Shown here: positions 1 through 64,000 of the stretch, one piece after another
How the letters are laid out: each line of letters opens with the position of its first letter
How positions within the stretch are numbered: the stretch's first letter is position 1
Assembly: GCA_963708075.1 (NCBI GenBank)
Contig: OY970194.1
Span: forward strand, 448,001 to 512,000
Length of the DNA stretch: 64,000 bases
Direction: 5' to 3'
Source of the DNA: Sedimentisphaerales bacterium
Lineage (GTDB): Bacteria; Planctomycetota; Phycisphaerae; Sedimentisphaerales; Anaerobacaceae
Made by a program: the position numbers and the translations under genes
The notes under the pieces: generated by a model
Seen by the model: only the letters and a program-made list of their open reading frames with translations
Database searches by the model: none
What the model was told of the DNA's origin: nothing

Positions 1-613
1 CGCCGAGCAGGACTGCTCCCGGAGCGGGGACTTGATAGATCATGTTCGGGCCATCGAAGAAGTCCGGAGCGCCCGGACCCCACGTCTGTGCCGGGAACAG
101 GGGGGCTGAATCTGCGCCCGTTAGCGTCCACACAGACTGGAGAAACTGAATCCCGCCGCCATTGAATGTTGGCCTGAGTCCGTCGTATGAGCCGTTGTGC
201 GCCGGATTGGCGGACGAGAAGCCGTAGGCGACGATAGTGTACTGTCCGACTGTCAGCGACAGCGGGGTGCTCAACGGCTTGAACAGGTAGTTGCTCGCTG
301 CATCGAACACGCCCGGATCGGCGGCTGTGAAGCTCATCTGAGCAATCATGTTTTGCTGCCCGTCGAACAGGACGGTCGTGAGCGTATCCTCGCCGGCTAT
401 GCCATCCGCTCCGCTGTCGTACACGCCGAGTTCCAGGACTTCGACGCGCGGATCGACGACATTGAACGTCAATCCCACGCCGCTCCAGGCCTGGTTTCCC
501 CAGATCGTATCGGCGGTGTGCATGGGAGTAGGGACCGCGGTTGCCGACATTGGAAGAGCGGCCAGCAAGGCTGCGACTACCATCGCCCACATCTGCTTGG
601 TTAGCGTCTTCAT
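1..613 (-). CDS. PEP-CTERM-like (VPAPG) exosortase-sorted secreted protein, 3' end outside window
   Basis: Manual translation from ATG at 613: signal peptide MKTLTKQMWAMVVAALLAALPMSATA, then open frame to ...YQVPAPGAVLLG at the window edge; not in the ORF track because it has no stop. Confidence 0.8.
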   Translation of the reverse strand, partial: MKTLTKQMWAMVVAALLAALPMSATAVPTPMHTADTIWGNQAWSGVGLTFNVVDPRVEVLELGVYDSGADGIAGEDTLTTVLFDGQQNMIAQMSFTAADPGVFDAASNYLFKPLSTPLSLTVGQYTIVAYGFSSANPAHNGSYDGLRPTFNGGGIQFLQSVWTLTGADSAPLFPAQTWGPGAPDFFDGPNMIYQVPAPGAVLLG

Positions 614-709
614 CTTGTCCTCCCGACACGTAAGTGTCATTGAGAGAAGCGGTTCTGGTGTCCCCTTCAAGCAGCCTCCGAAGAGACACAGGTTTTCCCA
701 ACGTCAGGT

Positions 710-1093
710 TCATCGCACCTCAGACGAATGACAACACACATCCATTATCCCCCGGACGAAGCTTCTGTGATCGAGAGACTCCTGGGCGGCGGTCTTGTCC
801 GCGACGAACTGAAGAAGCTTGGATAGTCCCACCCGCCTGAAGATGGCCATGATACCGGGCGAGATAGAGTACAGGATCAGTTGCCGTCCCGTTGTGCTGA
901 GTAGCCGGTTCAGGATAATCAGGCCGCACATTGTCACCGAGGACATGGTCTCAACCCGTGTGAAGTCCACGATGACATGGCGGTTTGCCCTGGGGGTGGT
1001 CAGCCGTGCGGCGGTTTCCAACTCACTGCTCCGGTCCGGCTCCTGGGGCAGAGTGATAAGAAGGGCACTCTCAGAGAGGTTGTGAAGAGCCAT
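710..1093 (-). CDS. STAS-domain anti-sigma factor antagonist
   Basis: 127 aa; VIVDFTRVETMSS...GLIILNR...IFRRVGL matches the STAS pattern. Confidence 0.85.
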   Translation of the reverse strand: MALHNLSESALLITLPQEPDRSSELETAARLTTPRANRHVIVDFTRVETMSSVTMCGLIILNRLLSTTGRQLILYSISPGIMAIFRRVGLSKLLQFVADKTAAQESLDHRSFVRGIMDVCCHSSEVR

Positions 1094-1371
1094 GAGACAT
1101 CTTGATTCGAGTGAGCGGCATTATACCGCGCCCTGAAGGTCCGTCCGAACACCGTTACTTCGGATTGCCGCCCTCATGTAAAATATAACCCGGCTGATGT
1201 AAAATCCAAATTCACCCGGAGAAAAATGCCCATTTTCTGGGACGCCGGTTGCCTGAGTTCGGCCGGTTGGCCCTTGCGGCGGGATCGTTGCATCTCCGGT
1301 CTGCTGAGTCCCTCAGGGGATATGTGAAGGGCTGATTGCGAATTGGCGCAAGTCATCGCAGGAGAGAAGGA

Positions 1372-1445
1372 TGCGCCCGGCAAGATTCGAACTTGCGACC
1401 TCCGGTTTAGGAAACCGATGCTCTATCCTGCTGAGCTACGGGCGC
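1372..1445 (-). tRNA. tRNA-Arg (anticodon CCT)
   Basis: Reverse complement GCGCCCGTAGCTCAGCAGGATAGAGCATCGGTTTCCTAAACCGGAGGTCGCAAGTTCGAATCTTGCCGGGCGCA; cloverleaf with TTCGAAT T-loop, CCA not encoded. Confidence 0.95.
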
Positions 1446-1581
1446 AAAGGCTTATATGCAAAGCACTTATGCGTGCCCCCGTCCTGTTGCGGCAAGGGAC
1501 GCTCAAATGCTCCTTTGTCTACATTACCGCAAGCCGGCCGGGACTGCAAGCAGATTAGACGCGGAGTTTTGGATGCCTGCA

Positions 1582-4500
1582 TCACCAGCGGAAGAAGCGG
1601 TAGGGGTCATCCCATTCTTCGGACTCGTCCAGGTAGAATCCGTGTAGCCAGCGGCCGGGCTCGGTGCTTGCCGCCGGGGTGGAGAATCGGGTCAGCAGGG
1701 GCGTCTCACTGCCGGCTCCCAGGTTGCCGAGGAGCCGCGCCACGAGGAAACTGGTCCGCCGGAACGTTCGCTTGAGCCCAAAGTTATTGCGGTAGTCAAA
1801 CTGCCATGGGGCCAGTTGGCAAAAGACCACGTTGGCGTCCGAGGCGACGGCAAGCACGCCGTCACCAACGATTGCAGCGCCGCCGCCGACCAGGGGAACC
1901 GTGCGTGGATCGCGGCTGTGTACGTCCGCCGGCCCGATACCCGCCAGCGGTGAGTTCGCCTCCGGCGGCTCGAAATACGCGTTGATGTGCTCCGCCGGCT
2001 TCATCGAAACCTTGAAAGGCAGCATCGCACGGGCCTCTTCCTGGGGCAAGCCGATGGCCAGCACGTGGCCGCCCACCTTGAGAAACGCGCTGAACGGCGT
2101 CTCTGTGCGCTGAGAGGTCCCTGGCGCCCGGCCCTACGACCAGCACCTGGCTCGGCTTCAACTCCGCGCCGGTGTATGTGCCGAGCTGAAGCCCCGCCGC
2201 TTGGAGGTGCGCAGCGCCTGCCTGCTCGCCAGTGTAGAGGGCCTCTCGCCGTGGCGACGGCTTCCACTCGCTGACGTATTCGAGGAGATTCGCGGTCAAT
2301 ATCCGTGCCGCCGGGTCGGTTTCCGTCCGCCCGGTCACATCTATCTGGCAGAACAGTACCATCCCGTTGCCTTCGCGGTACTCCATGAGCGGGCTGTACT
2401 GCAGGCTGAATCCGCCGTCCACGATCGGCAGGAAGTCGCCATACGCAGGCTTTTCGATGAGGACCGATGCCACGTTGCCCCGGGATTGCCGCAGCGCCAC
2501 GCGCGGGTCACCGGGATGCCGCACCACGTCACCGTCGGCGCACCGTTGAACTTTGGGTTCAACTCATATTTCAATCGCGGCGGCAGAATCGTGGCCTCGC
2601 CGCGCCAGTCCCTCAGATGCTCCGTCGCAAGTCCGGCGAGGGCAGGATGATCCGGCACGCGGCAGAAGACCTGCCGCAGTCCGTACTCCGCCACGCGAAA
2701 GCCGAATCGCTTCTCCAGCACTTCCGGCGTCTGCTCGAATACGAGCACCTTGAGCCCCTCCCGCACGCGGCCGATGTCCGGCGCCGGCCCGTCCACAGTC
2801 AAGGCCGCCTTGCCGACAATGAGCACGTCATAAGCCGCCAGGTCCGCCTTTGCGTCAGCGGTGTCAGCATGGATGCCCATGCCTTGAGCAGTTCAACCGT
2901 CTCGCCCTTCGGGTCGAACACCGCCACTTTCCCCTCGATGTTTGGAGGGGACCGGCGGGGAAGGACATGAATCGTGAAGTCGTCTTCCTGGGTCTCACCT
3001 GTACCGAACACCGCCTTTATGCTCAGCTCGTACTGGCCGGGCTTGAGCGTCCCGGGCAGGTCGAAACGCATCGGTATCCGCGCCTGCTGGCCGGTCTCCG
3101 ACGGTGACCTTGCTCTGGCCGGCTATCGGCTGCGGGCAGGGCCAGCGACCACGAGCACTCGCAGCTCACCGGCTCGCGCGAGTTGTTGATCACGATGATC
3201 TGCTTTTCGACCGTCTCGCCGGCGAGGAAGTTGTGGTCCTTGCTGGTGAAGCGGGCGGGCTTGCCGGCGATGTAGGCCAGCAGCGGCCGGTTGTTGCGGA
3301 TCAGGGCCTGTGCCGCCGGCGGTGGGGACCCAGTCCGTGCGCTCGTAGGCCAGGTCCATCCGCTCGTATCGCTGCTCCTGGTAGTCGGGGCTGAAGCCCG
3401 GCCGCTGCAGGTTGTCCCAGTCCACCTGGACCAGCTCCCGGCGGTTCCTGTCCACGCCCGGCCGCAGCTTGACCAGAATGTGATGCTCCCAGGGCGAGTT
3501 CGCCGACACGCCCCAGGTGCGGAACGCCCGCCAGTTGTCCGTCAGAGTACATGGCGAACACCGGGTACCGCTCGTCGAAAGTCGCGTCGAGCCCACCTGG
3601 TGCGGGATAGTCCCAGCGATGCCAGAGCTTGCCGGCGCGGAACTGCTTCGCCTCCCAGCGCAGGTTCGCCTTCTCCGCCTCGCTGATCTGGAAGGCCGCG
3701 GTCGCCGAAGAACTGCGCGTTCCACTCCGCCAGGCAGAACTCCCACGGCACCACGGCGCTGCCGAACTCCCGCTTGCCCTTGTACCAGCCGCGGTACATC
3801 GTCCAGTCCCAGGTGAACGGCGCGCCGTATTCGCAGGTGAACACCGGCTTGACGCCCTGCGTCGCCCAGTGCTCGAACCAGTCGGACAGTCTCCTGGATC
3901 GGGACGAAGTTCGGGTAGAAGTTGATCGCGTGCATCGAGCCCAGGTTGCCCGAGGCGTGGTGATAGACGATGCGGCCGGGGTCCAGGCGCTTGACGATCG
4001 CCTCCGCCCGCAGGGCGAGCTTGACGTTCCTCATGGCCCACGTGTCGCGGGCGTCCTGGATGCCGTCGATCATGTCCGGGTTCATGTCCTCGTTGTAGCC
4101 CGTGGCGTTGTGGCTCATCGAGTACATCACGACGGACGGATGGTTCTGCGCCGCGCGGACGTAGAACTCCGCATGGCGGGCGTAGCCGTTGTTCCGGTCG
4201 GCGTCGGCGGCTTGCCAGTCGTAGTGGCTGAAATGCGGCTGCGAGAAGGAGACGAGCATCCCCACGTCATCGGCCGCCCGCAGGATCTCCGCGAAGCCCA
4301 GGTGCGAGCCGGGCTCGCAGCCGTAGTTGTGGGTGTAGACGAAGTTGATGCCGAAGCTCTTGAGCCGCTCGCAGGCTCTCGCGCGCGGCCTCGTAGGTGG
4401 CCAGCGCCGCGCCGATCTGGGCATTGTCCAGCGGCACGGCGCGAGAGGAAGATGCGGCGTGCCGTTGAGGTAGAAGTCCCGGCCGTCGATCCAGAACTCG

Positions 4501-5507
4501 CGGAACCCGAAGCGCATCGGTCCAGGCGGTGTCCAGCACGCTCGCCCCCGGCGTCCAGCAGCGAGACCTCCAGATCGTACATGTTCTCCGGCGTGTGGAT
4601 GTCCCAGAGCTTGTCGGGCATCCATTTCTCCGTGAACGCGATACGGCCCTCCTTGAGATCGCTCGCCACGGAACGGCCGGCTGGTGAACTCCTTGACGCT
4701 GCGGCCGTCCTTCAGTGACTCTGCGCGCGAAGGGCGTACTGCGCGTCCGCGGCGAGTCCCTCGACCGCCGCGTCGAACGTGATCTCCCGCTTGCGCACCG
4801 ACGTGTCCACCCTCACGTCGGCGATGCGCGGCCCGGACGGCGTGCTCGACCAGGTAGACATCGCCGCACAAGCCGCGCCGCGCCACGGAGCCCTTGACCT
4901 CCCGGGCCGAGGCGCTGTCGCGTGTAGGAGAGCATGACGCCCTTGAGCGGCATGGCGACCACGAGCAGGCTGAGCCTGTGCGTGTCGCCCGGCCGGCACA
5001 CCGAGGTGAGGTCCACCTCGCCTCCGGGAAACCGAACTTCGCCCGCCTTCGCGCCATCCACGTACACGACCGCATAGGAATTCAGGTACTCGACGGAGAG
5101 CGCGATGCGACGGCTCGGCCCAATCGGCGGGAATCGCGATCTCCCGCTCATACCAGGCCGCCGTGACGTCACTGAGCCTGCGGCTTGCCCAACTCGGGTG
5201 AGCGTAGACCGTCTGGCAGTCCTTCTGCATGTAGTCGGTGATGCCGGGCCAGCATCCGGGGACCTTGAAATAGCCCCAATTCGCCGCCGGGCACCTGTTC
5301 GCGACTGCGCCTCCGCGGGCTGCCATCGCCAGAGCCCGTTGATGCAGATCCGCTCGCGGGTCGGCGTCGGTTCTCATGGTACGCCTTGGACATATCCCAG
5401 ACCGCCCGGACACCCTCCGGCAGCGGTGTCTGCGCGAAGGTCGTGGCTGCCAGACACGCCGTGCAGACAACGATCAACATGCGGCATCGACCCATCTCTC
5501 GTTCCAT
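1582..5507 (-). pseudogene. Large secreted GH2-like glycoside hydrolase, broken by many frameshifts (pseudogene or sequence errors)
   Basis: Consecutive fragments in different frames: signal peptide, ICINGLW, AAWYEREI, FGFREFWIDGRDFYLNG, ADDVGML, NHPSVVMYSMSHN, C-terminus DDPYRFFRW. Confidence 0.75.
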
Positions 5508-5553
5508 AATCTCATCCTCCTGTCTGAGGGTTGAATTCACTCATCCGCCTCAA

Positions 5554-8500
5554 TCACGGATACCGCGGCGGGCACAGCGGCGTCTTGTCTTCTCGCAGCG
5601 AGGCTCGGCGGGTGTAGAGCGGCACCTTGGAGCCTTTGGGCTCAAGACCGAGCACGGTGCTGCCCTTCCAGCGGACCTGGTAGCGGACGCCGGCCGCGGT
5701 TTCGACGGTTTCATATTCCCTGAGCCGGAACAGGACATCGATTCTCTCACCGGCCCTGACGCCGGGAATGATCACGTAACGCCCATCCATCTCGGCGGGC
5801 GAAGACCGCTGCTGCACGCGCACGCTATTCGGGTCCGCCCCGTCGGGCAGGCGCAGCGCCAGCCGGGCCAGCGGCTGATGGGCGACCACGGCGGCATGGC
5901 CCTCATGGGGCAGCCAGCTCCATACCTGGGCGGCGATGGGCGTGCCGGACGTGAGTTGCGCTTCGGCTGGGCCGTGCACGGTACGATTGAATAGCAGGTG
6001 AATGCGCAGTTCCTTCCCGCCTGGGACGTCGCGCCATTCGGTTTGCGCGTTCCAGGCCAGCGCTAATCCCTGCACGCCGCCGCCGGCGCCACAGCCTTCG
6101 ATGTCATCATGGCCGATGAGATCGTTAGCAGTGCCCCAGCATTGGAAGGTGCCGCGGATCATACGGTCGATGCCGGCGTACGTGGCCCTGTCGGTGCGCG
6201 GCGTCTGCGGTGCGAGTGGGGCGAGGAAGTCAAGGTCCATGAACTGGCTTTCGAGAAGTTGATTGCGGAGGTGCCGGTCGATTTCGCCGAAGGGATCGCC
6301 AGCGCCTGCGCGATAGAGTACAAGGCCCAGGCGGATGCGTGACGCGATCGCGCAGGACTCGCAGATGTGGCCGCCGGACACGTCGGCGACCCAGCCATAC
6401 CGCGTCGTATGCGTGCGGCCGATCCAGTCATAGACTCGCCTGGCCCACGCGACCAACTCCGGGCGATCCGTGAGCCGGCCGAACTCGGCGATGCCCGCGG
6501 CCATGTCCATCGTCGAATGCAGATGTCCCCACCAGCCTTCGCCTTGCTCGACTTCGCCGTCGGGCTTGATGAAGCTGCTGACCTGTGTTGGATAGCGGAT
6601 CAGCTTCTCCAGGAAAGCGCGAGCGTCATCGCGTCCGGAGAGTTGCCAATACTCGACGAGCGGCAGGATCAGGCGCCCGCCGTACCAGGGCGGCGCATCT
6701 TTGCCTTTCGGCTCATCGACAAGTTGCCGGCCATCGAATTCGTATTTCGGGAAATAGACATAGTCGCCCCGATCCACGGCCAAACGCATCAGGCCATCCG
6801 CGTGACGGTCGAGCAGCCGGCGGGCTTGGGGCGAGCCGGTCTCACGGTGCCAGGCGAGCAGCCCGAGCATCGCGGTGGACTGGCTAAACAGACAGGCTCG
6901 GCGGGGCGTCCACTCCGTGCCCTGCGTGTAGCACAGGCCGTCGGCGGGATCGAACAGGCCCGCGAGATACGTGTGCAGGATGTTCTCTCGCGGGTCCATT
7001 GGAATGCCCGTCATGCGCCGGGCCATGATCAGCGCCTCGGTGTATCGGCCCGTCATGTCACCATCATCCCATTTCTCGTGTTCGGCTCGTGGCGGATTGG
7101 CGAACGGGTATATACGGAAGAACGGTTGGCCGCCGCGCTGCAGGTCCATTCTCGCCAGCATACTCATCGCGCCCAGGCGGGCCGCGTCCTGGAGCTCATA
7201 GGTGTCGGGGAACGCGAAGTCTGACGCGGTCAGGAATTGACGGACCGCAGGCTTCAGCCGATCCCGGTAAGTCGGCTCGCGTCCCTGCGACGGGCTGACG
7301 TCGACAACTGTGTCGCCTCTCCATTGGATTCGCCAGTTCTGGCCACCCGCCAGGACATTTTCCGTCAGCTCTCGCAGGGGGTAGCGCACGGAGACCCGCG
7401 TCTTGGCGGGCACGTGAGCCAGCACGACGTAGCTGTTCTCGTATTTCGCAGAGGCGGCCGTGTCGCCGACGAACACGGTGACATCTTCAGGCTTTACCCA
7501 TCGGGGCAGGCGCACGCGCACCGCGCCGGGGGATTGCGGAGTGATGTCAACCCGGCCTTCAAACGGGTGGTAGCTGACGATCCGGCCTGCCGGACCGCTC
7601 ATGCTCAAGGCGAAATTGACCGTCAAGCCCGATTCGTCGAACATCTGGATGGCACTCCACGCCAGGGCCAGGGCTCTCATGCCGCCATTGAGGCAGCAGC
7701 CTTCGACCGTGCCCACGTCTTCACCGCCGCGCGTGCCGAGGTGGCCGCCGGGCAGAGACTGGCTGTCGAAGCAGCCGAGCAGCAGGGGCGTGGGCGGCTG
7801 GGGCCCGCCGCTGTAGGCGCTGAGATCGCGAAATTGGGCTTCGACCACTTGGTTGCGGACGAACCGCTCCACATCATCAAGGTACTCCACGTGGCCGGTC
7901 GCGGCCAGTTCCAGGGCCAGCCGGATCGCACTGGAGATTGCGCATGTCTCGCAGGAGCCGTGCGTCGGGAACGTGGCGATCCAGCCGAACGATGTTGTGT
8001 TCGTGCGCTGCACCCAGTCATACGTGGCCCGGCAGCGGCGGACAGTCTGTTCGCGGTCGAGCGAGGACGAATTCCTCGCCGTGCGGACGCAGCCCGCGAG
8101 CGTTTCGAGCCAGGAATGGATGTGCCCCTCCCACGAGAGGGCCTTGGTGATCTCCCCGTTCGGGCCGAGCACGGGGTCGGTCATGGCCCAGCGTGTGAGC
8201 CCCTCGGCCAATGTCAGAGCGTCGTGGTAGCCGGTCAGCTCATAGAAGTGAATGATCGGCCAGATCTGGTAACCGGCGAGATGGCTGCCCGAAGCCTGCT
8301 CCAGCTTCACCGTTTCATCCACAAGCTGATCCCCTTGCCGCTCCATGCGTGCGAGTTGCCCGCTGATCAGCCGCTCGATTGCAGTACGGATCGCAGGGTC
8401 GCCCGAATCCTCAAACCACGCGAGCAGCCCGTATAGTGCACTGCCCTGGGAGAAGGAGTGGTCCACGGCCCCGGTGTTCGGGTCATGCACCAGGCCGTCG

Positions 8501-8910
8501 GGGCCGAGCAGCTTGAGCAGGTAGCGGCCCAATCGTCCCTCGGCCACGGAGAATTCCGGCCGGCACACGCCCATCCGGCGAGTGAGGATCAGCCCCTCCA
8601 GGTATCGCCCGGTCATGTCGCCGAGATCCCAACTCGCGTGCTCCGGCGTTGTCGGCACGCCACCCTGACCTCTGAGCAGGAACCAGGGGCGGTAATCTTG
8701 TGCAGGGTCGAGCCGACGGACGATGGCTTGGGCGGCCAGAGCCATCGGCTCACCCAGATAGAGCGTCCTGCAGCCCGCGTGCTCGTTCGATTCGACCACG
8801 GTCTTTCGCTGGCCGGCACAACCGGCAAGGAGCATCGCAAGGGCCATGGTGAGCAGCAGATTCCATGGGGTCCGGTTTGCCGCGGTCTGTTTCGTCATAT
8901 CATCCCTCAC
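5554..8910 (-). CDS. Lipoprotein with two tandem GH127/GH146-like (beta-L-arabinofuranosidase-like) domains
   Basis: Lipobox LLAGC; duplicated motifs WDxGDMTGRY, GHxHS, CE(T/S)CAI, RNQxxExQF, EGC, RLP(RW/DG). Confidence 0.7.
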   Translation of the reverse strand: MRDDMTKQTAANRTPWNLLLTMALAMLLAGCAGQRKTVVESNEHAGCRTLYLGEPMALAAQAIVRRLDPAQDYRPWFLLRGQGGVPTTPEHASWDLGDMTGRYLEGLILTRRMGVCRPEFSVAEGRLGRYLLKLLGPDGLVHDPNTGAVDHSFSQGSALYGLLAWFEDSGDPAIRTAIERLISGQLARMERQGDQLVDETVKLEQASGSHLAGYQIWPIIHFYELTGYHDALTLAEGLTRWAMTDPVLGPNGEITKALSWEGHIHSWLETLAGCVRTARNSSSLDREQTVRRCRATYDWVQRTNTTSFGWIATFPTHGSCETCAISSAIRLALELAATGHVEYLDDVERFVRNQVVEAQFRDLSAYSGGPQPPTPLLLGCFDSQSLPGGHLGTRGGEDVGTVEGCCLNGGMRALALAWSAIQMFDESGLTVNFALSMSGPAGRIVSYHPFEGRVDITPQSPGAVRVRLPRWVKPEDVTVFVGDTAASAKYENSYVVLAHVPAKTRVSVRYPLRELTENVLAGGQNWRIQWRGDTVVDVSPSQGREPTYRDRLKPAVRQFLTASDFAFPDTYELQDAARLGAMSMLARMDLQRGGQPFFRIYPFANPPRAEHEKWDDGDMTGRYTEALIMARRMTGIPMDPRENILHTYLAGLFDPADGLCYTQGTEWTPRRACLFSQSTAMLGLLAWHRETGSPQARRLLDRHADGLMRLAVDRGDYVYFPKYEFDGRQLVDEPKGKDAPPWYGGRLILPLVEYWQLSGRDDARAFLEKLIRYPTQVSSFIKPDGEVEQGEGWWGHLHSTMDMAAGIAEFGRLTDRPELVAWARRVYDWIGRTHTTRYGWVADVSGGHICESCAIASRIRLGLVLYRAGAGDPFGEIDRHLRNQLLESQFMDLDFLAPLAPQTPRTDRATYAGIDRMIRGTFQCWGTANDLIGHDDIEGCGAGGGVQGLALAWNAQTEWRDVPGGKELRIHLLFNRTVHGPAEAQLTSGTPIAAQVWSWLPHEGHAAVVAHQPLARLALRLPDGADPNSVRVQQRSSPAEMDGRYVIIPGVRAGERIDVLFRLREYETVETAAGVRYQVRWKGSTVLGLEPKGSKVPLYTRRASLREDKTPLCPPRYP

Positions 8911-8962
8911 TTTGGCTCAGGCAGATCGACATCGTACCCGGTACGTTACTCGGCAAATCCCA

Positions 8963-10438
8963 TTACGTCAACCGCTCGGCGAGGAGGCTGCGGCGCATGT
9001 AGCTGATGACGCGAACGTTGAAGAATTCGTTCAACGGGAGACGTTCCCAGACCGCCACGACGATGGGATAGCTGCCGATCTGCCGCATGAAGGTGGTGTT
9101 GCCGTTGTGGACCTCGCTGCACAGGTCCTTCAGCACGGTCCCGATGGGGAAGAGCCTCTGGAGCATGGGAATGTCGATCTCCTGGCGGACTTTCTCGATC
9201 CAGGGGGTATAGTATTTCTGATTCCGGCGGAGGTATTTCTGGCCGGCCTGTTCATACAGTGCGGTCCCCGGGAACGGCACGACGCGGCGGATGTTGATCC
9301 GCCGGATGAGAAGTCCCTCGTCGAGGATGCGCTTCAGGGCGGCGAAATTCTTCTCCAGCGTCTGCTCGGTTTCGCCGGCCAGGCCGAGCAGGATGTTGAT
9401 CCCCGGTAGCAAGGCGTGACAGCCGTTCTCGCCTCGGAATCCGCCGATACGATTAACCGTACGGATTGCCTCGAATGCCATGTCGTAGGGGCAGTTGAGG
9501 TTGTTCGCCCGCGTGACCTCGGGGTCGAAGGATTCGATTCCCATGGCGGCAGTGCTGCCCGGCGTCAGGTACTTGACGAAAAGCTCTGTTCGCCGCTCGT
9601 CGATCATCTGGGGATTCGCATTGTCGATGTGCAAGACAGCGGGCTTGAGTGCCGCCACACCCGCGAGCATCGCCTCCAGTTTCTGAGGATCGCCGCCTTC
9701 GTAACTGTAGATGCACGACTGTTTGCCCAGCCGGAAGGCCCTGGCGCCGAGTGACATCAAAGTTCTCACTTCCTCGATGACCAGATCGCTCGTTCGCCAC
9801 TGGACCGTGTGTTTGAGCGGCTCGGTGCAGAACGAGCAGCCTGTTTGCCGGGGGCAGCCCCGCCCAGTCTCGATCTCAACGATTCGGTTCTCCATCCGGG
9901 GCATTTGCGAGATCAGGTGGGCGCCTTTGAGAGCATAAGGCTGAAGCTCCTCGTAGGTCTCGAACGCGAAAGGGCGCAGCTCGTCGAAATCTTCGGCCTG
10001 AGGCACTTGTGGGCGAGAGCCGCCGCGGAACTGCGTGCCGCCGGTCAGGACCGGGCCGGTCAGGACCTTGCGCATGGGGAACGATCCCAGCAACTTCCTG
10101 GCCTCTCGCGGCGTCCCCGGCCGGGCGCTGAGGTACTTGCCGGGCGTCTGCACGCCGATGATGAGGACCAGTTCCTCGGTGTTCTCCAGGACCCGCCGGA
10201 TTTCCTCGTAGCTGCGAGTGTGGTTGAGCACCTCAATGTGCGTCCGTCCCGCGGGTGGGTCGATCACGACCCTGGGGACCGATTCGACATATCGGACGAG
10301 TCGGATGTCATCGATCGTCAGATAGGTCGGCTCTTCTTCATACAATCCGGCCACGTAGCGGGGCCAGACCCCTACGAACGGCGGGACGCCTAGCCCCGCC
10401 GGCTCATCGGTATAACAATCCAGGATTGCCCTTGTCAT
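8963..10438 (-). CDS. Radical SAM protein, COG1031-like, with C-terminal TRAM-like region
   Basis: N-terminal DxYTDEPAGLGVPP; EIETGRGCPRQTGCSFC (Cx5Cx2C); RRINIRRV. Confidence 0.8.
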   Translation of the reverse strand: MTRAILDCYTDEPAGLGVPPFVGVWPRYVAGLYEEEPTYLTIDDIRLVRYVESVPRVVIDPPAGRTHIEVLNHTRSYEEIRRVLENTEELVLIIGVQTPGKYLSARPGTPREARKLLGSFPMRKVLTGPVLTGGTQFRGGSRPQVPQAEDFDELRPFAFETYEELQPYALKGAHLISQMPRMENRIVEIETGRGCPRQTGCSFCTEPLKHTVQWRTSDLVIEEVRTLMSLGARAFRLGKQSCIYSYEGGDPQKLEAMLAGVAALKPAVLHIDNANPQMIDERRTELFVKYLTPGSTAAMGIESFDPEVTRANNLNCPYDMAFEAIRTVNRIGGFRGENGCHALLPGINILLGLAGETEQTLEKNFAALKRILDEGLLIRRINIRRVVPFPGTALYEQAGQKYLRRNQKYYTPWIEKVRQEIDIPMLQRLFPIGTVLKDLCSEVHNGNTTFMRQIGSYPIVVAVWERLPLNEFFNVRVISYMRRSLLAERLT

Positions 10439-10545
10439 TTACTATTTACCATTTACGATTTACCATTTAGGATCGACGTTTGATCGTTACGGTTCTGGGC
10501 CACCCACCCGGCAGATTGTAAGTCGTAGACGGCAAATTGTAAATC
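10437..10545. repeat. Inverted pair of degenerate heptamer tandem repeats (ATTTACN / NGTAAAT)
   Basis: atttact-atttacc-atttacg-atttacc, then attgtaa-gtcgtag...attgtaaatc, between divergent genes. Confidence 0.7.
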
Positions 10546-10558
10546 CGGAGGGCTCGTT

Positions 10559-13500
10559 ATGAAGCCGAAGTATTCCGTCGTTCCGCTTCTTGTCGTTCTT
10601 CTCTCCCTGTTGTTCGGCCCCAATGCGTGCCTGGCGGCAGGGCCGGTCACGATCATCGAGCCTGCAGAGCCTGAGTTGTGCGAGCATCTGGCCGCGAAGG
10701 AGATTCGCCGTTACTTCTACCTGCGGACGGATGCCCTCGTGCCCATCGCCTCCAACGCCCGTCGGCTGCCGTCGGATGGGGACCTGATCATCGTCGGGCA
10801 CAGCGGGCGGCCTCTCATCAAGAGGGCGATGAGGAATGATGCTCAACTGGCCGGGTCAGTTGCATCGCTCAAACCGGAGCAGTACCTGCTGAAGACGGTT
10901 TCCCTCGGTAATGCGGGCGGGCGCAAGGCACTGCTCGTCGTTGGCGGCGATTCGGTCGGCACGCTCTACGGGGCGTATCGATTGGCCGAGCATCTGGGCG
11001 TGCGGTTCTATTTGCATGGCGATGTCGTGCCGGATGAGAAGATGGTTCTGACGTTGCCGGACCTGGAGGATCGGGGCGAGCCGCTGTTCAAAACTCGCGG
11101 CATCCAGCCTTTCCACGATTTCCCGGAGGGGCCCGACTGGTGGAACACCGACGACTACAAGGCGATCATCGCCCAGCTTCCCAAGCTGCGGATGAATTTC
11201 ATCGGCCTGCACACGTACCCGCAGGGCGGCGTCGGCCCGGAGCCTACCGTCTGGATCGGGCTGAAAGAGGATGTGAATCCGGACGGCACCGTCCGCCTCA
11301 GCTCGCCTTCGAGCTATCAGAACACGCTTCGTGGCAACTGGGGCTATGTGGCCCGCAAGACGAGCGATTTCTCCTTCGGTACGGCCCAGTTGTTCGAGCG
11401 GGACGATTACGGCCCGGAGGTGATGGACGGCGCGATGCCCTGGCCGACGACGCCGGAGGACAGGAACACCGTCTTCAACCGCACGGGCGAGGTACTTCGG
11501 CAGGCCTTCGAGTACGCTCACACGCTTGGCGTGCGGACGTGCGTGGGCACGGAGACACCGCTGATCATCCCGGACGTCGTCAAGGAACGCATCAAGAGCA
11601 TGGGCAAGGACCCCGCCGATCCGGCTGTGGTTCGCGAGGTCTATGAGGGGATGTTCCAGCGGATCGCGAAGGCCTACCCGCTCGATTACTACTGGTTCTG
11701 GACGCCCGAATCGTGGACGTGGGGCAATCCGAAGGACGAGGAGATTGCGTCGACGGTCGCGGACTTCAAGGCGGCCATGGAGGCGGTGAAGAATGTCAAA
11801 TCACCGTTCACGCTCGCCACGTGCGGCTGGGTGCTCGGTCCGCCGAAGGACCGAGCTTTGTTCGACAACTCCCTGCCCAAGGACATGCCGATGAGCTGCA
11901 TCAACCGCCAGGTGGGTTTCACACCGGTTGAGGTGGGCTTCTCGCGTGTGAAAGGCCGGCCCACTTGGGCGATTCCTTGGATGGAGGACGATCCGGCCTT
12001 GCTCATCCCGCAGCTTTGGGTGGGTCGGATGCGTCGCGATGCCGCCGATGCTCTCGCCTACGGCTGCTCCGGCCTGCTCGGGATCCACTGGCGCACGCGG
12101 ATCCTCGGACCCAACGTCTCGGCGCTGGCCAAAGCCGCCTGGGAACAGAAGCCCTGGAACCCGTACATAGGCAAGGAGGTCCCCATCCCCGATCCGAAGC
12201 GCATGGAAGGGCGGGAGGGCGGCAATGTCGCCGCGTTCCCCAACAACCCGATTGCCGACACGGAGCAGGATGCCCTCTACCAGACGGTCACATGGGACGT
12301 GAGAGCGTATCGGCTCAAGGTGCCGAACGGGACATACGCCGTGCGTCTGCAGTTCTGCGAGCCACATTACGCCGAGGTGGGCAAACGAGTCTTTGGCGTG
12401 ACCCTGCAGGGCCGCAAGGTCATCGACAATCTCGACATCTTCGCCGCGGTCGGTAAGAACCGCGCGCTGGATTACACCTTCCCCGACGAGAAGGTTTCCG
12501 ACGGCATGCTTGAGATTCTGTTTGACAGCATCGTGGAGTTCCCGTGCGTCGCCGCATTCACGGTGGAAGGGCCGGGCGTCACTCGCAAGATCAACTGCGG
12601 CGGGCCTGCCGTCGAGGGCTATGAGGCCGACATGGCGCCGTCGAATGCGGATGGCCGGCCCCGCGATTTGCCCACGCAGGACTTCTACCGCGACTGGGCG
12701 AAGGCCGAGTTCGGGGAGGAGGTGGCCGAGCCGATCGCCAAGCTGTTTATCATACTTGATGGCGGGTCGGATATGGGAATAGGCAAGAAGCGAGATTCGT
12801 ACCTGCCTCGGCCGTCCACATGGGTCGATGGCCCCGGCGGAATCCAGCCGGACCCAAGGCCCTGGAGCGAGGTCGAGAAGGAGTACGCATTTGTCGACGA
12901 CATGGCGGCGCTGCGCCCGAAGATCACAGGCGCCGGCAATCTCGAACGCTTCGACTTCTGGCTCAACAACTTCCGCTACCTCAGAGCGACAGGGCAGGTC
13001 AACTGTACGTGGGCGCGATTCAACGCTGTAATGGAAGAAGTCAAGAAAGAGAGCGATCCCGGCAAGCAGAAGGAGCTTGCCCGTGAGAAGGCCTTGCCGA
13101 TCCGGCGTGAGTTGATCAGGCATGTCGGTGAAGCGCATCAGTTCCTGCTGGCGGCGATCACGACCACCGGCGGCATGGGCACGGTGGCCAACTGGCAACA
13201 GCACTTGCTGCCGAATCTGCTCATCAAGCCCGGCGAAGAGCTGGCCAAAATTCTCGGCGAGAAGTTGCCGGAGGATGCAAGCCTGCCGCTGTCCTATGAC
13301 GGTCCGGCCCGAATGATCGTACCGACCGCGAGGACGAGCCTGACGGCAGGGGAGGATCTGCGGCTGAAGGTGATCGTGATTGGTTCTGACACGCCCGAGA
13401 AAGCCCAAGTCCACTGGCGGCCACTCGGCCAAGGCGAATTCGAGACCATACCCTTGCAGCACGTCGCTCGCGGAGTGTACTCGGCGCAGATTCCCGCGAA

Positions 13501-13615
13501 TCGAATCTCCGGTCGCGACATGGAGTATTTTGTGCAAGCTTCCGTTGGTGCGGCCACAGTTCGGTTTCCCGCCACGGCCCCCGCGATAGATCAGACTGTT
13601 GTGGTCGTGCCGTAG
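10559..13615 (+). CDS. Secreted glycoside hydrolase-like protein with inserted malectin domain
   Basis: Signal peptide; GH20/GH67-type N-domain (GGDSVGTLYGAYRLAE); malectin motifs LYQT, VPNGTYAVRLQFCE, GKRVFGV, NLDIFAAVG. Confidence 0.75.
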   Translation: MKPKYSVVPLLVVLLSLLFGPNACLAAGPVTIIEPAEPELCEHLAAKEIRRYFYLRTDALVPIASNARRLPSDGDLIIVGHSGRPLIKRAMRNDAQLAGSVASLKPEQYLLKTVSLGNAGGRKALLVVGGDSVGTLYGAYRLAEHLGVRFYLHGDVVPDEKMVLTLPDLEDRGEPLFKTRGIQPFHDFPEGPDWWNTDDYKAIIAQLPKLRMNFIGLHTYPQGGVGPEPTVWIGLKEDVNPDGTVRLSSPSSYQNTLRGNWGYVARKTSDFSFGTAQLFERDDYGPEVMDGAMPWPTTPEDRNTVFNRTGEVLRQAFEYAHTLGVRTCVGTETPLIIPDVVKERIKSMGKDPADPAVVREVYEGMFQRIAKAYPLDYYWFWTPESWTWGNPKDEEIASTVADFKAAMEAVKNVKSPFTLATCGWVLGPPKDRALFDNSLPKDMPMSCINRQVGFTPVEVGFSRVKGRPTWAIPWMEDDPALLIPQLWVGRMRRDAADALAYGCSGLLGIHWRTRILGPNVSALAKAAWEQKPWNPYIGKEVPIPDPKRMEGREGGNVAAFPNNPIADTEQDALYQTVTWDVRAYRLKVPNGTYAVRLQFCEPHYAEVGKRVFGVTLQGRKVIDNLDIFAAVGKNRALDYTFPDEKVSDGMLEILFDSIVEFPCVAAFTVEGPGVTRKINCGGPAVEGYEADMAPSNADGRPRDLPTQDFYRDWAKAEFGEEVAEPIAKLFIILDGGSDMGIGKKRDSYLPRPSTWVDGPGGIQPDPRPWSEVEKEYAFVDDMAALRPKITGAGNLERFDFWLNNFRYLRATGQVNCTWARFNAVMEEVKKESDPGKQKELAREKALPIRRELIRHVGEAHQFLLAAITTTGGMGTVANWQQHLLPNLLIKPGEELAKILGEKLPEDASLPLSYDGPARMIVPTARTSLTAGEDLRLKVIVIGSDTPEKAQVHWRPLGQGEFETIPLQHVARGVYSAQIPANRISGRDMEYFVQASVGAATVRFPATAPAIDQTVVVVP

Positions 13616-13806
13616 ACTGAAACGCTCGGCCGGATACTCCGGGACAATTGGGGGTATTTCGCAAGACCTCCGCTGCAAAGTTGAGGTCCACTGCCTGATT
13701 TGTCTCACTTTCTCACAGTCAAGCCTCTTGAAATCCGATAAGAGAGAACAATGGGGTGTGGTCTGCGTACACGATGCTGCCCGATTCCTCAATTGTCACG
13801 GTGGCT

Positions 13807-15063
13807 ATGGTGAGGCAAAACAACAAGGGGCCCGGAATATTGCTTGGCGGACTGCTCGCGACGATGGCGGCGGCGGCTCTGGTCAATTGCAGGCTGGACG
13901 CACCAAGGCAGGGGTGGAGCCGCCGATGGGGACCCCTCGTGCCGCATACGACATTTCCCGGCGATTGCGGAATCTGCCATGTCACCGACCGATGGGACAT
14001 CCTGCGCAAGGACTTCTCCTTCGATCATGAGAAACAGACGGGGCATCCGCTCAAGGGCGCGCACGCGTGGGCGTCATGCCTGCGATGCCACAACGATCGC
14101 GGCCCGGTGGTATCCTTTGCCGCTCGGGGCTGCGGAGGATGTCACCCTGATCCGCACACCTCGTCTCTGGGCCTGGATTGCGAGCGGTGCCACGAGCAGA
14201 TCAATTGGCGGCCGACTGGACTGATCGCCGAGCATGCCCGGACGCGGTTTCCACTGTTCGGGGCTCACGCGGTGGCGCCCTGTGAGAGCTGTCACCCTGG
14301 AGCCGCTGCCGGCCAATTTCGCGGGGCTCCCGTCGAATGTGACCTGTGCCACCGGGCGGACCTGGCGCGCGCCACCTCGCCGGATCACGCCGCCAGCGGA
14401 TGGACGACGGATTGTCAGCGCTGCCACATGCCGCTCGGCTGGGAGAGGGCATTTGTGCGTCACGACTTCTTCCCGCTCTCAGGTGGGCATGCGGGACTGG
14501 ACTGCATCCGCTGCCATACGAGCGGCGTCCTCGGGCGAATCCCTTCGGACTGCTACTCTTGTCACGCCGCCAACTATCAGACGGCGCCCGGCCATGTGGC
14601 TCAGGGCTTCCCCCATACCTGCGAGCAGTGCCACAGCATCGCCGCCTGGACCCCGGCGCGATACGACCACACGGCGTTTCCCCTGATGGGCGCCCACGCC
14701 GGCCTGGATTGCACTCGTTGTCATACAAACGGCAGGTTCGATCCCCTTCCCTCCAACTGCTATTCGTGTCATGCGACGGACTATCAGGGGGCGCCGGACC
14801 ACACGTCGCTTGGCTTCCCACAGACTTGCCAGCAATGCCACACAACAACCGCGTGGCTCCCGTCCACGTTTCGACATACGTTCCCTCTGTCGGGCTCGCA
14901 CGATCGGTCGTGCGTGGAGTGTCATACCACCGGCAGTACGAGCAGCTTCAGTTGCGTGGGCTGCCACTCGGCGGCCGACACGAACGGGAAACACGCGGAC
15001 GTGTCCGGGTACAGCTACAACTCGCAGGCGTGCTATCAATGTCATCCTACCGGGCAACACTGA
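13807..15063 (+). CDS. 16-heme c-type cytochrome, probable lipoprotein
   Basis: 16 CxxCH motifs counted; hydrophobic leader ending LVNC; start chosen at ATG 13807. Confidence 0.9.
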   Translation: MVRQNNKGPGILLGGLLATMAAAALVNCRLDAPRQGWSRRWGPLVPHTTFPGDCGICHVTDRWDILRKDFSFDHEKQTGHPLKGAHAWASCLRCHNDRGPVVSFAARGCGGCHPDPHTSSLGLDCERCHEQINWRPTGLIAEHARTRFPLFGAHAVAPCESCHPGAAAGQFRGAPVECDLCHRADLARATSPDHAASGWTTDCQRCHMPLGWERAFVRHDFFPLSGGHAGLDCIRCHTSGVLGRIPSDCYSCHAANYQTAPGHVAQGFPHTCEQCHSIAAWTPARYDHTAFPLMGAHAGLDCTRCHTNGRFDPLPSNCYSCHATDYQGAPDHTSLGFPQTCQQCHTTTAWLPSTFRHTFPLSGSHDRSCVECHTTGSTSSFSCVGCHSAADTNGKHADVSGYSYNSQACYQCHPTGQH

Positions 15064-15113
15064 GGCAGGTGTGACCGGCTGCAGCGCGGACTCCATCCGG
15101 CTCCCGGGAATTC

Positions 15114-16796
15114 ATGAAGACAGCAGCAATCAAACATGAATGGCTGGTTCTTGCGGCGGTTGCGGCCTTGTCCGCCGTCGCATCCCGGACCTTTGCGGCG
15201 GAGGCCATGGTGCAAGGGCGGATCACGTTTGAGGCACGGGACAGCGTGTACGTCGATATCGGGACCGAGCAGGGGCTGCGATCGGGGCTGTCGGGCACTC
15301 TTCAGCTTGATGACGGACGGACATTCGGGTTCGAGGTCCTGTCCGCAGAGAAGCAATCGGCCCTGCTGCGCCTGGCGGCGTATCGGGGCGGCGAGAGACT
15401 TGCCGGCGGGATCGTCAGGGTGACCTTTCCGCAAGAGTCGCCCCAGCAGGCCGGGAAAACGCGGGCAAAGCCAAAAGATCCGAATGGATCTTCAGAGTCG
15501 CCAACCGGGTCTGGCCGCCAGGAGGAATTTGTCCCGCTGCTGGCTCCAATGCCGCGAGGGCCGGAGACGCCGAGGCCACGATCCACGTCCCACGGGCGTG
15601 TCCAAATCCGCCAGATGTTCCAGACCGATTCCGAGGGTGACTTGGACTATTCGGTGACCCGCGTCGGTTCCTCCGGCGGCATGGACCGGATTGGCGGCTC
15701 GCCGTGGAACTTCGAGTGGTCGGGCGATATGCGGTACCGCGACGGAGACGCATTCCTTTCTCATCCCGACTACCAGGAGCCGCACTTTGACCTCTACCGT
15801 GCGATGCTCCAGCGGCCCATCGGCGAGGACGGGTTCCTGAGGTTCGGACGGTTCGTGCCGTATGAGTTGCCGGGGATCGGGTTCGTGGATGGCCTGCAGG
15901 GGCAGACACATCAGGGAGAACATGCCCGCATCGGCGTTGTCGGAGGACTCAAGCCGAACCGGGTCGACCTCGATGGATCGGTGGATGAGCCGCTCGTCGT
16001 ACCTTATGCCGCATACGGAACCGGCCCTCGCGACGGGCAGTACTACTCGGGGACGGTTGGACTACTGAACTCGTACTACGACGGCAGCTTCGACCGTCTC
16101 GCGCTGCTGATTGACCAGCGTGCCGGACTGGGGCGGGGCTTCACGCTCTACTCGACGGCGGCCGTGGATTTCGACATTGGGGCGTCGGAGACGCAAATGG
16201 GGACGAGGCTGACGCAATTGAACGTATCTGCCGTCTCCGAGCTTTCCTCGTTCCTGGCGCTTCGGGCCGGCGTGGATCACTGGGAACGGCCGGACCACCA
16301 GGCGGAGCGGGACCTTTTGCCATTCCAGGACGAGCGGTTCTTCGATGATGGGTACTGGCGGTACTGGATCGGCAGCAGCCAGAATCTGCCGGGGCGCCTG
16401 CGGTTCTCTGAGGAGGTGGGATACATCGACTCGGACACGGTCGACGGCGACGTTCGCTGGCAGGTGGGCGTGACCCGCGGCGGGCTTGGCGACTGGCAGG
16501 ATGCCAGTGTGACAGTCGCCGTGTACAACCTGATCGCCTACGAGGACGACGGCTATGGCTGCCGGGTGTCCGCACATCTGCCGCTGAATCAGGGAACGGT
16601 GCTCGTGCAGCCTGCGGCGGGATTCCGCGTGCTCCAGACGGACACACAAGCCGAGGACATCACGCTGAGCTATCTCTCTATCGGTCTCGATGGACGTATC
16701 TCCCGCCAGTGGAGCCTGTTCGGCGGGGCTACGTACTTCGAGGGGGATGATGTGAGATCGACACTGTTTGAATTGGGCGTGCGTTTTGCCTGGTGA
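15114..16796 (+). CDS. Outer-membrane beta-barrel protein (putative cytochrome-associated porin)
   Basis: Signal peptide, alternating amphipathic strands, C-terminal FELGVRFAW beta-signal; lies between two cytochromes. Confidence 0.75.
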   Translation: MKTAAIKHEWLVLAAVAALSAVASRTFAAEAMVQGRITFEARDSVYVDIGTEQGLRSGLSGTLQLDDGRTFGFEVLSAEKQSALLRLAAYRGGERLAGGIVRVTFPQESPQQAGKTRAKPKDPNGSSESPTGSGRQEEFVPLLAPMPRGPETPRPRSTSHGRVQIRQMFQTDSEGDLDYSVTRVGSSGGMDRIGGSPWNFEWSGDMRYRDGDAFLSHPDYQEPHFDLYRAMLQRPIGEDGFLRFGRFVPYELPGIGFVDGLQGQTHQGEHARIGVVGGLKPNRVDLDGSVDEPLVVPYAAYGTGPRDGQYYSGTVGLLNSYYDGSFDRLALLIDQRAGLGRGFTLYSTAAVDFDIGASETQMGTRLTQLNVSAVSELSSFLALRAGVDHWERPDHQAERDLLPFQDERFFDDGYWRYWIGSSQNLPGRLRFSEEVGYIDSDTVDGDVRWQVGVTRGGLGDWQDASVTVAVYNLIAYEDDGYGCRVSAHLPLNQGTVLVQPAAGFRVLQTDTQAEDITLSYLSIGLDGRISRQWSLFGGATYFEGDDVRSTLFELGVRFAW

Positions 16797-16799
16797 ATT

Positions 16800-17357
16800 A
16801 TGAGTGGCATTCGAAAACGGAGATTGTCTTGTGCGGGGTCGCTCATCATGGTCGTCGTCCTGGTCGTTCTCAGTTGCCGCCTGGGACCACCGAGGCGCGG
16901 CTGGAGCGAGCAGTGGGGCCCGGTTCCACCGCATCGGACATTCCCGGGTGACTGCGGCATTTGCCATGTTGGAGAGGGCTGGGGGGGTGTGCGCCACGAT
17001 CTCTCCTTCGATCACGAAAGAAGGACGGGGTATCGCTTGGAGGAGGCCCATGCGCACGCTGCCTGCCTTCGATGTCACAACGACCGGGGACCAGTCATGG
17101 AGTACGTCGCGCGGGGTTGCAGCGGCTGTCACGGCGACCCGCACGCTTCCACGGTCGGGTCGGATTGCGAGAACTGCCACGGCCAGGGGAACTGGAAGCC
17201 GGTGAAGTCGGCCGTCACGAGCGTCCGGACGCGGTTTCATCTGGTCCCTGCCCATGCGGCACCTTCGTGTGCGACCTGTCATGTCGAGGCGGGTATCGGT
17301 CGGCCGCAGGCAGGTCCCGCTCAGTGCGGGCCCTGTCATCAGGACTCCGCTCAGTAG
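16800..17357 (+). CDS. 6-heme c-type cytochrome lipoprotein, paralog of the N-terminal part of the 16-heme protein
   Basis: 6 CxxCH; lipobox VVLSC; shares TFPGDCGICHV and CLRCHNDRGPV with 13807-15063. Confidence 0.88.
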   Translation: MSGIRKRRLSCAGSLIMVVVLVVLSCRLGPPRRGWSEQWGPVPPHRTFPGDCGICHVGEGWGGVRHDLSFDHERRTGYRLEEAHAHAACLRCHNDRGPVMEYVARGCSGCHGDPHASTVGSDCENCHGQGNWKPVKSAVTSVRTRFHLVPAHAAPSCATCHVEAGIGRPQAGPAQCGPCHQDSAQ

Positions 17358-18355
17358 ACGGACCGCAGGCCTTTTTCGCTGACTTTGTTGATGATCTCGT
17401 TGAGGTCTTTGAGCAGCACGTTCAGTTGGAACGTGGTTTCGACGAGGCTTTCGTACAACCGGGCATCAGTGATCAGTCTGCCGGCGGTGCCTTCTCCGGC
17501 GTTGACCTTCTCCCCGGCCAGCCGCAGTTGTGACATGGCCCGGCCGATCTCGGCGCTGGTGTTCACCAGGGACGCCACCAGCCGCTCCGCCTTGTCATCG
17601 ACGCCCTTGAGCGTCTCGGCCCCGGCTGCGGTGAGTTGCCGGAACTCCTCAATCGCCTTGCGGGTGTCCTCCATCGTCTTTGTAGCCTCTTCCATGGCGA
17701 CGGAAAAATCATGAGAGGCGTCGGTGAGATTGGCCAGCGTCGCATGGATGTTCTGCTTGTTGTTGGGGTCCCCGAGGATGTCATTGGCGTTGGCAACGAA
17801 CGTATTGATGCCATCGACGAGCTTGTCGAGCTTCTTCTGACTTGCCTCCGGGAAGAACTCGCTGGTCACGCCTGAGGACCCTTGCAGCTCCATGCCGTTC
17901 ACCAGGAAGCGGGTCTCCGGCCGGTTGGGATCCCTGGGCGGCGCCGGCAACTTGTTGGGATCCACCGCCAACTCTATGTAGCTGCTTCCCAGGCCTCGGG
18001 TCATCAACTTCACTTCCACGTTCGAGGGAATATCCGTGTACCGCTTGTTGATGCTGAGGATGACCCTGGTCTGATGGTACTTGCGTCCGAGGTCGTCGGA
18101 GAGAATGGCGGGGGGCATCACCTGGGTGACCCGGCCGATCTGGTACCCGGCGAATCGCACGGGGGTGTCCTTTTGCACGCCGGGCGCCGTGGGGAACCGC
18201 ACATAGACCTCGAAGGACCGCACCCGACTGATGGCGGTGGGCAGATCCCCGAATTTGAAGACCATCCATCCGAGTGCCGCCAATCCGATGATCACGAAGA
18301 GACCTACGATAACATCGCGCCGCCTTTGCGCGCTTTCGTAATCACTCACTGACAA
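17351..18355 (-). CDS. MlaD/MCE family protein
   Basis: N-terminal TM, APGVQKDTPVRFAGYQIGRV, GLGSSYIEL, helical tail, GTAGRLITD. Confidence 0.85.
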   Translation of the reverse strand: MSVSDYESAQRRRDVIVGLFVIIGLAALGWMVFKFGDLPTAISRVRSFEVYVRFPTAPGVQKDTPVRFAGYQIGRVTQVMPPAILSDDLGRKYHQTRVILSINKRYTDIPSNVEVKLMTRGLGSSYIELAVDPNKLPAPPRDPNRPETRFLVNGMELQGSSGVTSEFFPEASQKKLDKLVDGINTFVANANDILGDPNNKQNIHATLANLTDASHDFSVAMEEATKTMEDTRKAIEEFRQLTAAGAETLKGVDDKAERLVASLVNTSAEIGRAMSQLRLAGEKVNAGEGTAGRLITDARLYESLVETTFQLNVLLKDLNEIINKVSEKGLRSVY

Positions 18356-18361
18356 CCCTTT

Positions 18362-18472
18362 CGAATTACCATTTACGAATTACCATTTACGATTTACCTT
18401 TGAGCACGGTCAAACCAAACGACCGGCGCCGCAGGCGTCAAATAGTAAATCGCAAATCGAAAATCGTAAATC
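18362..18472. repeat. Inverted pair of degenerate heptamer tandem repeats
   Basis: aattacc-atttacg-aattacc-atttacg, then atagtaa-atcgcaa-atcgaaa-atcgtaa; same family as 10437-10545. Confidence 0.7.
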
Positions 18473-18716
18473 ATGATCGTCCTTCCATGAACAGCTCACG
18501 AATGGCCCGCAACGGATAGCCGCTCTCGTTGAGCCTCTTGATCAGCCGGATCCGCTCGATGGCCTTCGCGTCGAACACTCGCCGGCCGCTCGATGTTACC
18601 TGGGTCGGCTCCAATAGCCCGACCATAAGGTAATATTGCAGAGACTGCGTCGAAACGCCAGCTTTTTTCGCCGCCTGGCCTATAGGGATTAGCGCGTTTT
18701 CATCGTTCTGGGTCAT
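18471..18716 (-). CDS. Small MerR-family HTH protein
   Basis: IGQAAKKAGVSTQSLQYY...GLLEP...SGRRVF...GYPLRAIRE. Confidence 0.85.
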   Translation of the reverse strand: MTQNDENALIPIGQAAKKAGVSTQSLQYYLMVGLLEPTQVTSSGRRVFDAKAIERIRLIKRLNESGYPLRAIRELFMEGRS

Positions 18717-19128
18717 TCGCAGTCCAATCGTCGCGTTCCGGGGCTGTGCCAAAGAGCGTCGTCAGGAGCGACAGGAACGCCTTTTGGATTCGGTCCAGGG
18801 TCAGTGATTTCAGGACCGCCTGCTCCTCCGGCCGCCTCAACCGGCGAGAAAGGGCCGGCGAGATCATCAGTACGTAATCGAACGACCGCGGGATGCGATC
18901 CTGGCTCTGCCGGAAGGCCTCCCGCAATAGCCGTTTCAGACGGTTCCGGACGACGGCGTTGCCGGCGGATTTGCCAACAGAGATGCCCAGGCGTGGATAA
19001 CCGCAGCCATTTTCGGCGGCATACAGGGTCAGCACGCTGTTGCCTGCCCGTCGGCCCTGGTCCAGGACCGCCTTGAACTGGCGGTTGCTCACAAGCCTTC
19101 GGGTTTTTGGAAAGGCCAATCGTTTCAC
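18700..19128 (-). CDS. rnpA: Ribonuclease P protein component
   Basis: FPKTRRL, RLGISVGKSAGNAVVRNRLKRLLREAFR (RNR motif); GTG start after GGAG. Confidence 0.92.
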   Translation of the reverse strand: MKRLAFPKTRRLVSNRQFKAVLDQGRRAGNSVLTLYAAENGCGYPRLGISVGKSAGNAVVRNRLKRLLREAFRQSQDRIPRSFDYVLMISPALSRRLRRPEEQAVLKSLTLDRIQKAFLSLLTTLFGTAPERDDWTANDPER

Positions 19129-19223
19129 AATTCGCTCCTGGCCTCCACGCCCATTGCCACGAGGGACACACGTGTGAATCAGACCCAACCTGTTTTCATG
19201 GGTCCTGAGGGGCATCCGCGTGC

Positions 19224-19667
19224 TTACGATTTGACCGACTCCCCGATCCTTCGCAGCAGCCGCAGCCGCTCGTTCTCGTGCGAGCGCTCCGTGGCGGATA
19301 TCGCGGCGCTGGGAACATCCCTGGCCGTTCGCTCAATCACAGATTCGAGCCGATCGGGCTTGAGGTCTCGCAGGGCGAGGGCATCGTACGCGACGACCAT
19401 CACCGAATTGGAGGCGATCAGGGCGAACCCGCCGTCAATGAAGAAGGATACCTCTCCCTCGCACGTCCCCTTGTACTGTTCCTCGGACACGGCGTTCACT
19501 CGCATGATGCCCAGTCCGAGCTCGCACAACATGGGCATATGGTTGTACAGGATGCCCATCTGCCCATCGTGGGCAGGAAGGATGACCGACGTGGTCCGGC
19601 AGTCCAACAGCTTGCCCATCGGATCGATCAGGCTGCAGTGGAACGTTTTCAGTTCGGCGTTGTCCAT
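19224..19667 (-). CDS. atpC: F1 ATP synthase epsilon subunit
   Basis: LPAHDGQMGILYNHMP, FIDGGFA; follows atpD. Confidence 0.88.
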   Translation of the reverse strand: MDNAELKTFHCSLIDPMGKLLDCRTTSVILPAHDGQMGILYNHMPMLCELGLGIMRVNAVSEEQYKGTCEGEVSFFIDGGFALIASNSVMVVAYDALALRDLKPDRLESVIERTARDVPSAAISATERSHENERLRLLRRIGESVKS

Positions 19668-19677
19668 GACTCGAACG

Positions 19678-21995
<2,318 letters not shown>

Positions 21996-21999
21996 ATCG

Positions 22000-23520
22000 T
22001 CAGGCGTGCGTTTCCTTGTAGCTGGTCTTGAACTCTTCGATGCTCGCGGTGATCTTGCCGGTCAGCTCGTCGTTGAGCTTGCCGGTTTTGTTGATCTCCT
22101 GGATGTGCTCCGGGTGGCGCTCGCGGAGCCATTGCAGCATGTCATGGGCAAAGCCGCTCACCGCCACAACGGGGATATCGTCCAGCAATCCGGAGGCGCC
22201 GGACAGGATCGTGATGACCTGCTCACCCACGGACAACGGCGAGAACTGGGGCTGCTTGAGCAACTCGACCATTCTGCGGCCGCGTTCCAGCCGGTTCTGG
22301 GAGGCGCGGTCCAGCTCGGTGCCCAGCCGGGCAAAGTCCTGTAGCTCGTAGAAGGAGGCCAGGTCAAGCCGGAGCCTGGCAGCTACCTTCTTCATCGCCG
22401 GGACCTGTGCATCGCCGCCGACGCGGCTGACGCTGACGCCGACGTCGATAGCCGGCCGAATGCCCGCGTGGAAGAGGTCCCTTTGCAGGTAGATCTGGCC
22501 GTCGGTGATGGAGATGATGTTCGTCGGGATATAAGCGGAAATCTGCCCCTCCAGCGTCTCGACGATGGGCAGGGCGGTCAATGAGCCGGCGCCGAGTTTC
22601 TCGGACAGCTTGGCGCTGCGTTCGAGCAGTCGGCTGTGCAGATAGAAAATGTCGCCGGGGTATGCCTCTCGTCCGGCGGGCCGGCGAAGCAGCAGGCTCA
22701 ACTGGCGGTATGCGACGGCGTGCTTGCTCAGGTCGTCGTAAATACACAGCGTGTCGCGATTTTTATCGTACATGAAGTGCTCGGCGAGGGCGCAGCCGGC
22801 GTACGGCGCGATGTACTGCATCGGGGCGCTGTCGGCGGCGGCGGCGGCGATCACGATCGTGTACTCCATCGCTCCATGACGCCGCAGGGTATCGATCACT
22901 TCGGCGATCGTGGAGTCCTTCTGGCCGATGGCCACGTAGACGCAGATGACGTTCTGGCCCTTCTGGTTGATGATGGTGTCGAGGGCGATGGCGGTCTTGC
23001 CGGTCTTGCGGTCGCCGATGATGAGCTCGCGCTGCCCCCGGCCGATGGGGATCATGGAGTCGATGCTCTTGAGGCCGGTCTGCAGGGGCTGGCGAACGGG
23101 CTGACGCTGGGCGATATTCGGTGCGTCCGATTCAATCAGCCGGCGGGTCTCCGTCGTGATCGCAGGGCCGCCGTCGAGCGGCTGGCACAGCGGCGTGATG
23201 ACCCGGCCGAGCAGTTCCTCCCCGACGGGCAGGGACATGAGTCGCCCGGTGGCGCGAACGTCCGAGCCCTCCCGGACTTTCGTGTAATCGCCATAGATAA
23301 CGGCGCCGAGGGAGTCTTCCTCCAGGTTGAAGACCTCGCCTATCGTGTCATTCTCGAACAGGAGCATCTCGCTGGCCATCGCGTCCTCCAGGCCGTAGAT
23401 GCGGGCAATGCCGTCGCCCACCTCGACGACCCGCCCCACCTTGGTCACGTCGAGCTTGGACTCGTACTGGCTGATCTCCTGCTTCAGAATGCCCGTGATC
23501 TCACTGATATCGATCTTCAT
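22000..23520 (-). CDS. atpA: F1 ATP synthase alpha subunit
   Basis: [33 protein letters not shown]. Confidence 0.98.
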
Positions 23521-23524
23521 AGGT

Positions 23525-24088
23525 CTATTTTTGCCTCTTTTGTAGGTTCAGCAACTGGTTGACGGTGCGGGTCAGCCTGCCCTTGACGGAGTTGTCGACC
23601 ATTTTGTCGCCGTAACGGATGATCAGGCCCCCAAGGATGGCTCCGTCTATATGTACATCCAGGTCGATCTTCACGTTCATCGCCTCGGCCAGATCCTTCG
23701 AGAGCTTCTCCATCTCTTCCTTGCTCAGGGGCTGCGCCACGGTCACGTCCACGGGCTGATATCCCTGGTACAGGCGGTAGAACTGCCTGTATCGCCCGAT
23801 GATCGCGGGCAGGAACCGGCCGCGATTGTGGTCGATCATGACGGACAGGAAGTTGAGCGTCAGGCTCTCCAGTTTCCCTGTGAAGACCTGTCGGATCAGG
23901 TCCCGCTTGGTCTTCTCGTCGAAGTACGGGGAGGCCAGAAAGGCCTCGAAATCAGGGTTCTGCGTCAGCAGCGTTGAGATCGTATCGAAGTCGGCCGCCA
24001 CGGCCTCGACCAGTTGTCCTTGCTTGGCCAGGTCCATCAGGCTCCGGGCGTAAATGTCGGCGAGATGGGCGGCCGTCCCCGTGCTCAT
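23525..24088 (-). CDS. atpH: F1 ATP synthase delta subunit
   Basis: [27 protein letters not shown]. Confidence 0.93.
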
Positions 24089-24673
24089 TGCGAGCCTCCG
24101 GTCTGCCTGACCTTCTCCACGGCCTCGTTCGCAAGCTGCTGGTTATCCGTGCCGGTCAGTGTGCGCCCGAGCACCTCGCTGCCCACACGAAGGACGATGT
24201 CACCCGCCTGTTTCCAGAGGTCCTCCACGGCCGCCGCACGCGCGCTCTCGATCTCCTCCTGGGCGCGGTGCCGTATGGCCAGGACCTCCTGGCGGGTCTT
24301 CTCCGCCATCTCCTGCTGATGCCGCTGGGCCTGCTCCGCCGCTTGCCGGATGATGCCCAAGCCCTGTTGCTTGTAGTCGTCCAGCATCTTCTCGGCGCAG
24401 GCGCGAATCTTCGGCCGTTCGCAACTGGTGCTCGATGTGGGTCTGCCGCGCAATGAGGGAGTTGAGCAGCGGCTTCCACGCGAACTTGCCCAGGACCAGC
24501 AGCAGGGCCACGAAGGCGAGGACCGTCCACAACGAATCGCCAAAGGTGCCGCTGAAGAGTCCGCCACTGGAAGCTTCCGCCTCCGCTTCGGCCTCTGCAC
24601 CATGACCCGCCAGTGCGATGCCGCCGGCCAGGAGGATCAGGACAAGGGCACAAGGTAGTGCATATTTAGCCAT
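24085..24673 (-). CDS. atpF: Fo ATP synthase subunit b, frameshift near 24405 (probably sequence error)
   Basis: WTVLAFVALLLVLGKFAWKPLL...ARQTHIE in one frame continues as AEKMLDDYKQ...AQEEIESARAAA in another. Confidence 0.85.
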
Positions 24674-24685
24674 AGGAATCCGCGA

Positions 24686-24967
24686 TTATTTCAGCCAGAA
24701 AACGGCCAGGAAGCAGATCAGCAACGCAAAGAAGGTCACGCCTTCGATGAGCGCGGCGGCAATAATCATGGCGGAGAAAATCCGGCCGCCCGCCTCCGGC
24801 TGTCGCGCGATCGAGTCCACGGCCCGGCCGCCGATGAGCGAAATGCCCATTGCAGCGCCGACGATCACTATGCTGCAGGCAATCACTGCGCCGAAGACCG
24901 CCAACTGCGAGTTCCCGGCGCCGCCCGCGGCGGCTAGAACAGATGAGGTCAAGTAGTCCATTTCCAA
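24686..24967 (-). CDS. atpE: Fo ATP synthase subunit c
   Basis: IARQPEA loop; AALIEGVTFF with conserved carboxylate. Confidence 0.96.
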   Translation of the reverse strand: MEMDYLTSSVLAAAGGAGNSQLAVFGAVIACSIVIVGAAMGISLIGGRAVDSIARQPEAGGRIFSAMIIAAALIEGVTFFALLICFLAVFWLK

Positions 24968-24982
24968 GTCTCCAAAAAGATG

Positions 24983-25795
24983 CTAATGCTCTGAACTGAC
25001 GGAAGATCCTATGTACAGAGTAGACAAAAACGTGAAGATATACGCCTGAACAAAGGCCACGAGCAACTCGAGGAATGACAGGGCTACGACCGCGAAGATC
25101 GAGACTGTCGCCACGCCGAGATTCTTGAAGACGAAGACCAGGCCGAAAATCGTTCCCAGCACCATGTGCCCGGCGATGATGTTGGCGAAAAGACGAATCG
25201 CCAGCGTGAACGGCCGGACGAATATGGTCACCATCTCCAGCGGGTACACCAGGGGCAGCAGCCATGTCGGTGACGGCGGCGCCAGGTTGATCAGGTAGTG
25301 AATGACGCCATGCTGCCGGATTCCATAAACGTGCGTCATCACAAAAGACACCACCGCTAATGCACCGGTGATGAAGATATTCGCCGTGGCGGGACCGCCG
25401 AAGTGGCTTTTTCTTCCGGTGGCCAGGCCGAGGATCTTCTCCGTGGGCACCATGGCCACCAGGTTGAGCGTCAGAACGAAGAAGAAGGTCGTCCAGATGA
25501 AGCCGATATGCTTATCCGTGTGATGCCCAAGGATCGGTCGGGCCATCTCATCACGCAGAAACACGCAGACGGATTCGACGAGGTTCTGGAACCCTCGGGG
25601 GATCAGCTTCGGCGACCGTGTCGCGATCGGAATGGCCAGCAGCAGAAGCCCCGCCGTCACGAGGACCATGAGCGCGTGATTACTCAGGACCAGTTGCCAC
25701 GACCCGATGTGGAACGTGAACAGCGGCACTGCTGTCACCGGCTCCAGCGGATTCAGTTCGGCCAGAGTTGCAAAATATGCACCAGTCATGCTCAT
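24983..25795 (-). CDS. atpB: Fo ATP synthase subunit a
   Basis: RPFTLAIRLFANIIAGH, ELLVAFVQAYIFTFLS. Confidence 0.96.
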   Translation of the reverse strand: MSMTGAYFATLAELNPLEPVTAVPLFTFHIGSWQLVLSNHALMVLVTAGLLLLAIPIATRSPKLIPRGFQNLVESVCVFLRDEMARPILGHHTDKHIGFIWTTFFFVLTLNLVAMVPTEKILGLATGRKSHFGGPATANIFITGALAVVSFVMTHVYGIRQHGVIHYLINLAPPSPTWLLPLVYPLEMVTIFVRPFTLAIRLFANIIAGHMVLGTIFGLVFVFKNLGVATVSIFAVVALSFLELLVAFVQAYIFTFLSTLYIGSSVSSEH

Positions 25796-26038
25796 GTTTC
25801 TTCAGGTATCATCCACGATTTCACGGGTACCACGACCAACGGCACCCACAGGATGCCACGGGTCAAAATTGCGAGCACAGCCGTCCAAACATAGAAAGCG
25901 TGCACTATACCATTGCCTTCATGCAAGAGCAAGAGCCATCAACGTCAGGCAACAGCTTTTTTCTGTGCGGATGACTGAGGCTCTCGTCGGCCCCTCGACA
26001 CAACCGGCACAGGCTGTCCAAGTGGCCCATGCTGTGCT

Positions 26039-27607
26039 TCATTTGCTGTCCACCGTCACGCCGGGCCACGTGTCGGTTCGGAACGGTGACGCCGGCAGAC
26101 CTGCCTTGTTGTACAGGTTGCACACGGGGTTGTCCGCCCAGGCATAGCGCACGGCCACCGGCTCCGTGACCTTGTCACTGCTGACGACAACAGTGTCGCC
26201 TTCGATTCTCGCGTCGGCCCACACGAACTTGTGGTCTTGCCCGGCGATGGCAAAGCCCTTCAGAGGCCCGCCGTCCTTGGCTGCGAGCCCTCCGCCGATA
26301 TGATCGAAGCGCAGGATGATCTTGTTGTCTTTCTTTTCCATGGATTGATAGAGCGGGCCGGAACAGACTACGTTCTTGCCGTGGATATGGGCCAGCGCCC
26401 AGAGCGCCAGGCGTTTCCCCACGTCCTGCTTGTTCGTGGGATGGATATTATTGGCGTCGCCGATATCGATGGCGACGGCCATGCCGGTATCGGGCAGGTC
26501 CAGAGTCATCAGTTGGGCCTCCCGAAGCTCGGCCCAGGCGCTCTCGCCCGGCTCGTCCTTCGTCTGCATGTAGTTGGCGAGCTGCACGTAGAGGAAGGGG
26601 AAACCGCCCTGGGGCCACGTCTTCCACCAGCTCTTGATCATCGCGGGGAAAAGATCGCGATACTGGCAGGCGCGGCCGGCGTTCGATTCACCCTGGTACC
26701 ATGTCGCGCCGCGGATGGCGTAAGGAACCAGCGGTGCGATCATGGCGTTGTGGAGGCTCGCCGGGGCCCAGGGACTTGTCGGACCGAGAGGCTCCCGTGG
26801 CCTTGATGGCGCCTTGGTCCCTTCGGCCTTGGCCTTCTCGACATTCTTCTTCCATTGCTCCAGCTTCTCGTCGTATTCCTTTTGGGCCGTTGGGTAGTTG
26901 GCGACTGCCTCCTTGTAGCGAGCGACGATGGGCTCGAAGACCGTGTCTTCCTCGATCACCGCCGGGCTGGTCCACGACTCCGCGGGCGTGCCGCCCCAGG
27001 AGGTGTGAATCAGGCCGACGGGGACATTCAATCCCTTGTGCAGTTCCCGGCCGAAGAAGTATGCCACGGCGGAGAAATCGCCCACCGTCTCGGGACTGCA
27101 TTCGACCCATTTGCCCGTGCAGTTCTCCTGCGGGGTCTGGGCGACCTTGCGCTCGACGGAGAACAGCCGCATTCTAGCGTACTTGGCCGCCGCGATCTCC
27201 TGCTCCGCGTTGGCCGATTGTTTCACCGGCCACTGCATGTTCGACTGGCCGGAACAGACCCAGACCTCGCCCACGAGGATGTTCTTGACCGTCACGGCGT
27301 TCTTGCCTTTCAGCGTCATCTCGTACGGGCCGCCGGCTTCCGGGGCCGACATCTTGAACATCCACTTGCCGTCGTCGCCGGCCTGGATCGTCCATCCTGT
27401 CTTGTGCCAACTGACGCTGACGGCGATCTCCTCGTTGGGGTCCGCCCATCCCCAGATCCGCACGACGTCGCCACCCTGCAGGACCATGTTGTCGCCGATG
27501 ATCGAAGGCAGACGGATGTCGGCATGTGTCATCGGCCCGAACGCCGCAAGGATGCCGAACACAGCGAGAATGGTCAAACAGCGAGAAGTGGTGTTTCTGT
27601 CGTACAT
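26039..27607 (-). CDS. Sialate O-acetylesterase (SASA) family protein
   Basis: GDNMVLQ, GEVWVCSGQSNM, WYQGESN, IHPTNKQDVGKRLA, LPASPFRTD. Confidence 0.92.
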   Translation of the reverse strand: MYDRNTTSRCLTILAVFGILAAFGPMTHADIRLPSIIGDNMVLQGGDVVRIWGWADPNEEIAVSVSWHKTGWTIQAGDDGKWMFKMSAPEAGGPYEMTLKGKNAVTVKNILVGEVWVCSGQSNMQWPVKQSANAEQEIAAAKYARMRLFSVERKVAQTPQENCTGKWVECSPETVGDFSAVAYFFGRELHKGLNVPVGLIHTSWGGTPAESWTSPAVIEEDTVFEPIVARYKEAVANYPTAQKEYDEKLEQWKKNVEKAKAEGTKAPSRPREPLGPTSPWAPASLHNAMIAPLVPYAIRGATWYQGESNAGRACQYRDLFPAMIKSWWKTWPQGGFPFLYVQLANYMQTKDEPGESAWAELREAQLMTLDLPDTGMAVAIDIGDANNIHPTNKQDVGKRLALWALAHIHGKNVVCSGPLYQSMEKKDNKIILRFDHIGGGLAAKDGGPLKGFAIAGQDHKFVWADARIEGDTVVVSSDKVTEPVAVRYAWADNPVCNLYNKAGLPASPFRTDTWPGVTVDSK

Positions 27608-27835
27608 CGTCTACTCCTTCATTTCCAGGCGGGCCCGGGTACGGGATCTTGCATGCGTGACAGGACCCGGCCTCAAGCCCATGGCGAAAACCCGGACCAC
27701 TATACGAAGGCGCGCCCGGATAGTAAATAGTAAAAGGAAAGACGCTGATTCACGCCTGCAAATTGCACGCGGCGGGGGACCATTCCGTGCATGGCCGGAT
27801 TCCCGCCTCCTCCGAAAAGAGCGTGGCATCGACAT

Positions 27836-27909
27836 GTAGGGTGGGTTCTCAACCCACGCGTCAAGAACGTTTCGTTTGGGGAACCGCGTGGGTCAAGGAC
27901 CCACCCTAC
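27836..27909. repeat. REP doublet (REPIN-like): two inverted GTAG-hairpin REPs
   Basis: GTAGGGTGGGTTCTCAACCCACGCG...CGCGTGGGTCAAGGACCCACCCTAC; same REP recurs near 62372, 62592 and 62738. Confidence 0.8.
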
Positions 27910-28099
27910 GAGCGGCTCCCCAAGCCATCCTTTATTCTCTTGGGGTGAGCCGAAGACTCATGACCGGCTTCACGCGAACGACATGTGGCAGCCTTGCCAT
28001 GTTTCGTTGTGTTAGAGGCTGCTGGTGTGATAGAGTAGTTGCATCGTTCGCAAGCGACATCCGTAGAAACGAGATCCTGTTCTGATTGTGAGGCGCCGT

Positions 28100-29359
28100 A
28101 TGCTGCAAATCCTCCGTACCGCACGACTCTCACTGTGCCTTGTGCTTTTCGCAGCCACGCTGAGGCTCCATGCCGCCGAGCCGTTGCAGGTCACTCTGAC
28201 CGATGTTGCGGAGAACGTTTACATCGAATCGCTGCACCTGACGAGCGACCAGGTGACGCCCGACTGTCCCCACTCCTGGTCCGTGCGCAAATATGTCCTG
28301 CACGGCGGCAGGCAGGAGGGTGTGGAAGTGATCGACGTCGATAACGGCAAGCTTCGTCTCCGCGTCGTCCCGACCCGCGGCATGTCCGTGCAGAACGTCG
28401 TCTCGGGGGACCTCCGGCTCGGCTGGGATTCGCCCGTCAAAGACATGGTCCACCCGGGGCTAGTGAACCTCGAATCGCGTCAGGGGCTGGGTTGGCTGGA
28501 GGGTTTCAACGAGTGGATGGTGCGATGCGGCCTGGAGTTCTTCGGCGGTCCCGGGACCGACGAGTTCATCGACAACACGGGCAACAAAGCCAAAATGGAC
28601 CTGACCCTGCATGGCAAGATCGGCAACATCCCCGCCTCAATGGTGCAGGTGGTGGTTGATCGCGCGGAGCCGTACGAGATCCGGATTCGCGGCAGGGTGG
28701 AGGAAACCTGCATGCACGGCCCGAAGCTGGAGCTGTGGACAGAGCTCTCGACGCGGGCCGGCTCGGACGCCTTCCGTATCTCCGACAAAATCACTAACCG
28801 CAGCGCCAAAGAGCAGGAGTTCGGGGTCCTGTACCATGCGAACTACGGCCCGCCCCTGATGGAGGAGAACGCCCGGTTTATCGGACCGGTCAAGCGGATC
28901 GCCCCGATCAACCCCAATGCCGCGGCTGATGTCTCCAGTTATGACGTCTGCCGGGGCCCGTCGCCCGGCGTGGCCGAGCAGGTCTACTGCCTGTGGTTGT
29001 GGGCTGACCAGAGCGACCGCACGAAGATCATGTTTCGAAACGCCCGGGGCGACAAAGCGGTTGTCATGGCTTTCTCCGTGAAAGAGCTGCCGTACTTCAC
29101 GATCTGGAAGAACCCCGTCGCTCTCGAAGATGGGTACGTCACCGGCCTGGAACCGGGCACGGGCTTCCCCCGCAACAGGTCCATCGAGCGAAAGTCCGGC
29201 CGCGTCCCCGTCCTGGGCCCCCATCAGAGCCGCACGTTCACCCTCGATTTCCTCATGCTCGCCGACGCAACCCGGATCGCCGAAACCGCCCGCGAGATCG
29301 CGAGGATCCAAGCCGACCGCAAAACCCAGATCGACGAAAAGCCCCTGCCCCTGGAGTAA
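28100..29359 (+). CDS. Aldose 1-epimerase-like protein (DUF4432/YihR type), secreted
   Basis: LHGGRQEGV, VVPTRGM, LGWDSP, LHGKIGNIPA, YHANYGPP, GYVTGLEPGT. Confidence 0.85.
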   Translation: MLQILRTARLSLCLVLFAATLRLHAAEPLQVTLTDVAENVYIESLHLTSDQVTPDCPHSWSVRKYVLHGGRQEGVEVIDVDNGKLRLRVVPTRGMSVQNVVSGDLRLGWDSPVKDMVHPGLVNLESRQGLGWLEGFNEWMVRCGLEFFGGPGTDEFIDNTGNKAKMDLTLHGKIGNIPASMVQVVVDRAEPYEIRIRGRVEETCMHGPKLELWTELSTRAGSDAFRISDKITNRSAKEQEFGVLYHANYGPPLMEENARFIGPVKRIAPINPNAAADVSSYDVCRGPSPGVAEQVYCLWLWADQSDRTKIMFRNARGDKAVVMAFSVKELPYFTIWKNPVALEDGYVTGLEPGTGFPRNRSIERKSGRVPVLGPHQSRTFTLDFLMLADATRIAETAREIARIQADRKTQIDEKPLPLE

Positions 29360-29491
29360 CCCGCTGCATCTGCCTCTGCCGCCCATTGACAATCGGACCA
29401 CGGGCAGGCAACATGGGCGTCCATGGTCGGGACTGTGCGAGAGTTGGATATCGATGCCGTGCACCAAGCCCGCATCAGCGGCACCACGGAT

Positions 29492-29860
29492 TGGCAGGGG
29501 CGATTCGCGTCGTTTGCGATGGATGAGCGATACCTGCTGCGGGCGGCACGGTACGTGGAGTTGAATCCGGTCCGGGCGAAGCTGTGTCGGGTTCCGTGGC
29601 GGTGGCGCTGGTCGAGTGCGGCCGCTCACATGAGCGGACGCGATGACGGCCTGGTGCGAGTGGCACCTTTGCTGGAGCGCGTGAAGGATTGGCGGGAGTT
29701 CCTGACCGCGGCCCTGACGGCAGACGAAGCCGAGTTGTTGCGGCGTCACGGGCGGACGGGGCGGCCTCTGGGCGAAGCGGCCTTTCTGGATCGGATCGAA
29801 CGAAGGCTTCATCGAATCGTACGGCCGGCCAAACGCGGCCCAAAACCCATGGAGAAATAA
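29492..29860 (+). pseudogene. C-terminal fragment of a RAYT-like Y1 transposase
   Basis: WQGRFASF...ARYVELNPVRA...WRWSSAAAH...TGRPLG; the N-terminal HUH half is absent. Confidence 0.8.
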
Positions 29861-29892
29861 GTATTGTGTCCCTGGAACCCCCCTGGAACCCC

Positions 29893-30108
29893 CAACTGCT
29901 GATCTACGGCGTGTGCCGCTACAGCCGAGCGGGAGAGAGCTTGACCGCGTTGGCGAAACGCTTCGACATCTCACTGAGTGGCCTGACGATGGCCCGCGAC
30001 CGCGCCGAGCAGACGCTTCGTCGGGACAAGAAACTCCTGGAAGCCTGGTCGCAGATCGAACAGAGCCTTAAAGCACTGCGATGAATGTGAAATGTGTAGG
30101 TGTGACCC
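29893..30108 (+). mobile_element. 216-bp duplicate of the 3' end and right terminal repeat of the element at 30631-31766
   Basis: Matches 31551-31766, with one mismatch seen (caactgct vs caactact). Confidence 0.92.
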
Positions 30109-30200
30109 TATGAATCCCGTCAAGATGTGTCTTCTCCACGATAATGCCTTCGGGTGATAGACAGACTTTGCGGAAGTAGTGTTGTCAAGGGAGACTGCCC

Positions 30201-30551
30201 ATGCAGATACGTACAGTCGATGACTTGAAGAATGCGGCATGCATGATGCACGATTCGGAGTTCACGGACGAGAGTTTCGGCCTTGATAGCAGCACACGGA
30301 CGTTCTACATGGAATCGGTGGCTATTGATCCTCCGGGGGAAGTATTTCGGTTGGAGCTATACAATGTGATCGCATGGAACCCAGTGAATCTTGATAAGGT
30401 GAAAGCGGGGAAAGCTCTTGGCGGTGTATTCAACAAGGTCCGCATTAGGCACGGTGGATGCGAGATAGCCATAGTGAGCCAAGATCTTCGTATCGAATTG
30501 GAACTCACCAGCCTCGAGGGACGCTTTACGATCACGAAAGGCCAAGGGTAA
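30201..30551 (+). CDS. Hypothetical 116-aa cargo protein
   Basis: GGAG RBS before ATG; AT-richer than flanks; lies between element ends. Confidence 0.65.
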   Translation: MQIRTVDDLKNAACMMHDSEFTDESFGLDSSTRTFYMESVAIDPPGEVFRLELYNVIAWNPVNLDKVKAGKALGGVFNKVRIRHGGCEIAIVSQDLRIELELTSLEGRFTITKGQG

Positions 30552-30660
30552 GCAGTGAGCTGAAAGGAGCGGAGAACGAGGGACAATGACCTGTGAAAGG
30601 TCCGTACGTGACACACTGATTACGAATACGGGGTCACACCTACACATTTCACATTTGTTC

Positions 30661-30690
30661 TTGACGAGGCCCACGGGTCCGGTGTATTCT
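30661..30690 (+). promoter_or_regulatory. Putative sigma70-type promoter inside the left end, reading into the transposase
   Basis: TTGACG-18 nt-TATTCT; same geometry at 33260-33289 (TTGACC-18 nt-TACTCT). Confidence 0.45.
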
Positions 30691-30731
30691 GGCGGACGTT
30701 GGAGATCTGCTTGTCTGAAAGGAGACTGTGT

Positions 30732-31742
30732 ATGGCTCGTCCGTTGCGGATCGAGTATGCGGGTGCCTGCTATCATGTGATGAATCGGGGCAATGGGCGG
30801 CAGGCCGTGTTCACTGAGGCGAGAGACTATGAGCTGTTCCTGGAGCGGCTGGGCCAGTTCAGCCGGCAGTTCGAGGTGGGGCTGTTGTGCTACTGCTGCA
30901 TGCCGAATCACTTCCATCTGTACCTGCGGACCGAGCAGGCGAATCTCAGCCGCTTCATGCAGAGCCTTCTGACGAGCTTCACGATCAGCCTCAACCGCCG
31001 TCGGCGCAGCCGCGGGCACGTCTTCCAGGGCCGCTTCACGGCCCATCTGGTCGAGAATGACGCCTACGGCGGCGAGGTCTCACGCTACATCCATCTCAAT
31101 CCGGTCCGGACCAAGGCACTGCGGCCGGCGTCCGTGTCGGCCAGACGGCGGGCGCTGCGTGCGTTTGGCTGGTCGAGCTATGCAGCCTGCATCGGCTTGT
31201 CGCCGGGCCCGAAGTGGTTTGATCCCGGGCCGCTTCTGTCGGACTGGGGGGCGAGCCGACGCGTTCAGATGCGGCGATATGGCCAGTACGTCGAGGAAGG
31301 CCTGCTGCGGGAGTTGGACAACCCGCTGGCCCGACTGGAGGGCCAGACGATCCTGGGGACGGAGACCTTCCTTGACCACATTCGGCGGACCTACGTGCTG
31401 ACGCGAAACGCCGATCGGCGAGAGCAGCCGGCGTTCGAGCGGGCCCGGCAGTCGATTCCTTTTGACGCGGTGGCCGGCTGTGTGGGGCGCCACTGCGGAG
31501 TCCGGCCGGAGAGCCTGCTGACGCTGCGCGGCTCGGACCGCCGTGCGAGGCAACTACTGATCTACGGCGTGTGCCGCTACAGCCGAGCGGGAGAGAGCTT
31601 GACCGCGTTGGCGAAACGCTTCGACATCTCACTGAGTGGCCTGACGATGGCCCGCGACCGCGCCGAGCAGACGCTTCGTCGGGACAAGAAACTCCTGGAA
31701 GCCTGGTCGCAGATCGAACAGAGCCTTAAAGCACTGCGATGA
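30732..31742 (+). CDS. RAYT-like Y1 (HUH) tyrosine transposase with C-terminal HTH
   Basis: MARPLRIEYAGACYHVMNRGNGRQAVF, MPNHFHL (HUH), GHVFQGRF, RYIHLNPVR (catalytic Tyr), WSSY; C-terminal SLTALAKRFDIS helix-turn-helix. Confidence 0.92.
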   Translation: MARPLRIEYAGACYHVMNRGNGRQAVFTEARDYELFLERLGQFSRQFEVGLLCYCCMPNHFHLYLRTEQANLSRFMQSLLTSFTISLNRRRRSRGHVFQGRFTAHLVENDAYGGEVSRYIHLNPVRTKALRPASVSARRRALRAFGWSSYAACIGLSPGPKWFDPGPLLSDWGASRRVQMRRYGQYVEEGLLRELDNPLARLEGQTILGTETFLDHIRRTYVLTRNADRREQPAFERARQSIPFDAVAGCVGRHCGVRPESLLTLRGSDRRARQLLIYGVCRYSRAGESLTALAKRFDISLSGLTMARDRAEQTLRRDKKLLEAWSQIEQSLKALR

Positions 31743-31769
31743 ATGTGAAATGTGTAGGTGTGACCCTCT

Positions 31770-31985
31770 ATGACAATATCTGGTTGGTTCCGTGATCGTT
31801 GGGATTGGGATTGGGAGAGGCCAAAGCGTATGCGCGATAACCACCAGTACTGGGAGTATGACGATGGTTATCCATTTGCAGTTGTAGGAAATTGGGACGC
31901 ATGGGATTTGACTAATCTCGGCAGGCCTGGCACAACATGGAAATGGACAGAGATGGTCTCCTGGAAGGAGTTCTTCAACTGGTGA
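31770..31985 (+). CDS. Hypothetical Trp-rich 71-aa ORF, possibly the captured C-terminal fragment of a larger gene
   Basis: ATG 4 nt after the right terminal repeat with no RBS; stop immediately before the next ORF. Confidence 0.4.
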   Translation: MTISGWFRDRWDWDWERPKRMRDNHQYWEYDDGYPFAVVGNWDAWDLTNLGRPGTTWKWTEMVSWKEFFNW

Positions 31986-31987
31986 GT

Positions 31988-32522
31988 ATGACAAAGACGG
32001 GCGTATGCACGATGAGGGTCGCAGGGGGCATCTTCCTGTTACTGCTGTTGGCAGCAGGTTTAACGATCCTTGCGATGAGGCCTTTCCTCGGCACACGTGC
32101 CTCATTCAAACGCTTTGTGATTTGCCCGATTCCACGATCTGTCCAGAACATCAAGACGGACCTATGCAGGATATCGTCTCTTCGAGAACCGATGGTGGGA
32201 GGGATACCACGAGCGTGCAGTCATCTTGCGTTTTGAGATCGGTAGAGACGATCTCTTGCGTATAGTTGCAACACGTGGCTTTATGCCTGTGGGCGGCGGT
32301 TCATACATGAGTGAGATACTCACGCCTGTTGGCGATCACTGGGAGATCAAGCTGCCGGACCACGTGCATCACAAGACGCCCCGTTGGTTTGACTTGGCGA
32401 AATGGACGGCTCCGGAGAGCTGGACACTGGAAGAGGTGGACTCGATGCACATGAGCGTTCTGTTTTACAATGGGCAGCTCGGGTGTGCATACCTGGTCAG
32501 GTGGGAGTTGGACAGGGACTGA
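31988..32522 (+). CDS. Hypothetical membrane-anchored protein, frameshift near 32200; paralog of 32604-33203
   Basis: TM then SFKRFVICPIPRSVQNIK; second frame LRFEIGRDDL...PRWFDLAKW...LFYNGQLGCAYLVRWE. Confidence 0.65.
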
Positions 32523-32603
32523 CGACAAGACAGGAATGAGGTCGTGCGATTCCGGCGAAGCGACTAAGACGAGATTGACTGAGCAGACTAAATCCTTGAG
32601 AGA

Positions 32604-33203
32604 ATGAGCATGGCTGAGGAGAAAACGCATGCAGTGAAGCTCGCAGTGCCCATCCTCGTGGCGCTGTTTCTCGTTGTCTGTGGCGCTATCCTCGTGATGA
32701 GGTTCTTTGTCAGTCCTCGGCTGTCGTTCGGACGTTTGGTGGTCAAGCCGATTCCATCATCCGTCCATGACATAAAGCTGAACCGCTGCGAGATGTCCAC
32801 ACGGCGGGCGCGGCTGAACGGGGAGCGGCAATGGGCAGTCGTGCTGCGTTTTGCCGTCAGCAAGGACGACCTCTCGCAAATCATTGCGGCACACGCCCTC
32901 AAACGCGTAGACCTTACCGAGTATACGTATGGGAGACTCCAGTACGGATTCAGGGACGGACCTAACGCCCGGCATTACAGCGAAATAGAGCTGTACAAGA
33001 AGCGTCGTCCCGCTCCGCGTTGGTTTGACTTGGAGCAATGGAGGAACATCGAAACATACGTGTTGGAGCGAGACATTGATGGAGAAGGTTGGATGGATGT
33101 ATGGCTCCTGCTCTATAATGAGCAATCTGGGAGCGCGTACTTCATCCGGTACGAGGGGAACGTAGTTACTATCAGGAGGGGCGAGTTCCAATTTCCGCAA
33201 TAA
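32604..33203 (+). CDS. Hypothetical membrane-anchored protein
   Basis: TM then SFGRLVVKPIPSSVHDIK...LRFAVSKDDL...PRWFDLEQW...LLYNEQSGSAYFIRYE. Confidence 0.75.
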   Translation: MSMAEEKTHAVKLAVPILVALFLVVCGAILVMRFFVSPRLSFGRLVVKPIPSSVHDIKLNRCEMSTRRARLNGERQWAVVLRFAVSKDDLSQIIAAHALKRVDLTEYTYGRLQYGFRDGPNARHYSEIELYKKRRPAPRWFDLEQWRNIETYVLERDIDGEGWMDVWLLLYNEQSGSAYFIRYEGNVVTIRRGEFQFPQ

Positions 33204-33221
33204 AGGGGGTAATAAAGGGGT

Positions 33222-33634
33222 GGGGTCACGTCTTGAATAAGGAATAAGGATCTACTTGCTTGACCTCGCGTCGTGACATGTTGTACTCTGGTGTTCATGG
33301 GGAGGGAAGAAGGGGTCATCCATATAGGGTTCTTGTCAAGTACAAAAATACTCTCCCTGAACCGAAATTTTTACGCCTCTGCCGAGTCGGCGCTTCGGTC
33401 GGGCTCTGTCGGCCTGTGTTTTGCTGCGCGACAATCATCTCACGAACCGCTCCGGGCGTCCGGCTCTGCTTGGCACCTGCGAGTTCTCTCTGGTTTCATT
33501 CGTCGAGTCCGCCTGTCCCCAGGCGGCTCTCTCGCGCAGTCATCCATCCGGATCTAGGCCGGGCGTCACGGGCTAAACCTAGCGGAGGGGCGGTAAACGG
33601 GGTCACGTCCTGAATAAGGAATTACTCGCTTGAC
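33222..33634 (+). repeat. Two direct copies of a second left-end sequence (33222-33264 and 33599-33634)
   Basis: GGGGTCACGTC(T/C)TGAATAAGGAAT...TACT(T/C)GCTTGAC; the second copy precedes a RAYT-like start. Confidence 0.8.
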
Positions 33635-33666
33635 GGCACCGTGCGCGGCGTTGTGCCCTTGCGCTC

Positions 33667-33966
33667 ATGGCACGACCCTTCATCGATCAGGAGGATACGT
33701 TTTATCACGTGCTCAATCGCGGCAATGAGCGGCGGGCCATCTTTCGCGACGAGCACGACTATGAGAGCTTTCTTGACCGGCTGGGCCGGTGCTCGCAGCG
33801 GTTCGGGTTGCGTGTCTTTGCCTATGTGCTCATGGGCAACCACTACCATCTTCTGGTCAAGACGGGCGAAGCGAACCTCTCGGCGGCGATGCAGTGGCTG
33901 CAAGTGGCGTACGGCTCATGGCATAACCGCCGGCACCGGCGAAGCGGGCACCTGTTCCAGGGACGC
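33667..33966 (+). pseudogene. N-terminal fragment of a RAYT-like Y1 transposase
   Basis: MARP...YHVLNRGNERRAIF...MGNHYHLL...SGHLFQGR, after which homology to 30732-31742 stops. Confidence 0.85.
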
Positions 33967-34237
33967 CGCCCATCCCACGTGTCGGGGCAGCGCCATCGGC
34001 AAGCTCCGAGGACTCCGCTTGCCGCTGCCACCCATCGTAAGTCGTGGCTGCATAACAACTTACACCTGTCTTTCGCCTGTGCGCAAAAACGCAGCACTGT
34101 AAGTCTCTTGGCCACAAGGGCTTAGAGGTATTCTTCGCTATGTGACACGAATTCCTGTAACAATCCGGTCCAGCGAGCGTCTCCGTTATATGGTCTAACG
34201 ACCAGTTTCGCCGGGCGCCGGCGAGTCCGGAAAGGCG

Positions 34238-34416
34238 GGTGTGGTCGGCCTTTGGTGGCGGATTCCGGTCTCCGCGTAGGACGAGCGTCCCCGCTCGTCC
34301 ATTGCAGGGATCTGCAATCGACAGGATGTGGTGCGAGGCCATGCGACAAAAGGGGCGAGCGGGGACGCTCACCCTACGAAGAGCGGCACCAATCGCCACC
34401 GTATTCCGACCGCACC
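34238..34416. repeat. Nested palindromic element: outer inverted repeat enclosing a GTAG REP doublet (34276-34377)
   Basis: GGTGTGGTCGG..TGGTGGCG / CGCCACC..CCGACCGCACC outside; GTAGGACGAGCGTCCCCGCTCGTCC / GGGCGAGCGGGGACGCTCACCCTAC inside. Confidence 0.7.
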
Positions 34417-34604
34417 CGGAAAGGCCGTGAGCAGATCAAGAATCAAACATCATCAATCATCAATCGTAAATCATGAATCTCCGGGGGTCTTGCCATGAGC
34501 GGTAAAGCACGCATCGCCGCCGGCGGGCCTGGAAGTGCGGAGTGCGGAGTGCGGAGTGCGGAATGCGGAGTGCGGAGCGAAGGCGGCGAGCGGATGAATG
34601 AGTC

Positions 34605-35121
34605 TGCGAAACAAAGCCAGTCTGGGGCCGGGGGCCTGGGAATGCGGATTGCGGATTGCGGATTGAAGGGCCGGGAGCGGATGAGCGAATGTGCGAAACA
34701 AAGCCAATTGGGCGAATTGGGACGAGGCCAAAGCCTGTCCCCCGAAGCCGGGCAGTGGCGTCGCCACGTGGGGAGGGCCTGTGTGCGAAACAAAGCCAAT
34801 TTCCGTGGTCGGCCCTGCCGATGGGCGCATCGTGCGAAACAAAGCCAATCTAAGGCGTCTCAGGACGACCGTCGCCAATCCTTCGACAAGCTCAGGAAGG
34901 GCGCTTCGCTTGAGGCTGCCACCCGGGATGGGAGGGGGCGATTGTGTGAAACAAAGCCAATCTGCATGGAACAGGCTGAGGGCGGGAGGCCGGAGGGGAT
35001 TGCATGGGTGGTTTTGCGAAACAAAGCCAATGCGGGCCGGGGGCCGGGGAGTGCGGAGTGCGGAGTGCGGAATACGGATTGAAGGCGGCGAGCGGATGAA
35101 TGATTCTGCGAAACAAAGCCA
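34605..35121 (+). repeat. Array of 7 direct repeats TG(C/T)GAAACAAAGCCA with variable spacers
   Basis: Cores start at 34605, 34692, 34784, 34833, 34945, 35015 and 35107. Confidence 0.9.
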
Positions 35122-35300
35122 ATTTGTGGAAGACGGGCACGGGCGGGGCCGCTCGAACCTGGTGGGGGCGTTGTCGTAGGGATAATGTCAATTCGGATGC
35201 CGCCGGACTCGCAAAATTGCGAAATTTGGGCTTTACAAGTACCGGCAGGGGCCTTTATAGTACCCGGTTTGAAAGATATAGTCCCAGGGAGGTCCGAAGT

Positions 35301-35981
35301 ATGGCCATATGGAACAAAAACACGATCTACTACGGGGTAACTGCGCTGGTCCTGGCGTTCATGGTGGGCCTGGCTGTTCTCAACGGGTGCAAGAAAGAGC
35401 AACCGCCCGCGAAGACCGAGGTACCGGCGGCTGGTTCTACATCGCCGTCAACGACGGGCGAGGCCTCCAAGGACCCGATCCAGGCGGCAAAGAGCCTGTT
35501 CGGCGACTCGAAGGCGAGCCTGCAGAAGGCCATCGATGAGGCCAAGACGTGGGAGCCGACATTCGAGCAGTGGCAGGGCAAGATCGCTCCGGACTTCACC
35601 CTGACCGATCTCGATGGCAACGTTCAGAAACTGAGCAACTACCGCGGCAAGGACGTGCTCGTTGTAATGTGGGCCACCTGGTGCGGCCCGTGCAAGCTGG
35701 AAGCTCCCGAGCTGATCGAGCTTCGCAAGTCCGTCGGGCCGGACAAACTGGCTATTCTGGCGATCTCCCGGGAGGACCCGGCGTTGCTGAAGAGCTTCGC
35801 CGCCCAGAACCAGTTGAACTACACGGTGATGTCCAGCGCCGGCGCGACGCTGCCCGCTCCGTATAGCGAAGTTCAGGCCATCCCCAGCGGGTTCTTCATC
35901 GACGCGGAAGGCAAGATCAAGTTGTCGACGATGGGAATGCTGCCGCGGGTGGACATCAACAAGATCCTGGAGGTGAAATAG
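35301..35981 (+). CDS. TlpA-like thiol-disulfide oxidoreductase lipoprotein
   Basis: Lipobox LNGC; APDFTLTDLDG; WATWCGPC; cis-Pro motif AIPS. Confidence 0.9.
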   Translation: MAIWNKNTIYYGVTALVLAFMVGLAVLNGCKKEQPPAKTEVPAAGSTSPSTTGEASKDPIQAAKSLFGDSKASLQKAIDEAKTWEPTFEQWQGKIAPDFTLTDLDGNVQKLSNYRGKDVLVVMWATWCGPCKLEAPELIELRKSVGPDKLAILAISREDPALLKSFAAQNQLNYTVMSSAGATLPAPYSEVQAIPSGFFIDAEGKIKLSTMGMLPRVDINKILEVK

Positions 35982-36103
35982 GGCAGGAACCGCCTGGCGG
36001 CGTGGAGAAAATTTCAGGTTGCTCTGGACAAGCTCCCCCTGGGCCGCTATAATTCATGGTTTCGAAGGTTACAGACTGATTACAGATAGAAGGCAGGCAA
36101 GTC

Positions 36104-36337
36104 ATGGCACATAAAAAGGGACAAGGAGCATCGAGGAACGGGCGGGACAGCAACCCCCATTACCGAGGCGTAAAGCTGTATGGCGGCGAGGCGGTCAAGG
36201 CCGGCAACGTGCTCGTCAGGCAGTGCGGCACGAAGTTCTTCGCCGGCTCCAACGTCGGCATGGGCAGGGATTTCACCCTGTTCGCCACGAGTGATGGAAC
36301 CGTCCGGTTCCAGGGCCGGCGGGTACACGTCCTCTGA
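36104..36337 (+). CDS. rpmA: 50S ribosomal protein L27
   Basis: [16 protein letters not shown]...[12 protein letters not shown]. Confidence 0.98.
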
Positions 36338-36411
36338 CGAGCAGCACCCCCCGCATATTTTGGATTGTGAAGGGATGGTCTTAGGCCATCCCTTTTTCGT
36401 ATATACAGTGA

Positions 36412-37886
<1,475 letters not shown>

Positions 37887-38047
37887 AGTGACCGCACGGA
37901 CCCGATTGTCTACTGCAAAATCGAGGTATTTTCCAGGCGGCTGGGCGGGTAATTGACAGAGACCGGAAGATGCGATAGAAATACCGGCGGCGGCAGGGCG
38001 CGGCGACGGCGTGAAATGAAACAGGAATAGGAAAATCCAGGCTGATT

Positions 38048-38842
38048 ATGAACATCATCGCTATAGACATTGGAAATACGAATATTGGCGTCGGGCTCTT
38101 TCTGGATGGCAAGGATGAGTCTGTTCAGGTGATTCCGGGCGGGGCGGACGGCGAGCTCAGAGAATGCCTGGTGCATGCATGGAAGGAGATTCCGGTCCTT
38201 GAAACCTCCACGGAGGGCAAGCGTAACGGCGCCATCGTCGTCAGCAGCGTCAAGCCTGCATGGACCAATGAAGTCCGGCAGATTGTGGGGGAGGACCTGA
38301 ACGAGAAGATTCACGTGATCGGCGAAGATATCCCTCTGCCGATGCTGGTCTGGCTCGATGAGCCCGGAAAGGTGGGCACAGACCGGGTGGTCGCCGCCTC
38401 GGCGGCATACGCCGTAGTGGAGGACGCGGTCGTCGTGGCGGACCTCGGCACGGCGGTCACAATCGATCTGGTCGATGAGCACGGCGTCTTCCAGGGCGGC
38501 GTGATTGTTCCCGGTTTTGATATCAGCGCCCAGGCTTTGAAGGACCATACCGCCCAGCTTCCCAAGGTCATGGTCCACCGGCCCGAGGGGCCCTACGGCA
38601 AGAACACCGCCGATGCGATCAATTGCGGCCTGTACTACTCGATTATCGGCGCGATGGAGGAGATCATTCGGCGCTATGCCGAGCAGATCGGCCGATGGCC
38701 CCAGACGGTCATCACCGGCTCCGGCGCCGAGACCATCAAGGACGACTGCCCCTTCATCGACAACTACGTCCCGCACCTTGTCATCAAAGGCATCGTCCTG
38801 GCCTACATGAAGTACGTCGAGGAAAAGAGCGAGATGGTCTGA
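38048..38842 (+). CDS. coaX: Type III pantothenate kinase
   Basis: AIDIGNTN, VGTDR, DLGTAVTID, GGVIVPG. Confidence 0.93.
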   Translation: MNIIAIDIGNTNIGVGLFLDGKDESVQVIPGGADGELRECLVHAWKEIPVLETSTEGKRNGAIVVSSVKPAWTNEVRQIVGEDLNEKIHVIGEDIPLPMLVWLDEPGKVGTDRVVAASAAYAVVEDAVVVADLGTAVTIDLVDEHGVFQGGVIVPGFDISAQALKDHTAQLPKVMVHRPEGPYGKNTADAINCGLYYSIIGAMEEIIRRYAEQIGRWPQTVITGSGAETIKDDCPFIDNYVPHLVIKGIVLAYMKYVEEKSEMV

Positions 38843-38846
38843 AGCC

Positions 38847-40019
38847 ATGTCCGCTTTTGCAGCAGTGATGACCGGTCGGAGTTCGGGGGCGATTGCCACG
38901 GTTCAACTCGTCGGCGACTCGGCGGGGACGGTTTTGGCGAAGGTCTTTCACAGAGCTGGCGACAAGCTACTTGAATCGGCGCCCGCCCGAATCTTGGTTG
39001 GGCATATCTTGGATGGCGACGAGGCTGTCGATCAGGTGACTGTCGGCTGCGAATCGCCGGACGTTTTCGCGATCCACTGTCACGGCAATCCGTTGATCGT
39101 CGAAAGAATCATGGGATTGCTGCAGCGACATGGCGTCGAGCTTCTCACGGCCGGGGAAATGCTCGCGAGGATGCTCGCCGCTCAATTATCCCCAAGCACA
39201 ATCACCGCCGAGGCGAAGCTGGCGTTTACCACTGTAAAGACCATTGCAGGGGCGGAGATTCTCACTCACCAGATCGAATCCGGCCTGTCCGCCAAGGTCA
39301 GGCAGTGGCGGCAGGAGCTTGGCACAACGCCTCTTGCGCAAATTGCGGCTGAAGCGGGGCAAATCCTGAGATGCAGTGAGCCGGCTCGCCTGCTCATCTC
39401 CGGCTGCACGATTGCTCTGATTGGCCCGCCGAATACGGGCAAGAGCACTCTACTGAACACCCTGGCCGGCCGCGAGAAGGCGATTGTCACCGACATCCCC
39501 GGCACGACGAGGGACTGGGTTTCCGCCCAGATTCACATCCCGCCCCTGACGGCCACAATCATCGATACGGCGGGCATCGACCCGACGCTGTCCGATGGCA
39601 TCGACACGGCCGCACAGAACAAGAGCATGCAGGTCCTTGAGCAGGCTGATGTCGTCCTGCTGGTTCTGGACATCACCCAGCCCGCCGGTCAACTTGGCCG
39701 GAGCTTCAGCGAGGAGCTGAAAGGCAAGAGGGTCCTCACTGTCTTCAACAAGTCGGATTTGTCCGGGACACTGAACCCGGGGTCCCATCCCGCCAGTCTC
39801 GGCAACAGCGTTCACATCAGTGCCAGGCAGGGCACCGGCATCGATGATCTGGTGTGGGCTATTCATCGGGTGTGTGGACTGCCCGAGCTCGACTGCCTGG
39901 CTCCCGTCGCATTCACCGACAGGCAGTGCAAAGGGCTTGAGCGACTCCAAAGAGCCGCATCCACCTCCGAGGCTGCGGGGATTATAGAGGAGTTGATCTA
40001 CGGTCCACTGGTGGTATAA
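38847..40019 (+). CDS. mnmE: MnmE/TrmE-like GTPase, short form
   Basis: GAIATV, IHCHGN, GPPNTGKST, IPGTTRD, DTAG, NKSD; lacks the C-terminal CxGK. Confidence 0.7.
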   Translation: MSAFAAVMTGRSSGAIATVQLVGDSAGTVLAKVFHRAGDKLLESAPARILVGHILDGDEAVDQVTVGCESPDVFAIHCHGNPLIVERIMGLLQRHGVELLTAGEMLARMLAAQLSPSTITAEAKLAFTTVKTIAGAEILTHQIESGLSAKVRQWRQELGTTPLAQIAAEAGQILRCSEPARLLISGCTIALIGPPNTGKSTLLNTLAGREKAIVTDIPGTTRDWVSAQIHIPPLTATIIDTAGIDPTLSDGIDTAAQNKSMQVLEQADVVLLVLDITQPAGQLGRSFSEELKGKRVLTVFNKSDLSGTLNPGSHPASLGNSVHISARQGTGIDDLVWAIHRVCGLPELDCLAPVAFTDRQCKGLERLQRAASTSEAAGIIEELIYGPLVV

Positions 40020-40072
40020 TCCGGCATAGACCGAGCCCGGCGGATTACAGGGACCTTGCGAGGATAATTGCT

Positions 40073-40249
40073 TTGCGCATCAGCGGAAAAACAAAGATCA
40101 TCGTTTTCAGTGCGGCGGGTGCCGTCACTCTGCTGTTGGCGTGCCTTACGCTGTTTCCCGAACGCCGTCCCACGTATGAGGCAGTCCTGACGCCGGATCG
40201 AACCCCCGGCGCCGCGAGCGCCGACGCGCCGGTTGAGGGCGGCTCATAA
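40073..40249 (+). CDS. Possible 58-aa single-TM small protein
   Basis: TTG start after GAGGA; MRISGKTKIIVFSAAGAVTLLLACLTLFPERR...; below the ORF-track cutoff. Confidence 0.35.
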   Translation: MRISGKTKIIVFSAAGAVTLLLACLTLFPERRPTYEAVLTPDRTPGAASADAPVEGGS

Positions 40250-40291
40250 CGGGTGTTGTGAGGAAGATTCATTTTTGTATAATCGCGTTCT

Positions 40292-42928
40292 ATGACACGA
40301 CCCACTGACAATTTAAGTCCGGCGATGAAGCAGTTTCAGCATTTCAAGGGCAAGCACCCGGACTGCATTCTGTTCTTCCGGATGGGGGATTTCTACGAGA
40401 CGTTCTACGAGGACGCCAAGACGTGCTCGAAGGTGCTCGGACTGACGCTGACGAGCCGGGATAAGGGCAGCGCCAACCCCGTTCCGCTGGCCGGCGTGCC
40501 GTACCACGCGATCGACGGGTATCTCAAGAAGATGCTCCAGGCTGGCTATCGCGTCGCGGTCTGCGAGCAGGTGGAAGACCCGAAGACCGCCAAGGGGGTG
40601 GTCAAACGCGATGTCGTTCGCATCGTAACGCCCGGCACGCTCACCGATGACATGCTTCTTGAAAACAAGAAGGACAACTTCCTGTGCGCGATCGATCTCG
40701 ACGTGAAGGGCTACGCGGCGATGAGCTGGGTCGATATCTCGACGGGGCATTTCTTCGTCCAACGGGTAGCGGAGAAGGAGCTGCTCAGCGAGTTGCAGCG
40801 TCTGGCCCCGGCCGAATGCCTGCTGGCCGACCGGCGGGGCGAATTGTTCGAGCTGGAGACCCGGAAACTCGCCAAAGACATCGGCCAACTGACCCGCGCG
40901 ATCATCACGGAGCGGCCGAGCTGGTACTTTGATCCCTATCAGGCCAGGCAGCGGCTGCTCAAGCACTTCGCCGCCGCCACCCTGGAAGGGTTCGGCATTA
41001 TTGACGGCGATCAGGACCTGATCCCGCCGGCGGGCGCCATCGTCGAGTATCTCAACGAAACGCAGCGGACGACGCTTGGACACATCCAGAGTCTGCGCAA
41101 GATCAGCCGGGGCAACTTCCTGCAGATCGATCCGGCCTCGCTTCGCAGTCTGGAGATCCTGCAGACGATCCGCACCGAAGATCGCAAGGGCTCATTGCTG
41201 GCCTGCCTCGACGATACGCTGACCGGCATGGGCGGGCGGATGTTTCGCAACTGGCTGTGCATGCCGTTGTGCGAGGTCGCCGCCATCGAAGCACGGCAGG
41301 ATGCGGTCCAGGAGTTGAAAGAGGACGCACAGAGATTGTCGCAGATCCGCGAGCTGCTGGCCAACGTCGCGGACACCGAGCGCATCGCCGCCCGGATCAG
41401 CACGTTCCGCGCCAGCCCGCGAGACTTGCTGGCCCTGGCCCGCACGCTGCGCCAGGTGCCTCAACTTCGCAATTTGCTCACCGGATTGCAGGCGGATCTG
41501 AACTCACGTTTGGCTGAGCAGTGTGACAGCATGGACGAGCTGGCTGGCCTGCTCGAATCGGCCATCGAGCCGAATTGCCCGCCGCACCTTCGCGACGGCG
41601 GGGTCATACGAAACGGCTTCTCCCAGGAACTCGACCGGCTTCGCTCGATCTCCACCGACGGCCAAAGCTGGCTGCGCAACTACCAGAAGGAGCAGGCCCA
41701 GCGCACCGGCATTGCGAATCTGAAAGTCGGCTTCAACAACGTCTTCGGCTATTACATCGAGATCTCGAATGCCTCAGCGGACAAGGCCCCGGCCGACTAC
41801 GTCCGCAAGCAGACTGTCAAGAACGCCGAACGATACATCACCGAGCAGCTCAAACACTATGAGAACGAGGTGCTGACGGCTGAGGACAAGGCCCTGGAAT
41901 TGGAGCAGCGGCTCTTCGAGGACCTGCGCCGGGAGTCGGCGAAGTACATCCCGCGTTTGCAGCAGCTTGCCGACACGATGGCCCAATGCGACTGCCTGTC
42001 GTCGCTCGCGCATTTAGCCGCACGGCGCAACTATTGCCGGCCGAAAGTCACCGCCGAGCCTCGGCTGGTGATCCGCGAGGGCAAGCATCCCGTGCTCGCG
42101 GAAATGCTCGGCGCGGAATTCGTGCCCAACGACGTGGAGCTGGGCAGCGGGGCGGGGGACATTGCCGTGATTACGGGCCCGAACATGAGCGGCAAGAGCA
42201 CCTACATCCGCCAGATTGCCCTGCTGACGCTCATGGCGCAGACGGGTTCATTTATCCCCGCCAAGGAAGCCGAGATCGGGCTGGTGGACCGAATCTTCAC
42301 TCGCGTCGGGGCATCGGACGAGTTAGCGCGAGGCCAGTCCACGTTCATGGTGGAAATGACCGAGACGGCCAACATCATCAACAACGCGACCGCCCGCTCG
42401 CTCGTGATTCTCGATGAGGTCGGCCGGGGCACGAGCACCTATGATGGCCTGGCCCTCGCCTGGGCGATCACCGAGCACATCGCCACCCGGCTCAAGTGCC
42501 GCACCCTGTTCGCCACGCATTACCACGAGCTGACCGAGCTGGCCGAGCTGTTCGACAACATCCGCAACTGCAACGTGGCGGTCCGAGAGTGGATGGACGA
42601 GGTCGTCTTTCTGCACCGCATACTTCCCGGCGGCACGGACAAAAGCTACGGCATCCACGTTGCCAAGTTGGCCGGCATCCCCAAGTCGATCCTCGCCCGC
42701 TCCAACGAGATCCTCGAAGAGCTCGAATCCGCCTTCGCCAAGGAGGCCGCCGGCGACCGCCTCGCCCGCCACAAGACCAAAGAGCCCGACGCCGAAGCCC
42801 TCTTCATCCAAAAGCACAAGTCGGTCTTAGACAAGCTCGCCACCATCGACGTCAACCACCTCACCCCCATAGAAGCCATCAACCTCCTGAGCCAGATCAA
42901 GGAGGAGATGCGCACCGAAGAACCGTAG
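40292..42928 (+). CDS. mutS: DNA mismatch repair protein MutS
   Basis: FRMGDFYE, TGPNMSGKST, STFMVEM, DEVGRGTS, FATHYHEL, SYGIHVA. Confidence 0.98.
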   Translation: MTRPTDNLSPAMKQFQHFKGKHPDCILFFRMGDFYETFYEDAKTCSKVLGLTLTSRDKGSANPVPLAGVPYHAIDGYLKKMLQAGYRVAVCEQVEDPKTAKGVVKRDVVRIVTPGTLTDDMLLENKKDNFLCAIDLDVKGYAAMSWVDISTGHFFVQRVAEKELLSELQRLAPAECLLADRRGELFELETRKLAKDIGQLTRAIITERPSWYFDPYQARQRLLKHFAAATLEGFGIIDGDQDLIPPAGAIVEYLNETQRTTLGHIQSLRKISRGNFLQIDPASLRSLEILQTIRTEDRKGSLLACLDDTLTGMGGRMFRNWLCMPLCEVAAIEARQDAVQELKEDAQRLSQIRELLANVADTERIAARISTFRASPRDLLALARTLRQVPQLRNLLTGLQADLNSRLAEQCDSMDELAGLLESAIEPNCPPHLRDGGVIRNGFSQELDRLRSISTDGQSWLRNYQKEQAQRTGIANLKVGFNNVFGYYIEISNASADKAPADYVRKQTVKNAERYITEQLKHYENEVLTAEDKALELEQRLFEDLRRESAKYIPRLQQLADTMAQCDCLSSLAHLAARRNYCRPKVTAEPRLVIREGKHPVLAEMLGAEFVPNDVELGSGAGDIAVITGPNMSGKSTYIRQIALLTLMAQTGSFIPAKEAEIGLVDRIFTRVGASDELARGQSTFMVEMTETANIINNATARSLVILDEVGRGTSTYDGLALAWAITEHIATRLKCRTLFATHYHELTELAELFDNIRNCNVAVREWMDEVVFLHRILPGGTDKSYGIHVAKLAGIPKSILARSNEILEELESAFAKEAAGDRLARHKTKEPDAEALFIQKHKSVLDKLATIDVNHLTPIEAINLLSQIKEEMRTEEP

Positions 42929-42946
42929 TGCCTCAAAGCAGACGAG

Positions 42947-42997
42947 CGTGGGTGTCAACCGGCGTTCCGATGTCATTCCAGCAAAGGCGGGAATCCA
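42947..42997. repeat. Degenerate REP plus ATTCC-N-GGGAAT hairpin repeat
   Basis: tgtcattccagcaaaggcgggaatcca resembles copies at 62417, 62637 and 62783. Confidence 0.6.
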
Positions 42998-43057
42998 CGT
43001 GAGTGTGGGGTGTGCATAATGTGTCATCTCTTCTCGCCATGCTGTGCTCAGAGACTG

Positions 43058-44419
43058 TTATATCTGCAGTCGCGGGACTCCCGCTTGAGCAGCTGCAGAG
43101 TCCTGCGGTCCAACGGTCAGTGAAGGATCATACTCGACTTTCAACACTTCTGTCACGATCATCGGGATGAATTCTTCACGTGGTCCTTGGATCGTCTCCC
43201 CAAGGTGAGCTTTCCAATACACTCGGACTTTCACATCTATATCAATGTGATACGGCATTCTCGCTAATGCAGTACGGATCTGGGTGGCTTGCGCTGATGG
43301 TAATGCTTTGTAGATCGCATCCAGAACATCTTCCCCGAAATCAAACGTGATCATGCACTCAAGACCGCCAACGTCACACGTGGAGTTTGCAGCATAGTAG
43401 GACTCCGCCGACTTGATGATGTCTTGAAGCAGACATCCCTCGAAGGCTATCTCTTCCTCGCAAGTGATGCCCATCTTCTTCACTTGGAGGCCGAAGTCAG
43501 CGTGGAATTGCCGTAGTTCAGGCATTTTCAGATAACGTGGAAGTAGGTATTTTTCAACCTCTTCCCACCTTGCGCGGATGTCCTTGCAGTCAATGACGAA
43601 CAGTGGGTCCGACTTGCTGATGTGATAGAAGGCCAGTTGACGGCCGTTGCACAACGCATAATGCGCGCACCGCACATCGGGATGGATGGCATAGGAGTAT
43701 GTTTGCTCAACATGCGTGGACTGCACAATCGGCTCGTCCGGTGCCTTTGCCTCAAGCACCAATAGCGGCTCGGAGTCGTCGTACAGGGTGTAGTCAGGGA
43801 CAATGTTGATCTTGTGCTTTTTGCTTCCAATCATCACAAAGGGGTGGGCCAGTGGCTTGCTTCGCTCCATGCGAACCGAACCGGTCGCGCGGTATCCCGC
43901 CTTACGCAAGATTGGCGCAATAATGTCCTCGCGCACGGCATCCTCCTTGAAGGTGGGCTCGTCCAGCGCGGCAACATCGAAATCAAGCTCGTCGCGCAAC
44001 ATTGGTCCGAGAGTTGCGTCGGCTCGCTCGTTCGACTCCGACACCGCTTGCTGCAACTCGTCGAGGACCTCGCGTGTAAAGGAGTTGACCGCTTTCAACC
44101 GACCTGCACTACACAACCACACCTCGCACGCGCCCCATCCGTGTTTGGCAAGCTCGGGTGTCTCTGGGTTGACGAGCATTGAGAAGTCGAGGTAGGAGAT
44201 AAACCCCAAGTCAACGAGACGCTTGCAGTACTCTCTCACCTCCGGGATGTCGTAAAGCTCCCGCGGATCGTCCGAGAAGCCACGAATTGTACAAACGACA
44301 TGATCGTAGCGGTGCTCCTCACGGCTGTGTTTCATGATTTGCATCTGATCATGTATGTCGTCATCTGTGGCATCAAGGCCGAGATCGACGGTCAGGACAC
44401 GTTCAGTCATCCACGCCAT
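43058..44419 (-). CDS. CRR6-like domain fused to a type I restriction HsdR N-terminal (PD-(D/E)xK) nuclease domain
   Basis: DDPRELYDIPEVR; EDAVREDIIAPILRKAGY, VPDY, LVLEAKAP, QTYSYA, LCNG; AT-richer codon usage. Confidence 0.7.
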   Translation of the reverse strand: MAWMTERVLTVDLGLDATDDDIHDQMQIMKHSREEHRYDHVVCTIRGFSDDPRELYDIPEVREYCKRLVDLGFISYLDFSMLVNPETPELAKHGWGACEVWLCSAGRLKAVNSFTREVLDELQQAVSESNERADATLGPMLRDELDFDVAALDEPTFKEDAVREDIIAPILRKAGYRATGSVRMERSKPLAHPFVMIGSKKHKINIVPDYTLYDDSEPLLVLEAKAPDEPIVQSTHVEQTYSYAIHPDVRCAHYALCNGRQLAFYHISKSDPLFVIDCKDIRARWEEVEKYLLPRYLKMPELRQFHADFGLQVKKMGITCEEEIAFEGCLLQDIIKSAESYYAANSTCDVGGLECMITFDFGEDVLDAIYKALPSAQATQIRTALARMPYHIDIDVKVRVYWKAHLGETIQGPREEFIPMIVTEVLKVEYDPSLTVGPQDSAAAQAGVPRLQI

Positions 44420-44494
44420 CCTATGGAATTCCGGGGGCGCCTCATCTATTTGCGCTAGGGATCAAGTATGATGGCGGAGGTATCACGAGTCTGA

Positions 44495-44800
44495 TCATGC
44501 GCATACATACTGGACCTCCGCCTCGGCGACTACCTTATCGCGGAAGTAACGGCTCAAGTCTTCGGGTGTTCGCAAATCCACCTTGCGGCCGCCGAACAGG
44601 GCAGACAACTCCTCCTCCATGTCGAACAGTCGAAAGAATCCGGGGACGTGCCCCGGCTCAAAATCCACTAGCACGTCAACATCACTATCCGGCCCAAAAT
44701 CATCTCGCAGCGCGGAGCCAAAGATCGCCAGACGGCTGATGTGGTGTCGCCGGCAGAAATCGGCGATCTTGTCTTTGTCTATCATGACTTTCCCGTTCAT
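44495..44800 (-). CDS. Minimal nucleotidyltransferase (MntA-type antitoxin)
   Basis: [21 protein letters not shown]...GRKVDL...LSRYFR. Confidence 0.9.
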
Positions 44801-44895
44801 AGGTGCACTTGGAACAGATTCTATTGGCGGCAGGTGGCTAAGTCAATGTGATCCCGGCAAATCAGCGAGCGTTTCGACTGCCTGGTGGCTTGGGG

Positions 44896-45221
44896 GGTGC
44901 GGTCGGAATTCGGTGGCGGCGTGTAGCCGCTGTGTGCGGACTGCGTCTCTTTCGTCCCTTACGGGACTGGCTTTTGTCCTCGGCCCGGTTCCCCAGCGAT
45001 CAATCGCTGGGCTATTCTCTATCGCCCTGCGGGCTTGGACTTCGCTCCAGTCCTCTTGCATCGGCCCGTCCGCCCCACGGGGGCGATCGACACTAGCCCA
45101 CCGTTTCAACGGTGGGTACGATAGTCAATCCTATCTCAAAGCCCCGTAGGGGCGAAAGAAGACTGGGCTGCGCTCTTGTGTCGGGTGGAATCCGAATCCG
45201 CCACCGAATGGCGGCCACACC
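44896..45221. repeat. MITE-like multi-hairpin element, copy 1
   Basis: Near-identical to 54966-55362; terminal inverted repeats; internal hairpins CCCAGCGAT..ATCGCTGGG, CCCACCGTT..AACGGTGGG, GCCCC..GGGGC. Confidence 0.85.
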
Positions 45222-45337
45222 CGGCTTGGGAAGTGGGGGGATTCCAGGATTGACGGGCCCGGGGGATTCGGGTATGGTTTGGGGGCGCCGTGGGGCGGTG
45301 CAGACGTTCGCTATGATTGTATCGTTTGGAGGTTCCG

Positions 45338-46378
45338 ATGCCGGATTTGATCTTGAATGGGGACTATAAGCCGATTCTGGGCCTGCGGGAGACGGAGCGG
45401 GGCATCAAGTTCATCAAGGATTTCTTTCAGGACCACCTCGCGGGGACGCTGAATCTGCAGCGGGTATCCGCGCCGCTGTTTCTCAGGAAGGGCTCCGGGA
45501 TCAACGACGATCTGAACGGGGTGGAGGCAAAGGCGTGCTTCCGCATCAAGGACGACGATCACTGCGAGGCGGAATGCCTGTTCTCGCTGGCGAAGTGGAA
45601 GCGGATGGTGCTGGCGGATTACGGGTTCGCGCCGGGCGAAGGGCTGTACACGGATATGAACGCGATCCGGCCGGACGAGGAATGCCTGGACAACCTGCAC
45701 TCGGTGTACGTGGACCAGTGGGACTGGGAGCGCATCATCAGCGAGCAGGAGCGCAACCTGGAGTTCCTCAAGACGATCGTGCGAAGGATTTACGCCGTGC
45801 TGCGGCAGACGGAGGCGGCGGTGCAGCAGCGATATCCGCAGATCACGCCGATCCTGCCGCCGGAGATCACGTTCGTCCATGCTGAAGAGCTGCTGGATCG
45901 CTGGCCGGACGTGGGGCCGCGGGAGCGGGAGAATCGAATCACGAAGGAGCTGGGGGCCGTGTTCGTGATCGGCATCGGCGGCGCACTGCGGGACGGGACC
46001 CTTCATGACGGCCGGGCGCCGGATTATGACGACTGGGTCACGCCCACCGGCAACGGCCGCAAAGGATTGAACGGCGATATCCTGCTGTGGTACCCGCTCT
46101 TGCACAGGGCGTTTGAGATCAGCTCGATGGGCATTCGCGTGAACAAGGATACGCTCGCGGAGCAATTGAAGATACGCGGGGCCCTGAACAGACGCGAGTT
46201 TGACTGGCACAAGCGGCTGCTGGCCGGCGAGCTGCCGCTGAGCATCGGCGGCGGGATCGGCCAGTCGCGACTATGCATGTTCTTCCTGCGCAAGTTGCAC
46301 GTCGGCGAAGTGCACGCCAGCGTGTGGCCGCAGTGGATGATCGAGAAGTGCAAGGCAGCCGGGGTCTCGCTGCTGTAG
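45338..46378 (+). CDS. asnA: Aspartate-ammonia ligase
   Basis: GINDDLNGVE, SLAKWKR, HSVYVDQWDWE, RAPDYDDW, GGGIGQSRL. Confidence 0.96.
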   Translation: MPDLILNGDYKPILGLRETERGIKFIKDFFQDHLAGTLNLQRVSAPLFLRKGSGINDDLNGVEAKACFRIKDDDHCEAECLFSLAKWKRMVLADYGFAPGEGLYTDMNAIRPDEECLDNLHSVYVDQWDWERIISEQERNLEFLKTIVRRIYAVLRQTEAAVQQRYPQITPILPPEITFVHAEELLDRWPDVGPRERENRITKELGAVFVIGIGGALRDGTLHDGRAPDYDDWVTPTGNGRKGLNGDILLWYPLLHRAFEISSMGIRVNKDTLAEQLKIRGALNRREFDWHKRLLAGELPLSIGGGIGQSRLCMFFLRKLHVGEVHASVWPQWMIEKCKAAGVSLL

Positions 46379-46480
46379 TCACCTCCGAGTCAGCGCAAAA
46401 GGATGGGGATGGCTTTGCGGCCATCCCCGATAGGTCCTGGCCTGTGGATCTGGCCACAGGCCTCTATGTGGCAACGGCGG

Positions 46481-49042
46481 TTACTTGGCCGCTGCCTCAG
46501 CCACGGAGGACTCCAATTCTGTACCGGAATTGCTGACTGTCACCGCTGAATCACTTACATTGGTTCGCGAATCACTGATCTTCACATCGGCCGGCGGCTT
46601 GTTGAGCTGCTGAATGGCCGTGATGATGTCCTTGGTCTGGCGAAGCGTTCGTTCCTGGATCTGCTGCATCTGGTCCGCGAGCGAGACCTGATCCTGTCGG
46701 AGTTGTGCGATCACATTCACGAGCGCCTGGATATCCTGGTTCACCTTGGCTTCGAACTGCGCCCGGCTTTGCCCGTTGGCGCCGAGTTGGGATGTCAGCC
46801 CATCGAGACTGGGCTGCAGAGAACCCTGAAGCTTTGTCAGGTGCTGCTCCAAAGCTGCAATACTCGTGGTGACGGTCTGCACGTTCGCCTGGGCGGCGTC
46901 GAGCCGTTGAGCCCATTGCTGCTGGCTCTGGACAAGCTCGGCGAGCTTGGCGGCCAGTTCCTGGCGGTCCGTCTGCACGGCCTGTGTCAGTCTGGCCTGG
47001 CCTTCGTTCAGGTCGATCACGTCAAGGGCGGTTTGGCCTGAGGTCGCCACGACGGCGTCCAAGCCGCTCTGCGTTTGTTGCTGGCTATTTGCCAGATCAG
47101 CAATCCGCCCATCGATTGCCGTGTTGTGGCTCTGCAGGTCCTGGGTCAGTGTGTCCTGGCCGGTGGCCATACTGATGACATCGAGCGCCGTCTGGCCGCT
47201 TGTGGCCACGACAAAGGCAAGACTGCCCTGCATCTGCTCCTGGCCGCCCGCAAGACCGGCCATTCGGCTGTCCACCGCCTGGCTGTGGCTCTGAAGCGCC
47301 TGTCGCAGGGCATCCTGCTGAGACGTCATCGCGATCACATCCAGGGCGGTCTGGCCTGTGGTCGCCGTGACCGCATCAAGACCGCTCTGCATTTGCTTCT
47401 GGTTATCTGTCAGGCCGGCGATCTGGCGAGTTGTTGCCTCGTCGTGCTTCTGCAGGGTCTGTTGCATCGACTCCTGCCGCGCGGCTGCCGCCTTGACATT
47501 CGCGGCGGTTTGCTGGACGGTTGCGGCAACCGTGTCGAGGCTGCCACGAAGCTGCTTCTGGTCATTGGTGGCGTCGGTGATCCGGCTCGTGATCGCTTCA
47601 CCTTGTTCCCTGATCGCCTTGTTCGTTGAGCTCTGCTCGGTGGCCACAGTCCGGAGGCCGGCGGCTATCTGATCAGTTCTCTCACGGAAGCTGCCCGTGC
47701 TTGCCTCGATGGCTCGCTGCAGTGCGACACTGCTGTCGCTCAACGCGATGACATCCAGTGCGGTCTGGCTGGCTGTGGCTGTGAGAACATCCATCTGGCC
47801 CTGCAACTGCTGTTGCCCGCCGGACAGTTGTGTCACCTGATCTCTCACTGCCTGGTGATTTGCCTTGACGGCGTCGTGCAAGCTCGTCTGTTCGGTGCGG
47901 ATGGTCCCCACGCTGCCGACGATGGTGTCTGCCTTCCGGTTGAGGCCGGTGAGATTGCTTTGCAGCCCTGCCTGGTTCTCGGAAAGGCCGGCGAGTTTTG
48001 CGGCGACAGTGCCATTGTCGCTGCTGAGCGTCTCGCGGATCGCCTCCTGACCTGCCGCTATAGCGGTAAGCTGGGAAGCGGTCTGGCCGGTCTTCTCAGT
48101 CAGTCCATTGATGCCCGCCTGGAGACCCTGCTGGTTCTCGATGACGGCCGCGACCTGGCCGGCTACGATCTTATGATTGGCGCCGAGTGTCTGCTGCATG
48201 GAGGTCTGGCCGGCGGCCAGGGCGGCGATGCCTTCGGTATTTTGCTTCGTCTGGCCCGCCAGGTGCTCCACGGCCACCTGTGTATTCTTCTGGTTTTGCT
48301 CCAGAATTGCGGATTTCTCAGCAAATACCACTTTGTGCTCGTTGAGCGTCTGCTGCATGGCGGTCTGGCCCTGCGAGATGCCCGTCACGTCCCTCGCGAC
48401 GACCCGCATGAACTTGTCCAGGCCTTCGAGGCCGCTGTAGATGCGATCCTGGCTGGCGGCCAGGGCAACGAGCTGCTCGGCCATTCTCAATTCGGCCTGC
48501 TGCAACTGCCCGATGTCGGTCCGGGTTTTTTCCTGGTTGGCGGCGACGGTCGCGATGCTCTCGCCCAGTTCCTGTCGGCTTGTTTGCACCATCTGATGCA
48601 GAGTCGCTTGCTCCCTGGCGATGGCGGTGACGTCGGAAGCCGTCTGTTGCGTGACACCGGCCACCTGGCCGACGCCATCGCGCAAAAGCCGCTGGTTCTC
48701 GTCCAGCGTCCCCATCCGTTTGTCTATCGCCTGGTGTCCGCTTGTGACCGTCCCATGGAGCGCATCTTGCTGGTTCTGAACGGTGGAGATGCCCGTGCCG
48801 AGGTCCTGGTCGTTGCGGTCGAGCTTCTGGATGCCTTCCTGGACCTCGTTATTGTTGACGTAGACTTGCGAGGAGACTGTGGCAAGCTGCCTTGCATTGG
48901 CGGCGACCATCGCCTGCAGCCTGATTTGATTCTCCTCCATCCTGGCCAATCGGTCATCGCAGCCGAAGATGCCGAGAGCCATGGCCCCGAGGAGAACGGT
49001 TAGAATGATCAGTCGCCCGATTGCACGTCCTTTTGCCTTCAT
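46481..49042 (-). CDS. Long coiled-coil repeat lipoprotein of unknown function
   Basis: Lipobox GIFGC; Q/A/T-rich helical body with about 53-aa repeats (QTALDVI x4 plus degenerate copies). Confidence 0.75.
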   Translation of the reverse strand: MKAKGRAIGRLIILTVLLGAMALGIFGCDDRLARMEENQIRLQAMVAANARQLATVSSQVYVNNNEVQEGIQKLDRNDQDLGTGISTVQNQQDALHGTVTSGHQAIDKRMGTLDENQRLLRDGVGQVAGVTQQTASDVTAIAREQATLHQMVQTSRQELGESIATVAANQEKTRTDIGQLQQAELRMAEQLVALAASQDRIYSGLEGLDKFMRVVARDVTGISQGQTAMQQTLNEHKVVFAEKSAILEQNQKNTQVAVEHLAGQTKQNTEGIAALAAGQTSMQQTLGANHKIVAGQVAAVIENQQGLQAGINGLTEKTGQTASQLTAIAAGQEAIRETLSSDNGTVAAKLAGLSENQAGLQSNLTGLNRKADTIVGSVGTIRTEQTSLHDAVKANHQAVRDQVTQLSGGQQQLQGQMDVLTATASQTALDVIALSDSSVALQRAIEASTGSFRERTDQIAAGLRTVATEQSSTNKAIREQGEAITSRITDATNDQKQLRGSLDTVAATVQQTAANVKAAAARQESMQQTLQKHDEATTRQIAGLTDNQKQMQSGLDAVTATTGQTALDVIAMTSQQDALRQALQSHSQAVDSRMAGLAGGQEQMQGSLAFVVATSGQTALDVISMATGQDTLTQDLQSHNTAIDGRIADLANSQQQTQSGLDAVVATSGQTALDVIDLNEGQARLTQAVQTDRQELAAKLAELVQSQQQWAQRLDAAQANVQTVTTSIAALEQHLTKLQGSLQPSLDGLTSQLGANGQSRAQFEAKVNQDIQALVNVIAQLRQDQVSLADQMQQIQERTLRQTKDIITAIQQLNKPPADVKISDSRTNVSDSAVTVSNSGTELESSVAEAAAK

Positions 49043-49526
49043 CGTGACTCCTTTCAATTGCGACGGCTCCTGCCCACATCCCGGTGTGACTGACCCATTC
49101 CATTCCATGCCGCGCCGGTGACGGGCCCATACCTAAATAACCGCTTTCGCAGTACTGGTAAAGCCCCAACACCGCCTTTTCTTCATCGGCCGGGCAGCTT
49201 GGAAAGCTTTACCCTTTGTGGGACGCGTTCACAAGATGGGCATACTACAGGAGATACGACAATTTCGGGCAGGCCCGCGAGCGGGGCTTGCAGCCGTCGG
49301 TTGCGGCAGGTATTGAGGCGTTGAAGGGCTCCCCAGGCGAGGATGTAATTCCGTCAGTGAATCTTTGGCAGGGCGGTTTCAGCTCCCTGCAATCCAACTA
49401 TCGGCTTGAGTGAATCGGAGGGTTCTGGTACACTAGCACCGCATCTGCGGCGGCTGGACCGGTTCACCGGCCGGCCATCAGGGGAGAAAACGATAGTCGG
49501 AATCGCTATGGAGATCGAGGTTCGAA

Positions 49527-50798
49527 ATGGATGTGTTGTTGATCGGCAGTGGCGGACGCGAGCATGCAATCGCATGGAAACTCAAACAATCCAAGGGGCT
49601 CGGCAAGCTGTACATCGCCCCGGGCAACGCCGGCACCGCTCAGTGCGGCCAGAATGTAGCGATCAAGGATGATGACGTGCCCGCATTGGTGGCCTTCGCC
49701 CGTGAAAAGCGGGTCGGCCTGGTTGTGGTCGGACCGGAGGACCCACTCGCGGCGGGTGTGGTGGACGCATTGGAGGCCGTCGGCATCAAAGCGTTCGGAC
49801 CGAGCAAAGCGGCGGCGCAGCTCGAGGCCGACAAAGCCTTCGCCAAGCAGATGATGCGGGCGTGCGCCGTCTCGACGGCCGAGGCGAGGGTCTTCGATCG
49901 CTTCAGCGATGCCAAGGCCTACATCGCCAGCCGGGACGAGCCGGTCGTCGTCAAGGCGGCGGGGTTGGCCAAGGGCAAAGGGGTGATTGTCTGCGATGAT
50001 CCCGTCGACGCGATTCTGGCGGCGGAGAAGATCATGGTGGATAAGATCTTCGGCTCGGCCGGCGACAAGATTATCGTGGAGGACAAACTGCTGGGCGAAG
50101 AAGCCTCGATCCTGGCGTTTGTGGACGGCCGCAACATCTACCTGATGGAATCCTCGCAGGACCACAAGCCCGTCGGCGACGGCGACACAGGCCCGAACAC
50201 CGGCGGCATGGGCGCCTACAGCCCTGCGCCGATCATCTCCGACGACATGATGAACCGGATCAGCCGGGAGATTCTCGTACCCATGGTCGATGCGATGAAC
50301 CGCAATGAGACGCCGTACAAAGGCGTGCTCTACGCAGGCGTGATGATCACCAGCGGCGGCCCTCGCGTGCTCGAATTTAACGCGCGGTTCGGAGACCCGG
50401 AAACCCAGCCGATCCTGATGCGGCTCAAGAGCGATCTGCTGGAGGTGTGCCTGGCGGTCTGCGACGGCACGCTCGAGGACGTTTTCCTGAAATGGGACCC
50501 GAGGCCGGCGGTCTGCGTCGTGATGGCCTCCGGCGGGTATCCGGGCGATTACGAGAAAGGTAAGCCGATTCACGGGCTCAAGGAGGCCGAGTCGTTGTCG
50601 GATGTGATGGTGTTCCACGCCGGCACGGCACAGAAGGGTGGCGAAGTCGTGACCAACGGCGGCCGCGTGCTCGGCGTAACGGCCCTCGGGGCCGACGTCG
50701 CCGCGGCCAAGGCGCGAGCCTATGAGGCTGTCAGTCAGATTCATTTCGATGGGGCGCATTACCGCCACGACATCGCGGACAAAGCGATCCGGCGGTAG
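49527..50798 (+). CDS. purD: Phosphoribosylamine-glycine ligase
   Basis: GSGGREHA, VVGPEDPL, GPNTGGMGAY, EFNARFGDPE, NGGRVL. Confidence 0.98.
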   Translation: MDVLLIGSGGREHAIAWKLKQSKGLGKLYIAPGNAGTAQCGQNVAIKDDDVPALVAFAREKRVGLVVVGPEDPLAAGVVDALEAVGIKAFGPSKAAAQLEADKAFAKQMMRACAVSTAEARVFDRFSDAKAYIASRDEPVVVKAAGLAKGKGVIVCDDPVDAILAAEKIMVDKIFGSAGDKIIVEDKLLGEEASILAFVDGRNIYLMESSQDHKPVGDGDTGPNTGGMGAYSPAPIISDDMMNRISREILVPMVDAMNRNETPYKGVLYAGVMITSGGPRVLEFNARFGDPETQPILMRLKSDLLEVCLAVCDGTLEDVFLKWDPRPAVCVVMASGGYPGDYEKGKPIHGLKEAESLSDVMVFHAGTAQKGGEVVTNGGRVLGVTALGADVAAAKARAYEAVSQIHFDGAHYRHDIADKAIRR

Positions 50799-50825
50799 GG
50801 AAGAAAGTTTGAAGTATGAAGTTTG

Positions 50826-53800
50826 ATGGTTGATTTCCATATCAAAAATCAAAAATCAAAAATCAAAAATCGAACTTGCCGTCGGATTCTCGTGCGCGGA
50901 TTGAAGGTGCTGGCGGTCCTGATCGTCGTGTTGGCGGGTGTCGGGATTTGGGCGGCACGGGCCTTGCCGAGGATTGCCGCGGCCCAGATCAGCCGCTTGA
51001 CGAATACTCGCGTGGAGATGGGGCCGTTCGATTTCCACCGCGATGCATCGGTTCTCGATTGACGGGCTGGTCTTGCACCCCGGCGACGGACCGGCGTCCG
51101 AGGATAGCGCCATCCTGCGCGCGGGCAACATCCACGCGTACTTCAGTCCGCGCAGCCTGCTGACCCTGGCGCCGCGACTGACCGAAATCCATATTGATGA
51201 TTTCATCCTGAATGCCCAGTTCGACATGGAAACGGGGCGGTGGAATGTCGGCGACCTGCGAATCAACAAGCCGTCCGGCAAACGGGACAGGGTTCTTCCG
51301 ACCGTCGTCCTGCAGCAGGGAACGCTGCGGTACTCGAAGGCTTCCGGGGGAAAACGCGAGGTTGTCATGTCGATCCCCATCGAAGCGAGCTTCGGATTCG
51401 TGGAAGAGCCTCGCCGGGGCTACAGCTTCGGGGTCAAGACGGCCAGGCTCTCCAGCGGCTATGGGCAAAGCCACCTCGACGGGTTCTGGCAGAAGGGCCA
51501 GTTGACGCTGGCCGGCGGCCTGTCCTCCACGGATATCCCATCGCTCGAACGGGCGTGGGCGGCGGATGTCATTGCGGCACAATTGACGTACGACAGCAAC
51601 GACAACTACACGCTGGATCTGCGCGTCCAGAATGCCCACAACAAGCAGAGTCCCGAGGTCGATGCGTTCCGCACGCTTATCCCGACGTCGCCCGGCCAGT
51701 CGGGCCCGCTGGCGGCGCTCCAGTGGTTCTTCACCCGCTACCGTCCGTCCGGGGTCGTCGGACAGATAGAACTCAAAACGCACGGAAATTTCAAGAGACT
51801 GGCCCGGAGCGAGGTCGCAGGCACGCTCACGTGCACGGATATCTCCGTCTGCGATCGGAAGTTTCCGTACACGATCGATCATCTGGCGGGCGAGCTGAAT
51901 TTCACTCAGTCCACGGTGGTTCTCAATCAGCTCTCCGGCAAGCACGGCGATGTCGATCTGGTGATCGATGGCTGGACGAAAGGTTCCGGCCAAAGCCGGC
52001 AGTATCAGTACCGCGTGACGAGCGACAACATGATCCTGGATGCCGGGCTTTATGCCGCCCTGCAGCCGGGCCGCAAACGCATGTGGGACGCCTTCAAGCC
52101 GCGGGGCGTTGTCGGCGTGGATTACAGGATCACTCGGACATCGCCGACGCAGAAACGCGAATACGCCTCCGTGAAATTGCAGCACGTGGCCGCCACGTAC
52201 GAGAAGTTTCCCTACCCTCTGGAGGAACTGACCGGCGGACTGTATTTCGACGACGAGAGCATCATAGCCGAAGGTTTAGTCTCGCGGGCAGGTGGTCGAT
52301 GGATCAACGTGGACGGCAAGATCACGCACCGGGACACCGGCAATCCGATCTACTATATCACGGTCGATGGGAACGATATTCCACTGGATGCCGTTCTCGG
52401 CAAGGCGCTGCCCGACCGCTATCGCAAACTCTACGAGCAGTTCGACGCCAACGGCACGGCGGCGATCCGGGCGAAGGTCTTCACCACGGGCGACGCAAAC
52501 GACGCCGGGGCCATCAGTTTTCTGGCCGACGTCTCCGCCCGGATGACTTCGCTGAAGTCGCAGAAGCTGCCCGTGACTCTCACAAACGCCTCGGCGGAAC
52601 TGTCCATCACGCCGGAATCACTGAGCGTGAAGAAGCTCACCGGACGGTATGGCGACAGCCCGGTCGTGCTGTCCGGCGGTGGGCGATTCTCCGAAGGCAC
52701 GCTTCCGCAGATCCAGTTGAAGGCGCAGGCCGAGGGCGTGCCCCTGGATAGCAGGACCGTCAATCTGCTTCCCGAACCGCTCAAGGGGCACGTGGCGGCG
52801 TTCGACCCGCAGGGAAGAGTGAACCTGGCCATCGATGTCAGGCAACTCGCCGACAGCGAGGCCCCGGAGTACACCATCGCCGTAGATTGTCTCGGCAATA
52901 GCATCAAGCACCAGCGATTCGCCTATCCGCTGCGCGATATCCGTGGGAATCTCACGATAAGTCCGGGCAAGATGGTATTCAGCGGGATCGAGGCGACGCC
53001 CGGCGGGGCATCCGCCCTCGACCCGCAATCCACGATCCGGCTCGATGGACGTCTTGACCTGACCAGCGGCGCCGACTTCGGCTCTTTCACCATAGCCGCC
53101 CGTAATGTCCCGTTCACGGACGAGTTCAGCGCCGCCTTGCCCGGCGCGCTCGGGCAGATGTACTGCGACACGGCGCCGCAGGGTTCCTTCAATCTGGACC
53201 TGACAATTCCCAGAATCGCGAAGGTCGCGGAGGATGACGCGCGTATCGACTTCACAGGCAAGGCGAGCCTCAACGCTCGTGATCTGCATATCGCGGGCCC
53301 GGCTGCCGAGCTCCGCGGCGGCGTGAACGTCGAAGGCTCCTACAGCACGAGGGCCGGCCTCACCGCCGCTCGCATGAAGCTCGATGCGCAGCGGCTCACG
53401 ATTCGAGGTAAATCCATCACCGATCTCAGAGGCGAAATTGTCTTCGACCCGAATGCACGGACGTGGTCCGCTCCCGGTTTCGTCGGTACCTGCTACGAGG
53501 GCCGGGTCGCCGGCGATCTGGAGCTGCGCAGCGCGGATGAATCGGCATTGCAGTACATGCTTCGGGTGGCGTTTCATCACGTGAACCTGCAGCAGTTCCT
53601 CGCCGCCGGCAAGCCCGCCGGCGTCACCGAGAGCGATTACGGCAGCGGCATCATGGACGCATCGCTGTCCCTTGGCGCCCGCATTGGCGACGCCTCTTCC
53701 CGGCTCGGCTCCTGCCGGGTCGATGTCATCGATATGCGCGTCGGCAAAGTCTCGCCCATGGCCAACTTCCTGTCCGTGCTGCAGTTGAACGAGCGGACCG

Positions 53801-54126
53801 ATTACACGTTCGACCGGATGCTGATCGAGTCGTACCTCAAGCGCGATACGCTGATGATTCAGAAGCTCGACATGTCGGGCAAGAACGTGGCCTTCACCGG
53901 CTCGGGGACGATGAATACGTCCAGCAACCAGGTCAATCTGACTCTCACGGCCCGCGGCCGGCGAGTGGCCACGGCCAAACCCGGCGTACTCGAATCCCTC
54001 GCCGAGGGGCTGGGCGGCGCCGTCGTTCGCATGGAAGTCACCGGCAAGGCCGACAACCCGTCCGTCGCGACCAAGACCCTGCCCCTGATCGAGGACTCCC
54101 TGAGAATCCTCGGCACCCCGAGATAA
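50826..54126 (+). CDS. AsmA/YhdP-like lipid-bridge protein, frameshift near 51050
   Basis: N-terminal TM in frame 50823 joins a long beta-rich ORF with repeated (K/R)F(P/A)Y-x-(I/L)-xx-(L/I)-x-G; AsmA-like C-terminus. Confidence 0.75.
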
Positions 54127-54177
54127 GAGCCCCGGGTCGAACCTCTGTCCTTACGCGTCGCTGTGCCGACAAACTTG

Positions 54178-54336
54178 TTGGGTTCGTCCCAAGTTGTTGA
54201 GTTTTGGGTGGCAGCGTCAAGCGCAGCTTGGCGATGGTCTTGCCCATTCGCCATCGCCAAGGCCTTCGGCCTTGACGCTGCCACCCGACTGCGCAGCTTG
54301 CACAGGCTCGATCTCAAGGATTTGGGACGAACCCAA
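54178..54336. repeat. Nested inverted repeats
   Basis: 15-bp perfect IR TTGGGTTCGTCCCAA enclosing GGGTGGCAGCGTCAAG/CTTGACGCTGCCACCC and TTGGCGATGG/CCATCGCCAA. Confidence 0.75.
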
Positions 54337-54799
54337 CTTGTTGAGAACGCCCCATGTTCTTGACATTGGGCCGTTGGAGCGTGGGAACACTGCCGCGCGA
54401 CAGATCGATTCCGCCGCTTTGCGGCGGGAGTTTTCCGCTTTGTGGCCTCCAGCATGATTCAGGCTGCCGCCCGATTCAGGCCATCCTCCGCGGCCGGTGC
54501 GTACGAGCAACCATGCTGGTGGCTCCAAAGCGATAAACTCCCTGCCGGCGCCCCGTCGGCAGGTTCCCAGAGATCTCAAATGGCTCCTGTGGCTGGGGAG
54601 GCAACAGGCTTGGGAGTAGGGACTCGGGGATTCGTGCATGGTCAATGAGTCCGGCGGTGCTGGTTCAGTCGGGTATGACCATCGGATGAAGGCATCAAGA
54701 GAAACGCTTCACGGCGTCACCACAAACTAAGCTCCGGGCTTTGCCGCAGCCACCCGATGCGTGTACGACTAATTTTCGTGGGGGGCCGTGCATCCATCC

Positions 54800-54920
54800 T
54801 GTCATCCCTTCGACTATGCTCAGGGCAGGCCCTGAGCGTCAGCGAAGGATCTCCGCTGTGCATGGGAACAAGCGTTAGTTTCATTCGTGGGCCAGATGCT
54901 TCGCTTCGCTCAGCATGACA
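54800..54920. repeat. TGTCAT..CTGAGCG..GCGAAG inverted-repeat element
   Basis: tgtcatcc...ctgagcgtcagcgaaggatct paired with agatgcttcgcttcgctcagcatgaca. Confidence 0.65.
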
Positions 54921-54965
54921 AATCCGGACAGCTCCCCCACGAGGCGTAGTCGCACACCCCGATGG

Positions 54966-55362
54966 GGTGTGGTCGGAATTCGGTGGCGGCGTGTAGCCGC
55001 CGTGTGCGGACTGCGCCTCTTTCGTCCCTTACGGGACTGGCTTTTGTCCTCGGCCCCGGTTCCCCAGCGATAAATCGCTGGGCTATTCTCCATCGCCCTG
55101 CGGGCTTGTACTGCGCCATGGCTGAGCTTCGTGGTCCTGTCAAATTGAAGGCTATTCTCTATCGCCCTTCGAGCCTGGACTGAGCCCCAGTGCTCTTGCG
55201 TCAGCCCATCCGCCCCACAGGGGCAATCGACACTAGCCCACCGTTTCAACGGTGGGTGCCGATAGCCAATCCTATCTCAAAGCCCCGCAGGGGCGACAGA
55301 AGACCGGGGTGCGCTCTTGGGTCCGGTGGAATCGGAATCCGCCACCGAATGGCGGCCACACC
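54966..55362. repeat. MITE-like multi-hairpin element, copy 2 (with internal partial duplication)
   Basis: Matches 44896-45221; extra segment repeats GGCTATTCTC.ATCGCCCT. Confidence 0.85.
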
Positions 55363-55504
55363 CCCACGCATCCGCGCTTGGTGAATTGCATTGTGGAGGG
55401 CGAGCCAGTCACTATAATAGGGAGCGACACCAGGGTCTGTCCGGCAAAACGCAGCAGTGGGTGACGCGGACGGAATTGGTCGATACAACGTTGAGGTACC
55501 ATCG

Positions 55505-57712
55505 ATGATGCAGGCGAGTGGTTTGAACAGGCGGCGGTTCTTGCAGGTGGCGTCCGGTTCAGCGGCGGCCATGGTTCTGCCGAGGATTTCCTCCGGGGCC
55601 GGCGAGCAGGAGAAGGACCGGCCGAACTTTCTTTGGATCAGCACGGAGGACATGAGCCCGGATATGGGTTGTTACGGCGACCCCTATGCGGTGACGCCCA
55701 ATCTCGACGCCCTGGCGGCTCAGGGGGTTCGCTACACGCGGGTGTTCACGCATGCGGGAGTCTGTGCGCCGTCGCGGTCAGGCCTCATCACGGGCATGTA
55801 TCCGACGACGATCAGGACCCATCACATGCGTTGCCGGGGCGTCCCGCCGAGCGAGGTCAAGTGCTTCCCCGAGTACCTGCGGGCCGCCGGCTACTATTGC
55901 ACGAACAACGTCAAGACCGATTACCAGTTCGATGCGCCGCTGACGGCGTGGGACGAGTGCAGCAATAAGGCCCACTGGCGCAACCGGCCGGCGGGCAAGC
56001 CGTTCTTTTCCGTCATCAATTTCACGATTACGCATGAGAGCCAGGTTCGAAATCGCAGCGCCGGGATGATGAAGCAGCTCAACAGCCTGGGTCCCGGCGA
56101 GAGGCACGACCCTGCCAAGGCTCAGCTTCCACCATACTACCCGGATACGCCGAAGGTCCGTCAGGATTGGGCCCAGTATTACGACGTTGTCACGCTCATG
56201 GACAAGCAGGCAGAAGAGGTCCTGGACCAGTTGGAGCAGGATGGGCTGGCCCAGAACACGATTGTCTGGTTCTGGGGCGATCACGGTCGGGGCCTGCCGC
56301 GAGGCAAACGCTGGGTCTACGACTCCGGGACCCGCGTGCCGCTGATCGTTCGCGTCCCCGAGAAGTGGCGCAAGCTCGCCATGCCGGACAACGCGGATGC
56401 CGTCAAACCGGGGACCGTCAACGACGATTTGGTTGCGTTCATCGACTTTGCTCCCACGATGCTGTCGCTGGCCGGGATCGACGTCCCGCGACACATGCAG
56501 GGCCGGGCATTTCTCGGCAGTCAGAAGGGCAAGCCGCGAGAATACGTCTTCGCCGCCCGCGACCGGATGGATGAGGCCTACGACATGATCCGCGCCGTGC
56601 GGGATAAGCGGTACAGGTACATCCGAAATTATATGTGGTATCTGCCGCGAAGCCAGGACATCAGCTACATGAACGAGATGCCGACGATGCAGGAGATGCG
56701 CCGGCTCTTCGCGGAAGGCAAGCTCGCAGGGCCTCAGATGCAGTACTTCGAGCCGATCAAGCCCGTCGAAGAGCTCTACGACACGGCGGCCGACCCGCAC
56801 GAGGTGAAGAATCTGGCCGGCGATCCGAAGTACAAGGACGTGCTGGAGCGGATGCGGAAGGTACACAACGAGTGGTGCCGGGACACGATGGACGTGGGCC
56901 TGATCCCGGAGCCGGTGCTCGACGAGATGAAGTGGCCGCCGGGCAAGCCGGAGAAGACGGCTGAGCCGGTGTGCATCAAGCAGACGGGAAATCCACAGGA
57001 GGGCGGCGCCGTCACGATTACCTGCCCGACATCGGGTGCCTCCATCGCCTGCCGCATTGGCGGCGATCCCAAGAGTGCCACGGGCTGGGAACTCTACGTC
57101 CGGCCGGTGCGCCTCAAAGGCGATGAAGTCCTGCATGCCAAGGCGTGCAGAATCGGATTCAAAGACAGCAACGCGGTCACGCTCAAATTGGGCGGCCCGG
57201 TTGTCGAGAAGCCGCAGACTACCCAGACGGACCCGTGGAAGACCAGGCTCGATGCGACCGGTCTGCGTCCGCGGCTCCTGAAGCTGAAGGAGCTTGACTA
57301 CGAGGGCCCGAACGCCACAGCCCAGTACATGAAGTATCTCGAAGACGCCCATCCCGTGGTCCGGTACCTGGCGACGGTCGGCCTGCATGCCAGTTGCCGG
57401 TTCCCGGTCGATATGACGTTTGTCAAGCCCCCGATGCAAACGAAGCTGGGGGATCAGTCGATGATCGTTCGCATCGCGGCGGCCCATGCCCTGTGCGAGT
57501 GGGGACAGGAAAAGGATACGCTGCCGGTGCTCGTCGAGGGGTTGAAGCATCCAACGGATAAGGTGCGTCTGTTCGCCGTCATCGCACTGGACAAGCTCGG
57601 CGAGAAGGCCCGCCCGGCGCTGGCACAGATCAAGACGGCTGCTGCACAGGATTCCGACGACTACGTGAAGCGCGTGGCCAAGACAGCGTTGAGCCGGCTG
57701 GAGCCCCGGTGA
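55505..57712 (+). CDS. Tat-exported formylglycine-dependent sulfatase with C-terminal FN3-like and HEAT-repeat domains
   Basis: RRRFL Tat motif; CAPSRSGLITG; GDHG; EELYD...DPHE; HEAT motifs VRIAAAHAL, VRLFAVIAL. Confidence 0.92.
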   Translation: MMQASGLNRRRFLQVASGSAAAMVLPRISSGAGEQEKDRPNFLWISTEDMSPDMGCYGDPYAVTPNLDALAAQGVRYTRVFTHAGVCAPSRSGLITGMYPTTIRTHHMRCRGVPPSEVKCFPEYLRAAGYYCTNNVKTDYQFDAPLTAWDECSNKAHWRNRPAGKPFFSVINFTITHESQVRNRSAGMMKQLNSLGPGERHDPAKAQLPPYYPDTPKVRQDWAQYYDVVTLMDKQAEEVLDQLEQDGLAQNTIVWFWGDHGRGLPRGKRWVYDSGTRVPLIVRVPEKWRKLAMPDNADAVKPGTVNDDLVAFIDFAPTMLSLAGIDVPRHMQGRAFLGSQKGKPREYVFAARDRMDEAYDMIRAVRDKRYRYIRNYMWYLPRSQDISYMNEMPTMQEMRRLFAEGKLAGPQMQYFEPIKPVEELYDTAADPHEVKNLAGDPKYKDVLERMRKVHNEWCRDTMDVGLIPEPVLDEMKWPPGKPEKTAEPVCIKQTGNPQEGGAVTITCPTSGASIACRIGGDPKSATGWELYVRPVRLKGDEVLHAKACRIGFKDSNAVTLKLGGPVVEKPQTTQTDPWKTRLDATGLRPRLLKLKELDYEGPNATAQYMKYLEDAHPVVRYLATVGLHASCRFPVDMTFVKPPMQTKLGDQSMIVRIAAAHALCEWGQEKDTLPVLVEGLKHPTDKVRLFAVIALDKLGEKARPALAQIKTAAAQDSDDYVKRVAKTALSRLEPR

Positions 57713-57732
57713 TGCTTGAGGAGAGAAGCAGG

Positions 57733-59108
57733 ATGTTCAAGCGAATGGGAGTAGGAGCGTTGCTGGCTTTGGCTGCAATGTGGCCTGCTGTCGGGCAGAC
57801 GCAGTCTGACGAGTTGGTGGTCAATCCGGCGTTCAAGGCGAGCGGACAGGAGATGCCTGACGGCTGGTCGGTGTGGAAGCCATCGTGGGGACAGGCGGCG
57901 TGTCAGGTGCGCGGCGCGGATGGGGGGCTTCTGATCAAGTCGGAGCGTGATCCGTTTGGGGTAGGGGGCGTGACTCAGGAGGTCAAAGGGGTTCGCGGTG
58001 GGCAGGCGTACGCGATCCGGGCCGTCTGTGAGTTGCGGAGTATCCCATCGCCGTTCCGCTCAGCCATCGTTCGCCTGGGCTGGCTCAAGGCGGGCAAGCC
58101 GCTCGATCCATCCGGCGTGCTGGTGCGCGGGCCCAGGCTGGAGGGTGACAAGGCGGTGTTTTCGGATGTTCTCGTGGCTCCAAAGGACGCGGATGGAGCG
58201 AGGTTGTCGCTGGAGGTGAAATGGCCCGGTGAGGGGGAGGTCTTGTGGAAGCAGGTGAGCCTGCGTCCCACGACTGATCCTGGGCCGCGAAAGGTGAAGA
58301 TCGGCACGGTGTACCTGCGGCCGAGAAACAGCACGCCGCAGAAGAACCTCGAACTGTGGTGCGGCCAGATTGACGCCGCCGGCAAGCTGGGACTCGATAT
58401 CGTGTGCCTGGGCGAGACCATCACGCGCGTCGGGACCACGGCCTCGCTGGAGGACGTGGCCGAGCCGATTCCAGGACCGGCGACGAAGAGACTTGGAGAA
58501 GCGGCGAAGAAGAACCATATCTGGGTCGTGGCGGGCCTTATGGAGCGTGTGGACTCCATCGTGTACAACACCGCGGTCCTTCTCAACCGTCAGGGCGAGA
58601 TCGCCGGCACGTATCGCAAGGTCCATCTGCCTCGCGAAGAGTGGAAGGAGGGTGTGCGGCCTGGGGACCAGTCGCCCGTGTTCGACACGGATTTCGGCCG
58701 GATCGGCATGCAGATTTGTTACGATTGGTTCTTCCCCGAGATGGTGGAACTCCTTGCTCTCAAGGGCGCGGAGATAGTCTTTGCGCCACCTGGGGCAATA
58801 CCCTGCCCGACCGTGACGGCATGGTCGATGGCGAGTCAACGTTCCGCGTCCGCGCACGCGACAACGGCGTCTATATGGTCCCGTCGGTCTATGACGGCCC
58901 CAGCCTGATCATCGACCCGATGGGCAGAATCCTGGCGTCGAACAAGGGTAAAGAGGGCGTCTACTGGGCAGAGGTGGACTTGAACAAGCGCGAGTGCCTC
59001 GAGTGGGTGGGCTACTGGCGTTCCATCGGTCCCCGCGACCGCATGCCAGAATCCTATGACCCGCTTGCCGACAAACCTCTGGACCCGGACTTGAGCAAGG
59101 TGCGGTAA
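57733..59108 (+). CDS. Secreted carbon-nitrogen hydrolase with N-terminal CBM-like domain, frameshift near 58787
   Basis: Triad motifs CLGET, YRKVHL, QICYD; continues as TWGN...RARDNG...IIDPMGR in another frame. Confidence 0.82.
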
Positions 59109-59164
59109 GTGCTAAACAGGGCAAGAGCGGCTGTACACAACAACTCCAATTTCCAAGGATAAGC

Positions 59165-60208
59165 ATGACAGCAAAAGAAAACGCAAGGGCGGCTTCGGTG
59201 TTGAAGAAGGACGATCAGATCGTGATTGCGGGGGCCGGGGGATTCATCGCCGGCGCTCTGACTCGATACTTCCATGACCAGGGTTTTACGCGGATTCGCG
59301 CGATTGACAAGAAACCTCTGCCCGAATGGTACCAGCGGACCCCCGGTGTGGAATGTCTGTGCATGGATCTGAGCCAGGAAGACAATTGTAGGCGGGCGTG
59401 CGAGGGGGCGGTGGAGGTCTATAACCTCGCCGCCGACATGGGCGGAATGGGGTTCATCGAGCGATTCCGCATCGAATGCCTCCGCAGCATCCTGATCAAT
59501 ACGCACATGATCGAATCGGCGTATCACGCCGGCGCCCGGCGGTACTTCTTCTCGTCCTCCGCCTGCGCGTACAACGTCGAGCTCCAGAAGAGCCCGGATT
59601 GCCGGGCGTTGAAGGAATCCGATGCCTACCCCGCCATGGCCGAGCGCGGCTACGGCTGGGAAAAACTGATGAGTGAAATGGTGTGCCGAGAGTACTGGTG
59701 TGAGCGCCAGTTCGAAACACACATCGCCCGATTTCATAACGTTTTCGGATCTTCCGGAACTTGGGATGGGGGACGGGAGAAGGCGCCGGCGGCGATCTGC
59801 CGGAAGGTGGTTGAAGCCAAGGACACGGGGGCGCGGGACATCACTATCTGGGGCGATGGCCGGCAGACCCGCAGCTTCATGTTCATCGACGACTGTGTCC
59901 AGGGCATCGACATGATCATGCACTGTGATAAGCTGATCGCGACGCCGATCAACCTCGGGTCCAACTTCCTCGTCTCCATCAACGACCTGGTCACCATGGC
60001 GGAAGAGATCGGCGGGATCACGCTGAATCGCAAGTACGACCTCAACGCCCCGAAAGGCGTCGGTGGCCGCAACAGCGACAACACGTTCATCCAGCAGGTC
60101 CTCGGCTGGGAACCCAGCACGCCCCTGAAGGACGGCCTCCGCAAGACCTACGCTTGGATCGAGCAGCAGTACATGGCCCGCAAAGCCGGCCGGCGAACTG
60201 TCAGCTAG
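59165..60208 (+). CDS. GDP-mannose 3,5-epimerase-like NAD-dependent epimerase
   Basis: GAGGFIA, LAADMGGMGFI, SSACAY, YGWEK, GGREKAPAAICRK, GDGRQTRSF. Confidence 0.85.
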   Translation: MTAKENARAASVLKKDDQIVIAGAGGFIAGALTRYFHDQGFTRIRAIDKKPLPEWYQRTPGVECLCMDLSQEDNCRRACEGAVEVYNLAADMGGMGFIERFRIECLRSILINTHMIESAYHAGARRYFFSSSACAYNVELQKSPDCRALKESDAYPAMAERGYGWEKLMSEMVCREYWCERQFETHIARFHNVFGSSGTWDGGREKAPAAICRKVVEAKDTGARDITIWGDGRQTRSFMFIDDCVQGIDMIMHCDKLIATPINLGSNFLVSINDLVTMAEEIGGITLNRKYDLNAPKGVGGRNSDNTFIQQVLGWEPSTPLKDGLRKTYAWIEQQYMARKAGRRTVS

Positions 60209-60306
60209 CCGGGCAGGAAGAAGAGATAGGACGGATGGGACCTATGGGACGGATAGGACCTATCTTGAGCAGGCCTTGAGCGTGGAGAGATCGCCGGATC
60301 TGTAAC

Positions 60307-61101
60307 ATGAAGCCAGATCGAGGTCACGATATCGCTGATGTGCTTGGCCGCCTGCCATACCGGCTGGCCTTGGCCGGCGGCTGGATCGATCAGCCGTTCG
60401 TCTCCAGGCTCAACCCGTCGTCGCCGGGTTCGATGGTCGTCGTGAGCGTCGAGCCGCAGTTCTGGTTCATGGAGCGGGCCGGCATCTGCATCGGCACCCG
60501 CAACATCGCCCTGCGACTCTGGCACGGCACGCTCCCCGACGCCGACCCGGGGCAACTCGTGCAGGACCTCTACGCCGCGGAGAACGCAGGCAAGCCGGAG
60601 CCCTCCGGCTCGCAAGACATGATCGGCCTCGTCTATCCCGGCATCAATCGCCTCGACTACGACTTTGCCCACAAAGCCGGCATCTTCCCGCGCCACATCG
60701 AATCCAGCAACGACCCGCAGGTCGCCTCCTGGCTGGAGAAGGTGCTCCACCTCCTCCCGGTGAATCAGCGGCCCGACGGCTACAACCCCTTGGAGACCCG
60801 GAGCCTCGACCCCCGCTGGATCGCCCGCCTGGGCCAGTCCGGCCGGACCTGTTACGACGCCATCCTCGCCCGTGACATCGCCGCACTCGGGGCCTCCCTG
60901 AACGAGTGCATGCTCTGCTGGGAGGCGATCCTGCCCGGCACGGTCCGCCATCGAACCATCCAGATCGACCTGCTCGCCCTCCTGAAGCACTACCAGTCGC
61001 GCTACCCCGGCGCCATGTACTCCGGCTGCGGCGGCGGCTACCTCTACGTCGTCTCCGAAGCCCCCGTCCCCGGCGCCTTTCACGTCAAGCTCCGAATCTA
61101 G
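60307..61101 (+). CDS. GHMP-kinase-like protein (sugar kinase family)
   Basis: PYRLALAGGWID, SGSQD, SGCGGGY. Confidence 0.65.
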   Translation: MKPDRGHDIADVLGRLPYRLALAGGWIDQPFVSRLNPSSPGSMVVVSVEPQFWFMERAGICIGTRNIALRLWHGTLPDADPGQLVQDLYAAENAGKPEPSGSQDMIGLVYPGINRLDYDFAHKAGIFPRHIESSNDPQVASWLEKVLHLLPVNQRPDGYNPLETRSLDPRWIARLGQSGRTCYDAILARDIAALGASLNECMLCWEAILPGTVRHRTIQIDLLALLKHYQSRYPGAMYSGCGGGYLYVVSEAPVPGAFHVKLRI

Positions 61102-61424
61102 CCACTGTCGCACACTGGGGACCTCCGGCACGGGCGACTTCCTCGCCCACGCGGTCCATAATCGGCCCCTCGGGTGCGTAGATAGATGTGGATAATCCCA
61201 TTGTCCCGCAAGGACTTACGCCGCTGACGCCGATTCTTGCTTCCGAGAGACGACTTTGCCGTCATTTTGCCCATTTTATCATTGACTTTTCGCTATAAAA
61301 TCTGTCTTATATAGGGTACAGCCGAAGGGAATCGAGACTCTTTACATTTGGTGGGCAGTACTCCGCTACGGACGGCACATCTGATAACAGCGTGAAACTG
61401 GGTAGCAGGAAGAGGGTGGAGTGT

Positions 61425-62207
61425 ATGAGTTCGCTCAAATCGGTAATCGCACTGTTGACCGTCTCTCTGGTTTGCAGTCTCTCTTTTGCCCCCGTTTGTC
61501 CGGCCGCAGCGACGTACAGCGGCAGCCTCCAATATACGCCCCCCGCGCCGCCGACCAGCAGCGACGGTCTGAACGTGGGCGGCCCAAGCGGCCAGTGGGA
61601 CAGCTACACGGTCACCTTCTCCTGGGCCGTCACTGACTCTGATCCCAGCCCGGCGGGGTATCCCTGGCATTACACGTACCACATGCAGCATAGCGGCACT
61701 CAGTTCGGCTACAGCCACATCATCATCGAGGGCTCTCCCAATATGACGTCGGAAGACATTGCCGGCCTGACGGGCGCCACCCTCGATTCCGTGAAGCTTC
61801 AGACGGTCCTGGGCGGCAATCCGAACATGCCGGAGGACGTCTACGGCATGCGATTCCTTCCGCCGACCTCGGGCGTCACCGATATGACTTGGGATTTCTT
61901 CAGCGACCGCGCCCCGGTATGGGGTGACTTCTACGCTCGTTGCGGCGGATTTCAGGGCGGCATCAACTTCGCCTACAACTACAACATGGACGACAGCGGC
62001 TTCGCCAGAGGCTTCCTCGATCCCGACGGAAACGACAACATCCTGAATGACACCGATCCGACCGCCGGCCCGTCCAATGGCTCGCTTGACTTCCACATTC
62101 TCAGGCCGGACACCACGAGCACCACGATCCCCGCCCCGGGCGCCTTGCTCCTGACCGGAATCGGCGCGAGCGTCGTCACCTGGGCCCGTCGCCGCCGCAC
62201 GCTGTAA
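61425..62207 (+). CDS. PEP-CTERM-like (IPAPG) secreted protein
   Basis: Signal peptide; C-terminal IPAPGALLLTGIGASVVTWARRRRTL. Confidence 0.88.
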   Translation: MSSLKSVIALLTVSLVCSLSFAPVCPAAATYSGSLQYTPPAPPTSSDGLNVGGPSGQWDSYTVTFSWAVTDSDPSPAGYPWHYTYHMQHSGTQFGYSHIIIEGSPNMTSEDIAGLTGATLDSVKLQTVLGGNPNMPEDVYGMRFLPPTSGVTDMTWDFFSDRAPVWGDFYARCGGFQGGINFAYNYNMDDSGFARGFLDPDGNDNILNDTDPTAGPSNGSLDFHILRPDTTSTTIPAPGALLLTGIGASVVTWARRRRTL

Positions 62208-62242
62208 GAGCCGTCGCGGCCAAACCGCCGGAATCGAAATTA

Positions 62243-63045
62243 TCTCGCGCAGAGACGCTGAGATGCAGAGAAACGACTGTCATTCGACACGGATTCCACG
62301 GATTCACACTGATTTCAAACTGACAACCGACAACTGAGAACTGTCAACTGCCTTTTTCATCCGCGGATTTCGTAGGGTGGGTTCTTAACCCACGCGGATT
62401 CTCCTCCATTCATGTCATTCCCGCGAAGGCGGGAATCCAGGTTTCTAACCGCAGAGGATGCGAAGGGGCGCAGGGGAAGAATGTAACCGCAGATGAACGC
62501 CGATGGACGCGGATTTCCAACTGAGAACCGGGAACCGAGAACAACTGACTTTCTCGCGCAGAGACGCTGAGACGCAGAGAAGATGCAACATGCAGGGTGG
62601 GTTCTTAACCCACGCGGACTCTCCTCCATTCATGTCATTCCCGCGAAGGCGGGAATCCATCTTCGTCTTTCAAGAGCAACCGCTGCGACCAAAATCATCT
62701 CACGCAGAGACGCTGAGACGCAGAGAAAATGCAACATGCAGGGTGGGTTCTTAACCCACGTGGACTCTCCTCCATTCATGTCATTCCCGCGGAGGCGGGA
62801 ATCCAGATTTCTAACAGCAGAGGACGCGAAGGGTCGCAGGCGAGAAATGGAACCGCGGATAACCGCGGATGAACGCTGATGAGGGGTGGGGACAAGGCAA
62901 CGGCGAGAGCCGGTAGGGTGGGCTATGCCCACCGATTCTCATTCTTCACCACCGAGACCACGGAGAAAATCCGTTCGGGTGACGAGATGCGCCCGCGGGG
63001 CACAGAACCTCTGACTTCACACATCAAACTTCACACTTCACACCT
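62243..63045. repeat. Mosaic repeat field: REP hairpins, ATTCCC-N8-GGGAAT hairpins, 7- to 9-mer tandems, and a roughly 108-bp duplicated unit
   Basis: 62552-62659 repeats at 62698-62805; REP plus hairpin core also at 62372-62439. Confidence 0.85.
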
Positions 63046-63480
63046 TCTTTCCCATTCCGCCGTCCGAAATCCTCAATTTTCCCAAAGCTCCTCAATTCTC
63101 CATCTTCCGTTCTGCCCTGTATCCTGAAGGCCTCCGCTCTACTGCCACACTGCCATATAGGCAGACGCCCTATGCCAAAATAGGCAAAACCCTGAACGCT
63201 ATCCACAAAGCCTCAGTTATCCAAGTCCTGCAAGTATATAGACGACAAGTACTTACGACTTTCTTTATCGGTCCATGGCTTGGTCTGGCACGCAATTTGC
63301 ACCTCTGTGGAACCAGAAAAAATAGAATATTGGTCGGTGAGGAAGCCGACCGAACGACGTGAGTCACTTCGATCCTTCCCCACTGATCAATGTAGGCGCG
63401 GCTGCTTGTGCCCGTCCAGAAAGGCCAAATTTGAATTAGCGAACGTAATTGTCGTTAATAACTGAATAGGAGAACCGCCT

Positions 63481-63705
63481 GTGAACAACTATGAACTAAG
63501 GAAGGAAGATGGACAGTGGAAATTTCAGCAGCAGGGGGCCGGTCGTGCCATAAAGGTCTTCCCGACCAAAGGGGAAGGTGTGGACTTTAGCACGAACTAC
63601 ATGGGGGAACATGGAGGCTCGCTGAAGATCAAGAAGGAGAACGGCAGAATCCAGGAAGAAAGGACCTATCCGAGAAAGGCTGATCCCCGAGAGACACCAG
63701 GCTGA
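63481..63705 (+). CDS. DUF2188-like small protein
   Basis: W...GAGRAIKVFPTK...SLKIKKENGRIQEERTYPRKADPRETPG; AGGAG RBS. Confidence 0.8.
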   Translation: MNNYELRKEDGQWKFQQQGAGRAIKVFPTKGEGVDFSTNYMGEHGGSLKIKKENGRIQEERTYPRKADPRETPG

Positions 63706-63777
63706 TATGCTTTGACCTCGTGGCACTTGTGGCGGGCAGCAACTGCAACTCCAGTTCGGAAGTGAAGGACATAGAAT

Positions 63778-64000
63778 ATGGCACTGACTGATTCATATCT
63801 TGCTCAGACAAAGAATCTTGGCGCGATACTTAGCGCGATCCGTGGAGCGCAGGCTCCGGAGAAATTCACGGTACGGTTTCTCGAACAATTGGGCTTCAAG
63901 AGCACAAATGACCGGAATATCATCGGTGTCCTCAAGGGATTAGGATTTCTGGATGACTCTGGTACACCGAAGCAGCGATACTTTGACTATCTCGACGAGA
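63778..64000 (+). CDS. DUF5343-like protein, runs off the window
   Basis: Manual translation MALTDSYLAQTKNLGAILSAIRGAQAPEKFTVRFLEQLGFKSTNDRNIIGVLKGLGFLDDSGTP. Confidence 0.75.
   Translation, partial: MALTDSYLAQTKNLGAILSAIRGAQAPEKFTVRFLEQLGFKSTNDRNIIGVLKGLGFLDDSGTPKQRYFDYLDE

Follow-up and report, generated by a model that had tools for sequence, protein, structure and literature searches.

Integrons are defined by the IntI integrase and the attI and attC sites, ISCR and IS91 elements capture DNA by a one-ended route, and IS21 and IS30 form cointegrates through tandem-IS junctions. The locus reported in this study lies in a 64,000-nucleotide stretch (the window) of a Sedimentisphaerales genome, and shares with integrons short foreign genes near a recombinase, bounded by repeated sites, but it is without IntI, attC, gene-precise cassettes or an orientation fixed across lineages. 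ISCR/IS91 and IS21/IS30 resemble it in the mobilisation, here putative, of adjacent DNA by a lone end or an abutted right/left junction, but they rely on Y2 or DDE enzymes, whereas the enzyme here is of the Y1 type with symmetric terminal inverted repeats (TIRs). The closest described elements are the little-studied TIRtrons and their transposase, TIRYT (Di Nocera, De Gregorio and Rocco 2013, PMC3733652), a class that corresponds to TnpA-Y1 subclass 2.1 (Quentin et al. 2018, PMC6006769), the second largest Y1 group with 14.9% of strains, and to RAYT group 1 (Bertels et al. 2017, PMC5581495). As described in the main texts of these papers, TIRtrons share with our locus a Y1/HUH gene with a Y---NP motif and a C-terminal DnaA-like HTH, GGGGWSAS TIRs that also occur solo, as dimers and in groups, and a raised duplication rate. 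The same main texts mention neither ends at foreign-gene borders nor Rhs tip or immunity cargo, and neither cross-family pairs, termini outside the G4 tip nor IS1111 targeting of TIRs. In the parts of the literature available to us, REPs are unreported for the TIRYT class and a demonstrated substrate or function of subclass 2.1 was not found; nor did we find a paper linking TIRtron ends with toxin-immunity genes.

Two further systems bear comparison. The rAID-1 arrays (10.1101/471110) hold up to 31 genes beside a XerD-family tyrosine recombinase, for which active acquisition has been proposed, and polyimmunity loci adjoin XerC/D, according to the available part of PMC3482391. As far as these sources describe them, both have, like our locus, co-directional orphan immunity genes of skewed GC beside a recombinase together with intergenic repeats, but their recombinase is a XerD-family tyrosine recombinase and ours an HUH transposase; here 1-3 genes make up a block, toxin-tip fragments remain, and element ends from several families serve as the repeats. 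No XerD-like or other tyrosine recombinase was found among the 11 ORFs scanned at the locus. The association of TnpA-REP with prochlorosins in picocyanobacteria (10.1101/2020.03.09.984088), whose causality was left open by its authors, likewise involves a subclass 2.1 enzyme, present as whole copies and C-terminal fragments among variable conflict-type genes in fixed orientation; there, however, the genes point towards the transposase and TIRs were not detected, whereas here TIRs lie at the joints and cargo is co-oriented within the genus.

An earlier note on this DNA had read positions 29492-33966 as blocks of cargo set between Y1 transposase ends, and the overall order of the pieces is borne out, with corrections to individual parts. 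The features are as follows:

29376-29495, + strand: promoter-like/start stub of unknown origin
29492-29860, + strand: C-terminal fragment of an A-type (short, ~230 aa) TIRYT, beginning at the conserved WQGRF motif
29858-29892, + strand: A-type right end (29858-29873) and a short reiteration of its outer flank
29893-30113, + strand: 217-nt copy of the intact B-type gene's 3' end, right TIR (30084-30109) included
30201-30551, + strand: cargo 1, 116-aa protein of unknown function, GC 0.50
30624-31773, + strand: complete B-type TIRtron, 1,150 bp, left TIR 30630-30655, right TIR 31742-31767
30661-30690, + strand: promoter-like site inside the B-type TIRtron
30732-31742, + strand: TIRYT transposase, 336 aa, with HUH (H60, H62), Y119-x-x-x-NP and a C-terminal DnaA-domain-IV-like HTH
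31770-31985, + strand: Rhs C-terminal (toxin-tip) fragment lacking its 5' part, from the TIRtron right terminus on
31988-32522, + strand: frameshifted immunity-family gene, seen as ORFs 31937-32236 and 32226-32522
32604-33203, + strand: intact 199-aa membrane-anchored immunity-family gene
33222-33300, + strand: C-type left TIR, with a short reiteration ahead of it, plus promoter-like region and ATG stub
33312-33573, + strand: TIR tip (33312-33318), then an IS110/IS1111-type non-coding end
33599-33966, + strand: second C-type left TIR and C-type TIRYT N-terminal fragment (33667-33966), broken at GHLFQGR
33993-34033, + strand: abundant REP-like repeat joined to the C-type fragment, 77 copies

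The Y1 gene at 30732-31742 is indeed intact and flanked by TIRs of 25-30 nt (25 nt perfect, 30 nt at 93%), both of which follow the consensus GGGGWSAS (left GGGGTCAC, right AGGGTCAC). The termini of the element lie ~4-7 nt outside GGGG/CCCC, and its limits in the run contigs are identical to those in the window. A second copy at genome 6908893-6910042 shows 5 differences (99.6% identity) and an identical protein (100%), and neither full copy has a target duplication; the enzyme at this locus is intact and recently mobile, with defined termini. H60, H62, Y119, N123 and P124 are invariant across 55 TIRYT sequences, and the protein matches PF01797 (E=9e-11). Its structure model (pLDDT 90.6) has 4ER8 as top fold match, and the model also matches DNA-binding domains of DnaA (3PVP and 1J1V; rmsd 1.9, E-values weak); PF08299 was found on several homologues, the window protein itself giving no Pfam HTH match. 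A REPtron (subclasses 2.2/2.5) was rejected, since TIRs take the place of REP hairpins and the NF047646 score, 66.5 bits, is below the cut-off of 80. The transposase, placed by its features rather than by the authors' profiles or tree, is a TIRYT of the TIRtron class, TnpA-Y1 subclass 2.1, and the former label of a REP-mobilising RAYT gives way to a TIR-associated enzyme.

The TIRtron pieces of the cluster stem from three families. What had passed for a single transposase C-terminal fragment is two unrelated pieces from different TIRtrons: the A-type fragment, 47% identical to the full copy at genome 4637179 (tblastn; NF047646 E=5.6e-6), and the B-type duplicate (29893-30109), which has 1 mismatch to the intact gene, at 29898. 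The A-type end is also joined here, at 29893, into the middle of a TIRYT gene, and run X2 carries a variant of 29858-29892 with an extra 19-nt reiteration. A 78% copy of the start stub occurs at genome 6911517-6911635, where an Rhs core fragment adjoins it at the corresponding point. On the other side, the two C-type left ends (33222, 33599) and the N-terminal transposase fragment (91-93% identical to other copies, with a PF01797 match) were read correctly, the first of these ends beginning 19 bp past the immunity stop. Besides the 5' C-type stub and a third TIR tip, the supposed spacer between them holds, as its larger part, the non-coding end of what we take, from its sequence features, to be an IS110/IS1111-type element, with a ~13-nt sub-terminal inverted repeat and a long downstream non-coding region. 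Its full copy lies at genome 6551358-6553040 (transposase 341 aa), and the element sits inside a C-type TIR in locus L311, and in this genome it precedes the remnant of a B-like TIR, the insertion point being within the TIR, after GGGGTCA.

As the earlier note had it, both cargo blocks are bracketed by outward-facing TGACCC on one side and GGGGTCAC on the other, are AT-richer (GC 0.51 and 0.54 vs 0.604 for the genome) and run in the orientation of the transposase. Eight other homologues of cargo 1 were found, one of them (71%) in a genome of the same family. The "three cargo ORFs" of the second block represent a 5'-truncated Rhs tip, one immunity gene that a frameshift splits into two ORFs and its intact paralogue, so that two co-directional low-GC orphan immunity-family genes are present; the frameshift, near 32200, is seen in the assembly and bridged by no listed read piece. 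The tip has no Rhs core homology ahead of it; it resembles (32%, E=6e-4) the tip at genome 6908118-6908909, which in turn shares 44% identity with the tip carried by an Rhs core gene of genome G014, and no intact Rhs gene was found in this genome. The 199-aa family also lies 3' of the cognate tip in this genome, G011 and G014, and from this position after the tip in three genomes a putative immunity role is assigned to 31988-32522 and 32604-33203. Among 11 homologues of the 199-aa gene, an end lies within 66 bp of the stop in 6, 4 have no nearby end and 1 is cut off by the contig end. The 5' cargo joints fall inside genes, and truncated tips recur.

Across the genome, the outer side of the ends carries a foreign signature. 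Outer GC at B ends is 0.533 vs 0.604 for the genome, and falls below 0.55 in 20/29 ends vs 7.8% of random windows and 12/85, 1/24 and 3/77 copies of three control repeats, one of which is the REP-like family at 33993-34033. With genes called by our own heuristic caller, as in all scripted counts, GC3 was <0.62 in the nearest outer gene of 36/62 ends vs the nearest inner gene of 12/61 (Fisher p=2e-5); one control family also has low-GC3 genes on one side (15/60), and REPs too commonly face stop codons (14/21, 12/15). Of 25 adjacent transposase-free end pairs 0.4-6 kb apart, 14 face outward, enclosing low-GC DNA, 8 are in tandem and 3 face inward (p=0.0016), and 10 of the 14 bracketing pairs combine different end families. 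Solo ends make up 20/29 B ends, with unrelated inner DNA directly past the TIR. Bracketed cargo includes Fic, TIR/ThsB, HEPN, DUF4238, PIN, CdiI_3, SIR2-like, FGE-sulfatase and HEAT genes, and a two-gene defence block (genome 6900564-6902461) is ~27 bp from the bracketing end on each side. A cargo gene duplicated in this genome (965 bp, 94.5%) shows no end-precise limits common to its copies. A composite transposon was rejected in view of the 3 inward vs 14 outward pairs and the lack of target duplication at full copies.

Within the genus, an end or TIRYT gene was found at 9/20 Rhs loci vs 1/20 methylase control loci (Fisher p=0.008, overstated, as p-values on these loci are, by the relatedness of the 11 genomes), in all 9 cases downstream and co-oriented, often 7-60 bp past the stop. 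Left-form motifs outnumber right-form ones 25 to 3 in the downstream windows (present at 13 and 3 of 18 loci); in narrower +/-1.5-kb loci an end occurs at only 3/30, one of them from this genome itself. Two alleles in a relative, G013, with flanks 92-96% identical, part at an A-type right terminus, and their fillers, 2.6 and ~1.1 kb, differ and both run to a B-type left end. At the glyA site cargo and ends are both absent in 5/5 relatives, and therefore both arrived there together or near in time. Relatives also differ in the DNA that follows pyrB and in the interval between the window's flanking genes, where the parts covered show no ends; some variable sites are hotspots without detected ends. 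Comparison across genomes, as proposed in the earlier note, accordingly upheld a terminus-bounded swap in a relative but not a link of all variable sites to ends, and the proposed cargo polarity holds in this genome and genus but not phylum-wide, where the Rhs link vanishes: at 20 Rhs loci in 20 other Planctomycetota genomes left-form and right-form motifs are equally common (8 each), a TIRYT gene occurs once, and some orphan Rhs arrays have no ends. TIRtron ends are nevertheless supported as genuine recombination-joint markers, because their outer side faces foreign low-GC genes, they are one-way at Rhs modules and they bound the swapped slot; of the capture or shuffling sites once envisaged this much stands, and the ordered, gene-precise integron-like array does not.

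With about an even chance of being right, we propose that independently acting TIRtron ends join foreign DNA and that selection keeps immunity and defence genes, which suggests TIRtrons helping the host to acquire protective genes. All data on the locus and its ends are snapshots, with activity, circles and cleavage unobserved. TIRYT would bind the ~26-bp TIR via its DnaA-IV-like HTH, the HUH/Y1 centre would nick 4-7 nt outside the G4 tip and the nicked end would be transferred to new DNA, the ends working largely singly and across families. Repeated transfers could leave short reiterations, solo ends and adjacent deletions, and could catch a foreign fragment between two outward-facing ends, with a 5' joint anywhere, often within the toxin gene, and a 3' joint tending to fall just past the immunity stop. 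Selection would retain products with intact immunity or defence genes, and the outcome would be a loose, end-mediated acquisition route rather than an ordered cassette machine. The stronger reading, that the ends serve an as yet undescribed HUH-driven acquisition system, gathering toxin-immunity and anti-phage genes between outward-facing ends, is more doubtful, and we regard it as rather unlikely.

A serious contender, though one we think will probably prove wrong, holds that foreign toxin/immunity and defence DNA came by other routes and the ends followed: TIRtrons, mini-elements and solo TIRs would favour AT-rich accessory genes, inserting at the 3' end, and adjacent deletions would truncate the neighbours. 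The variable sites without detected ends, the phylum-wide loss of the Rhs link and the A-type end in mid-TIRYT gene, which matches the adjacent-deletion prediction, all speak for it, as do other IS families that accumulate on these ends and the solo, dimeric and grouped TIRs already known from the main text of PMC3733652. In metagenomes the asymmetry is weak (outer GC below inner in only 13/24 solo B ends, p=0.40; low GC3 in 11/25 vs 6/32, p=0.047), and full elements (L009, L029, L135) and many TIRYT homologues lie between ordinary host genes. By itself, however, this explanation does not account for motifs running one way at Rhs loci (25 vs 3), the outward-pair excess (14 vs 3), the G013 swap, which has a terminus on either side, or the presence of tip-immunity modules here, in a genome that yielded no intact Rhs gene; the glyA site, lacking both cargo and ends in all five relatives, and the fact that no gene was found split by a full element, though without a systematic search, also count against it.

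Y1 transposition, as in IS608, includes a step that rejoins the flanks, and a dedicated integron-like system, in which an abutted right/left junction serves as empty site and TIRYT excises and re-inserts circles to build ordered arrays, would explain the ends abutted 13 bp apart in L006/L119, the G013 slot swap, tight brackets such as that of 6900564-6902461 and a 1,976-bp element-plus-cargo unit in tandem in L319, itself perhaps an assembly artefact. It is improbable in view of the mixed families in 10/14 brackets, the 5' joints within genes, the duplicated cargo gene without shared limits, orientation that varies across lineages (cargo is anti-oriented in L025) and the lack of a cargo-circle joint among the joints listed, all from assembled contigs. 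An integron proper was rejected: no match in this genome exceeds the TIGR02249 cut-off for IntI, a crude core-site and complementarity scan, run without a covariance model, found no attC-like site in the window locus or 9 other blocks and 2 weak matches genome-wide, and the mixed end families, truncated tips with mid-gene 5' joints and opposite orientation in L025 do not fit. Very improbable too are joints made by Rhs-core recombination or by a TIR-targeting IS1111-type recombinase; orphan Rhs modules do arise by recombination (PMC3482391, in the part available) and the IS1111-type element lies inside a TIR, like IS4321/IS5075 in Tn21 TIRs by the title of a reference in PMC11187229, but it enters after GGGGTCA, at a point within the TIR, and cargo is joined beyond the G4 tip; nor is the Rhs tip of the window preceded by core homology, and no integron integrase over cut-off was found. 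An assembly artefact of this single-contig MAG, to which the near-exact 217-nt duplicate, the short reiterations at ends and the joint near 29893, bridged by no listed X1 piece, might point, is scarcely credible: short-read contigs of run X1, which may be the source sample, bridge 29351-29575, 30080-30436, 30572-31188 and 31738-32024 with 0-3 differences, which clears these four joints of being long-read artefacts, and other genomes show the same designs.

Should independently acting ends indeed join foreign DNA, they would provide a gene-acquisition route for toxin-immunity and anti-phage genes that uses neither IntI nor Xer, and the stronger acquisition-system reading would make it a single-strand Y1 counterpart of rAID arrays and integrons, with a host-beneficial role for subclass 2.1. 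Even if the ends merely follow cargo, they serve as markers for new immunity and defence genes. The same design was found in an Alteromonadaceae locus with SUKH-4-like (E=8e-4) and Imm33-like (E=2e-28) genes, where a truncated upstream ORF begins 8 bp from the end.

The window sequence (genome positions 448001-512000) bears out the order of pieces described in the earlier note, and the locus is organised around one complete B-type element:

30624-31773: complete TIRtron, 1,150 bp, with terminal inverted repeats (TIRs) of 25-30 nt
30661-30690: promoter-like site inside the element

The identity of several pieces had to be revised. What had been taken for a RAYT C-terminal fragment does hold a C-terminal piece of A type (29492-29860), which has an end of its own, but it is not one piece and has a 217-nt copy of the 3' end of the intact gene attached. 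The second cargo block consists of a truncated toxin tip and two immunity paralogues (one frameshifted) rather than three ORFs. The supposed spacer breaks down into a C-type 5' stub, the tip of a TIR and part of an IS1111-type element, namely its non-coding end. Short tandem reiterations of an end plus a few outer bases were observed at window 29874-29892 and 33203-33221, at genome positions 6902437/6902461, and between stretches L313 and L341 and L373 and L375; they are polymorphic between contigs otherwise 99% identical, and are possibly the footprint of repeated local strand transfer.

H60/H62 and Y119-x-x-x-NP of the transposase are invariant in 55 aligned sequences (query included; 55 of the 120 homologues listed), and the best match of the structure model (pLDDT 90.6) is E. 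coli TnpA-REP (4ER8), with weak matches to DnaA DNA-binding domains. The HUH/Y1 motifs, the TIRs and the DnaA-like part of the model agree with a TIRYT of subclass 2.1, and on these three tested features the element is a member of the already known TIRtron class, not a REPtron. TIRYTs and TIRtrons go back to Di Nocera et al. (PMC3733652); they correspond to the subclass 2.1 defined by Quentin et al. (PMC6006769), for which Bertels et al. (PMC5581495) use the name RAYT group 1. A second copy in the same genome (6908893-6910042) has 5 base differences but the same protein sequence, which points to recent movement of the element, and neither copy is flanked by a target duplication. Co-oriented cargo could, as judged from sequence, be read through from the element's promoter; promoter-like sites were not in excess over shuffled sequences. 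Two more complete short TIRtrons (~780 bp), each with its own TIR family, were found at genome positions 4636826-4637604 and 4612301-4613077, and stretch L319 (691-4452) contains an exact 1,976-bp tandem unit of B element plus right-flank cargo, representing a circle, tandem amplification or an assembly artefact.

The nature of the cargo was judged from genomic context. Pfam/NCBIfam gave no name for any window cargo gene, the ESM Atlas returned unnamed clusters only (near 0.9), and a PDB sequence search and an Rfam search over 29000-35500 gave no match. Directly after the right terminus of the second element copy come an Rhs motif (NP..DPSG), a tip of 264 aa (genome 6908118-6908909) and a 179-aa gene; upstream lies an Rhs core fragment, the single one detected by tblastn and TIGR03696 in this single-contig 7.5-Mb genome (completeness 92.8%). 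A 71-aa ORF in the window is homologous to the end of the 264-aa tip (E=6e-4); the 179-aa gene has two homologues there, the 199-aa gene and the frameshifted one. In G014, another genome compared, an Rhs core gene ends in a tip of this family; behind it come a gene of the same downstream family and, 11 bp past the stop, an end. From this context we infer that the window genes are toxin tip and immunity genes. The 199-aa gene has 11 homologues beyond the window: 6 have an end within 66 bp of the stop, 4 have no end, and 1 is cut off. The 116-aa cargo 1 had no relatives in the metagenome scan and one homologue (71%) among 400 class genomes, with a degenerate end (3 mismatches in 16, found post hoc) ~24 bp past its stop. 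The 14 codons ahead of cargo 1 may be a tip remnant; upstream of its one homologue with genomic context the tip is missing. At that homologue (L440 1501-2606, genome G564), a four-helix-bundle gene, which we take to be 23S IVP-like, appears to be interrupted by it and by another gene of low GC, and a degenerate H-type end stands after each of the two. Three matches of the viral scan, at tRNA-like sequence in phage contigs, were dismissed as apparently due to chance.

The genome has 29 B-type ends. Twenty are solo; the others belong to transposase copies or pieces (5) or to two mini-elements of 260 bp (4). The mean GC of their outer flanks is 0.533, and 20 of 29 fall below 0.55, compared with 7.8% of random windows and 12/85, 1/24 and 3/77 of control repeats. 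After removal of 28 of 90 ends (transposase inside or nested), outer GC was lower than inner GC in 40/60 ends whose flanks were complete (Wilcoxon p=7e-4). By a purpose-written heuristic gene caller, the nearest gene had GC3<0.62 on the outer side in 36/62 and on the inner side in 12/61; control repeats gave 4/60, 1/24 and 1/60 on the outer side, one giving 15/60 on its other side. Ten motif families totalling 107 ends yielded 25 neighbouring pairs 0.4-6 kb apart with no transposase between, 8 further pairs with a transposase inside being set aside; 14 face outward, 8 are tandem and 3 inward, and the outward-facing pairs join different families in 10/14 and have a GC of 0.54 or less in 8/14. 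Low-GC3 genes hand-picked from 24 regions near ends were scanned against PADLOC (40) and Pfam (48); matches include Fic, ThsB/TIR, HEPN, DUF4238, PIN, CdiI_3, SIR2-like, Upx, PDC-M34, FGE-sulfatase and HEAT, and most of the genes had no match. One motif, F, was rejected as a TIRYT end family, since it is made up of a TIR tip and an end of IS1111 type; as the G4 orientation of its TIR is preserved, it was still counted (5/107 ends, 3/9 positive Rhs loci). A conserved 6-nt terminal sequence was also rejected, the outer bases being lineage-specific.

Several segments near the ends deserve mention. A 965-bp 5'-truncated DUF4238 segment occurs twice (1335178-1336142 and 1746266-1747230, 94.5%), near a different end family each time, and a two-gene block, nucleoside-deoxyribosyltransferase-like plus SIR2-like (6900564-6902461, L001), is bracketed by B ends ~27 bp from start and stop codons and is a candidate defence system. 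Abundant REP-like and TGCGAAACAAAGCCAAT repeat families, with dozens to >100 copies genome-wide, lie at window 34495-35130, 27836-27909 and 34270-34383; one of them has low-GC3 genes on one side in 15/60 copies.

Outside this genome, TIGR03696 gave 55 matches over the cut-off. In loci of +/-1.5 kb an end was present at 3/30 Rhs, 0/30 methylase and 0/30 recA loci; these being too short, wider stretches were taken for 21 of the 55 matches (20 loci, 11 genomes), leaving out 6 matches in 5 loci already known via the transposase, all 5 with ends, and 28 others. An end or TIRYT gene was found at 9/20 Rhs loci (5 genomes) versus 1/20 hand-picked accessory methylase loci (p=0.008, a value that is overstated because kin genomes are not independent, as are the p-values of the Rhs loci generally), and in 9/9 positive loci it was co-oriented and lay downstream of the tip. 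When the motif was relaxed, 25 left-form versus 3 right-form motifs were counted 0.5-2.6 kb after the core (13 versus 3 of 18 usable loci), the control windows giving 17 and 25 of 96, respectively. In genome G011 part of an Rhs core continues in frame from a TIRYT start (MARLARV). Core fragments joined to left ends or to TIRYT start regions were seen at L236 2357-2566, genome 6911517-6911635, L253 and L249, in frame in one case (MARLARV...), and such fusions could express orphan modules from an element promoter. Two alleles of G013 with 92-96% identical flanks part immediately past the right terminus of an A-type element. The fillers that follow differ and extend to a left end of B type, into which an IS has further inserted in one allele. 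In an Alteromonadaceae contig an intact element stands in the middle, with an immunity gene and a truncated ORF before it and an Imm33-like gene and a truncated ORF after it; a TIRYT 3' fragment-end closes the array on either side, and the cargo is oppositely oriented.

The joints lie a few bases beyond the G4 tip of the ends, show no target duplication, and connect the ends to DNA from within a gene or from after a stop. We infer that TIRYT bound to its TIR would nick and transfer each end fairly independently, the same chemistry giving rise to reiterations, solo ends and adjacent deletions, and that capture would occur when two outward-facing ends engage one foreign molecule; selection would then keep intact immunity and defence genes, toxin halves often being cut. 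End transfer by TIRYT followed by selection has, in our judgement, an even chance of being the right account of the locus. Alternatively, the locus might be an insertion hotspot later eroded, which is possible though doubtful; the enzymatic joints are identical under both readings, and the difference is whether ends or cargo came first. Of the same-genus genomes, 22/23 have some DNA in common with the locus. At the glyA site, cargo and ends are both missing in 5/5 relatives. The DNA after pyrB and the window interval (7.9 kb here, 5.1 kb in G019, ~12 kb in G021) vary among relatives, with no ends seen in the edge loci examined; both intervals may be simple hotspots. A pyrB 'empty site' in G013 was rejected as ancestral and looks like a microhomology deletion. 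For the DUF4432 gene (window 28100-29359), a search of 23 same-genus genomes gave nothing close (~30% at best), but genomes from two further genera of the family match it at 67%, and so this gene may itself be part of the variable interval.

Further results count against a general association. Twenty Rhs loci from 20 other genomes of the phylum, chosen for long contigs, showed no polarity (8 versus 8 motifs, one TIRYT gene), orphan Rhs arrays occur in the phylum without ends, and many distant TIRYT homologues are located among ordinary genes. Metagenomic B ends were compared in 81 distinct contexts: of the solo ends with both flanks, 13/24 had a lower GC outside than inside (p=0.40), and low GC3 was found at 11/25 (outer) versus 6/32 (inner) solo ends (p=0.047). 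Sequencing runs with a small share are no basis for naming a habitat. A dedicated, ordered cassette system, the integron-like role proposed earlier, is improbable. The locus is not an integron: a profile search of the genome gave no IntI over the cut-off, and a crude scan gave no attC-like site in the locus. That other recombinases built the locus we consider very improbable. An assembly artefact is scarcely credible, as short-read contigs of run X1, which may be the source sample, cross four of the joints and show 0-3 differences there, none spanning the whole locus.

Among known systems, rAID-1 is alike in outcome (10.1101/471110; polyimmunity loci beside XerC/D are described in PMC3482391), but the window locus is not an rAID-1 locus. 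The nearest published hint is the association of subclass 2.1 with prochlorosins (10.1101/2020.03.09.984088), in which TIRs were not found and the authors withdrew the causal claim. Within the accessible text, a 2026 Rhs/poly-immunity preprint (10.64898/2026.07.13.738213) mentions neither transposase nor RAYT, and a mobilome preprint (10.1101/2024.07.17.603846) contains both terms unlinked. The literature covered, to which supplements and subscription papers could add examples, reports no TIRtron/TIRYT ends at Rhs, toxin-immunity or defence cargo. The feature is real and the element class known, and its lineage-concentrated association with captured conflict genes is apparently undescribed.

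The ends are themselves targets of insertion. An element presumably of IS110/IS1111 type (window 33312-33573; genome 6551358-6553040; L311) inserts inside TIRtron TIRs after GGGGTCA, a C-type TIR in L311 and a B-like remainder in the genome; its downstream non-coding region, without Rfam match, is a candidate seek/bridge RNA. Other insertions, which we take to be IS1182-like, lie inside E-type and B-type ends (genome 6494421-6496313, L298; L118 near 9550-10530), suggesting that several IS families are attracted to TIRtron ends. Features of IS1111 follow the accessible part of PMC11187229. In L316 and L327, a gene that by eye resembles an integron integrase N-terminus has a solo B end 155 bp upstream.

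What the first reader, a model, noticed from the sequence alone, without database searches (positions are those of the whole stretch)
30631..31766. HUH/Y1 transposase bounded by perfect 25-bp terminal inverted repeats
Seen: exact 25-bp TIRs, the right one overlapping the stop codon by one base, and no obvious target-site duplication (left flank AATACG, right flank TCTATG). Established: IS200/IS605 Y1 elements use subterminal hairpins and lack TIRs; TIRs typify DDE elements. The protein also has an extra C-terminal HTH. Inference: the HTH binds the TIR as dsDNA, implying an unusual Y1 mechanism.
Basis: partly seen in the sequence, partly recalled or inferred. Interest (0 to 1): 0.75.

Follow-up and report, generated by a model that had tools for sequence, protein, structure and literature searches.

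The report
Tyrosine transposon nicking outside its repeats
This is a recently duplicated copy of a named but untested kind of bacterial jumping gene (a tyrosine transposase between inverted repeats), and re-copied scraps at many of its repeat ends start about 10-11 bases outside the repeat, which likely marks where the enzyme cuts.

Summary
In detail: perfect 25-bp inverted repeats frame a 336-aa HUH/Y1 gene with a C-terminal DnaA-like helix-turn-helix domain. The combination is not new. It is a TIRtron/TIRYT (Di Nocera 2013), subclass 2.1 of Quentin 2018, whose mechanism I found untested in print. The unit does not end at the 25-mers. A second 99.6%-identical copy in the genome shares 7 more bases at each end, and sister ends share at most 12. 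No target duplication was found in 30 paired elements. Twenty of the genome's 28 repeat copies have no partner. Short tandem re-copies straddle the outer edge of 16 of 173 sites of this repeat (random DNA: 8 of 5000) and 30 of 150 sites of other families. The 12 long ones start at -13 to -8 (9 fit -10/-11) and end anywhere from +5 to +35. This fits a one-ended nick about 10-11 bases outside each repeat, strand-displacement copying inward, and rejoining; no step is shown biochemically. This scan reported the same family and end stutters before, on other DNA. Binding of the repeat by the helix-turn-helix domain is plausible but untested.

The parts
30620..30630 (+). Left outer tip (-11 to -1). 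The predicted nick lies at its 5' edge (before 30620 or 30621). 30624-30630 is shared with the second genomic copy and 30622-30630 with a 97%-identical copy in run X3.
   Evidence: nick position inferred
30631..30655 (+). Left 25-bp terminal inverted repeat; with the base before it, it reads GGGGTCAC, the TIRtron GGGGWSAS motif
30661..30690 (+). Sigma-70-like promoter match just inside the left repeat; could be repressed by protein bound on the repeat (inferred)
   Evidence: 1 found; shuffle mean 0.3, so weak alone
30732..31742 (+). TIRYT gene, 336 aa: HUH/Y1 core (H60, H62, Y119, N123-P124; WSS 147-149) plus helical tail
31461..31736 (+). C-terminal DnaA-domain-IV-like helix-turn-helix region (about residues 244-335)
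   Evidence: boundaries read from the model's helices
31742..31766 (-). Right 25-bp terminal inverted repeat, overlapping the stop codon by one base
31767..31777 (-). Right outer tip; 31767-31773 is shared with the second genomic copy; nick predicted on the - strand near 31776/31777
   Evidence: nick position inferred
29893..30109 (+). 217-bp copy of the element's 3' end with the right repeat (30084-30108); its inner end abuts the outer tip of a different repeat family
29857..29892 (-). Repeat of a second family ('C', 29857-29872) with a 10-11-nt tandem re-copy of its outer tip (29873-29892), after a 3' fragment of another Y1 gene (ORF 29423-29860)
30109..30623 (+). DNA between two back-to-back repeats, with a 116-aa ORF (30201-30551) that has no Pfam family
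31774..33203 (+). Lower-GC DNA outside the right end: a split (32009-32507) and an intact (32604-33203) copy of a small membrane-protein family that also follows the second element copy
33223..33621 (+). Two left repeats of a third family ('B', at 33223 and 33600), the first with a tandem re-copy of its tip, followed by a truncated B transposase gene (from 33667)

Best explanation
This is a recently duplicated TIRtron, a tyrosine (HUH/Y1) transposase gene between inverted repeats, whose enzyme likely binds each repeat separately through its DnaA-like tail and likely nicks one strand about 10-11 bases outside it, so that host polymerase would copy inward from the nick before the protein-bound 5' end is rejoined. 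Shown: family membership, two near-identical copies in unrelated flanks, homology ending 5-12 bases outside the repeats, no target duplication, many unpaired repeats, and tandem re-copies with a near-fixed start and a variable end. Inferred: the nicked strand is the one that reads GGGTCA into the element, and Tyr119 stays on its 5' end. Rejoining that end to the newly made 3' end gives the re-copies. Joining it to a 3' end elsewhere gives an unpaired repeat or a fragment at a new place. Events at both ends give full copies and the 258-bp miniatures. The ends therefore behave like two back-to-front rolling-circle origins rather than like the paired ends of a cut-and-paste element.
For: Second full copy at G000:6908893-6910042, 5 differences in 1150 nt, identical protein, unrelated flanks. 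A purine-rich, T-poor zone begins at -12/-11 in 178 sites of this repeat and in 150 sites of 11 other families; pooled purines are 0.46-0.53 at -16 to -13 and 0.70-0.82 at -11 to -5. Tandem re-copies starting at -16 to -5 occur at 16 of 173 sites against 8 of 5000 random positions, and at 30 of 150 in other families against 36 of 6436 in a purine-rich worst-case control. The 12 of 325 sites whose re-copy reaches +5 or further have at most 1 nt of microhomology, start at -13 to -8 (9 fit -10 or -11) and end at +5 to +35. In 15 sister-end pairs with unrelated distal flanks no sharing passes -12; genome-wide homology blocks of four families stop at -1 to -13. Foreign pieces abut tips at the same register, e.g. 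the 217-bp fragment at -21 of the C repeat (-11 plus one 10-nt re-copy) and a 200-bp repeat at -27 of G000:215015 (-11 plus a 16-nt re-copy). An independent 97% copy in run X3 shares 9 nt of the left tip and carries a re-copy starting at -10. 20 of 28 repeats in the genome have no inward partner within 6 kb. HUH polarity (5'-phosphotyrosine, free 3'-OH) and a nick-prime-rejoin amplification model are in PMC3333891 (passages).
Against: No cleavage, binding, excision circle or empty site was shown. The two genomic copies share only 7 nt at each end, and 4 of 15 sister pairs share 2 or fewer in register (three involve a 2-nt offset), so a single fixed cut does not explain everything. Most short re-copies end in the repeat's GGG and could be slippage. 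Sites from related genomes are not independent, and some seeds for the other families came from loci where I had already seen re-copies. E. coli TnpA-REP does not cut double-stranded DNA, so local melting must be assumed. Helix-repeat covariation ranks third of 40 windows (0.30; best 0.36 at the N-terminus). Inner flanks of most unpaired repeats do not resemble this element, which one-ended copying from this element alone would not predict.
Confidence: 0.6

Rival explanations
1. The re-copies are polymerase slips at a protein-bound repeat, helped by GGG microhomology. The element moves as a whole, with both ends cut a few bases outside the repeats (about 7), by an unrelated excision-insertion route.
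For: Many short re-copies end at +1 to +3 in the GGG. Both genomic copies share exactly 7 nt at both ends, with GA outermost on each side.
Against: Twelve long re-copies have at most 1 nt of microhomology and still start at -13 to -8. Sharing varies from 5 to 12 nt in most pairs. The GA/GA symmetry is not general: T is 4% at -7. 20 of 28 repeats are unpaired.
Confidence: 0.15
2. The cut is at the repeat's edge, and the 11 purine-rich bases come from the target, for example a primase primer or nascent-strand end that supplies the attacking 3'-OH at a replication fork.
For: The biased zone is about primer length and starts with purines (primer length recalled). It differs between copies.
Against: Sister ends carry up to 11-12 identical tip bases to unrelated loci. 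There is no leading/lagging bias: 33 of 71 repeats read on the leading strand.
Confidence: 0.1
3. The protein is a domesticated repeat-binding editor that maintains the dispersed repeats and splices foreign DNA at their outer edges. The gene's own duplication is incidental, by recombination between repeats or a one-off segmental copy.
For: Repeats outnumber genes (28 repeats, 2 full genes) and occur in 21 of 23 other genomes of the genus. DNA outside the repeats is lower in GC than inside, 0.545 against 0.582 at 70 sites. Repeats of different families cluster: 29 of 71 lie within 2.5 kb of another family, against a mean of 1.9 in 2000 shifts. PMC5581495 treats most RAYTs as domesticated (passages).
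Against: Near-identical full copies with sharp ends sit in unrelated flanks here and in run X3. Broken copies and miniatures are common. The same paper gives group 1 the highest duplication rate among RAYTs proper, 6.3%. This reading shares the nick mechanism and differs only in who benefits.
Confidence: 0.12
4. It is a classical insertion sequence ending exactly at the 25-bp repeats.
For: Perfect repeats, one gene, two copies.
Against: Copies share bases beyond the 25-mers. No target duplication. No DDE domain.
Confidence: 0.03

Closest known systems
TIRtron / TIRYT (Di Nocera, De Gregorio, Rocco 2013, PMC3733652; passages read)
   Same: RAYT-like gene flanked by terminal inverted repeats with GGGGWSAS, repeats overlapping the gene end in some members, and a dispersed family of the repeat in the genome.
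   Different: The passages read give no element ends, no sign of transposition of the whole unit, no cut site and no end re-copies. Figure 9 and the supplements were not seen, so this exact repeat may already be listed.
TnpA-Y1 subclass 2.1 (2.1.2) (Quentin et al. 2018, PMC6006769; abstract and sections 11, 12, 15 part 1, 31 read) = RAYT group 1 (Bertels et al. 2017, PMC5581495; passages)
   Same: NHFH and YIHLNP motifs, SS motif, DnaA-like helix-turn-helix tail, no REP hairpins.
   Different: The paper reports low intragenomic identity (mean 49%) and doubts that the tail reads the repeats. Here two copies encode identical proteins, and the inner part of the repeat matches the DnaA box at 7 of 9 positions.
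TnpA-REP of E. coli with REP/BIME (Ton-Hoang et al. 2012, PMC3333891; passages; structure 4ER8)
   Same: Best structural match (E 6.7e-6). Its proposed nick-prime-rejoin route to tandem amplification is the route inferred here.
   Different: It needs a GTAG-footed single-strand hairpin and cuts at C|T over hundreds of bases. Here there is no hairpin, and the footprint sits at a near-fixed distance with a purine after the cut.
IS200/IS605 (IS608, ISDra2)
   Same: HUH/Y1 fold and no target duplication.
   Different: Those have subterminal hairpins, a Y-x-x-x-Q motif, unlike ends, and strand-specific fork-coupled transposition. Here the ends are symmetric, the motif is YIHLNP, and no strand bias is seen.
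IS91 / ISCR rolling-circle elements (recalled, no call)
   Same: Nick-and-copy initiation, one-ended events and capture of neighbouring DNA are what the footprints resemble.
   Different: Those have distinct ori and ter ends and a different, larger transposase family. This protein hits only Y1_Tnp and has two equivalent ends.

Membership tests
TIRtron / TIRYT | Y1 transposase gene flanked by terminal inverted repeats instead of REPs | tested here: met
TIRtron / TIRYT | GGGGWSAS motif in the repeat | tested here: met
   Left end reads GGGGTCAC (8 of 8), right end AGGGTCAC (7 of 8)
TIRtron / TIRYT | Repeat forms a dispersed family (some members) | tested here: met
   28 matches in the genome, 0 for the reversed control
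TnpA-Y1 subclass 2.1 | NH[YF]H and Y[IV]HLNP motifs, SS motif after the core | tested here: met
   NHFH 59-62, YIHLNP 119-124, WSS 147-149
TnpA-Y1 subclass 2.1 | C-terminal DnaA-like helix-turn-helix domain | tested here: met
   Model matches DnaA-DBD 3PVP, TM 0.85, rmsd 1.9, E 0.018; no Pfam hit for the tail
TnpA-Y1 subclass 2.1 | Placement by the authors' own profiles or tree (2.1.1 or 2.1.2) | not tested
   Their profiles were not fetched; 2.1.2 is inferred from the DnaA-like tail
IS200/IS605 (subclass 1.1) | Y-x-x-x-Q catalytic motif, core-only protein of about 150 aa | tested here: not met
   YIHLNP, 336 aa
IS200/IS605 (subclass 1.1) | Subterminal hairpins, no terminal inverted repeats | tested here: not met
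   Ends fold at -0.6 to -2.2 kcal/mol; perfect inverted repeats present
REPtron (RAYT with GTAG REPs) | GT[AG]G-footed palindromes beside the gene | tested here: not met
   No hairpin at the ends; NF047646 scores 66.5, below its cut-off of 80
DDE insertion sequence | DDE domain and target-site duplication | tested here: not met
IS91 / ISCR | Own transposase family and distinct ori/ter ends | tested here: not met
   Only Y1_Tnp is hit; the ends are identical repeats; the family definition is recalled
TIRtron as an active transposon | Empty site, excised circle or measured transposition | tested here: inconclusive
   Copies in unrelated flanks, but no empty site or circle found

The most novel reading that the evidence does not exclude
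TIRtrons are a separate transposition class: HUH enzymes aimed by a double-strand-binding DnaA-like domain, in which every repeat is an independent nicking origin that joins its 5' end to any free 3' end. Dozens of unpaired repeats per genome, from several families, would then act as standing entry points that stitch foreign genes, here including Rhs-tip and immunity-like genes, into variable arrays without an integrase or target duplication.
Probability: 0.3. Interest if true: 0.8.

Novelty: new member of a known kind. Interest (0 to 1): 0.5.

Why it matters
Subclass 2.1 is the largest group of RAYT-like proteins (14.9% of strains in PMC6006769), yet 'TIRYT' appears in two relevant papers and 'TIRtron' in one in the library searched. 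This element is intact, recently duplicated and has a predicted cut position to within about two bases on a named strand. That makes a simple oligonucleotide cleavage assay decisive for how the class works. An HUH nickase aimed by a swappable double-strand repeat would also be a useful covalent DNA-tagging or joining tool. The repeat-plus-Y1 anatomy itself is ordinary for the group.

Tried and rejected
GA as a 2-bp target duplication (seen in both genomic copies): rejected, because it is not general. Longer target duplications: not above control in 30 elements. Leading/lagging bias: none, 33 of 71. Dedicated Rhs cassette shuffler: not supported as a rule. The only Rhs-like core found in the genome lies 258 bp from a C repeat and 1.2 kb from copy 2, and Rhs-like pieces lie near elements in L143 and L045. 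But none of 95 flanking ORFs hit a toxin or immunity family in Pfam (the Rhs-like ORF itself was not hit either), and only 1 of 9 loci of the neighbouring membrane-protein family in other genomes had such a transposase. Helix-repeat covariation: one search included one mis-paired row (L102), dropped; the result there was inconclusive. Empty site: the upstream DUF4432 gene was not found with this query at E 1e-80 in 23 genus genomes. Excision joints: the joints skipping about 1085 bases in run X3 have 23-26-nt sides and unknown middles, so they probably come from other repeat-bounded DNA and were not used. No RNA holder listed. Rfam: no match at 29300-35200. A single-sequence fold failed (pLDDT 34.6). 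The sequence look-up of earlier findings was blank. Literature searches for a published mechanism found none; subscription journals are mostly missing, and ISfinder could not be searched.

Full report
Observation. The two 25-bp arms at 30631-30655 and 31742-31766 are exact reverse complements, and the right arm overlaps the stop codon by one base. They extend to a 30-bp, 93% repeat. The gene, 30732-31742 from the ATG, encodes 336 aa. It hits Pfam Y1_Tnp above the cut-off and NCBIfam REP_Tyr_transpos below it, 66.5 against 80. H60, H62, Y119, N123 and P124 are invariant in 55 aligned full-length relatives (55 of the 59 listed). The model built on that alignment is confident (pLDDT 89.5). Its best structural match is TnpA-REP 4ER8, followed by IS608 and ISDra2, and the tail matches the DnaA DNA-binding domain bound to its box (3PVP, TM 0.85 on the target, rmsd 1.9, E 0.018). 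The ends form no stable hairpin.

What it is. Di Nocera et al. 2013 (PMC3733652, passages read) named RAYT-like genes flanked by inverted repeats TIRYT and the elements TIRtrons, with a GGGGWSAS motif. The left end here matches that motif at 8 of 8 positions. Quentin et al. 2018 (PMC6006769, named sections read) place 20 of 26 TIRYTs in subclass 2.1, defined by NH[YF]H, Y[IV]HLNP, an SS motif and a helix-turn-helix tail; all are present here. Bertels et al. 2017 (PMC5581495, passages) call this group 1, with 6.3% duplicates. Paired GGGTCA-type repeats frame many relatives in other planctomycete, verrucomicrobial and lentisphaeral contigs. So the anatomy is a known kind. Figure 9 and the supplements of these papers were not seen.

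It has moved. The genome holds a second full copy at 6908893-6910042 with 5 differences in 1150 bases, an identical protein and unrelated flanks. It also holds a 217-bp right-end fragment at window 29893-30109 and two 258-bp miniatures bounded by the same repeat. Of 28 repeat copies, 20 have no inward-facing partner within 6 kb. The repeat occurs in 21 of 23 other genomes of the genus, with no match for the reversed control. A 97%-identical full copy with another left flank lies in run X3. No empty site or circle was found.

Where the ends are. The two genomic copies share 7 bases beyond each 25-mer. In 15 pairs of sister ends with at least 90% inner identity and unrelated distal flanks, sharing never passed -12. 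It ran 5-12 bases in 11 pairs, three of them with one or two mismatches, and 2 or fewer in register in 4 pairs, three of which involve a 2-base offset. Homology blocks for four repeat families in the genome stop at -1 to -13. Thirty paired elements show no target duplication beyond the mismatched-pair control.

The footprint. Across 178 distinct sites of this repeat the outer flank turns purine-rich and T-poor at about -11 (the site list was cut, the position table was seen whole). The same holds for 150 sites of 11 other repeat families. Tandem re-copies that begin at -16 to -5 occur at 16 of 173 sites, against 8 of 5000 random positions and 2-3 sites in three same-width control windows. They occur at 30 of 150 sites of the other families, against 1-6 in control windows and 36 of 6436 in a purine-rich worst-case control. 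Short ones often end in the repeat's GGG and could be slips. The 12 of 325 that reach +5 or further have at most one base of microhomology, start at -13 to -8 (9 fit -10 or -11), and end at +5 to +35. The X3 copy of this very element carries one starting at -10. Other DNA is joined at the same register: the window's 217-bp fragment meets the C-family repeat at -21, which is -11 plus one re-copy. Caveats: related genomes are not independent, some seeds came from loci where I had already seen re-copies, and loose seeds may add chance sites.

How it likely works. HUH enzymes leave a 5'-phosphotyrosine and a free 3'-OH, and a nick-prime-rejoin route to tandem amplification was proposed for E. coli BIMEs (PMC3333891, passages). 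A fixed 5' start with a variable 3' end is what that route leaves if the nick is about 10-11 bases outside the repeat on the strand that reads GGGTCA inward. I infer that the tail binds the double-stranded repeat, the core nicks the locally melted tip, polymerase copies inward, and the tagged end is joined to the new 3' end (re-copy) or to a 3' end elsewhere (unpaired repeat, fragment, or with both ends a full copy). All these steps are inferred. The inner repeat matches the DnaA box at 7 of 9 positions, but helix-repeat covariation in 29 elements was inconclusive. There is no leading/lagging bias (33 of 71). A single fixed cut does not explain why these two copies share only 7 bases; secondary cuts or trimming of the 3' end would be needed.

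Surroundings. Both copies lie in patchworks of repeats from several families, transposase fragments and small genes without Pfam families. In the genome 29 of 71 repeats lie within 2.5 kb of a different family, against a mean of 1.9 and a maximum of 14 in 2000 circular shifts. DNA outside the repeats is lower in GC than inside, 0.545 against 0.582 at 70 sites; accessory regions attract many elements, so this is not proof of capture. Copy 2 sits between an Rhs-like core fragment and an Rhs-like tip (label from recalled motifs; Pfam gave no hit), and window 29376-29495 is 78% identical to that core region. The link did not generalise.

Novelty. The searches found no paper with ends, cut site or mechanism for this class; many subscription papers are missing. 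This scan's earlier notes on other DNA report the same family and end stutters, some with the same cut distance. I read them; they are unchecked and are not counted as support. Two of them report 6-7-bp target duplications in myxobacterial members, which I did not see in this set and did not test on those elements. Verdict: a new member of a known kind, with a sharp and cheap test of an open mechanism. Interest 0.5.

Noticed in passing
G000:C1:5813027-5813284 and 5815413-5815670 (L103): Two 258-bp miniatures with this element's repeats bracket two FGE-sulfatase-domain genes, forming a 2.6-kb composite. The first left tip carries a long array of a 10-nt unit.
   Followed up: partly
G000:C1:6906496-6911676 (L102): Rhs-like core fragment, C-family repeat, small gene, C and B repeats, truncated B gene, copy 2 of this element, Rhs-like tip ORF, membrane-protein gene, then an intact B-family transposase: a scarred toxin/immunity-like array.
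   Followed up: partly
window 32009-32507 and 32604-33203: A split and an intact paralog of a 199-aa membrane-protein family with no Pfam hit; further copies at G000:6907563 and 6579740 and in 7 of 23 genus genomes.
   Followed up: partly
G000:C1:5283338-5285903 (L104): A D-family element with a 527-bp, 97%-identical tandem copy of its left part that ends at -13 of the next repeat, plus a third worn left end.
   Followed up: partly
G000:C1:5610110, 5610218, 6891893, 6900184, 6900563: A repeated unit of about 170 bp that ends in this element's repeat and has no partner end; earlier notes read it as a promoter module.
   Followed up: no
G000:C1:6889037-6889078, 3492898-3492941, 1336394, 5904867: Miniature C-family units of about 60 bp made of two inward-facing repeats only.
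   Followed up: no
L047, L051-L100 (mostly Patescibacteria): Shorter relatives of about 230 aa are flanked on both sides by self-complementary 20-28-nt palindromes instead of GGGTCA repeats.
   Followed up: no
L027, L158, L159, L162, L168 and others: In several families the inner end of the repeat contains TTGAC, a likely -35 box, so repeat binding could repress the transposase promoter.
   Followed up: no
window 34234-35150: Other dispersed repeat families: a unit of about 183 bp with many genomic copies, and low-complexity heptamer-like runs.
   Followed up: no
window 28088-29359: DUF4432 gene just upstream of the array; not found at E 1e-80 in the 23 other genus genomes searched.
   Followed up: partly
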